Shown here in pieces: positions 1 through 31,877 of a stretch of 31,877 nt of DNA. Under the pieces are notes generated by a model. That model did not search any database. It was not told where the DNA came from and was given only the letters and a program-made list of their open reading frames with translations. The position numbers and the translations under genes were made by a program. Source of the DNA: Anaerolineae bacterium (GTDB lineage Bacteria > Chloroflexota > Anaerolineae > J102); the NCBI GenBank assembly GCA_026992375.1, contig JALXAF010000525.1, forward strand, positions 1-31,877, read 5' to 3'. How positions within the stretch are numbered: position 1 is the first letter of the stretch; each line of letters opens with the position of its first letter.

Positions 1-128
1 GGCCGCTTGTCTGCCTGCGCAGACAGGCCAATTTGCGCCCGAAGATGTCCTCGCAGGAGGACATGCGGCGGAACGCCCCCAGAACCGAATTCTATTCGGC
101 CAGTGCGCCCCAATTTTGGAACGCACCC
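1..128. mobile_element. MITE family B, right part of a copy truncated by the window edge
   Basis: Aligns with 26023-26149 with about half a dozen differences by eye. Ends in ...TTGGAACGCACCC, the exact reverse complement of the first 13 nt (GGGTGCGTTCCAA) of the left TIR at 25881. Confidence 0.85.
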
Positions 129-158
129 GGTTTGCTACGCAAACTTGCAAACCAACGG

Positions 159-212
159 CTCCCTCCCCCGAACACGAGCGCAGCGAGTATCGGGGGAGGG
201 CCGGGGAGGGGG
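159..212. repeat. REP-like CCCTCCCCC...GGGGGAGGG hairpin repeat
   Basis: 159-200 is identical (42 bp) to 31798-31839; palindromic arms surround GAGCGCAGCGAG. Confidence 0.85.
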
Positions 213-378
213 GCCAGGTCCAGCGGCCAAGGCTGCAAAACCGACGAACGCTGGCTCGAACGTTGGCTCACTGGACGATAAGAGGACGACGGTTGACGAA
301 GCCTTTTTCGTCAACGGGAACAATAACAAACCGCCCGCGGATGCGCATCCGGCGGGCGGTTGTGGTTTGAGTCTTGAT

Positions 379-486
379 TGTGTCATTCTGAGGGAGCGTA
401 GCGACCGAAGAATCTCATCGTCTGCAAAAGAGGAAATTTCCTTCGGCTGCGCTCAGGATATGCTTCGATTCGCTCAGAATGACACA
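379..486. repeat. Palindromic GTCATT...AATGAC repeat (family E, copy 1)
   Basis: Perfect 14-bp IR TGTGTCATTCTGAG (379-392) / CTCAGAATGACACA (473-486). Internal GAGGGAGCGTAGCGACCGAAGAATCT resembles the copy at 14953. Confidence 0.85.
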
Positions 487-551
487 TACGAGCGTGGCGC
501 TTCCCTCAGCTCATTTGGGATACCCCCTTGTGATTTCGGTCAGGAACAAGA

Positions 552-1079
552 TCAGTCTGTGTCCGCCTCGGGCCCGGGCGTTTCGAGGTCATCCGGCGCC
601 ACCACCTGGGCGGTTTCGCCGCCATTTGTGACGACGCGCCCCCCCAACGACGCCAATCTCTCCTCGACCAGGCCCGCGTCCTCTTCCGATGTAAGAACGA
701 CCAGCGCCGTGCCTCCCACGGGCAGCATGGCCCCGATCTCCTCCAGCGCCTCGTTGGGAATGCCCTCGTCCACCGTGGCGGCGATGATGCTGCCATAATA
801 CGCGCCGATAGCGCCACCGCCGATGACGCCCAACGGCCCGAACAGCGCGCCCAGCGCCCCGCCGATGAGCGCTCCCACGCCCGCGCCGCGCGTGGCGTGC
901 GTATCGCCCACCTCCTTCAGCTCCAGCTTGTCTTCCGCTTCGCGATGTACTACGGCAGCGCCGTCCAGAGGCAGATCCTCTTTCTTGTGGGCCTCCACCA
1001 GCTCGGACAGCGCCTCTCGGGCCGCATCTTCCTCATCGAAATAGGCGACAACCAGGTGAATATGGTGGATTTCAGACAT
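552..1079 (-). CDS. DUF1269-like membrane protein
   Basis: 175 aa. Gly-zipper GAGVGALIGGALGALFGP, followed by D.GI...LEEIGAMLPVGGTALVVL. SD AGGAG upstream. Confidence 0.75.
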   Translation of the reverse strand: MSEIHHIHLVVAYFDEEDAAREALSELVEAHKKEDLPLDGAAVVHREAEDKLELKEVGDTHATRGAGVGALIGGALGALFGPLGVIGGGAIGAYYGSIIAATVDEGIPNEALEEIGAMLPVGGTALVVLTSEEDAGLVEERLASLGGRVVTNGGETAQVVAPDDLETPGPEADTD

Positions 1080-1111
1080 TCGGTTTTCTCCTCGTTTGAA
1101 ATGAGCGCAAA

Positions 1112-1678
1112 CTATGTTGTTGGGGGATGAGCGTCGAGAGTTTTCTCGATAGTCTCGTATTCCTTCACGAGATCAGCAGCGGCCTCAGGCCCGAGCAGTT
1201 GCAAAACCAGTCGCGCCCGCTCGCGGTTCCGCACCTCGAATTTATACTCCTGCGCCCAGCGTTCGGAATTGGAAGAACGTTGTTCCAGGAAGTATTTCCA
1301 GTTGTTCATATAGCTTTTGAATTCCCGACGCAATTTTTCGCGCCACTGTTCGGGATAACGCCGCTGCGCCTCCTCCCACGCCTGCTCGATCTTCTCCAGG
1401 CGAGCGCGATCGTTGGGGCCCAGCTCGGCGCGGTGGGCCTCCAGTTCCTGGATGCGCTCATACAGAGAGCCCAGCGTCATCTTGGGCTGCCGCGTGCCCA
1501 GGGGCGTCTCCACCGAAATCTGCCAGAAGAGCTTGTCGCTGAGCAGATACTCCTCCAGTTGCTCGGTGAATTTCTCGGCCTCCAGCACTGTGGCGGCCAA
1601 TTCGGGCGGGGAATCAGTGGGGATTTGACTGGCGGCGTCGTGATCACCGCCAAATAATTTCTTCAACCAGCTCATCAT
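1112..1678 (-). CDS. Conserved hypothetical helical protein
   Basis: 188 aa with natural composition. SD GGAGG before ATG ATG; starts 10 nt after the dtd stop, so probably the same operon. Confidence 0.7.
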   Translation of the reverse strand: MMSWLKKLFGGDHDAASQIPTDSPPELAATVLEAEKFTEQLEEYLLSDKLFWQISVETPLGTRQPKMTLGSLYERIQELEAHRAELGPNDRARLEKIEQAWEEAQRRYPEQWREKLRREFKSYMNNWKYFLEQRSSNSERWAQEYKFEVRNRERARLVLQLLGPEAAADLVKEYETIEKTLDAHPPTT

Positions 1679-1687
1679 AACCTCCGG

Positions 1688-2125
1688 TTATCGTTCGACG
1701 ATCAGCGTGACGGGGCCGTCGTTGACCAACGCCACCCGCATGTGTGCGCCGAAGACGCCCGTTTGCACCGCAACGCCCTCCTGGCGCAGCGTGGCGACAA
1801 AGCGCTCGAACAAGGGCTCGGCCAGCTCGGGCCGGGCCGCAGCCACGAAGGAGGGCCGTCGTCCCTTGCGGGCGTTGGCGTAAAGGGTGAATTGCGAGAC
1901 AGCCAGAACCTCGCCGCCCACATCGGCCAGCGAGAGATTGGTGAGCCCCTGGTCGTCCTCGAAAAGGCGCAGGCCCGCGACCTTCCGGGCCAGCCAATCG
2001 GCTTTGGCCTCATCGTCATCATGGGTGACGCCGACCAGGATCAGATAGCCGTGGCCGATGGCCGCAACCATCTCATCGGCCACGACGACCGACGCTTCGC
2101 TGACGCGTTGAATGACTAATCGCAT
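1688..2125 (-). CDS. dtd: D-aminoacyl-tRNA deacylase
   Basis: [24 protein letters not shown] and NDGPVT motifs. Start moved from the ORF track to the ATG at 2125. Confidence 0.96.
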
Positions 2126-2265
2126 GGAAATTGGCGGGGAAACAAGAACAACGTTGGCATCTGATAGAGGCATTATACTAAAGACTGATGAAAATCCCTA
2201 CTCCCTTCGCGTTCGTCCGCGTCCTGTCCTCAAAGCAGACGCCATGATCGGATGCTCGTGATAAT

Positions 2266-2395
2266 GATGAAAATCTCTTGTTACGTCATTCCGACGACCG
2301 CAGGGAGGAGGAATCTCAGGTGCGACGCACTTGAGCCTGCGGTAAGTGCGTCGCACCTTTCGGTCGCTGCACTCCCTCGAAATGACGTAGGAGAG
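2266..2395. repeat. Family E palindromic repeat, copy 2, with an internal 15-bp perfect hairpin
   Basis: TACGTCATT (2282) ... AATGACGTA (2389). Arms are the reverse complement of 14953-15056 with single mismatches. Internal IR at 2318-2332 / 2344-2358. Confidence 0.85.
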
Positions 2396-2397
2396 AG

Positions 2398-2461
2398 TGT
2401 TTTGATTTTATCGGTTTTTATCTACGCAGATCAGCTTTTTCTGCGTCATCTGCGTTCTATT
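2398..2461. repeat. Family G repeat (right arm only)
   Basis: TGTTTTGATTTTATC...ATCTGCGTTCTATT is near-identical to 28981-29044. Confidence 0.8.
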
Positions 2462-2475
2462 CGCCAGGCAGAAAA

Positions 2476-4917
2476 TCAGGCGGGCGTTTTGGCCTTTTCC
2501 TGTTCTTTTTCCTTCGCCGTGTTCTCTTTGGCCAGCTTCAGGGCCTCCTTCAGCGGCATGGTGAAGCCGCATTCGGTGTTGGCGCATTTGGCTGTGGTTT
2601 TGTTGGCCTTGGTCAGCACGCTGCCGCACTCGGGACATCGCACGTTGATGGGCTCGTTCCAGGTGACGAAATCGCATTTGGGCCAGTTTTCGCAGCCGTA
2701 GAAGACTTTGCCCTTGCGGCTGCGTTTTTTGATGATGCGCCCGCCGCATTTCGGGCATTTGACGCCCGTGTCTTCCACGATGGGCCGGGTGTAGCGGCAG
2801 GTGGGGTAGTTGGAGCAGCCGATGAAGCGGCCATACCGGCCTTCCTTGATCACCAGGTCGCCGCCGCATTCGGGGCACTTCTCGCCGATCTTCTCCGGCT
2901 CGATGTGCTGACGCTGCATGGTCGCGCCCGCGGCCTCCACCGCCTTCTCGAAGGGACCGTAGAATTTCTTCAGCACCTCCACCCGGTTCTCTTCGCCCCG
3001 GGCGATACGGTCCAGCTCCTCCTCCATCTCAGCGGTGAAATCCACGTTGATGTAGGCGCCAAAGTGCTGCACCAGCAGATCGTTGACGGTCATGCCCAGA
3101 TCGGTGGGACGGAAGAATTTGCCCTTCTTCTCCACGTACTTGCGATCCTGAATGGTGGAGAGGATGGTGGCGTAGGTGGAAGGCCGTCCGATGCCGTACT
3201 GCTCCAGGGCCTTGACCAACGACGCCTCGGTGTAGCGGGGCGGGGGCTGGGTGAAGTGCTGTTCGGGCAGCAGCTTGAGCAAATCCAGCAGCTCGCCCAC
3301 GCTCAGGGGCGGAATCTCCTTGTTTTCCAGCGCCTCCTCTTCCTTGCGCTTCTCTTCCACCGATTTGGAGGGCTGGTAGATCTTGAGGAAGCCGGGGAAG
3401 CGCAATGAGGAGCCGGTGGCCCGGAAGTGATAGGGCTTCTTGCCGCCCGCGGGCCCGGCCATCACATCCACCGTCAGGGTGTCGTAAATGGCGGGGGCCA
3501 TCTGGCTGGCCACAAAACGCTGCCAGATGAGCTTGTAGAGCTTGTACTGGTCGTCTCGCAGATACTGGCGGACGCTCTCGGGCGTGCGATAAACCGAGGT
3601 GGGGCGGATGGCCTCGTGGGCCTCCTGGGCCGAGCGGGCCTTGGTCTTGTAGAGGGGCGGGCGCTTGGGCAGATACGCCTCGCCATAGCGGTCACCGATG
3701 AAGTCCCGGGCCTGGGCCTGAGCCTCTTTGGCCACGTTGGTGCTGTCGGTTCGCATATAGGTGATGAGACCCACCGAGCCCTCGCTGCCCAGCTTCACGC
3801 CCTCGTACAGCGATTGGGCGGTGCGCATGGTGCGGCGGGCGTTGAAATTCAGCTTGCGCGAGGCTTCCATCTGCATGGTGCTGGTGGTGAAAGGCGCATA
3901 GGGCCGCCGCTGCCGCGTGCCCCGCTTGACGTTGGTCACCTCCCACTCGGCCCGCTCCAGCTCATCCACGATGCGTTTGGCTTCCTCGCCCGAACGGATT
4001 TTGAAGCTCTTGCCATCGATGCGGTGCAGCTTGGCCAAAAAATGCCGCTTTTCCGGCTCGCGCTTGGCCAGATCCGCCACGATGGACCAGTATTCCTCGG
4101 GTGTGAAGGCCTGAATCTCCCGCTCCCGGTCCACCACCAGACGCAGGGCCACCGATTGCACCCGGCCTGCGGAGAGCCCGCGGCGCACATTCCGCCACAG
4201 CAGCGGGCTGATCTTGTAGCCCACCAGCCGGTCCAGGATGCGCCGGGCCTGCTGCGCGTCCACCAGTTGCATATCCACGTCCCGGGCGTGATCGAACGCG
4301 TCGCCCACCGCGCTCTTGGTGATCTCGTGGAAGACGACGCGCTTCGCGCGGGCATCATCCAGGCCCGTGGCCTCCTTCACATGCCAGGCGATAGCCTCGC
4401 CCTCGCGGTCGGGGTCGGTGGCGAGATACACCTCCTCGGCGTTGTCCACCGCCTCCTTCAGCTCCCGCACCAGCTTCTTCTTGTCCCGAGGCACGTAGTA
4501 GATGGGCTCGAAATCGTGCTCCACATCCACCGAGAGCTTGGATTTGTAGAGATCGCGCACGTGGCCCACCGACGCCTTGACGGTGTAGCCCCGGCCCAGA
4601 AAGCGCCCGACGGTGCGGGCCTTGGCCGGGGATTCCACGATGACCAGCTTGCCCTTGCGCTCGCCCGGCGTCCTGGCCTTGCGGCTGCGGGTGGATTTTT
4701 TGGCTGCGGTTTTCTTTTTGGCAGCCTTCTTTTTGGGCTTTTTCACCGGATCGGGCTTTTCGATGCCCTCATGTGCGGGGGTGTAGCCCATGCGGAACAT
4801 ATTCGTGCCACAGACAGGGCATTTGCCCCGGGTGCCGGGCGTTCCCGATTCGGTGTAGACGGGAGCCGGGTCCACCATCTCCCGTTTGGTTTTGCATTTG
4901 ATGCAGTAAGCTTCCAT
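2476..4917 (-). CDS. topA: DNA topoisomerase I (type IA) with an N-terminal CxxC/CPxC domain and three C-terminal Zn ribbons
   Basis: TOPRIM LVIVESPAKA and ATDPDREGE, SAGRVQ, catalytic GLITYMRTDS, GIGRPSTYA, C-terminal CPECG/CPKCG/CPECG. Confidence 0.98.
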   Translation of the reverse strand: MEAYCIKCKTKREMVDPAPVYTESGTPGTRGKCPVCGTNMFRMGYTPAHEGIEKPDPVKKPKKKAAKKKTAAKKSTRSRKARTPGERKGKLVIVESPAKARTVGRFLGRGYTVKASVGHVRDLYKSKLSVDVEHDFEPIYYVPRDKKKLVRELKEAVDNAEEVYLATDPDREGEAIAWHVKEATGLDDARAKRVVFHEITKSAVGDAFDHARDVDMQLVDAQQARRILDRLVGYKISPLLWRNVRRGLSAGRVQSVALRLVVDREREIQAFTPEEYWSIVADLAKREPEKRHFLAKLHRIDGKSFKIRSGEEAKRIVDELERAEWEVTNVKRGTRQRRPYAPFTTSTMQMEASRKLNFNARRTMRTAQSLYEGVKLGSEGSVGLITYMRTDSTNVAKEAQAQARDFIGDRYGEAYLPKRPPLYKTKARSAQEAHEAIRPTSVYRTPESVRQYLRDDQYKLYKLIWQRFVASQMAPAIYDTLTVDVMAGPAGGKKPYHFRATGSSLRFPGFLKIYQPSKSVEEKRKEEEALENKEIPPLSVGELLDLLKLLPEQHFTQPPPRYTEASLVKALEQYGIGRPSTYATILSTIQDRKYVEKKGKFFRPTDLGMTVNDLLVQHFGAYINVDFTAEMEEELDRIARGEENRVEVLKKFYGPFEKAVEAAGATMQRQHIEPEKIGEKCPECGGDLVIKEGRYGRFIGCSNYPTCRYTRPIVEDTGVKCPKCGGRIIKKRSRKGKVFYGCENWPKCDFVTWNEPINVRCPECGSVLTKANKTTAKCANTECGFTMPLKEALKLAKENTAKEKEQEKAKTPA

Positions 4918-4925
4918 GTAGATTC

Positions 4926-4950
4926 CAGTGTTCAGTGTTCAGTGTTCAGT
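4926..4950. repeat. Heptamer tandem (CAGTGTT)x3.5
   Basis: Read directly. Lies just upstream of the topA start and abuts MITE A. Confidence 0.9.
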
Positions 4951-5152
4951 AGACGTTATCGGAAATAAGAGGGTTGTTGCTCTCGTCTGGCATCATGCTG
5001 TTGCCGACAAAGCTCAATGATTAATGAACAATGATTAAAGGCTAAATCAACGTGGGTTTCACTTTAATCATTACTCATCAATCATTGATTCGGGCATGAT
5101 TGAGCGGAAGGTTGAGAGTCCAGCTCACCGTAGGTTATTTCCGATAATGTCG
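4951..5152. mobile_element. MITE family A, copy 1 (202 bp)
   Basis: TIR AGACGTTATCGGAAATAA / TTATTTCCGATAATGTCG; AGT duplicated at 4948-4950 and 5153-5155. Same length and highly similar to 20973-21174. Confidence 0.9.
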
Positions 5153-5177
5153 AGTGGGAAAGTGTTCTGTAGTCGGA

Positions 5178-6311
5178 TCAATCGACCTTGTAGATGGGGC
5201 CCGGCTCCCGGGCGATGACGTACTTCATGCCGCCCACCGAGCGAGCCATGCCTTTCAGCTCCATCATGGCCAGGGCGCTGCTGACCTGCTGCACGGGCAG
5301 GCCCGCTTCGCGGCGGATGTCATCCACGTGCCGCGGTTCTCGCCCGAGCAGCTCCAGCAATTGCGCCTCGACCGGGTCCTCGGGCAGGGTCAGGCGGGCG
5401 TCCACGTATTGCGCCACCTGGTTCAGGTTCAGGGCTTCGAGGATGTCGTTGGCCTCGGTCACGGGCGTGGCCCCATCCTTGATCAAACGGTTGGGGCCCT
5501 CGCTGTTGGGCGAAAGGATGCCGCCGGGCGTGGCGAAGACCTCGCGGCCCTGTTCCAGCGCCTGCTTGGCGGTGATGATCGCGCCCGAATTCCAGGGGCA
5601 TTCCACCACCAGCACGCCCAGGCTCAGCCCGCTTATGATGCGGTTGCGGGCCGGAAAGTTACGAGATTCTGGTGGCGCGCCCAAAGGCTGCTCGCTGACG
5701 AGCGCGCCATGTCCGACGATTTCAGCGGCCAGATCGCGATGCTCGGGCGGATAGATCTGATCGAGGCCGTTGGCCAGCACTGCGATGGTGCGCCCGCCCG
5801 CGTCCAGCGCCGCGCGATGCGCCACGGCGTCGACGCCTCGGGCCAGGCCGCTGACGATGACCACGCCCGCCCGGGCTAGATCCGTCGTGAGGCGCCGCGC
5901 GACCTCTTTGCCATACGCGGTGGCCCGGCGAGTGCCCACCACGGCCACCGCCCACTCGTCCTCGGGCAGCAACTCGCCCCGGACGAAGATCACGGGCGGG
6001 GGAGCGTCGATGCGGCGCAGGCTGGCGGGATAAGCGGCGTCATCCCAGGTCAGGGCCTGCACGCCCGAGGCCGCCAGCCGGGCCAGTTCTGCATCCAGGT
6101 CCAGAGTCTCGCGCAGGGCCAGCAGATTGCGCAGCGCCCGCTGGTCCAGTCCGACTTCGATAAGCTCCGACCGCGGCGCGCGCCAGGCCGTCTCGACATC
6201 GCCGAACACATCCAGCAACGCCCGCAGCTTCTTTGCGCCCACGCCCGGGACTTTGTTGAATCCAAGCCAGTACTTCAGCATGAGGAAAGGGGATTTGAAG
6301 CGATGTTGCAA
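5178..6311 (-). CDS. dprA: DNA-processing protein DprA (start may be the ATG at 6281)
   Basis: AVVGTRRATAYG, SGLARGVD, NFPARNRIISGLS, SGAIITA, REVFA; C-terminal winged helix. Conserved position upstream of topA. Confidence 0.96.
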   Translation of the reverse strand: MQHRFKSPFLMLKYWLGFNKVPGVGAKKLRALLDVFGDVETAWRAPRSELIEVGLDQRALRNLLALRETLDLDAELARLAASGVQALTWDDAAYPASLRRIDAPPPVIFVRGELLPEDEWAVAVVGTRRATAYGKEVARRLTTDLARAGVVIVSGLARGVDAVAHRAALDAGGRTIAVLANGLDQIYPPEHRDLAAEIVGHGALVSEQPLGAPPESRNFPARNRIISGLSLGVLVVECPWNSGAIITAKQALEQGREVFATPGGILSPNSEGPNRLIKDGATPVTEANDILEALNLNQVAQYVDARLTLPEDPVEAQLLELLGREPRHVDDIRREAGLPVQQVSSALAMMELKGMARSVGGMKYVIAREPGPIYKVD

Positions 6312-6354
6312 AAATCACCCGCCGAGAACGGCGGGCGAGAAACGCTGATTTGAG

Positions 6355-6384
6355 AGGATAGACGGGAGTGCGGGGTTTTGTCAA
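6355..6384 (-). promoter_or_regulatory. Putative sigma70-type promoter for dprA-topA
   Basis: Minus strand TTGACA (6384-6379), 18-bp spacer, TATCCT (6360-6355). Confidence 0.45.
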
Positions 6385-6490
6385 GCCACGCTACGCGTGC
6401 TGCCAACCGGGTGCGCCCCAGATATTTGGCGTCATCTAGCCGACTGATGGACATTGACAAAACAATCAGGTCAGGCCCGGAGCGATTCTT

Positions 6491-6605
6491 GTCCGCCGCC
6501 AGCGCCGGGGGATGAATTCCCCCGGCTAGAAACAGCGCCCCTGCGGGGCTAGCCGGATTTATCCGGCGCTGTTTTGTAGCCCGGCGACTTCATCGCCGGA
6601 TGGAC
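6491..6605. repeat. Inverted pair of GTAG-type REP hairpins (BIME-like)
   Basis: GTAGCCCGGCGA-CTTCA-TCGCCGG at 6576-6599 and an inverted relative CCGGGGGA-TGAAT-TCCCCCGGCTA at 6505-6528, with two small central hairpins. Confidence 0.75.
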
Positions 6606-6639
6606 TCGGCAAATGCTTGCCAAGAAATTGGGATGCACG

Positions 6640-8742
6640 CTACGCGTGCTGGGCCTGCACCGCGGTGATGGCCACGGTGTTGATCACGTCCTCCACCGTG
6701 CAGCCGCGGCTGAGGTCATTGACCGGCTTGCGCAATCCTTGCAGCACCGGCCCGATGGCAATCGCGCCCGTCTCCCGCTGCACGGCCTTGTAGGTGTTGT
6801 TGCCCGTGTTCAGGTCGGGGAAGATGAGCACTGTGGCCCGGCCAGCGACTTTGGAGCCGGGCATCTTCTTCTGGCCGACCACCGGATCCACCGCCGCGTC
6901 GTACTGCATCGGGCCTTCGATGAGCAGATCGGGCCGCCGCGCCCTGGCCAGCTCGGTGGCCTTGCGCACCCGCTCCACCTCCTCGCCGTGGCCCGATTCG
7001 CCCGTTGAGTAGGAGAGCATGGCCACGATGGGCTCGATGCCGAACATCTGCGCCGTCTCGGCCGAAGCGATGGCGATCTCGGCCAGTTGCTCCGCGGTGG
7101 GCTTGGGCACCACCGCACAATCGCCATACACCAGCACCCGATCCTCCAGCGCCATGAAGAACACCGAAGAGACGATGCTGAATCCGGGCTTGGTCTTGAT
7201 AAACTCGAACGCGGGCCGCAGCGTGTGGGCCGTGGTGTGGGCCGCGCCCGAGACCATGCCGTCCGCGTGGCCCTTATACACCATCATCGTGCCGAAGTAA
7301 GAGACATCCATCATAATGTCCGCGGCCTGCTCGGGCGTGAGCCCCTTGTGCTTGCGAAGCTGATAATACGTCCGGGCGTAATCCTCGAACTGGGGCGACG
7401 TGGCGGGATCGACGATGGCGATGCGGTCTGTGGGGATGTTCAATCCCAGCTTGGCGATGAGGTGCTGCACCTTCTTCTCATCTCCCAGCAGAGTGATGTC
7501 CACCACCTCCTGTTCCAGCAGATTTTGCGTGGCCCGCAGGATGCGCTCGTCGTCGCTTTCGGGCAGCACGATGTGCTTGCGATCCGATTTCGCCTGCTGC
7601 ATGATGTTGAACAGGAACATGCGCGGCGGAATCCCCCGCGGCTTGATGTCGGCGTAGCGTTTGATTAGGGTCTCGACATCCACATAGTTGTGGAAGATGC
7701 GCAGGCTGCGCGCGATCTTGTCCTCCCGATCCACTGTGATGTAGGAGCGCACGCCTCGAACTTTGGTGGCCGTGGGGAAAGTCTCCGCGTCCACGGCGAT
7801 GATGGGCAGGGTGCTGGGCAGACCCTCTAGCAGGCGTTGCACTGTGGGAGCGGGCCGCACCTTGGTGGTGAGCAGCAGGCCCGCCAGTTGCGGATAATTA
7901 TCGGAAACATGGGCCTGCAACGCACTGAGAATCACATCCCCGCGGTCGCCCGGCGTGATGAGCAGCGCCCGATGCCGCAGTAGCTCAAGATAATGATCCA
8001 TCTGCATGGCGATGACCATGTACTCCTCCACCCGGAATTCCAACAAATCCTCGCCATAAAGCACCTCCGCGCCCAGATGCTCCACCACCTCCCGCACGCT
8101 GGGACTGGCCAGCTTCTTGTTGGCCGGGATCACCGCCAGCACCGCGGCCTCCGCGGGCAGCGATTCTTGCAATGCCGTCCGGATTTCATCCAACCGTTCG
8201 GGATCAGCCCGGTTGACGATGGTGCCCACCAACTGATTGCCCTTGCGCTTGAAAGACTCCACGGCCATGAGGATGGGGCTGATGATCTCATCCATGGTCT
8301 CCTTGGCCCCGCTGGCCAGCAGCAGCACCGGGCTGCCCAGCGATTGCGCCAGCTCCACGTTGATGTCGAAATCCAGGGCCGCGGTGTCGGAGGAAAGATC
8401 GGAGCCGATGACGAGGACGAAATCACTCTTGGCCTCCAGCGCCTTGTACTTGGCAATGACGCCGTTGATGAGCTCGTCGTGGCGTCCCTGGGCCAGCAAA
8501 TCGAGGGCGTCGATCTGCCGCCAGGCATACGTTTCCTCATATTCCCATGGCAGATGGAAGTATTTGAGCAATAATTCCAGGTTTTTGTCGATTCTTTCCG
8601 GGCCATGACATTTGATGATAGGACGAAACACGCCCACCCGCTGCGATCTGCGCAGCAGAATATCCATGATCCCCAGCGAAACCAGCGATTTCCCGCAGTG
8701 AGATTCGGTGGTCGCCAGATAAAGCGATTTATAATCTTGCAT
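6640..8742 (-). CDS. pta: Phosphate acetyltransferase, long form (BioD-like N-domain, DRTGG, PTA domain)
   Basis: 700 aa. GKSLVSLG, TPGDRGD, IVLPESDDERILRA, GPMQYDAA, FPDLNTGNNTYKAVQR, QGLRKPVNDLSRG. Confidence 0.97.
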   Translation of the reverse strand: MQDYKSLYLATTESHCGKSLVSLGIMDILLRRSQRVGVFRPIIKCHGPERIDKNLELLLKYFHLPWEYEETYAWRQIDALDLLAQGRHDELINGVIAKYKALEAKSDFVLVIGSDLSSDTAALDFDINVELAQSLGSPVLLLASGAKETMDEIISPILMAVESFKRKGNQLVGTIVNRADPERLDEIRTALQESLPAEAAVLAVIPANKKLASPSVREVVEHLGAEVLYGEDLLEFRVEEYMVIAMQMDHYLELLRHRALLITPGDRGDVILSALQAHVSDNYPQLAGLLLTTKVRPAPTVQRLLEGLPSTLPIIAVDAETFPTATKVRGVRSYITVDREDKIARSLRIFHNYVDVETLIKRYADIKPRGIPPRMFLFNIMQQAKSDRKHIVLPESDDERILRATQNLLEQEVVDITLLGDEKKVQHLIAKLGLNIPTDRIAIVDPATSPQFEDYARTYYQLRKHKGLTPEQAADIMMDVSYFGTMMVYKGHADGMVSGAAHTTAHTLRPAFEFIKTKPGFSIVSSVFFMALEDRVLVYGDCAVVPKPTAEQLAEIAIASAETAQMFGIEPIVAMLSYSTGESGHGEEVERVRKATELARARRPDLLIEGPMQYDAAVDPVVGQKKMPGSKVAGRATVLIFPDLNTGNNTYKAVQRETGAIAIGPVLQGLRKPVNDLSRGCTVEDVINTVAITAVQAQHA

Positions 8743-8893
8743 TTTCTAAATTCCTTGTGTCGAAACGATAAGAGATTTGCCTGGATTGTACCAGCAGCGG
8801 GGAAGAGATGGAAATGAGCTGGATCAGGTTTATCGTCCGGCGAGCCGCCCCAGCGCTGGGGAATCGCCACGCCCACGCCCGCGCTGCCTGTGA

Positions 8894-9766
8894 TCAACGT
8901 CGATTGACCAGCCACACGCCCGCGGCGATGAGGGCCAGCGCGGCCAGTTGCGCCCAATAGAGCCGCTCATCCAGAAAAATGACGCCGAAGATGACCGCGA
9001 AGACCGGGATGACGTAGGTCACCAGGGAGGTGGGCGTGGCCCCGATGGATTTGATGAGCTGGAAGAAGATAAAATAGGCCAGGCCCGTGCTCAAAAACCC
9101 CAGCCACAACACCGAAAACCATGCCAAAGCCGTGGGCTGCAACGTCCACGGCTTTTCCCACAGCAGGGCCGGCGGGAGCATCCACAGCAGGGCGAAGCCC
9201 AGTTGCAGAGCGGCGAGGGTGGCCGAGGGCACGCCTTGCAGATATTTGCGGGTGATGACCGAGCCGGTGGCGTAGCCCAGCGTGGCCAGCACGATGGCCA
9301 ATTGCCCGACGACTGCGCCGCTGAGGCCCTGGGTGAGCAGATCGGGCGCAAACAGGATGAAGACGCCCAGAAATCCCATGGTCACGCCCGCCACCCGGCT
9401 CCAGGTGAATCGCTCATCGCTGAGCGCGAAATGGGAGATGACCACGGTGAAGAGCGGCACGGAGCTGTTGAGGATGGCGGTCAGGCTCGAGGGAATGTGC
9501 TGTTCGCCCCAGGTGATGAGGGAGAAGGGCAGCGCGTTGTTCACCAGCGCCACCAGGAAGATGACGCCGATGATGCGCCAGCCTGGGGGCAAATGCTCCC
9601 CCAGCTTCCAGGCCAGCAGGGCCATCGCCGCCGCCCCAAGCAACAAACGCAGCATCACCAGGGTCAGGGGGCCCATGCCCCCCAGAAGCCCCAGCTTGAT
9701 GAACAGGAAGGAGGAGCCCCAGATGGCGGAGAGGATGATGAAACGGGCGGCGTCGCGGCGGGACAT
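8894..9766 (-). CDS. DMT/EamA family transporter
   Basis: About 10 hydrophobic helices in two EamA repeats (IWGSSFLFIK; LSTGLAYFIFF...IGAT). Start set to MSRRD at 9766. Confidence 0.92.
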   Translation of the reverse strand: MSRRDAARFIILSAIWGSSFLFIKLGLLGGMGPLTLVMLRLLLGAAAMALLAWKLGEHLPPGWRIIGVIFLVALVNNALPFSLITWGEQHIPSSLTAILNSSVPLFTVVISHFALSDERFTWSRVAGVTMGFLGVFILFAPDLLTQGLSGAVVGQLAIVLATLGYATGSVITRKYLQGVPSATLAALQLGFALLWMLPPALLWEKPWTLQPTALAWFSVLWLGFLSTGLAYFIFFQLIKSIGATPTSLVTYVIPVFAVIFGVIFLDERLYWAQLAALALIAAGVWLVNRR

Positions 9767-9924
9767 GATGGGAGACGCGTGATCCGTAAGATTGGCTGAA
9801 CGTGACCAGGGGAGTGTAGTGGAAATGGCGGGAATGATCAAAGATTTGGTCGAGATTTGAAAGCGTTGTCAACAATCATCAATCATTGATCATTGACCTT
9901 CCCCTTGTGCTAAAATAGACGACC

Positions 9925-12282
9925 ATGAGCACCTGGTCGCCCGAGGATCAAGAAGAAGTCCTCGTACTCTCCACCAAAAATCCAACGCCCCGCTGGTTGA
10001 AGATCATCCTGAAGGCGCTGGTGGTCTTGCTGGCTCTGGCGCTGTTGGTCGCGAGCGTCATCGCCTGGCGCTATTACGCGGTGCATCAGCGGCTGAAGAA
10101 GGACCTGACCGCGGTGATCCAGGAAGAGGAGCACATCCGCTCGATGGGCGGCATCAACGCGGTGAACGATATGCTCGATCCCCGAGCTCCCCGGAGCTGG
10201 CGATTCCGCTATCTTTCCAGCGTGCGGGCCCGAAAAGGGCTGCCCGAGCCCGAAATTCAGGTGGAATCAGTGGGATACGACGGGATCAACGCCCGGGTGG
10301 AATTGCTGGCGAATGGCGTGCGCCAATATCGCCACTATCGCCTCTACACGGGCAAGGATTGGCGGCGCGCGCCCTTTGTGGCGACGGGCTGGGGTTACAA
10401 GCAGAGCATCGACGACGCGGGCGGGTTCCAGCTCATCTATTGGGATGAAGACGCGGCTTTCGCCCAGGAGCTGGCCGATGATCTCCCCGGCCTGACGACG
10501 CTGATGCAGGGGCTGGGACTGACGCCCGCGGTCGGCAAGCTGATCATCATCCCCCAGGAGTTGGGAGACCTGGTGCATCCGGCGGAGAAGACCTCGGGGC
10601 TGGTGATCAACTCGCCCCATGTAGACCTGATCGACGCGCCGCCTCCGGGCCTGACGCCCCAGCAAATGCTCCGGGTCGAGCTGGGGAAACGCATCGTGGC
10701 TGACGCCCGGGAGCGGACGCCCGTCACATCCCATCTGCCCGGCGCAGCGCGAGTGCAAAATGCCATCGACGAGGCGCTGGCCTGGCAATGGGCCACGGGC
10801 GACGTTCCCGACGCCATCCTGGCCGGGTGGGCGAACAAGCTGAAGGGGCATTGGGTTTCGCCGGTCACGGGCCTGCCCCCTGATCTCATCACCGAACTTC
10901 CGCCCGACGCGCCCGACGCCGCGGCCCGGCTGATGATGACCTGGCTGCTGCGAACGAAAGGCCCGGACGCGCTGCTGGCCCTGAGCGCGGCCCTGCCCGA
11001 CGCGGCTGGCTGGGATGACGCTTATCAACGCATCGCCCACATATCCGCCCTGGAAGTCGAAGAGGCCGCGCAGTCGTTGATGAAACATCCGGGCGAGCCT
11101 GTTTCGGAGAAGCCGAAAGCGGGCCCGGGGCCAGCGCCCCAAACCGTTATCCTGCTCACCACCACGCCCGACGCCCGGGGACGGCTGCTGGGGCGCACGC
11201 CCACCGGCCAGACCGTGCTGCTGGAGCCATCGGCGGATGCAGCCTTTGTTATGGTCGACGGCTCGGGCCTGGATTATGAATGCGTGGCTCCCGGCTCGCG
11301 GGTGCGGGTGCAGGGACAATGGCTGGATGAAGGATTGCGGTTGGGCTTCGAGACCATAACGCTGGATCGGGCGGTTCCGCCTCCCGTCCTGCAAACGCCC
11401 CCCCTTGCCGATAACGCGGCGATTCTGGCCTGGCGTTTGCGCGAGGGAAAGGAAAAAGGCGTGACCGAGGTTGCATTGGTGGAATGGCTGCCCGGCGACG
11501 TGGCCAATGTTCTGGCTCTGCCCGATCCCGACTTCGCGCCCTTCCCCGCCTCCTTCTCTCGCCCCGGCCAGCCTCCGCTGCTGGTCTGGCGGCAAAGCGT
11601 GCGCTGCAACCGCAACTGGCTGGCGGCCTACGACCCGGCTCGGGGGATCATCGGCGCCTGGCTCGCGCCCGTTGACGCGCCTCAAGTCGGCGCGGTCGAT
11701 TACATTCCGGGCGAGGAAATGACATTTCTGTTCTCGGCCGCCTCCGCAGCCACGGGCATCCGCCACTTCCGGTCGGATGAGCATCACGTGCTGACGCCCC
11801 TCTCGCCCGAAGAATGGCGCGATCTGACGCAATCAGCGGCTCATCCTTATCGCGCCTTCCTCGATCTGGGCGCCGGCGCAGTGCAGGCGATGGATCTCTC
11901 CGGGCGGGTGCATTCGCAGCTCTACCAGGCGGCGCCGGGAGAAGAAATCCCCTACTTGATTCCGACCTTCGGCGTCGAGAATGACGAGGTCTTCATTGCG
12001 TCGCAGCCCACCGACGGACCCCTTGGGCTGGTGCGCGTGCTGAAGGTCTCGATGAACAGGCCGGGCGAGGCGTCTCTGGTCTTCGAGGCTTCGCCTCGGG
12101 GCGTCATCACCGCCATGGCTCTCTGCCCGGACGGCGGCTATCTTTATGGCATGGCCATCCCTGCGGAGCCAAAACCGCAGGGCGTTTTGCGCCTGCATAA
12201 GCCTTCGGGCGAGGACGTGGCTGTCTCCCCCATCCTGGATGACATTCCCGCGCCCCTCTACTGCGCCAAAACGATGCAATAG
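9925..12282 (+). CDS. Large membrane-anchored hypothetical protein with a possible degenerate peptidase MA-like domain
   Basis: 785 aa, single N-terminal TM helix, GC-rich codon use. Extended -10 TGcTAAAAT at 9908-9916 with no SD suggests a leaderless start. Confidence 0.7.
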   Translation: MSTWSPEDQEEVLVLSTKNPTPRWLKIILKALVVLLALALLVASVIAWRYYAVHQRLKKDLTAVIQEEEHIRSMGGINAVNDMLDPRAPRSWRFRYLSSVRARKGLPEPEIQVESVGYDGINARVELLANGVRQYRHYRLYTGKDWRRAPFVATGWGYKQSIDDAGGFQLIYWDEDAAFAQELADDLPGLTTLMQGLGLTPAVGKLIIIPQELGDLVHPAEKTSGLVINSPHVDLIDAPPPGLTPQQMLRVELGKRIVADARERTPVTSHLPGAARVQNAIDEALAWQWATGDVPDAILAGWANKLKGHWVSPVTGLPPDLITELPPDAPDAAARLMMTWLLRTKGPDALLALSAALPDAAGWDDAYQRIAHISALEVEEAAQSLMKHPGEPVSEKPKAGPGPAPQTVILLTTTPDARGRLLGRTPTGQTVLLEPSADAAFVMVDGSGLDYECVAPGSRVRVQGQWLDEGLRLGFETITLDRAVPPPVLQTPPLADNAAILAWRLREGKEKGVTEVALVEWLPGDVANVLALPDPDFAPFPASFSRPGQPPLLVWRQSVRCNRNWLAAYDPARGIIGAWLAPVDAPQVGAVDYIPGEEMTFLFSAASAATGIRHFRSDEHHVLTPLSPEEWRDLTQSAAHPYRAFLDLGAGAVQAMDLSGRVHSQLYQAAPGEEIPYLIPTFGVENDEVFIASQPTDGPLGLVRVLKVSMNRPGEASLVFEASPRGVITAMALCPDGGYLYGMAIPAEPKPQGVLRLHKPSGEDVAVSPILDDIPAPLYCAKTMQ

Positions 12283-12296
12283 ATGTTATCACCTTA

Positions 12297-12412
12297 TCAA
12301 TGGAATCCTGGCCCACTGAGCAAGAAAATGTCTCATGCAAAGACGCAGAGCCGCAAAGGAAAAAAGAGGCAAAGAAAAACTTGGCGCATTGGCGGCTTTG
12401 CGTGAGATCAGC
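12297..12412. repeat. Family F palindromic repeat, copy 1
   Basis: About 115 bp, near-identical to 30020-30135. Core TCTCA(C/T)GCAAAGACGCAGAGCCGCAAAG...CTTTGCGTGAGA. Confidence 0.9.
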
Positions 12413-13025
12413 CCTGCAATAGCGCCAGGCCCCGCTCGTATTTCGATTCAGTCTGAGGATGCAGGCCCGGCATGGATTGCAAGGCGTCGGCCAGGGCCCG
12501 CAACGACGCCTCATCCCCATGGGAAAGCAGCTCGATCTCAAGCTCCCACGCCTGATCCTCTCGCTGGCCCGCACGCCAGCGCACCTCGTCCAGACTGAGC
12601 AAGGCGAAGGGCGCGCCCTGCTCATCCAGCACCCGGGCCTCGTGGCGCTGCTGATGAATGGTGAACAGGCGCTCCAGGGGCTGCTCGCCTACGATCGCCC
12701 GCAACATATCCGCTTCGGGGGTGTGAGGCCAGCGCGCGGGCTCGGTGGGATGCTCGGTGGGGATGTGCAGCTCGCGTCGCCGGTGCCAGACGCCGCTGGC
12801 GGGGGCCAGGCTCTTGAGCTGCAATGAGGCCGCGCCATTCTTGCGCCGAAATCGCAGGGCGTAACTGGCCCGGGCCACGCGCCGGTCGGGCGTGTCGTAA
12901 TAAGCATCCACCACCTGTTTCAGCTGGAAGGGCGTCAGCGCATAACCGCCCAAACGGCGCTGTGCCAGCAGCCGTCGGGCCAGCGCGTCATCCAGCCGGT
13001 ATTTCAACTCGATCTCGGTGCTCAT
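12408..13025 (-). CDS. CYTH domain protein (triphosphate tunnel family)
   Basis: EIELKY (ExExK), DAYYDTPD, ALRFRR, LSLDEV, ELEIEL, SKYERGL motifs. Confidence 0.92.
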   Translation of the reverse strand: MSTEIELKYRLDDALARRLLAQRRLGGYALTPFQLKQVVDAYYDTPDRRVARASYALRFRRKNGAASLQLKSLAPASGVWHRRRELHIPTEHPTEPARWPHTPEADMLRAIVGEQPLERLFTIHQQRHEARVLDEQGAPFALLSLDEVRWRAGQREDQAWELEIELLSHGDEASLRALADALQSMPGLHPQTESKYERGLALLQG

Positions 13026-13028
13026 GGG

Positions 13029-14384
13029 TCAGGGAGCCAGTTCATAATCCCACCCGAAGTTGACGTCGGTTTTGGTCTCGCCCGGCGCCAGGGTCACGGT
13101 CTGTTGGCCGTCGGGCGGATGAGTCCACCGGCCGGGAATGAAGATGTAGTGGTTGTAGTCGGATGCAGTGTCGATGCTGACGCAGTATTCGCCCGCCTTC
13201 AGCCCCTTGAACGCGTATTTGCCATTGGCTTCCGCCTGGATGACGGCCAGGCCCGAGCTGGGGCACGGGCCCGCGCCCAACGTGATCTCGGCGCCGCCAA
13301 TGGGAGGCTCGCCCGGCTGATAGACGCCGTCGGCCATGACGCCGCCTCCAGGCGCAATGTCGCAGCCCTCGGGCAATGAATCGGCGGTGGCCTGATCCGC
13401 CGCGCACAGATCATGCCACACAAAGCCGCTGATGACGCCGTTGGCCGCGTCGCCGGCGGGCGCGTTCCGCGGCACGCGGATTTTTACCCAGAAAGGCGTC
13501 TTGCCGTCACCGCCCAGGCCAAATCGTTCGCCTGCGGGCGTCTGCAAAAGCCATTTGCTGGTGTAAGCGCCTTTGACCGCGGGTGCGACCAGATCCACCG
13601 AGATATCGACGCTTTTGCCCGGCTTTACCGTCACGCCCAGAGGCTGGCTGTCGGGCCCGTTCATCTGCTCGCCCCCAGCGAAAACCAGCGCCACATCCTC
13701 CGGCCAGGCGCACGAGCCCCCGTTTTTCAGCCGCCAGGTCTTGGTGAAGCGCGCTCCCGGATTGATCTTGGCGTTGTCGGGCACAGTCACATCTTTGACG
13801 AAGATGACGCGATAGGTGCAGGCGTTGTTCTCCGCCTCCGCGGGCGCAGGGGTGACCGTGGGCGTCGGCTCGGGCGTGGCCGTGGGCGGCTCGATGGCGG
13901 GGAGCAGCACCGGCGGCAACGGCGTGGCGGTGGGCGTTGGCGTGGGCGGCACGTTATCCTGGGCCAGGGCGAAACTGCTCTGGATGCCGTTGACGAGCAC
14001 CGCGTAATCCCCCGCGGGCAATCCCAGCCCGTTCAAGGGGATGGTTTTTGTGAAGGATTGTGGCTCTTTCTTGCAGCGCTCTTTGGCCGGGCGCAGCGTG
14101 GCGACCTCCACTTGAAAACGATCATCCTGCCGGGAGGCGGTGGCCTTGCCCACGCTGGTGCAGGCGTCGGGCAGCGTCCCCTTCACCTCCACCTGGATAT
14201 CGTAAGGCGGGCTTTCTCCCGAGATGTGAACAGCCACAGACTGGATTTCGGCCTGGCCGATGATATTGCCTTGATTATCCATCGGGCCCTTGGACGCAAT
14301 GTTGCACGCCGCCAGGAGTATCAGCAGGCCCAACAAAATCGGCGGTAAGATGAAAAAACGCTTCGAGGGGAAGTGGGATCGCAT
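13029..14384 (-). CDS. Lipoprotein with NBR1-type Ig-like domain and C-terminal SdrD-B-like domain
   Basis: Lipobox LLAAC and PT-rich linker. FVKDVTVPDNA...FTKTWRLKNGGSCAW is an NBR1-Ig signature; C-terminal ISGFVWHD...PIGGAEITL...NFG. SD GGAGG. Confidence 0.85.
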   Translation of the reverse strand: MRSHFPSKRFFILPPILLGLLILLAACNIASKGPMDNQGNIIGQAEIQSVAVHISGESPPYDIQVEVKGTLPDACTSVGKATASRQDDRFQVEVATLRPAKERCKKEPQSFTKTIPLNGLGLPAGDYAVLVNGIQSSFALAQDNVPPTPTPTATPLPPVLLPAIEPPTATPEPTPTVTPAPAEAENNACTYRVIFVKDVTVPDNAKINPGARFTKTWRLKNGGSCAWPEDVALVFAGGEQMNGPDSQPLGVTVKPGKSVDISVDLVAPAVKGAYTSKWLLQTPAGERFGLGGDGKTPFWVKIRVPRNAPAGDAANGVISGFVWHDLCAADQATADSLPEGCDIAPGGGVMADGVYQPGEPPIGGAEITLGAGPCPSSGLAVIQAEANGKYAFKGLKAGEYCVSIDTASDYNHYIFIPGRWTHPPDGQQTVTLAPGETKTDVNFGWDYELAP

Positions 14385-14616
14385 GGGCGCGCCTCCGTGG
14401 AATGAGGTTGAAACAACGTCATCTTCCCAAATTATACTTCATTCCGCAAATCGGGTGGAAGACTGGAGAAGAAGAACTGAAACGCGGTCATTTTCCCATC
14501 TTCCACATTCAGTTGTGATAGAATACGGAGACGCCGCGTCGCCCGATCTGTGTTTTTGCAAAAATACGCTCATCGGAGACTAGCAAGGGCGATCCCACAA
14601 ATTCAAGGAAATCACC

Positions 14617-14910
14617 ATGACACCATCGACATCAACCACCATGCGGCAGCTCTGGACCACCATCCAGGAGCGCAAAATCGCCATGCCTGAGGACAGCTAC
14701 ACCGCGTTTTTATTTCGCTCGGGCGAGAACGAAATCTTGAAGAAAATCGGCGAAGAGGCCATCGAGGTGATCATCGCGGCCAAAGGCGAGGGCGACGATC
14801 GCGTCATCTACGAATCCGCGGACCTGATCTACCACCTGCTGGTGCTGCTGGCCCAACGCGATCTGACCTGGGAGCAGATCGAGGCGGAGCTGGCGCGGCG
14901 ATTCAAATAG
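14617..14910 (+). CDS. hisE: Phosphoribosyl-ATP diphosphatase (stand-alone)
   Basis: [44 protein letters not shown]. Alternative start at 14641. Confidence 0.94.
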
Positions 14911-14946
14911 ATCGAGGAGGGGACAGGATCGCTGTTCCGCAAATAG

Positions 14947-15056
14947 GCTCTCTTACGTCATTTCGAGGGAGCGCAGCGACCGAGAAATCCCCTTGCACAC
15001 GAGGAGATTCCTTCTCCCTGCGGTCGTCGGAATGACGTAACAAGGGATTTTCATCG
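14947..15056. repeat. Family E palindromic repeat, copy 3
   Basis: TTACGTCATT (14953) ... AATGACGTAA (15040). Opposite orientation to 2266-2395. Confidence 0.85.
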
Positions 15057-15101
15057 GTATCGGCGTTGGTGCGCCCGCCGTTGGACTGTTCCGAAAATAG
15101 A

Positions 15102-15178
15102 TTTCACGCAAAGACGCCAAGGCGCAAAAGGAAAAAGAAGCGAAGAATTCTTTGCGGCTTTTGCGCGTTGGCGTGAGA
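15102..15178. repeat. Family F-related palindromic repeat, diverged copy
   Basis: TCACGCAAAGACGCCAAGGCGCAAA ... TTTGCGCGTTGGCGTGAGA. Confidence 0.75.
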
Positions 15179-15205
15179 CAAAGCCGGCTTCAGCAAAGTC
15201 AGGAT

Positions 15206-15251
15206 TTGACCGACGGTTGTTTGGTGTGGTAAAGTTAGTTTGCAAAACTAA
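15206..15251 (+). promoter_or_regulatory. Promoter and palindromic operator upstream of the MarR gene
   Basis: TTGACC (15206-15211), 18 bp, TGnTAAAGT, then perfect 7-3-7 IR TTAGTTT-GCA-AAACTAA (15235-15251). Confidence 0.6.
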
Positions 15252-15275
15252 TAATTCTCGTTGCATCCCAATCCC

Positions 15276-15731
15276 ATGACAACTACGAATCTTCAGCAGG
15301 ACGCAGCTCAACTGCTTTCCCTGATGAAGCGCCTGCGACAACTTTCCCCGACGGCGCCCCCGCCACAGACGGCGCAGGCGTCTCCATCCATGATGGCCAT
15401 CATTGATTTCGTTGGTTCGTCGCCCGATTGCGGCGTCAAAAAGATCGCCCGTGGCCTCAAGCTTTCGACGCCCACCGTCAGCGTCAGCATTCGTCATCTG
15501 GAGAAGGCCGGATTCATCGACAGGCGTCCTCATCCTGCCGACAGGCGGGCGGTGCAGATTTTCCTCACGCCCAAGGGACGAGAGCTATACGAGCAGACGT
15601 ATGCTTTCCGGCGACAGACTTTCGAAAGGCTGCTGTCGGGCCTGACTCCTGACGAGCGGCGGACGCTGCTAAAATTGCTGGAGAAAGCCGTCACCCAAAC
15701 CGAAAATTCCAAACGCACGAAAGCATCGTGA
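15276..15731 (+). CDS. MarR family transcriptional regulator
   Basis: Winged helix LSTPTVSVSIRHLEKAGFIDRRPHPADRRAVQIFLTPKG. Confidence 0.93.
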   Translation: MTTTNLQQDAAQLLSLMKRLRQLSPTAPPPQTAQASPSMMAIIDFVGSSPDCGVKKIARGLKLSTPTVSVSIRHLEKAGFIDRRPHPADRRAVQIFLTPKGRELYEQTYAFRRQTFERLLSGLTPDERRTLLKLLEKAVTQTENSKRTKAS

Positions 15732-15853
15732 CCATAAGCGTGCGGCTGGCGGTCTGGGCGATGATTCTGATTTTGATATACATGCAATCGCGTAAAAGCA
15801 ACCAGGCGGTCGCATGACACTATCTTCCGCTATTCTCACAAAGGAGCCGAACC

Positions 15854-16447
15854 ATGTCTCCGCGAATCATCGCATTTGCAGTCGTTTCATTCCTTCACAC
15901 CATCTTTTCCGTAATCTGGATGGGCGGCATGATCGTGACGCTCATCGCTTACACGCCTGCAGTCAAGGAAGCGCTGGGTGCGGGCCCGCAAGCCAAAAAG
16001 ACGCTGGGATCGTTCAAGAAAAAACAGCGCATCTGGGTTTACATCAGTATGGCGGGCCTGGTTATCACCGGTCTTTTGATGAGCCGCCGCAGTCCGGAGT
16101 TCGTGCGGCTCTTCTCGTTCAGCAACGCCTACTCCGTTGCTCTCAGCATCAAGCACATTATCGTCATTGTGATGATCGGCATCGCCTTATACCGCTCCAT
16201 CGTGCTGGCGCCCAAGCCAATGCCGACGCCTGGGCCTGGCGGCGCTTCTGGTCTTGGGGGACAGCCGGGAAAAATGCAGGGAAAACAGGCCGGGAAACGC
16301 CTGGACGGCGGGCCCGCCTCGGCGGCCATGACAAAAAGAGAGAAACTGAATTTCACATTGTTGGTGATCAACGTGATTTTGGCGGTGCTGGTTTTGTTCA
16401 ACAGTGCGATAGTTGGCGCTCTGGCGACGCCACTTCCAGGCAAATAG
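15854..16447 (+). CDS. Integral membrane protein, CopD/DUF4149-like
   Basis: LH.IFSVIWMGG, LVITGLLM, LSIKHIIV; 4 TM helices with a Gly/Pro-rich loop. SD AAAGGAG. Confidence 0.65.
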   Translation: MSPRIIAFAVVSFLHTIFSVIWMGGMIVTLIAYTPAVKEALGAGPQAKKTLGSFKKKQRIWVYISMAGLVITGLLMSRRSPEFVRLFSFSNAYSVALSIKHIIVIVMIGIALYRSIVLAPKPMPTPGPGGASGLGGQPGKMQGKQAGKRLDGGPASAAMTKREKLNFTLLVINVILAVLVLFNSAIVGALATPLPGK

Positions 16448-16536
16448 CGCCTCGACTCGCCAGATTCGCCGCGGACGGCTTCGCACCCGTTCGCACGAGC
16501 CCATGTTATCCGCGGCGAATCCAACCGTCGCGCTTG

Positions 16537-17328
16537 CTACAGCGTCTCCCAAAAATCCTGCAATGCGCCCGAGACGGTATTGGGCGCCTCCACCGGCAGG
16601 AAATGTCCGGTTCGGGGAACAAGGAGCAACCGGGCGTCGGGGATGCCTGCAGCGATCTCGCGAGCCATATCTGGTGAGGTGACCGCATCCTGCTCGCCTG
16701 TCATCACCAGGGCGGGCAATGCGATCTCTCCCAGCCGGGGCCTCAGATCCTCCCGCTCGAACACCGCCTCCGCGGTCCAGTGCAATCCCTCGCCATCGAT
16801 GTTCAAAAAATCATCCATGAAACGGGCGATGGCCTCTTTGCGCGTCCGACGGCTGGTCTCGCTAAAGAAAAGCCCCGTCAGCTTTTCGGCCACGGGCGCA
16901 TGATGCCCGGCCCGCACTGCGGCGACGAGCTGACGATAGCTCTCCAGCCGCACGCCGCTCTCGGCTGCGGCCGAACCGCCGATGAGCGCGAGGGAGCGCA
17001 GCGCTTCGGGATGCGCCAGGGCGAAGATGGGGCCCATCATCGCACCCATGGAATGCCCCACATAGTGCGCCGGGCCCACACCCAGCTTTTGTAACAGCTC
17101 GTACAGATCATCCACCATATCGTTCAGGCTGTAGGGCTCAGGGGGAAATCCGGTGTCGCCATGCCCGCGTTGATCTGGCAGGATGAGGGTGTAGCGCTCC
17201 GCCAGGGTCGCGACCTGCGCGTCGAATTCGCGATGATTCCATGTGAGACAATGGGCGAAAAGCACAGGCGGGCCTTGCCCGATGACTTGGTAACTGTAGG
17301 GAACGCCCCGGATATCGACTTTTGCCAT
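16537..17328 (-). CDS. Alpha/beta fold hydrolase (enol-lactonase-like)
   Basis: DQRGHG, nucleophile GHSMG, GEQD acid, GHFLPVE His. SD GGAGG. Confidence 0.92.
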   Translation of the reverse strand: MAKVDIRGVPYSYQVIGQGPPVLFAHCLTWNHREFDAQVATLAERYTLILPDQRGHGDTGFPPEPYSLNDMVDDLYELLQKLGVGPAHYVGHSMGAMMGPIFALAHPEALRSLALIGGSAAAESGVRLESYRQLVAAVRAGHHAPVAEKLTGLFFSETSRRTRKEAIARFMDDFLNIDGEGLHWTAEAVFEREDLRPRLGEIALPALVMTGEQDAVTSPDMAREIAAGIPDARLLLVPRTGHFLPVEAPNTVSGALQDFWETL

Positions 17329-17477
17329 GATAACCTCCGTGATTGAGATAATGATGGGACGCCAGCGTCGCCACTGGCAATGGGGACGGAAAAAATCATA
17401 TCATCAGCCCATCTTCTGGATCAAGCTGACGGGCGTCTTGCGTATCGCTCAATATGTTCGTCTCCATGTCGCCCCAA

Positions 17478-17505
17478 GAACAAAACCCCGGCCCGGGCCG
17501 AGGTT
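17478..17505 (-). terminator. Intrinsic terminator downstream of thx
   Basis: Minus strand CCTCGGC-CCGG-GCCGGGG stem followed by TTTTGTT. Confidence 0.75.
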
Positions 17506-17511
17506 CTGTTC

Positions 17512-17631
17512 TCACTTGCGTGATTCTTTCTCTTCTTTTAGCTTTCGCAGCTTCTTCGGATTAGGGCGATACTTGCCATACGTGCCCTTCCATATCTTGC
17601 CGCGACGGGTGCGTTTGTCGCCTTTACCCAT
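17512..17631 (-). CDS. thx: 30S ribosomal protein Thx (bS31), 39 aa
   Basis: [23 protein letters not shown] closely matches the Thermus Thx N-terminus ([22 protein letters not shown]). SD GGAG, upstream TATAAT (minus strand, 17686-17691) and downstream terminator. Confidence 0.92.
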
Positions 17632-17759
17632 GAAACGTCTCCAATGGAAATGGTGGTTGGTGTGCTGGAAATAATTTCGTCCCCAATTATAAAAGGATTT
17701 AGCAACCGGACACAAATTCGGCGGTATGTTTTCCCTGCCGAAATCTTTGCCCGAGCGCG

Positions 17760-18935
17760 TCAGGGGCACTGCACGAAGCCCTGGGCCCAGGGACAACGCC
17801 CGCACACAGGAAAGACGTTGTTCTCATTGCAATCCTGGAAATTCTCTTCGAAGCGCTCGCATCCCCCGCAGGTGAGACAGGGCGAATAGGGGAATTCCCG
17901 CACCCGACGGCGGAAATCGCTGTACTCGGTCGACTCCCAAATCTCGCGCAGCGGCTGCCGGGCGATGTTGCCCAGCGTGTAGTGTGTTACATGCTGCGGA
18001 CGTCCCAGCAGATAGACGGTGTGGTCTCGCATCAACTCAAGGCAGGGCGCGACTGCGCCATCCCGCCGGATGACCGCATAGCCCTGCTGCGTGAATTCGC
18101 AGTAATCATTGTAGCGACTCAGCGAGCTCTGCTTCCAGCTAAGGGTGACGGTGGAATCGAAGACCTCAATCAGCGGGGGTGCTGTGGTTTCATCTAGATT
18201 CATCTTGGGCAGACTCATGTTGGGGATGGCGGGTGAGGAGCGATAGGCCAGAGCGTACATGGCCCGATCATACAAAATCTCATCCGCCAGCGAAGGGTAG
18301 TAGGGCACGACATTGGAGACTTTGATCTCGGTGGCGCCGATCTGATGGGCGAGTTGAGGTAGTCGGGGCAGATCGGCGATGTTGCGCTTCATGGCCACAA
18401 AAGAGACGCCCACCACTGGCTTGTGCAGGCCGCGACCTCTTTGCGACACCTTGCGGCGAAACAGCTCGATGAAATTGTTGATCACCTGCTTGAACTCGCC
18501 ATGAATCCGGATATCGCCGTACACCTCGGGCGAAACGCCATCGATGGACACCATAATCTTGTCCACATCCAGATCGATGAGGGCCTGGGCCAACTCGGGC
18601 GTGAGCATCGTGCCGTTGGTGGTCATCTCCACTTGAGCGCCGATGCTTTTCGCCAGTTCGATAGCCTCTAGAAACCAGGGATAGGTCATGGGCTCGCCGT
18701 AACCGCCAAAATGGATAATGGGCGGCTGCTGAAACGCCCGCAATTGCTCGATGAGAGACTGATACAGCTCCCAGCGCATAGGGCCGTAGCCCTCATCCCT
18801 CCATGTGCGACGCACGCACATCACACAATCCAGATTACATGAGGTGGTGAGTTCGACATAAAGCTTGGTCAGAGAATCGTTCATTGTGATTGCGTTCTTA
18901 TTGAGAGATGATGTGCGTGTGTAAAGATAATTCAT
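17760..18935 (-). CDS. Radical SAM/SPASM protein resembling tungsten-cofactor oxidoreductase maturases (alternative start 18884)
   Basis: CNLDCVMC (CxxxCxxC), GGYGEP, TTNG, VSIDG. SPASM Cys cluster CEF...PC...PCLTCGGC...C...[14 protein letters not shown]. Confidence 0.85.
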
Positions 18936-18973
18936 CCATTATCAATCATTGTCTCCTTAATGACAAAAATTTA

Positions 18974-19121
18974 GCAACTACTAAGGCCTCACCGCCACTT
19001 TTTGCCGCGAAGACACGAAGAAGATGAAGGCGTGATTTCTTTATTTTTTCCTGCGCGCCTTCGAAAAACTTCGAGCCTTTGCGGCTTTTATAGGCTTAAA
19101 GTCGAGTACGTTAGCAATTAC
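18974..19121. mobile_element. MITE family C, copy 1 (148 bp, no secondary insertion)
   Basis: TIR GCAACTACTAA / TTAGCAATTAC; exact 8-bp TSD AAAATTTA at 18966-18973 and 19122-19129. Confidence 0.88.
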
Positions 19122-19131
19122 AAAATTTATC

Positions 19132-19159
19132 TTGTCGGTTCTCTTTTTTTGGCTATAAT
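19132..19159 (+). promoter_or_regulatory. Putative promoter for the ATP-grasp gene
   Basis: TTGTCG, 16 bp, TATAAT; SD GAGAGGA at 19191-19197. Confidence 0.4.
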
Positions 19160-19202
19160 GGGAAGTAATTCCATTCGCCCCCTCCTGTTTGAGAGGAATG
19201 TC

Positions 19203-20867
19203 ATGATCCGTCCCATCTTCAATGAAACTATTTTTGATCTAATGCGTTTGCCCGAAGCGAAAATCCGACGTCGATTCAACGCGTTCAATGCCCATTTGCT
19301 CGATCTTTACGAGGAAGTGCTGCCTTATCGTCATACGCCTCGCACCGTCATCGTTGTACCCAGTCTGACGCTAGACCAGGAGGTGTTGGCGAAAATCCCG
19401 GGCATTAACTTCTACGAACAGCGGCTTTTGTATTATCTGATGATGCTGCAATTGCCGCGCACCCAGGTGATCTTCGTCACCAGCGAGTCTATCGATCCCT
19501 CCATCGTGGATTATTTCCTGAATCTGCTGCCTGGCGTGCCCGGCTCCCACGCCCGGGACCGCCTCACCCTGCTGGCCTGCCACGATGCATCCTCCCTCTC
19601 TCTCACCGAAAAGATATTGGCCCGCCCCCGGCTCATCCAGCGCATCCGCGAGAGCATTCGCTATCCTAATTCCGCCTACATGGAATGCTTCAACTCCACG
19701 CCCCACGAGCGGCGGCTTTCGGTGCTGCTCGGCGTGCCGCTCTACGCCCTGGATCCGGATCTGGCGAAACTGGGCAACAAAAGCTGGAACCGGCAATTGT
19801 TCAGAGAGGCGGGCGTGCTCTTCCCCGATGGTTTTGAGCATTTGCAGGATGAACGGGATGTAATCGAGGCGCTGGCCGCGCTCAAGAGAAAATACCCAGA
19901 CCTGCGTCGCACCGTGGTCAAGCTAAACGAGGGCTTTTCGGGCGAGGGCAACGCTATCTTCGATTTTAGCGACGCGCCAGAAGGTGACGGAATCGAATCG
20001 TGGGTGGAAAAGGAACTGCCTCGCAGGCTGCGATTCGAAAATCCCACCGAGACATATGAACGTTTTATGAACAAATTTCAGGAGATGGAGGGCATTGTCG
20101 AGGTTTTCATTGAAGGCGAAAACAAGCGTTCACCTTCGGTGCAGGGTCTCATCAATCCTCTGGGCCAGGGAACCGTGGTCTCAACCCACGAGCAGATTTT
20201 GGGCGGCCCCACCAAACAGGTGTACCTTGGCGCGACATTTCCCGCCAGCGAAGATTATCGGCTGGAATTGCAGGAGATCGGGCGACGCGTAGGCCACGCA
20301 CTGAGCACCCGCGGGGCCATCGGGCGGTTTTCGGTGGATTTCGTCTCGGTTCCCCGGCCTGATGGCGGCTGGGATCACTATTCGCTGGAGATCAACTTAC
20401 GCAAGGGCGGCACCACTCATCCTTTTATGACCCTGAAGTTCCTCACCCATGGCGAGTACAACCTGGAAGACGGCATGTATTACACAGGCACGGGGCAGCC
20501 CCGGTACTATTACGCCACCGACAATCTACACAGCGACGCCTATAAGGGCCTGACGCCCGAAGATCTGATGGACATCGCCCTCTGCGAGGGCCTGCACTTT
20601 CATGGCGGCACCCAGGAAGGCATGGTCTTTCATCTCATCGGCGCGCTTTCCGAATATGGCAAGCTGGGCATGGTGGCCATCGGCTCCACGCCCGAACGGG
20701 CCGAATCCTATTACTACACCACTCTCGAAGCGCTGGATCGCGTCACCCAAAGTGGCGGGAAATGTCAAAATCCGCCACGGGATCCTTCCGAGGCCACCGC
20801 TCCCACGCACTTCACTCCATGGTGGGACGCCCATGAACCGCAGGAAGATGAGAAGACGACGTTTTGA
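19203..20867 (+). CDS. PGM1-related ATP-grasp peptide ligase family protein
   Basis: VVVPSL...YEQRLL, LGNKS..RQLF, VVKLNEGFSGEGN, SPSVQ, THEQILGG...YLGATFPA, GRFSVDFV, EINLRKGGTTHP. Start set at the ATG after the SD. Confidence 0.8.
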   Translation: MIRPIFNETIFDLMRLPEAKIRRRFNAFNAHLLDLYEEVLPYRHTPRTVIVVPSLTLDQEVLAKIPGINFYEQRLLYYLMMLQLPRTQVIFVTSESIDPSIVDYFLNLLPGVPGSHARDRLTLLACHDASSLSLTEKILARPRLIQRIRESIRYPNSAYMECFNSTPHERRLSVLLGVPLYALDPDLAKLGNKSWNRQLFREAGVLFPDGFEHLQDERDVIEALAALKRKYPDLRRTVVKLNEGFSGEGNAIFDFSDAPEGDGIESWVEKELPRRLRFENPTETYERFMNKFQEMEGIVEVFIEGENKRSPSVQGLINPLGQGTVVSTHEQILGGPTKQVYLGATFPASEDYRLELQEIGRRVGHALSTRGAIGRFSVDFVSVPRPDGGWDHYSLEINLRKGGTTHPFMTLKFLTHGEYNLEDGMYYTGTGQPRYYYATDNLHSDAYKGLTPEDLMDIALCEGLHFHGGTQEGMVFHLIGALSEYGKLGMVAIGSTPERAESYYYTTLEALDRVTQSGGKCQNPPRDPSEATAPTHFTPWWDAHEPQEDEKTTF

Positions 20868-20972
20868 GGGATTTTTCGTAGCTACTAAGGTCTCATCACC
20901 ACTTTTTGCCACGAAGACACGAAGAACACGAAGACATGAAGAAGATGATGGCGTGAAGTATTTTTCTTTATT

Positions 20973-21174
20973 AGATGTTATCGGAAATAAGAAAGCTGTT
21001 TCTCACGTCTGGCGTCATACTGCTGCCGACAGAACTCAATGATTAATGAATAATGATTAAAGGCTAAATCAACGTGGTTTTCACTTTAATCATTACTCAT
21101 TGATCTTTGATTCGGGCATGATTGGGCGCAAGGTTGATAGCTCGCCTCGCCGCAGGTTGTTTCCGATAATGTCT
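20973..21174. mobile_element. MITE family A, copy 2 (202 bp), nested in C2
   Basis: TIR AGATGTTATCGGAAATAA / TTGTTTCCGATAATGTCT; ATT duplicated at 20970-20972 and 21175-21177. Confidence 0.9.
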
Positions 21175-21244
21175 ATTTTTCTCTTCGCGTCTTCGAAAGA
21201 CTTCGAGCCTTCGTGGCTTTTTGAGGCTTAAAGTCGAGTACGTT

Positions 21245-21475
21245 GTGACTATATAGCTCACATATCAAATTTTGAAGATTAGAGCCGCCAACAGGCGACA
21301 TGCCACGACCGTCAAGCTTCAAACGTCACATTGCTGTAATGATGTCATGGTCCATTGTAGGATTCATCTTTGGCGATAACATCCTGACGTTTGACGTTTT
21401 ACGCATGACGCGGGTTGGCGTCAATGGCAATCATTGCTGCAGCAAGCGTTTTCTCGCCGTGACCTGCATAGTTTC
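21245..21475. mobile_element. MITE family D (231 bp), nested in C2
   Basis: Exact 8-bp TSD AGTACGTT at 21237-21244 and 21476-21483. Imperfect TIR GTGACTATATAGCTCAC vs GAAACTATGCAGGTCAC (12/17). Confidence 0.8.
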
Positions 21476-21573
21476 AGTACGTTAGCAGTTACGATTTTTC
21501 TCCGTCTCCTCCGTGCCTCCGTAGTGAGATGACCTTTTTCCAGTGGGCTTAACCAAGCCAGAAGAGCCGACCT

Positions 21574-22695
21574 TTATCGCCTGCCGCCCGTAAGCTCGGA
21601 TTGCAGGGCTTCCAACGCCTCCCAGTCGCCGTCGGCCGCCAGCCGCGCCTGCTCGGGCCAGGTGTCGGGCTTTGCTAGCCTGAAGCGGGACCCTGCATTG
21701 GCCAGAATCCGGCGTAAGTCCTCGATATCAGCGCTGGCAAGTTGAGCAAAGGTGGAGATGCCGGCTTCGTTGAGGAGCTGTGAGATTTTGGGGCCAATGC
21801 CTTCGATGATGCGCAGATCATCCGCCTGAGACGCCGCGTCCGGGAGCTCGACTTCTTCACCGCGAGACGGCGTGTCTGCGGTCAGGGACGAATCACCTTC
21901 CTCGACAATAGCTGTATCGGCTTGGGGCAGAGCCACATCCATCTTGGGCGTCTCAACGTCGACCTCAGAGATATCGACAACGGTCTCGGGCGTCTCTATG
22001 TCGACTTCTGGCGCTTCGCTCTCCACAACCAGCGCATCTGCATCAACCCCGAGCGCTTCCGGTTCGATCTCGGGCGTCTCAACGTCGACCTCAGAGATAT
22101 CGACAACGGTCTCGGGCGTCTCTATGTCGACTTCTGGCGCTTCGCTCTCCATAGCCAGCGCGTCTGCATCAACCCCGAGCGCTTCCGGTTCGATCTCGGG
22201 CGTCTCAACGTCGACCTCAGAGATATCGACAATGGTCTCGGGCGTCTCTATGTCGACTTCTGGCGCTTCGCTCTCCACAGCCAGCGCATCTGCATCAACC
22301 CCGAGTGCTTCCGGTTCGATCTCGGGCGTCTCAATCTCGACTTCGGGCGTCGATTGTTCAGTGTAATCCGAACCGGCGCTCATCTCGGCGAAGCTCGTCG
22401 CTAATTCCAATTGATGTTGCGTGTCTGCCAGCGCAACATTCAGTGCATCGATTTCCTGCGCCATCTCTCGACGCTCTGCCTCATAAGACTTCAATTTTGC
22501 GTTCAATTCAGCAGCCTGATCTTGTAGCGCTTGCAGTCGTTCATTCGTCGCTTTGAGCGCTGCATTTTCTGCCTGAAGATCATCGCATCGTTTTTGCCAC
22601 TTGGCAACGCGTCGCCGCCCCAAGAAGAAATGATCGATGAGCCATTCGATTATCCATCCGACAAGTGCGCCAACGAAAAAACTCAACCAGTCCAT
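21574..22695 (-). CDS. Membrane-anchored protein: TM helix, coiled coil, acidic tandem repeats, C-terminal HhH (DUF4332-like) domain
   Basis: MDWLSFFVGALVGW after SD GGAGG; C-terminal DDLRIIEGIGPKISQLLNEAGISTFAQLA...W.EQA.LAADG.W. Confidence 0.82.
   Translation of the reverse strand: MDWLSFFVGALVGWIIEWLIDHFFLGRRRVAKWQKRCDDLQAENAALKATNERLQALQDQAAELNAKLKSYEAERREMAQEIDALNVALADTQHQLELATSFAEMSAGSDYTEQSTPEVEIETPEIEPEALGVDADALAVESEAPEVDIETPETIVDISEVDVETPEIEPEALGVDADALAMESEAPEVDIETPETVVDISEVDVETPEIEPEALGVDADALVVESEAPEVDIETPETVVDISEVDVETPKMDVALPQADTAIVEEGDSSLTADTPSRGEEVELPDAASQADDLRIIEGIGPKISQLLNEAGISTFAQLASADIEDLRRILANAGSRFRLAKPDTWPEQARLAADGDWEALEALQSELTGGRR
21945..22345. repeat. In-frame 126-bp tandem repeat x3 (42 aa)
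   Basis: CGTCTCAA unit starts at 21949, 22075, 22201 and 22327; units differ by a few substitutions. Confidence 0.95.
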
Positions 22696-22762
22696 GAAAA
22701 AACCTCCAGTGATCAAAAAGGTGTGAAAAAAGAGAATGTCGAGAATGATATGGTAACGATTT

Positions 22763-24802
<2,040 letters not shown>

Positions 24803-24855
24803 TCAGTGCGAGGTAAACGCCAGGGGACAGAGTCCCCCGGCCAGGAACTGCATCT

Positions 24856-25668
24856 CTACTGTTCGGGAGCAAGATAATCTTCCACCGCCCAGCCAACGTA
24901 ACCCTTGGGTGTTTTCAACTGCCACCAGGTGTAGCCATCGGCTTTCTCCGGCCCGCCAATGACCGTCAGCCTGACGCCATCCTTGATCACGCCAACGCGT
25001 TTATAATCGGTGCCCGGCCCGGCCCGGAATGACAGCTTATCCTTGCCCGTGCCTGTGACCACCACCGTCTGTCCGATGGTGAACTTGCCGCCCGTCGCGG
25101 GGGCGGTGGTTGGCGCAGGCGCGGGCGGCTGCGTAGGCTGAACCGCGGGCGCTTCAGCGGGCGTGGCCTCGGGCGTTGCCTCCAGGCCGCCGCCAGCAGG
25201 GGCCTCGGAACCGGATTCCAGAGATTGGGTGGGCAGAGGGGCCAGCGTCGGGGTGAAAGTGGGCAAAGCTGCTGTCGTGGGCGTACTAGCGATTCCGGGC
25301 ATGGCGGGAGTCTTTTTCTTGCGACTGCTGCAAGAGCGGGCCAGCAACACGATAATCGCCATCACCAGGATGATGATAATAGCCAACCGCCACCAGTTCT
25401 CCCGCCACCAATCGCCACTATCCTTCGCTTCTTCATTCGGCTTCAGTTCAGCGTCGGTGACAGGCGGCTCGGGCGGCTCGTAAAAAGACGCATCAATGCC
25501 ATCCTCCAGTGGATCCGCGACATCCACACCAGAAACATCCTCATCATTCCAATTCGGATCATAAACACCGGCGGGATAGCCTTCGTCAACAGCCTCCTCT
25601 TCCGGATCATACGATTCCTCTGAAGCGTCATCCATCCAGGGGGTGTTGAAGGAATTGTCATCACTCAT
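24856..25668 (-). CDS. Single-pass membrane protein with an acidic N-terminus and C-terminal bacterial SH3 domain
   Basis: D/E-rich N-terminus, TM LAIIIILVMAIIVLLA, PT-rich linker, LSFRAGPGTDY...GP..ADGYTWWQL....GWA. Confidence 0.85.
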   Translation of the reverse strand: MSDDNSFNTPWMDDASEESYDPEEEAVDEGYPAGVYDPNWNDEDVSGVDVADPLEDGIDASFYEPPEPPVTDAELKPNEEAKDSGDWWRENWWRLAIIIILVMAIIVLLARSCSSRKKKTPAMPGIASTPTTAALPTFTPTLAPLPTQSLESGSEAPAGGGLEATPEATPAEAPAVQPTQPPAPAPTTAPATGGKFTIGQTVVVTGTGKDKLSFRAGPGTDYKRVGVIKDGVRLTVIGGPEKADGYTWWQLKTPKGYVGWAVEDYLAPEQ

Positions 25669-25725
25669 TTTGAATCATCCTTTACTGTGGGGGAATGGGG
25701 GAAAGCACCGAAAATTCGATGTATG

Positions 25726-25876
25726 GTAACTACTAAGGTCGTCACCGGTCGTCACCCGAAAACCACTAAGAGCACTAAGATACAAAGGCACAAAGGGGAA
25801 TTTATACATTTTTCTTCGTGTTCTTAGTGTCTTTGCGCCCTCTGTGGTTTGTTATTCGGGGTGCGTTAGCAGTTAC
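25726..25876. mobile_element. MITE family C, copy 3 (151 bp, different interior)
   Basis: TIR GTAACTACTAA / TTAGCAGTTAC. The left TSD GATGTATG (25718-25725) is restored on the right once MITE B and one copy of its TSD are removed (GATG 25877-25880 + TATG 26158-26161). Confidence 0.85.
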
Positions 25877-25880
25877 GATG

Positions 25881-26149
25881 GGGTGCGTTCCAATTTGGGG
25901 GCAAATTTGCATTTCTTGCCAGAACCTGCCGATTGAAATCAGGGCTGGGGGCAACCCCCTCCTTTTGTTCCTCCCCCGCTCCGAGACGGGCGGGGGGGGC
26001 GATAAGGAAGTTTGATTGGATGGGCCGCTTGTTTGCCTGCGCAGACAGGCCAATTTGCGCCCGAAAATGTCCTCGCAGGAGGACATGCGGCGGAACGCCC
26101 TCAGAACCGAATTCTATTCGGCCAGTGCGCCCCAAATTGAAACGCATCC
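25881..26149. mobile_element. MITE family B, complete copy (269 bp)
   Basis: TIR GGGTGCGTTCCAATTTGGGG vs GGATGCGTTTCAATTTGGGG (18/20); exact TSD TTACGATG at 25873-25880 and 26150-26157. Confidence 0.9.
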
Positions 26150-26186
26150 TTACGATGTATGACATTATACCATCCTTTTGCAAAAC

Positions 26187-26195
26187 TGCTATAAT
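26187..26195 (+). promoter_or_regulatory. Extended -10 element (TGcTATAAT), possibly for the cyclodeaminase gene
   Basis: Consensus match about 245 nt upstream of 26441; no clear -35. Confidence 0.35.
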
Positions 26196-26440
26196 GTACG
26201 CGAAAGGACTTATAATCCTACAATTTTGTAACTGCTCTGGCAGCCTGTTTCGGCCTCGAAAACGCCTTGTCGCGAAGGCGAGAAGGGACGAGAACAATGC
26301 AGGTTTGCAAGCGGCAAGTTTTTTAGCGGCGACTTTTTCGCATGACCCTGTCACTTGCCTCCTTCTCGTCTTCGTTGTTTTTGACCTCGTCACATGCGTG
26401 GTTGCCACCTTTTCACTTTTCGACAATGGAGTTGCATGTT

Positions 26441-27070
26441 ATGCTCACGGCATTGACAGTCCAACAATTCTTGTCCGAGCTGGCAAAAGGCTCGGCCACG
26501 CCTGGCGGCGGGTCGGCCGCAGGAATGGAAGGCGCACAGGGCGCGGCGTTGCTTGCCATGGTCTGCAATCTCACCATTGGCCGCAGGAAATATGCGGATG
26601 TCGAGGAGGAGATGCAGGCGGCGCTGGATCGAGCGGAGCGCCTGCGTTTGCGCCTGCTGGATCTGGTGGAGGAGGACACCCGGGCCTTCGACGGGGTGAT
26701 GGCCGCGTACAAGCTGCCCAGAGAGACGCCCGAGCAAAAAGCCGCGCGCAGCGCGGCCATTCAGGATGGCCTGAAGGAGGCCGCCCGCACGCCCATGGAG
26801 ACCCTGGAAGCCTGCGTGGCCGTGCTGGAGCTGGCCCCCGGCGTGGTAAGCAAGGGCAACCCCAACGTCATCAGCGATGGCGGAGCGGGCGTGCTTTCGG
26901 CTCATGCCGGCATGATGATCGCAGCCCTGAACGTGCGCATCAACCTCAATGCCATCAGGGATGAAATTTTCGTGGCGGAGCAGAGCGCGAAGATGGATGC
27001 ACTCATCGCCCGCGGAGACGCGGCCAAGGCCAAAGCCTGGGCCATCGTGGCCGAACGGTTGGGAATGTAG
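26441..27070 (+). CDS. Formiminotetrahydrofolate cyclodeaminase/cyclohydrolase family protein
   Basis: FLSELAKGSATPGGGSAA, MVCNLTIG, LVEEDTRAF, GNPNVISD, ALNVRINL. Start set to MLTALT after GGAG. Confidence 0.92.
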   Translation: MLTALTVQQFLSELAKGSATPGGGSAAGMEGAQGAALLAMVCNLTIGRRKYADVEEEMQAALDRAERLRLRLLDLVEEDTRAFDGVMAAYKLPRETPEQKAARSAAIQDGLKEAARTPMETLEACVAVLELAPGVVSKGNPNVISDGGAGVLSAHAGMMIAALNVRINLNAIRDEIFVAEQSAKMDALIARGDAAKAKAWAIVAERLGM

Positions 27071-27371
27071 GCTGCAGTCGGCTGGTCGTTTGGTCGGGCG
27101 GTCGTATCGTAGAGCCATACAATCATTTGCGCTTCCGCCCTCTCGCCATCCTCATCCTAGAGACTGGATGGAGGATGCGAAATGGGAGAAAAATCGTCAG
27201 TAGTGGAGGCGGAGAACTCGTTGTTTCGCTCTCCATGGCGGAAAGGAGTAAAATGGCGATCATCCAGGCCTTTGCACCGGGCTTGAAAATACGCCACATT
27301 CAAATCGAACCTTCACCCTGACGGCTTTTTGTGAGGCCGTCGCCAGAACCAAGTCAAGGAGGACTTATTTC

Positions 27372-28679
27372 ATGGCAAAACAGAAATCCCTCGCGCAGGA
27401 ACTCATCGCCCGCGATGCTGCGAACATCTCGCCCTCGTACACCCGCAGCTATCCCTTTGTGATGGCCAGGGGACGAGGCTCGGAAGTGTGGGATGTGGAT
27501 GGGAAACGGTATATCGATTTTGGAACGGGCATCGCGGTGACGAACACGGGGCACAGCCATCCCCATGTGGTGGAGGCCATCAAACAACAGGTGGACGCGT
27601 TCCTGCACATGTCGGGCACCGATTTTTACTACGCTCAGCAGATCGAGCTGGCCGAGCGGCTGAACAAGATCGTTCCCATCTCTGGCCCGACCAAAGTTTT
27701 CTTTGGCAACTCCGGGGCCGAAGCCGTGGAGGCGGCCCTCAAACTGGCCCGATGGCGCACCAAACGCCCGCGCTACATCGCCTTTTACAAGGCATTCCAC
27801 GGCCGCACCTTCGGTGCGCTCTCCCTCACCGCGTCCAAAGCCATCCAGCGCAACGGATTCGCGCCCCTGGTGCCGGGCGTCTCCCACGCGTTCTATCCCA
27901 ACCCCTACCGCAATCCCTTCCCCGGACAGGATCCGGGTCAGGCCGCTCTGGATTACATCGAAAATCACCTGTTCAAGACCACTACGCCGCCCGACGAGGT
28001 CGCGGCCATCATCGTCGAGCCCATTCAGGGCGAGGGCGGTTACATCGTGCCTCCCGACAACTTCCTGCCGGGCCTGCGCGAGCTGGCCGACAAATACGGC
28101 ATTCTGCTCATCTTCGACGAGGTGCAGACCGGCTTCGGGCGCACCGGCAAGATGTTTGCGGCCGAGCACTGGGGCGTGGAGCCCGACATCATCTGCATGG
28201 CCAAGGGCATTGCCAGCGGCATGCCCCTGGGCGCGATCGTGGCCAAGGCTGATGTAATGCGCTGGCCTCCGGGCGCGCACGCCAGCACCTTTGGCGGCAA
28301 TCCCGTGAGCTGCGCCGCGGGCCTGGCCACGTTGGACTTGCTGGAGGGTGGTTTTGTAGAGATGGCGGCCCGCAGCGGCGCTTATCTCAAGTCCCGCTTG
28401 CGCGAGATGGCCGAGCGCTATCCCGTGATGGGCGATGTGCGGGGCAAGGGCCTGATGGTGGGCGTGGAGATGGTCAAAGACCCGGAGAGCAAAGCGCCCT
28501 GGCCCGAGCTGCGCAACCTCATCGTGCAGAAAGCCTTCGAGCATGGCCTGCTTATGCTGGGCTGCGGAACCAACAGTCTGCGCTTCATCCCTGCCCTGAA
28601 CATCCCCGAAGAGCTGCTAGATGAGGGCGTCAATCTCTACGAAGCCGCACTGACAGACGCACTGGCCGAGATCGACTGA
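27372..28679 (+). CDS. Class III PLP aminotransferase (4-aminobutyrate/acetylornithine aminotransferase-like)
   Basis: NSGAEAVE, FHGRT, EPIQGEGG, DEVQTGFGRTG, PLP lysine in MAKG, STFGGNP. SD AAGGAGG. Confidence 0.93.
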   Translation: MAKQKSLAQELIARDAANISPSYTRSYPFVMARGRGSEVWDVDGKRYIDFGTGIAVTNTGHSHPHVVEAIKQQVDAFLHMSGTDFYYAQQIELAERLNKIVPISGPTKVFFGNSGAEAVEAALKLARWRTKRPRYIAFYKAFHGRTFGALSLTASKAIQRNGFAPLVPGVSHAFYPNPYRNPFPGQDPGQAALDYIENHLFKTTTPPDEVAAIIVEPIQGEGGYIVPPDNFLPGLRELADKYGILLIFDEVQTGFGRTGKMFAAEHWGVEPDIICMAKGIASGMPLGAIVAKADVMRWPPGAHASTFGGNPVSCAAGLATLDLLEGGFVEMAARSGAYLKSRLREMAERYPVMGDVRGKGLMVGVEMVKDPESKAPWPELRNLIVQKAFEHGLLMLGCGTNSLRFIPALNIPEELLDEGVNLYEAALTDALAEID

Positions 28680-28927
28680 AAAACCGGCGCTTCGCACCAG
28701 ATTGACATTTAGCGCTTCGCTCGTAAGCCCCTTCCATGTTAAGGAAGAGAAGCAACCGGAGCATCTAACGAGCGCAACAAGCGCATCTCCCTTATGGGCG
28801 AGCGAATTCGCCCCCCTGAAGACCAGACCCCGGGGGTCTCGCCAGGCCTCCGGGGTCTTTGATTCCGTACAATGTAGATAAACGCCGAAACAGTCGCCAT
28901 GAGCGATTGCTCACACATAACGAACGA

Positions 28928-29045
28928 AAATGGAACGCAGAAACCTCTGATGTACACAGTGCACACAGATTTTCGCAGATTGTTTTGATTTTATCTGTTT
29001 TTATCTGCGTAGATCAGCCTTTTCTGCGTCATCTGCGTTCTATTT
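28928..29045. repeat. Family G palindromic repeat (complete), between convergent genes
   Basis: AAATGGAACGCAG ... CTGCGTTCTATTT IR; the right arm matches 2398-2461. Confidence 0.8.
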
Positions 29046-29059
29046 ACAGAACAGCCATC

Positions 29060-29995
29060 TCAGAAAAGCATCAAAATCCCGCCAATCAGACCCGAAACCA
29101 CCGTGGCTAGGTAGATGACGATGGACATAGCGAACGCGGCCTCGGCGGGAACGCCCACCTGGGTGTAAAGCCCCACATAGCTCAACTCCCGCACACCGAT
29201 GCCGCCAATGCTGGGAATGAGCAGGGCCAGAGAGACCAGTGGGGTGAAAACCAGATAATCCAGCAGTGAAGCCTGCACGTCCAGAGAAAGCCCCGCAGTG
29301 ATGTTGACCAGAATCCACACCAGGTTGAAAATCAGCGAGACGCCGACGGCCCGCAGCAGGGTGGGGCCGTCGTAATCCTGCAGAGCCATATAGAGCGAGC
29401 GCAGGCTTTCCATGCCTTCAATGCGGCGGCGAAACCCGGCGGGAAGCAAGCGCAGGGCCTGCCTGTGTAGCCAGCGCATCCAGTTTTTTTGGCGCAGCGC
29501 CCAAAAGGCCGCCAGCGCGCCGAAAAAGGCCAACAGCACGAATATCTGCATCCAGAAGCTGATGCTGGCCCGGCTCAAAGGCGCGGCCAGCGCGCCGATG
29601 CCCAGCAGCACTAGAATCCCCAGGAATCGATCCAGCGCCACCGTGCCCACGGCCCCGCCCGGGTCGTCCGTCTCACGGGCCAGATACACGCTTTTGGCCA
29701 CATCGCCCCCAAAGCCGGTGGGCAGCACCGTATTGAAAAAAGCGCCGATGTAGTACCATCGATTCAGTCGCCAGAAGGACACGCCCATGCCCCGAGCGTT
29801 GGTCAGCGTCTGCCAGCGCCATGCGCGCAGCGGGATGCTAAACGCGAAGAGGAGGAGGGTCGCGGCCAGCAACCAGGGATTGGCCCGAGCCAGATTCTGC
29901 ACCAGGGCATGGACATCGATGCGGCTGAGCAGAAACAGGATCAGGCCCAGGCTGATGGCGACCTTGACCAGGATTTTGGCGTGTTTTTTCGGCAT
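29060..29995 (-). CDS. Lysylphosphatidylglycerol synthase TM-domain (flippase-like, UPF0104) protein
   Basis: LRAWRW, IGAFFNTVLPTGFGGD, DRFLG, PSIGGIGVRE; multiple TM helices. Confidence 0.9.
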   Translation of the reverse strand: MPKKHAKILVKVAISLGLILFLLSRIDVHALVQNLARANPWLLAATLLLFAFSIPLRAWRWQTLTNARGMGVSFWRLNRWYYIGAFFNTVLPTGFGGDVAKSVYLARETDDPGGAVGTVALDRFLGILVLLGIGALAAPLSRASISFWMQIFVLLAFFGALAAFWALRQKNWMRWLHRQALRLLPAGFRRRIEGMESLRSLYMALQDYDGPTLLRAVGVSLIFNLVWILVNITAGLSLDVQASLLDYLVFTPLVSLALLIPSIGGIGVRELSYVGLYTQVGVPAEAAFAMSIVIYLATVVSGLIGGILMLF

Positions 29996-30019
29996 GGAGG
30001 CGAAGCGATTAGCGCCTTA

Positions 30020-30135
30020 ATCAATGGAATACTGGCCCACTGGGCAAGAGAATGTCTCACGCAAAGACGCAGAGCCGCAAAGAAAAAAGAGGCAAAGAAA
30101 AACTTGGCGCATTGGCGTCTTTGTGTGAGATCAGC
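30020..30135. repeat. Family F palindromic repeat, copy 2
   Basis: Near-identical to 12297-12412. Confidence 0.9.
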
Positions 30136-30159
30136 TTTTTTGGTTCCGACTTGTCTGGG

Positions 30160-31542
30160 TTAGGAATCCGCCAGCACTTTGCCGGGGTTGAGGATGCCGT
30201 TGGGGTCCAGCGTCCGCTTGAGCTGGCGCATCACCTCCAGCGCAGGGCCATGCTCTTTGGCCATGAATTTCTGCTTGCCCAGACCCACGCCGTGCTCGCC
30301 CGTACTGGTGCCTTCCAGCGTCAGGGCCAGCGATACGAACGCGTCGTTGAAGGCCATCGCCCGCTCCCGGGCTGCGGCGTCGTCGGGCGGGTAGAAGATG
30401 ATGGTATGGATGTTGCCATCGCCGGCGTGTCCCAGCAGACTGCCCGTCATCCCCATTTGCCGCATCAGCTCCGCGGTGCGGGCGATGAGCGCGGGATAGT
30501 TGGAGATGGGCACGGACGCATCGCCCACCAGGAAATCCTGGCCCGCAAAATAGCGTACGTGGGTTTCGAAAAGATGATGGCGGGCGTGCCATAGCCGGGC
30601 CCGCTCCTGTCGGCCTACGCCCGAATCGAAGCTCAATGCGTCATGCTCCTGGCAGATGTCCCGCACCAGGGCCATGCTCTCGGCCAGAGCAGCCTCGTTG
30701 CTGGCCGAAAACTCCATGAACAGAGTGGGTTTTTCGGGGAAATCGATGTTGGGATCGGTGTTGAGGACGCGAATCGCGGTCGCGTCCAGCAGCTCCAGCG
30801 CCGAGGGCTCCAGGCCCGCGCCGATGATGTCGAACACGGTCTCGGCCGCGTCCGCAACGGTGGGAAAAGCGGCCACCGCGGCGCTGATGTGCGCGGGAAT
30901 GGGCGCGAGTTTGAGGGTGGCCTCGGTGATGACGCCCAGTGTGCCCTCGGAGCCCACGAAGAGATGGGTGAGGTCGTAGCCCGAGCTTTGTTTGACCGAA
31001 CGGGAGCCGGTGTGGATGACGCGGCCATCGGCCAGAACCACCTCCAGGGCCAGGACGTTATCTCGGGTGGCGCCGTATTTCACGGTGCGAATGCCCGCGG
31101 CGTTGTTGGCCAACATGCCGCCGATGCTGGCGTTGGCCCCGGGATCAGGTGCGAAAAAGAGGCCGTGGCGGGCGAGGATTTTGTTCATATCCTTGTAGAG
31201 CGTGCCCGGCTGCACCGTCACCTGAAAATCCCGATCATGGATGGCCAGGATGCGATCCATGCGGCTGAGATCCAGGACGACGCCCCCGCGGACGGGAATG
31301 GGGTTGCCCTCGATGCTGGTGCCCGCGCCCCAGGGCGTGACGGGAACTCGGGCTTCATTGGCCACGCGCAGCGTGGCGCTGACCTCCTCGGTCGTCAGCG
31401 GCCAGACCACCGCGTCGGGCAAATGGGCCTCGTGCGCGGATTGATCACGGGCGTGTTGGGCGAGAATGGACCGGACCAGGCTGATGCGCTCGGGCGGGTA
31501 GATGGTTTGGAGTTGGGTGATGACGTGGTTGAGAATAGCCAT
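30160..31542 (-). CDS. FAD-binding oxidoreductase, GlcD/D-lactate dehydrogenase-like
   Basis: P.AVVWP, GAGTSIEG, FAPDPG, SIGGMLANNAAG, GSEGTLGVITE, GHAGDGNIH, GEHGVG, DPNGILNPGK. Start set to MAILN. Confidence 0.92.
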   Translation of the reverse strand: MAILNHVITQLQTIYPPERISLVRSILAQHARDQSAHEAHLPDAVVWPLTTEEVSATLRVANEARVPVTPWGAGTSIEGNPIPVRGGVVLDLSRMDRILAIHDRDFQVTVQPGTLYKDMNKILARHGLFFAPDPGANASIGGMLANNAAGIRTVKYGATRDNVLALEVVLADGRVIHTGSRSVKQSSGYDLTHLFVGSEGTLGVITEATLKLAPIPAHISAAVAAFPTVADAAETVFDIIGAGLEPSALELLDATAIRVLNTDPNIDFPEKPTLFMEFSASNEAALAESMALVRDICQEHDALSFDSGVGRQERARLWHARHHLFETHVRYFAGQDFLVGDASVPISNYPALIARTAELMRQMGMTGSLLGHAGDGNIHTIIFYPPDDAAARERAMAFNDAFVSLALTLEGTSTGEHGVGLGKQKFMAKEHGPALEVMRQLKRTLDPNGILNPGKVLADS

Positions 31543-31591
31543 GATTTTTTGGGGAATGAATGCAGATTGCATGTGTAACCGTGAATGCTGA

Positions 31592-31678
31592 AGCCGCCGT
31601 CAGGCGACATGCCAGAGGCGTAAAACGTCAAGCGTCAAACGTCATTCAGTTGTAACGATGCCAAGGCCCATTGTAGGA
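31592..31678. repeat. Free relative of the MITE D interior (CGTCAAA heptamer module)
   Basis: AGCCGCC..CAGGCGACATGCCA...CGTCAAG..TCAAACGTCA...CCATTGTAGGA is collinear with 21283-21362, without D termini. Confidence 0.7.
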
Positions 31679-31797
31679 CGTTCAGCAATTTCAAATTTGG
31701 TTCGGAGACAAGCCCCCTCCCGGCTTCCCCTAGCAAGGCGTCAGTCGAAGCGGGGGAGGAGCCCATCGCTTTGCCAATTTGTGTAGCAGATGGGCGT

Positions 31798-31851
31798 CTC
31801 CCTCCCCCGAACACGAGCGCAGCGAGTATCGGGGGAGGGGCGGGGTGGGGG
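31798..31851. repeat. REP-like CCCTCCCCC...GGGGGAGGG hairpin repeat, copy 2
   Basis: 31798-31839 is identical to 159-200; a looser relative sits at about 31705-31762. Confidence 0.85.
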
Positions 31852-31877
31852 CAAAAGGAGGCCGGGAGGTGTGAAAT

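Follow-up and report, generated by a model that had tools for sequence, protein, structure and literature searches.

A 615-bp insertion that separates two genes in an uncultured Anaerolineae bacterium from hydrothermal vents is made up of three gene-less small transposons, with one host element of a family that we call C carrying one element each of families A and D. We consider it highly probable (about 0.88) that these 615 bp go back to three separate transpositions, each mediated in trans by a transposase whose gene lies elsewhere. A, C, and D appear to be undescribed families of a well-known kind, i.e., non-autonomous DNA transposons (MITEs). The window, meaning the whole stretch of DNA that was analysed (31,877 nucleotides), is the entire contig C525 of an assembly (G000) that comprises 3.18 Mb in 526 contigs with 59% GC and 87.6% completeness. 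The stack and two free copies in the same window are composed as follows (TSD, target duplication flanking an element):

20870-20877: left TSD copy of C, 8 bp, GATTTTTC (from sequence reading and repeat finding)
20878-20972, plus strand: left arm of C, with a terminal repeat that starts GTAGCTACTAAGG (family consensus GTAACTACTAAGG)
20910-20943: tandem duplication of 17 bp in the left arm of C
20970-20972: left TSD of A, ATT, identical with the last 3 nt of the left arm of C and located in the apical loop of the C hairpin
20973-21174, plus strand: A element, 202 bp, with terminal repeats of 18-19 nt, AGATGTTATCGGAAATAA ... TTTCCGATAATGTCT
21175-21177: right TSD copy of A, 3 bp, ATT
21178-21244, plus strand: right arm of C as far as the D insertion
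21237-21244: left TSD of D, AGTACGTT, identical with the inner part of the right terminal repeat of C
21245-21475, plus strand: D element of 231 bp that ends in the terminal repeats GTGACTATATAG ... CTGCATAGTTTC (consensus GTGACTATACAG / GTAACTATACAG)
21476-21483: right TSD copy of D, 8 bp, AGTACGTT
21484-21492, plus strand: final 9 nt of C, AGCAGTTAC
21493-21500: right TSD copy of C, 8 bp, GATTTTTC
18974-19121, plus strand: uninterrupted C copy, flanked by its TSD AAAATTTA at 18966-73 and 19122-29
4951-5152, plus strand: free A copy, flanked by its TSD, AGT, at 4948-50 and 5153-55

The host MITE C including its inserts thus spans 20878-21492, and its left TSD lies 2 nt past the end of the upstream plus-strand gene (stop codon at 20865-20867), in a spacer between convergent genes. 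A sequence-only reading of this DNA had proposed nested MITEs with intact TSDs, and this layout held at every coordinate, as did the presence of the uninterrupted C copy and of the free A copy in the window; the direct and inverted repeats of the stack were recovered independently by a repeat finder. Removal of A, D, and one copy of each of their TSDs leaves a reconstructed C of 171 bp that agrees with the family consensus (153 bp) at 148 positions, with the excess consisting of the 17-bp tandem duplication and one further base. Its right end, AGTACGTTAGCAGTTAC, is still whole because the D insertion duplicated its 8-bp target. The A copy of the stack is 92% identical to its family consensus and equally to its closest copy (contig C308), and the D copy is 84% identical to the consensus of its family. 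Contigs from hydrothermal-vent sequencing runs of four studies cross the outer and inner junctions with zero differences, each run spanning some of the junctions, which rules out an assembly artefact as the origin of the stack.

Copies of the three families were counted by BLAST on the genome, their boundaries were taken from alignments with 40-nt flanks, and shuffled flank pairs served as control for the TSDs. The genome holds 48 near-full copies of C, 25 of A, and 15 of D (consensus sizes of 153 bp, 202 bp, and 238 bp, respectively) plus many fragments. In all three families, conservation drops abruptly where the terminal repeats end, and no credible open reading frame was found inside the A, C, or D element of the stack. 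A perfect 8-bp TSD flanks 23 of the 48 C copies (at least 7 of 8 positions in 32/48), compared to a mean of 0.46 perfect TSDs among shuffled pairs, and the same holds for 6 of the 15 D copies (at least 7 of 8 in 9/15). For A, perfect 3-bp TSDs of the form ANT were seen in 14 of 25 copies, compared to an average of 6.3 over 2000 shuffles, none of which exceeded 13. None of the other TSD lengths that we tried genome-wide fits any of the families, so that the lengths are fixed at 8 (C), 3 (A), and 8 (D), and the TSD sequences, target sites, and orientations vary among the copies. Copies across the genome therefore carry the flanking duplications that the sequence-only reading had taken as the mark of transposition. 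The families are small, non-coding, and multicopy, with terminal inverted repeats, TSDs of fixed length, empty sites for free copies, and autonomous elements that have the same ends, as is expected of MITEs.

These separate copies also bear on the idea that the 615 bp are an indivisible composite that moves as a unit and whose internal "TSDs" are simply part of its sequence. Mobilisation as a unit would be conceivable since both ends of C are intact after the D insertion. However, neither G000 nor 40 relatives hold a second copy of the composite, only separate copies of A, C, and D, and the internal elements have dozens of free copies with variable TSDs of their own. An indivisible 615-bp unit in related genomes had been named beforehand as an observation that would speak against nested insertion, and no other genome carries such a unit. 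We regard the composite as extremely improbable and retain the reading of three separate insertions.

Judged by their sequence, the ends of A are those of an IS5-superfamily, Harbinger-like DDE_Tnp_4 IS. A 1.1-kb IS in the same assembly (contig C110:468-1565) has perfect 18-nt repeats, AGACATTATCGGAAATAA, that are one base off those of A at each end, is flanked by the TSD AAT/AAT, and encodes a transposase with DDE_Tnp_4 (PF13359, 7.6e-22) and HTH_Tnp_4 (PF13613, 1.1e-7) domains. It is the sole DDE_Tnp_4 gene of its kind in the assembly, and its reading frame is broken near codon 62, where a run of A has shifted by 1 nt. The most similar relatives (82-87% identity) are intact, each with one ORF of 313 aa in a 1094-bp element that has the same repeats. 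In two metagenome copies of the A-type IS the flanking triplets differ (AAT and ATT), which we regard as uninformative. The C110 transposase scores 68.8 bits against NCBIfam transpos_IS5_4, below the cut-off of 140, and we therefore assign no IS5 subgroup to the partner of A. An IS982-family transposase gene (NF033520, 198 bits; L001:1587-2567 on contig C110) is located 20 bp from the A-type IS.

The consensus flanks of A, A-N-T-A-G-A-C ... G-T-C-T-A-N-T, can also be parsed as TA + GAC...GTC + TA, which would make A a Tc1/IS630-type element with a TA duplication rather than an IS5/Harbinger element with a duplication of 3 bp. This reading is refuted by the empty sites, given that those in three congeners (G001, G011, and G008) as well as the loop of the C consensus hold one triplet and not the hexamer A-N-T-A-N-T. 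Furthermore, the middle base agrees in 14 of the 16 A copies with ANT on both sides, the free copy in the window ends GTCG and not GTCTA, and the IS with matching repeats encodes DDE_Tnp_4 instead of a Tc1/IS630 transposase, which leaves the TA duplication with next to no probability. The 3-bp duplication of an IS5/Harbinger-type element is thus the reading of A that we follow below.

C and D start with GTAACT or GTGACT and make 8-bp duplications, which indicates the IS66 family, whose terminal repeats begin GTAA and which generates 8-bp repeats (PMC11946415). As far as sequence can tell, their ends are those of two different single-ORF lineages of IS66-family (ISBst12-group) ISs. Complete ISs of both types are found on vent metagenome contigs: those of C type are 1581 bp long with a 491-aa IS66 transposase and GTAACTACTAAGGTA at both ends, and those of D type are 1522-1535 bp long with a transposase of 485-492 aa and GTAACTATACAGGTA at both ends. 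Either type has a single ORF (no tnpA/tnpB) with PF03050, PF13005, and PF20042 (zf-IS66 and DDE_Tnp_IS66 domains), and the 2 transposases are 44% identical. Among congeners, G001 encodes an IS66 transposase of D type (NCBIfam transpos_IS66 NF033517, 284 bits vs. a cut-off of 180) that starts 52 bp after an exact GTAACTATACAGG, and G011 has a decayed transposase copy of C type that starts 60 bp after an exact GTAACTACTAAGG. The G000 assembly (87.6% complete) yielded no IS66-type transposase and not even a fragment of one, neither in a Pfam search nor by tblastn with both IS66 lineages. Similarity between MITEs and ISs is limited to the ends, covering 13-19 nt over all three families and 13-15 nt for C and D. 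The complete IS66-type ISs lack matching 8-bp flanks on the metagenome contigs, which are possibly chimeric across the repeat, and the 8-bp footprint is therefore shown here for the MITEs only.

Termini of the GTAACT/GTGACT type are abundant in the 3.2-Mb genome (about 400, of which about 330 are C-like and about 60 D-like) and fall into many subfamilies. The ISBst12-type MITE subfamilies across G000 have a common architecture with a differing stem repeat (CACGAAG, CACGGAG, and CACTAAG/GCAAAGG types), and both arms of the stem change together between subfamilies.

It is possible that one ISBst12-type transposase moves both C and D, so that 2 rather than 3 transposases would have built the stack. 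Both families make 8-bp TSDs, the ends of the two IS types have GTAACTA and 11 of their first 15 nt in common, and the many subfamilies among the C-like termini suggest that the ends tolerate variation. Such cross-mobilisation nevertheless seems unlikely to us, since there are two IS lineages with perfect repeats of one type each and only distantly similar transposases (see above), and since the two IS types occur in different congeners (D type in G001, C type in G011). With one DDE_Tnp_4 partner for A and two IS66 partners for C and D (44% identity), we therefore count three transposases of two families. The sequence-only reading had expected at least two and probably three transposases, none of them encoded here, and had left the ends without a named IS family; the window indeed encodes none of the three, and the ends can now be assigned to IS66/ISBst12 (C and D) and to IS5-superfamily DDE_Tnp_4 elements (A). 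From these matching ends we infer that the named transposases were the actual movers of A, C, and D.

The stack could then have been assembled as follows. C, a hairpin-bodied MITE with ISBst12-group ends, would have inserted first, into the AT-rich octamer GATTTTTC past the upstream stop codon. Its hairpin folds with -28.8 kcal/mol (z = -4.9), and the AT-rich apical loop of 18 nt holds the ATT of A. At this ATT, A would later have inserted with the 3-bp duplication that is typical of its family (target ANT), and D, belonging to a second ISBst12-type lineage, would have inserted at AGTACGTT in the right terminal repeat of C with an 8-bp duplication. Both A and D would have entered after C, in either order relative to each other.

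Why the elements came to be nested may be a matter of base composition. The duplicated targets are 65-68% AT, and the reconstructed sites have 46-52% GC compared to 59% for the genome. Given such a preference for AT-rich targets in a 59% GC genome, the MITEs themselves would offer suitable targets, and nesting would follow. Under AT-rich octamer targeting, 1.4-3 nestings are expected per 110 TSD-verified insertions and 2 were observed, both of them in this stack, so that we reject nesting beyond chance. Targeting of hairpin loops was rejected as well, because empty sites reconstructed with 35 nt from either flank fold no better than low-GC control windows: their mean folding z is -0.23 for 82 C-class, -0.39 for 13 D-class, and -0.18 for 15 A insertions, and -0.18 for the control.

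Further nestings that involve other families are found on contigs C30, C354, C433, and C452. The window itself contains a second nest at 25718-26161, where the host is an ISBst12-type MITE from a further subfamily (25726-25876, TSD GATGTATG) whose right junction is interrupted by a GC-rich MITE of 269 bp (25881-26149, ends GGGTGCGTTCCAA.../...TTGAAACGCATCC); the 8-bp TSD of the latter, TTACGATG, consists of the last 4 nt of the host and 4 nt of the host's own TSD. The GC-rich family with these ends has about 100 copies, is nested in ISBst12-type MITEs also at C354:982-1335 and C433:3679-4056, and occurs at L021:2520-2750 in the spacer of congener G008 that is orthologous to the stack.

The distribution of C is narrow. 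Its right-end pattern was found among 185,579 species genomes (a scan from which records of the window's own genome were possibly left out) only in three Anaerolineae MAG species, plus one chance-level hit. Within the genus, C is present in G001, G007, G008, and G011 and was not found in seven others. Empty sites, which the sequence-only reading could only reconstruct, exist as real alleles in congeners for both free copies of the window: the site orthologous to the free A copy is empty, with a single AGT, in G001, G005, G011, and G008 (flanks 95-97% identical in the latter), and that of the free C copy is empty in G001. The target of the free A copy (4920-4950) lies in an array of GTGTTCA heptamers, of which G000 has two more units than G001 at its empty site. 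For the site of the stack itself, no empty allele turned up; among the relatives only G008 keeps both flanking genes, and the downstream gene is not adjacent in G001, G004, G005, G007, G009, and G011. For population alleles without A, D, or the whole stack, the run contigs gave only "joints" that come from paralogous C copies (<95% likeness) and are not assignable to this locus.

The free A copy is missing in all four congeners checked, including one with 95-97% identical flanks, and is therefore younger than that split. To this extent the earlier suggestion of fairly recent movement stands. It does not extend comfortably to the families as a whole, whose copies are 73-97% identical to their own consensus with no near-identical pairs seen, and the assembly holds no intact cognate transposase.

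At the site of the stack, the sister species G008 has the same right junction (…GTTAC followed by GATTTTTCTCC…), but the element there is a different ISBst12-type MITE of 145 bp (L021:2284-2429) that shares only 61% identity with C; its left flank is GATTTGGC, and the 8-bp site is GATTTTTC as in G000. The family of this MITE also occurs in G000 (87-89% identity), and each of the two genomes contains C as well as this family. A third family directly follows the stop codon of the same upstream gene in G011 (L023). It may be that one MITE was replaced in place by another with compatible ends, e.g., when a gap made by transposase was repaired from a paralogous template, though we find this rather doubtful; alternatively, two families independently struck one octamer.

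The upstream gene encodes an ATP-grasp ligase-like protein with a weak match to BesA. Its end (20835-20867) reads ...WWDAHEPQEDEKTTF* in the window and ...WWDAHASLENERTT* in G008, compared to ...WWDAHKPL* in five further congeners. This additional tail is similar to the GAAGA-rich internal arm of C and may be the remnant of an older MITE. Downstream of the stack, the minus-strand ORF at 21574-22716 contains three tandem 126-bp repeats (21938-22344; 95-100% identical) that correspond to protein repeats of 42 aa.

A long hairpin like that of C, just past a stop codon and between convergent genes, is placed where a terminator would be useful, and this raises the question whether A, C, and D are structured repeats that the host has domesticated (as terminators, sRNA genes, or REP-like elements) and that cluster for functional reasons. 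Against this, an Rfam search gave no match at threshold (the sole hit being a sub-threshold tRNA-Sec with E = 0.079), presence and absence vary between sister species, and target sites as well as orientations vary. Terminal repeats, TSDs, and cognate ISs account for the spread of the families without any function, making domestication very unlikely, and successive transposition remains the reading that we favour, although C may have a side effect on transcription termination.

Our literature search found no paper on MITEs in Anaerolineae and nothing useful on nested prokaryotic MITEs. The stack records an order of events (C before A and D) and ties undescribed MITE families of vent Anaerolineae to families of transposases. 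This link between MITEs and transposases helps to annotate MAGs that are broken at repeats, as illustrated by the roughly 330 C-like and 60 D-like termini of this genome. ISBst12-type IS66 elements have been little studied experimentally, and they have given rise to large MITE superfamilies. There is no sign of a new mechanism of transposition, and the locus is a clean but ordinary transposition record.

Nested insertions of MITEs and other transposons are well known in plants. The stack resembles them in that younger elements lie inside older ones and the TSD of every layer is intact, so that the order of events can be read; it differs in bringing together three MITE families of two IS families at one 615-bp bacterial site. 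Plant PIF/Tourist elements target TWA, unlike A with its target ANT. A is otherwise similar to the IS5 family and to PIF-Harbinger and Tourist-like MITEs in its 3-bp duplication and in having 18-nt repeats that match those of an IS encoding DDE_Tnp_4 and HTH_Tnp_4. Canonical Harbinger elements likewise make a 3-bp duplication (PMC12730594). For C and D, the closest point of comparison is ISDge4 of Deinococcus geothermalis, a member of the ISBst12 group of the IS66 family with repeats GTGACTACTCAGCA and GTAACTGCTCAGCA that makes an 8-bp duplication when transposing in the laboratory (PMC12898284). Ends beginning GTAACT/GTGACT (in C, GTAACTACTAAGG and GTAACTGCTAACG) and the 8-bp duplication are common to both sides, and the full-length partners of C and D resemble the ISBst12 group in having a single ORF (485-492 aa). 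C and D themselves differ from that group as non-coding derivatives of 150-240 bp that have only their terminal 13-15 nt in common with the ISs, and as apparently undescribed families limited to a subclade of a single uncultured genus within the Anaerolineae.
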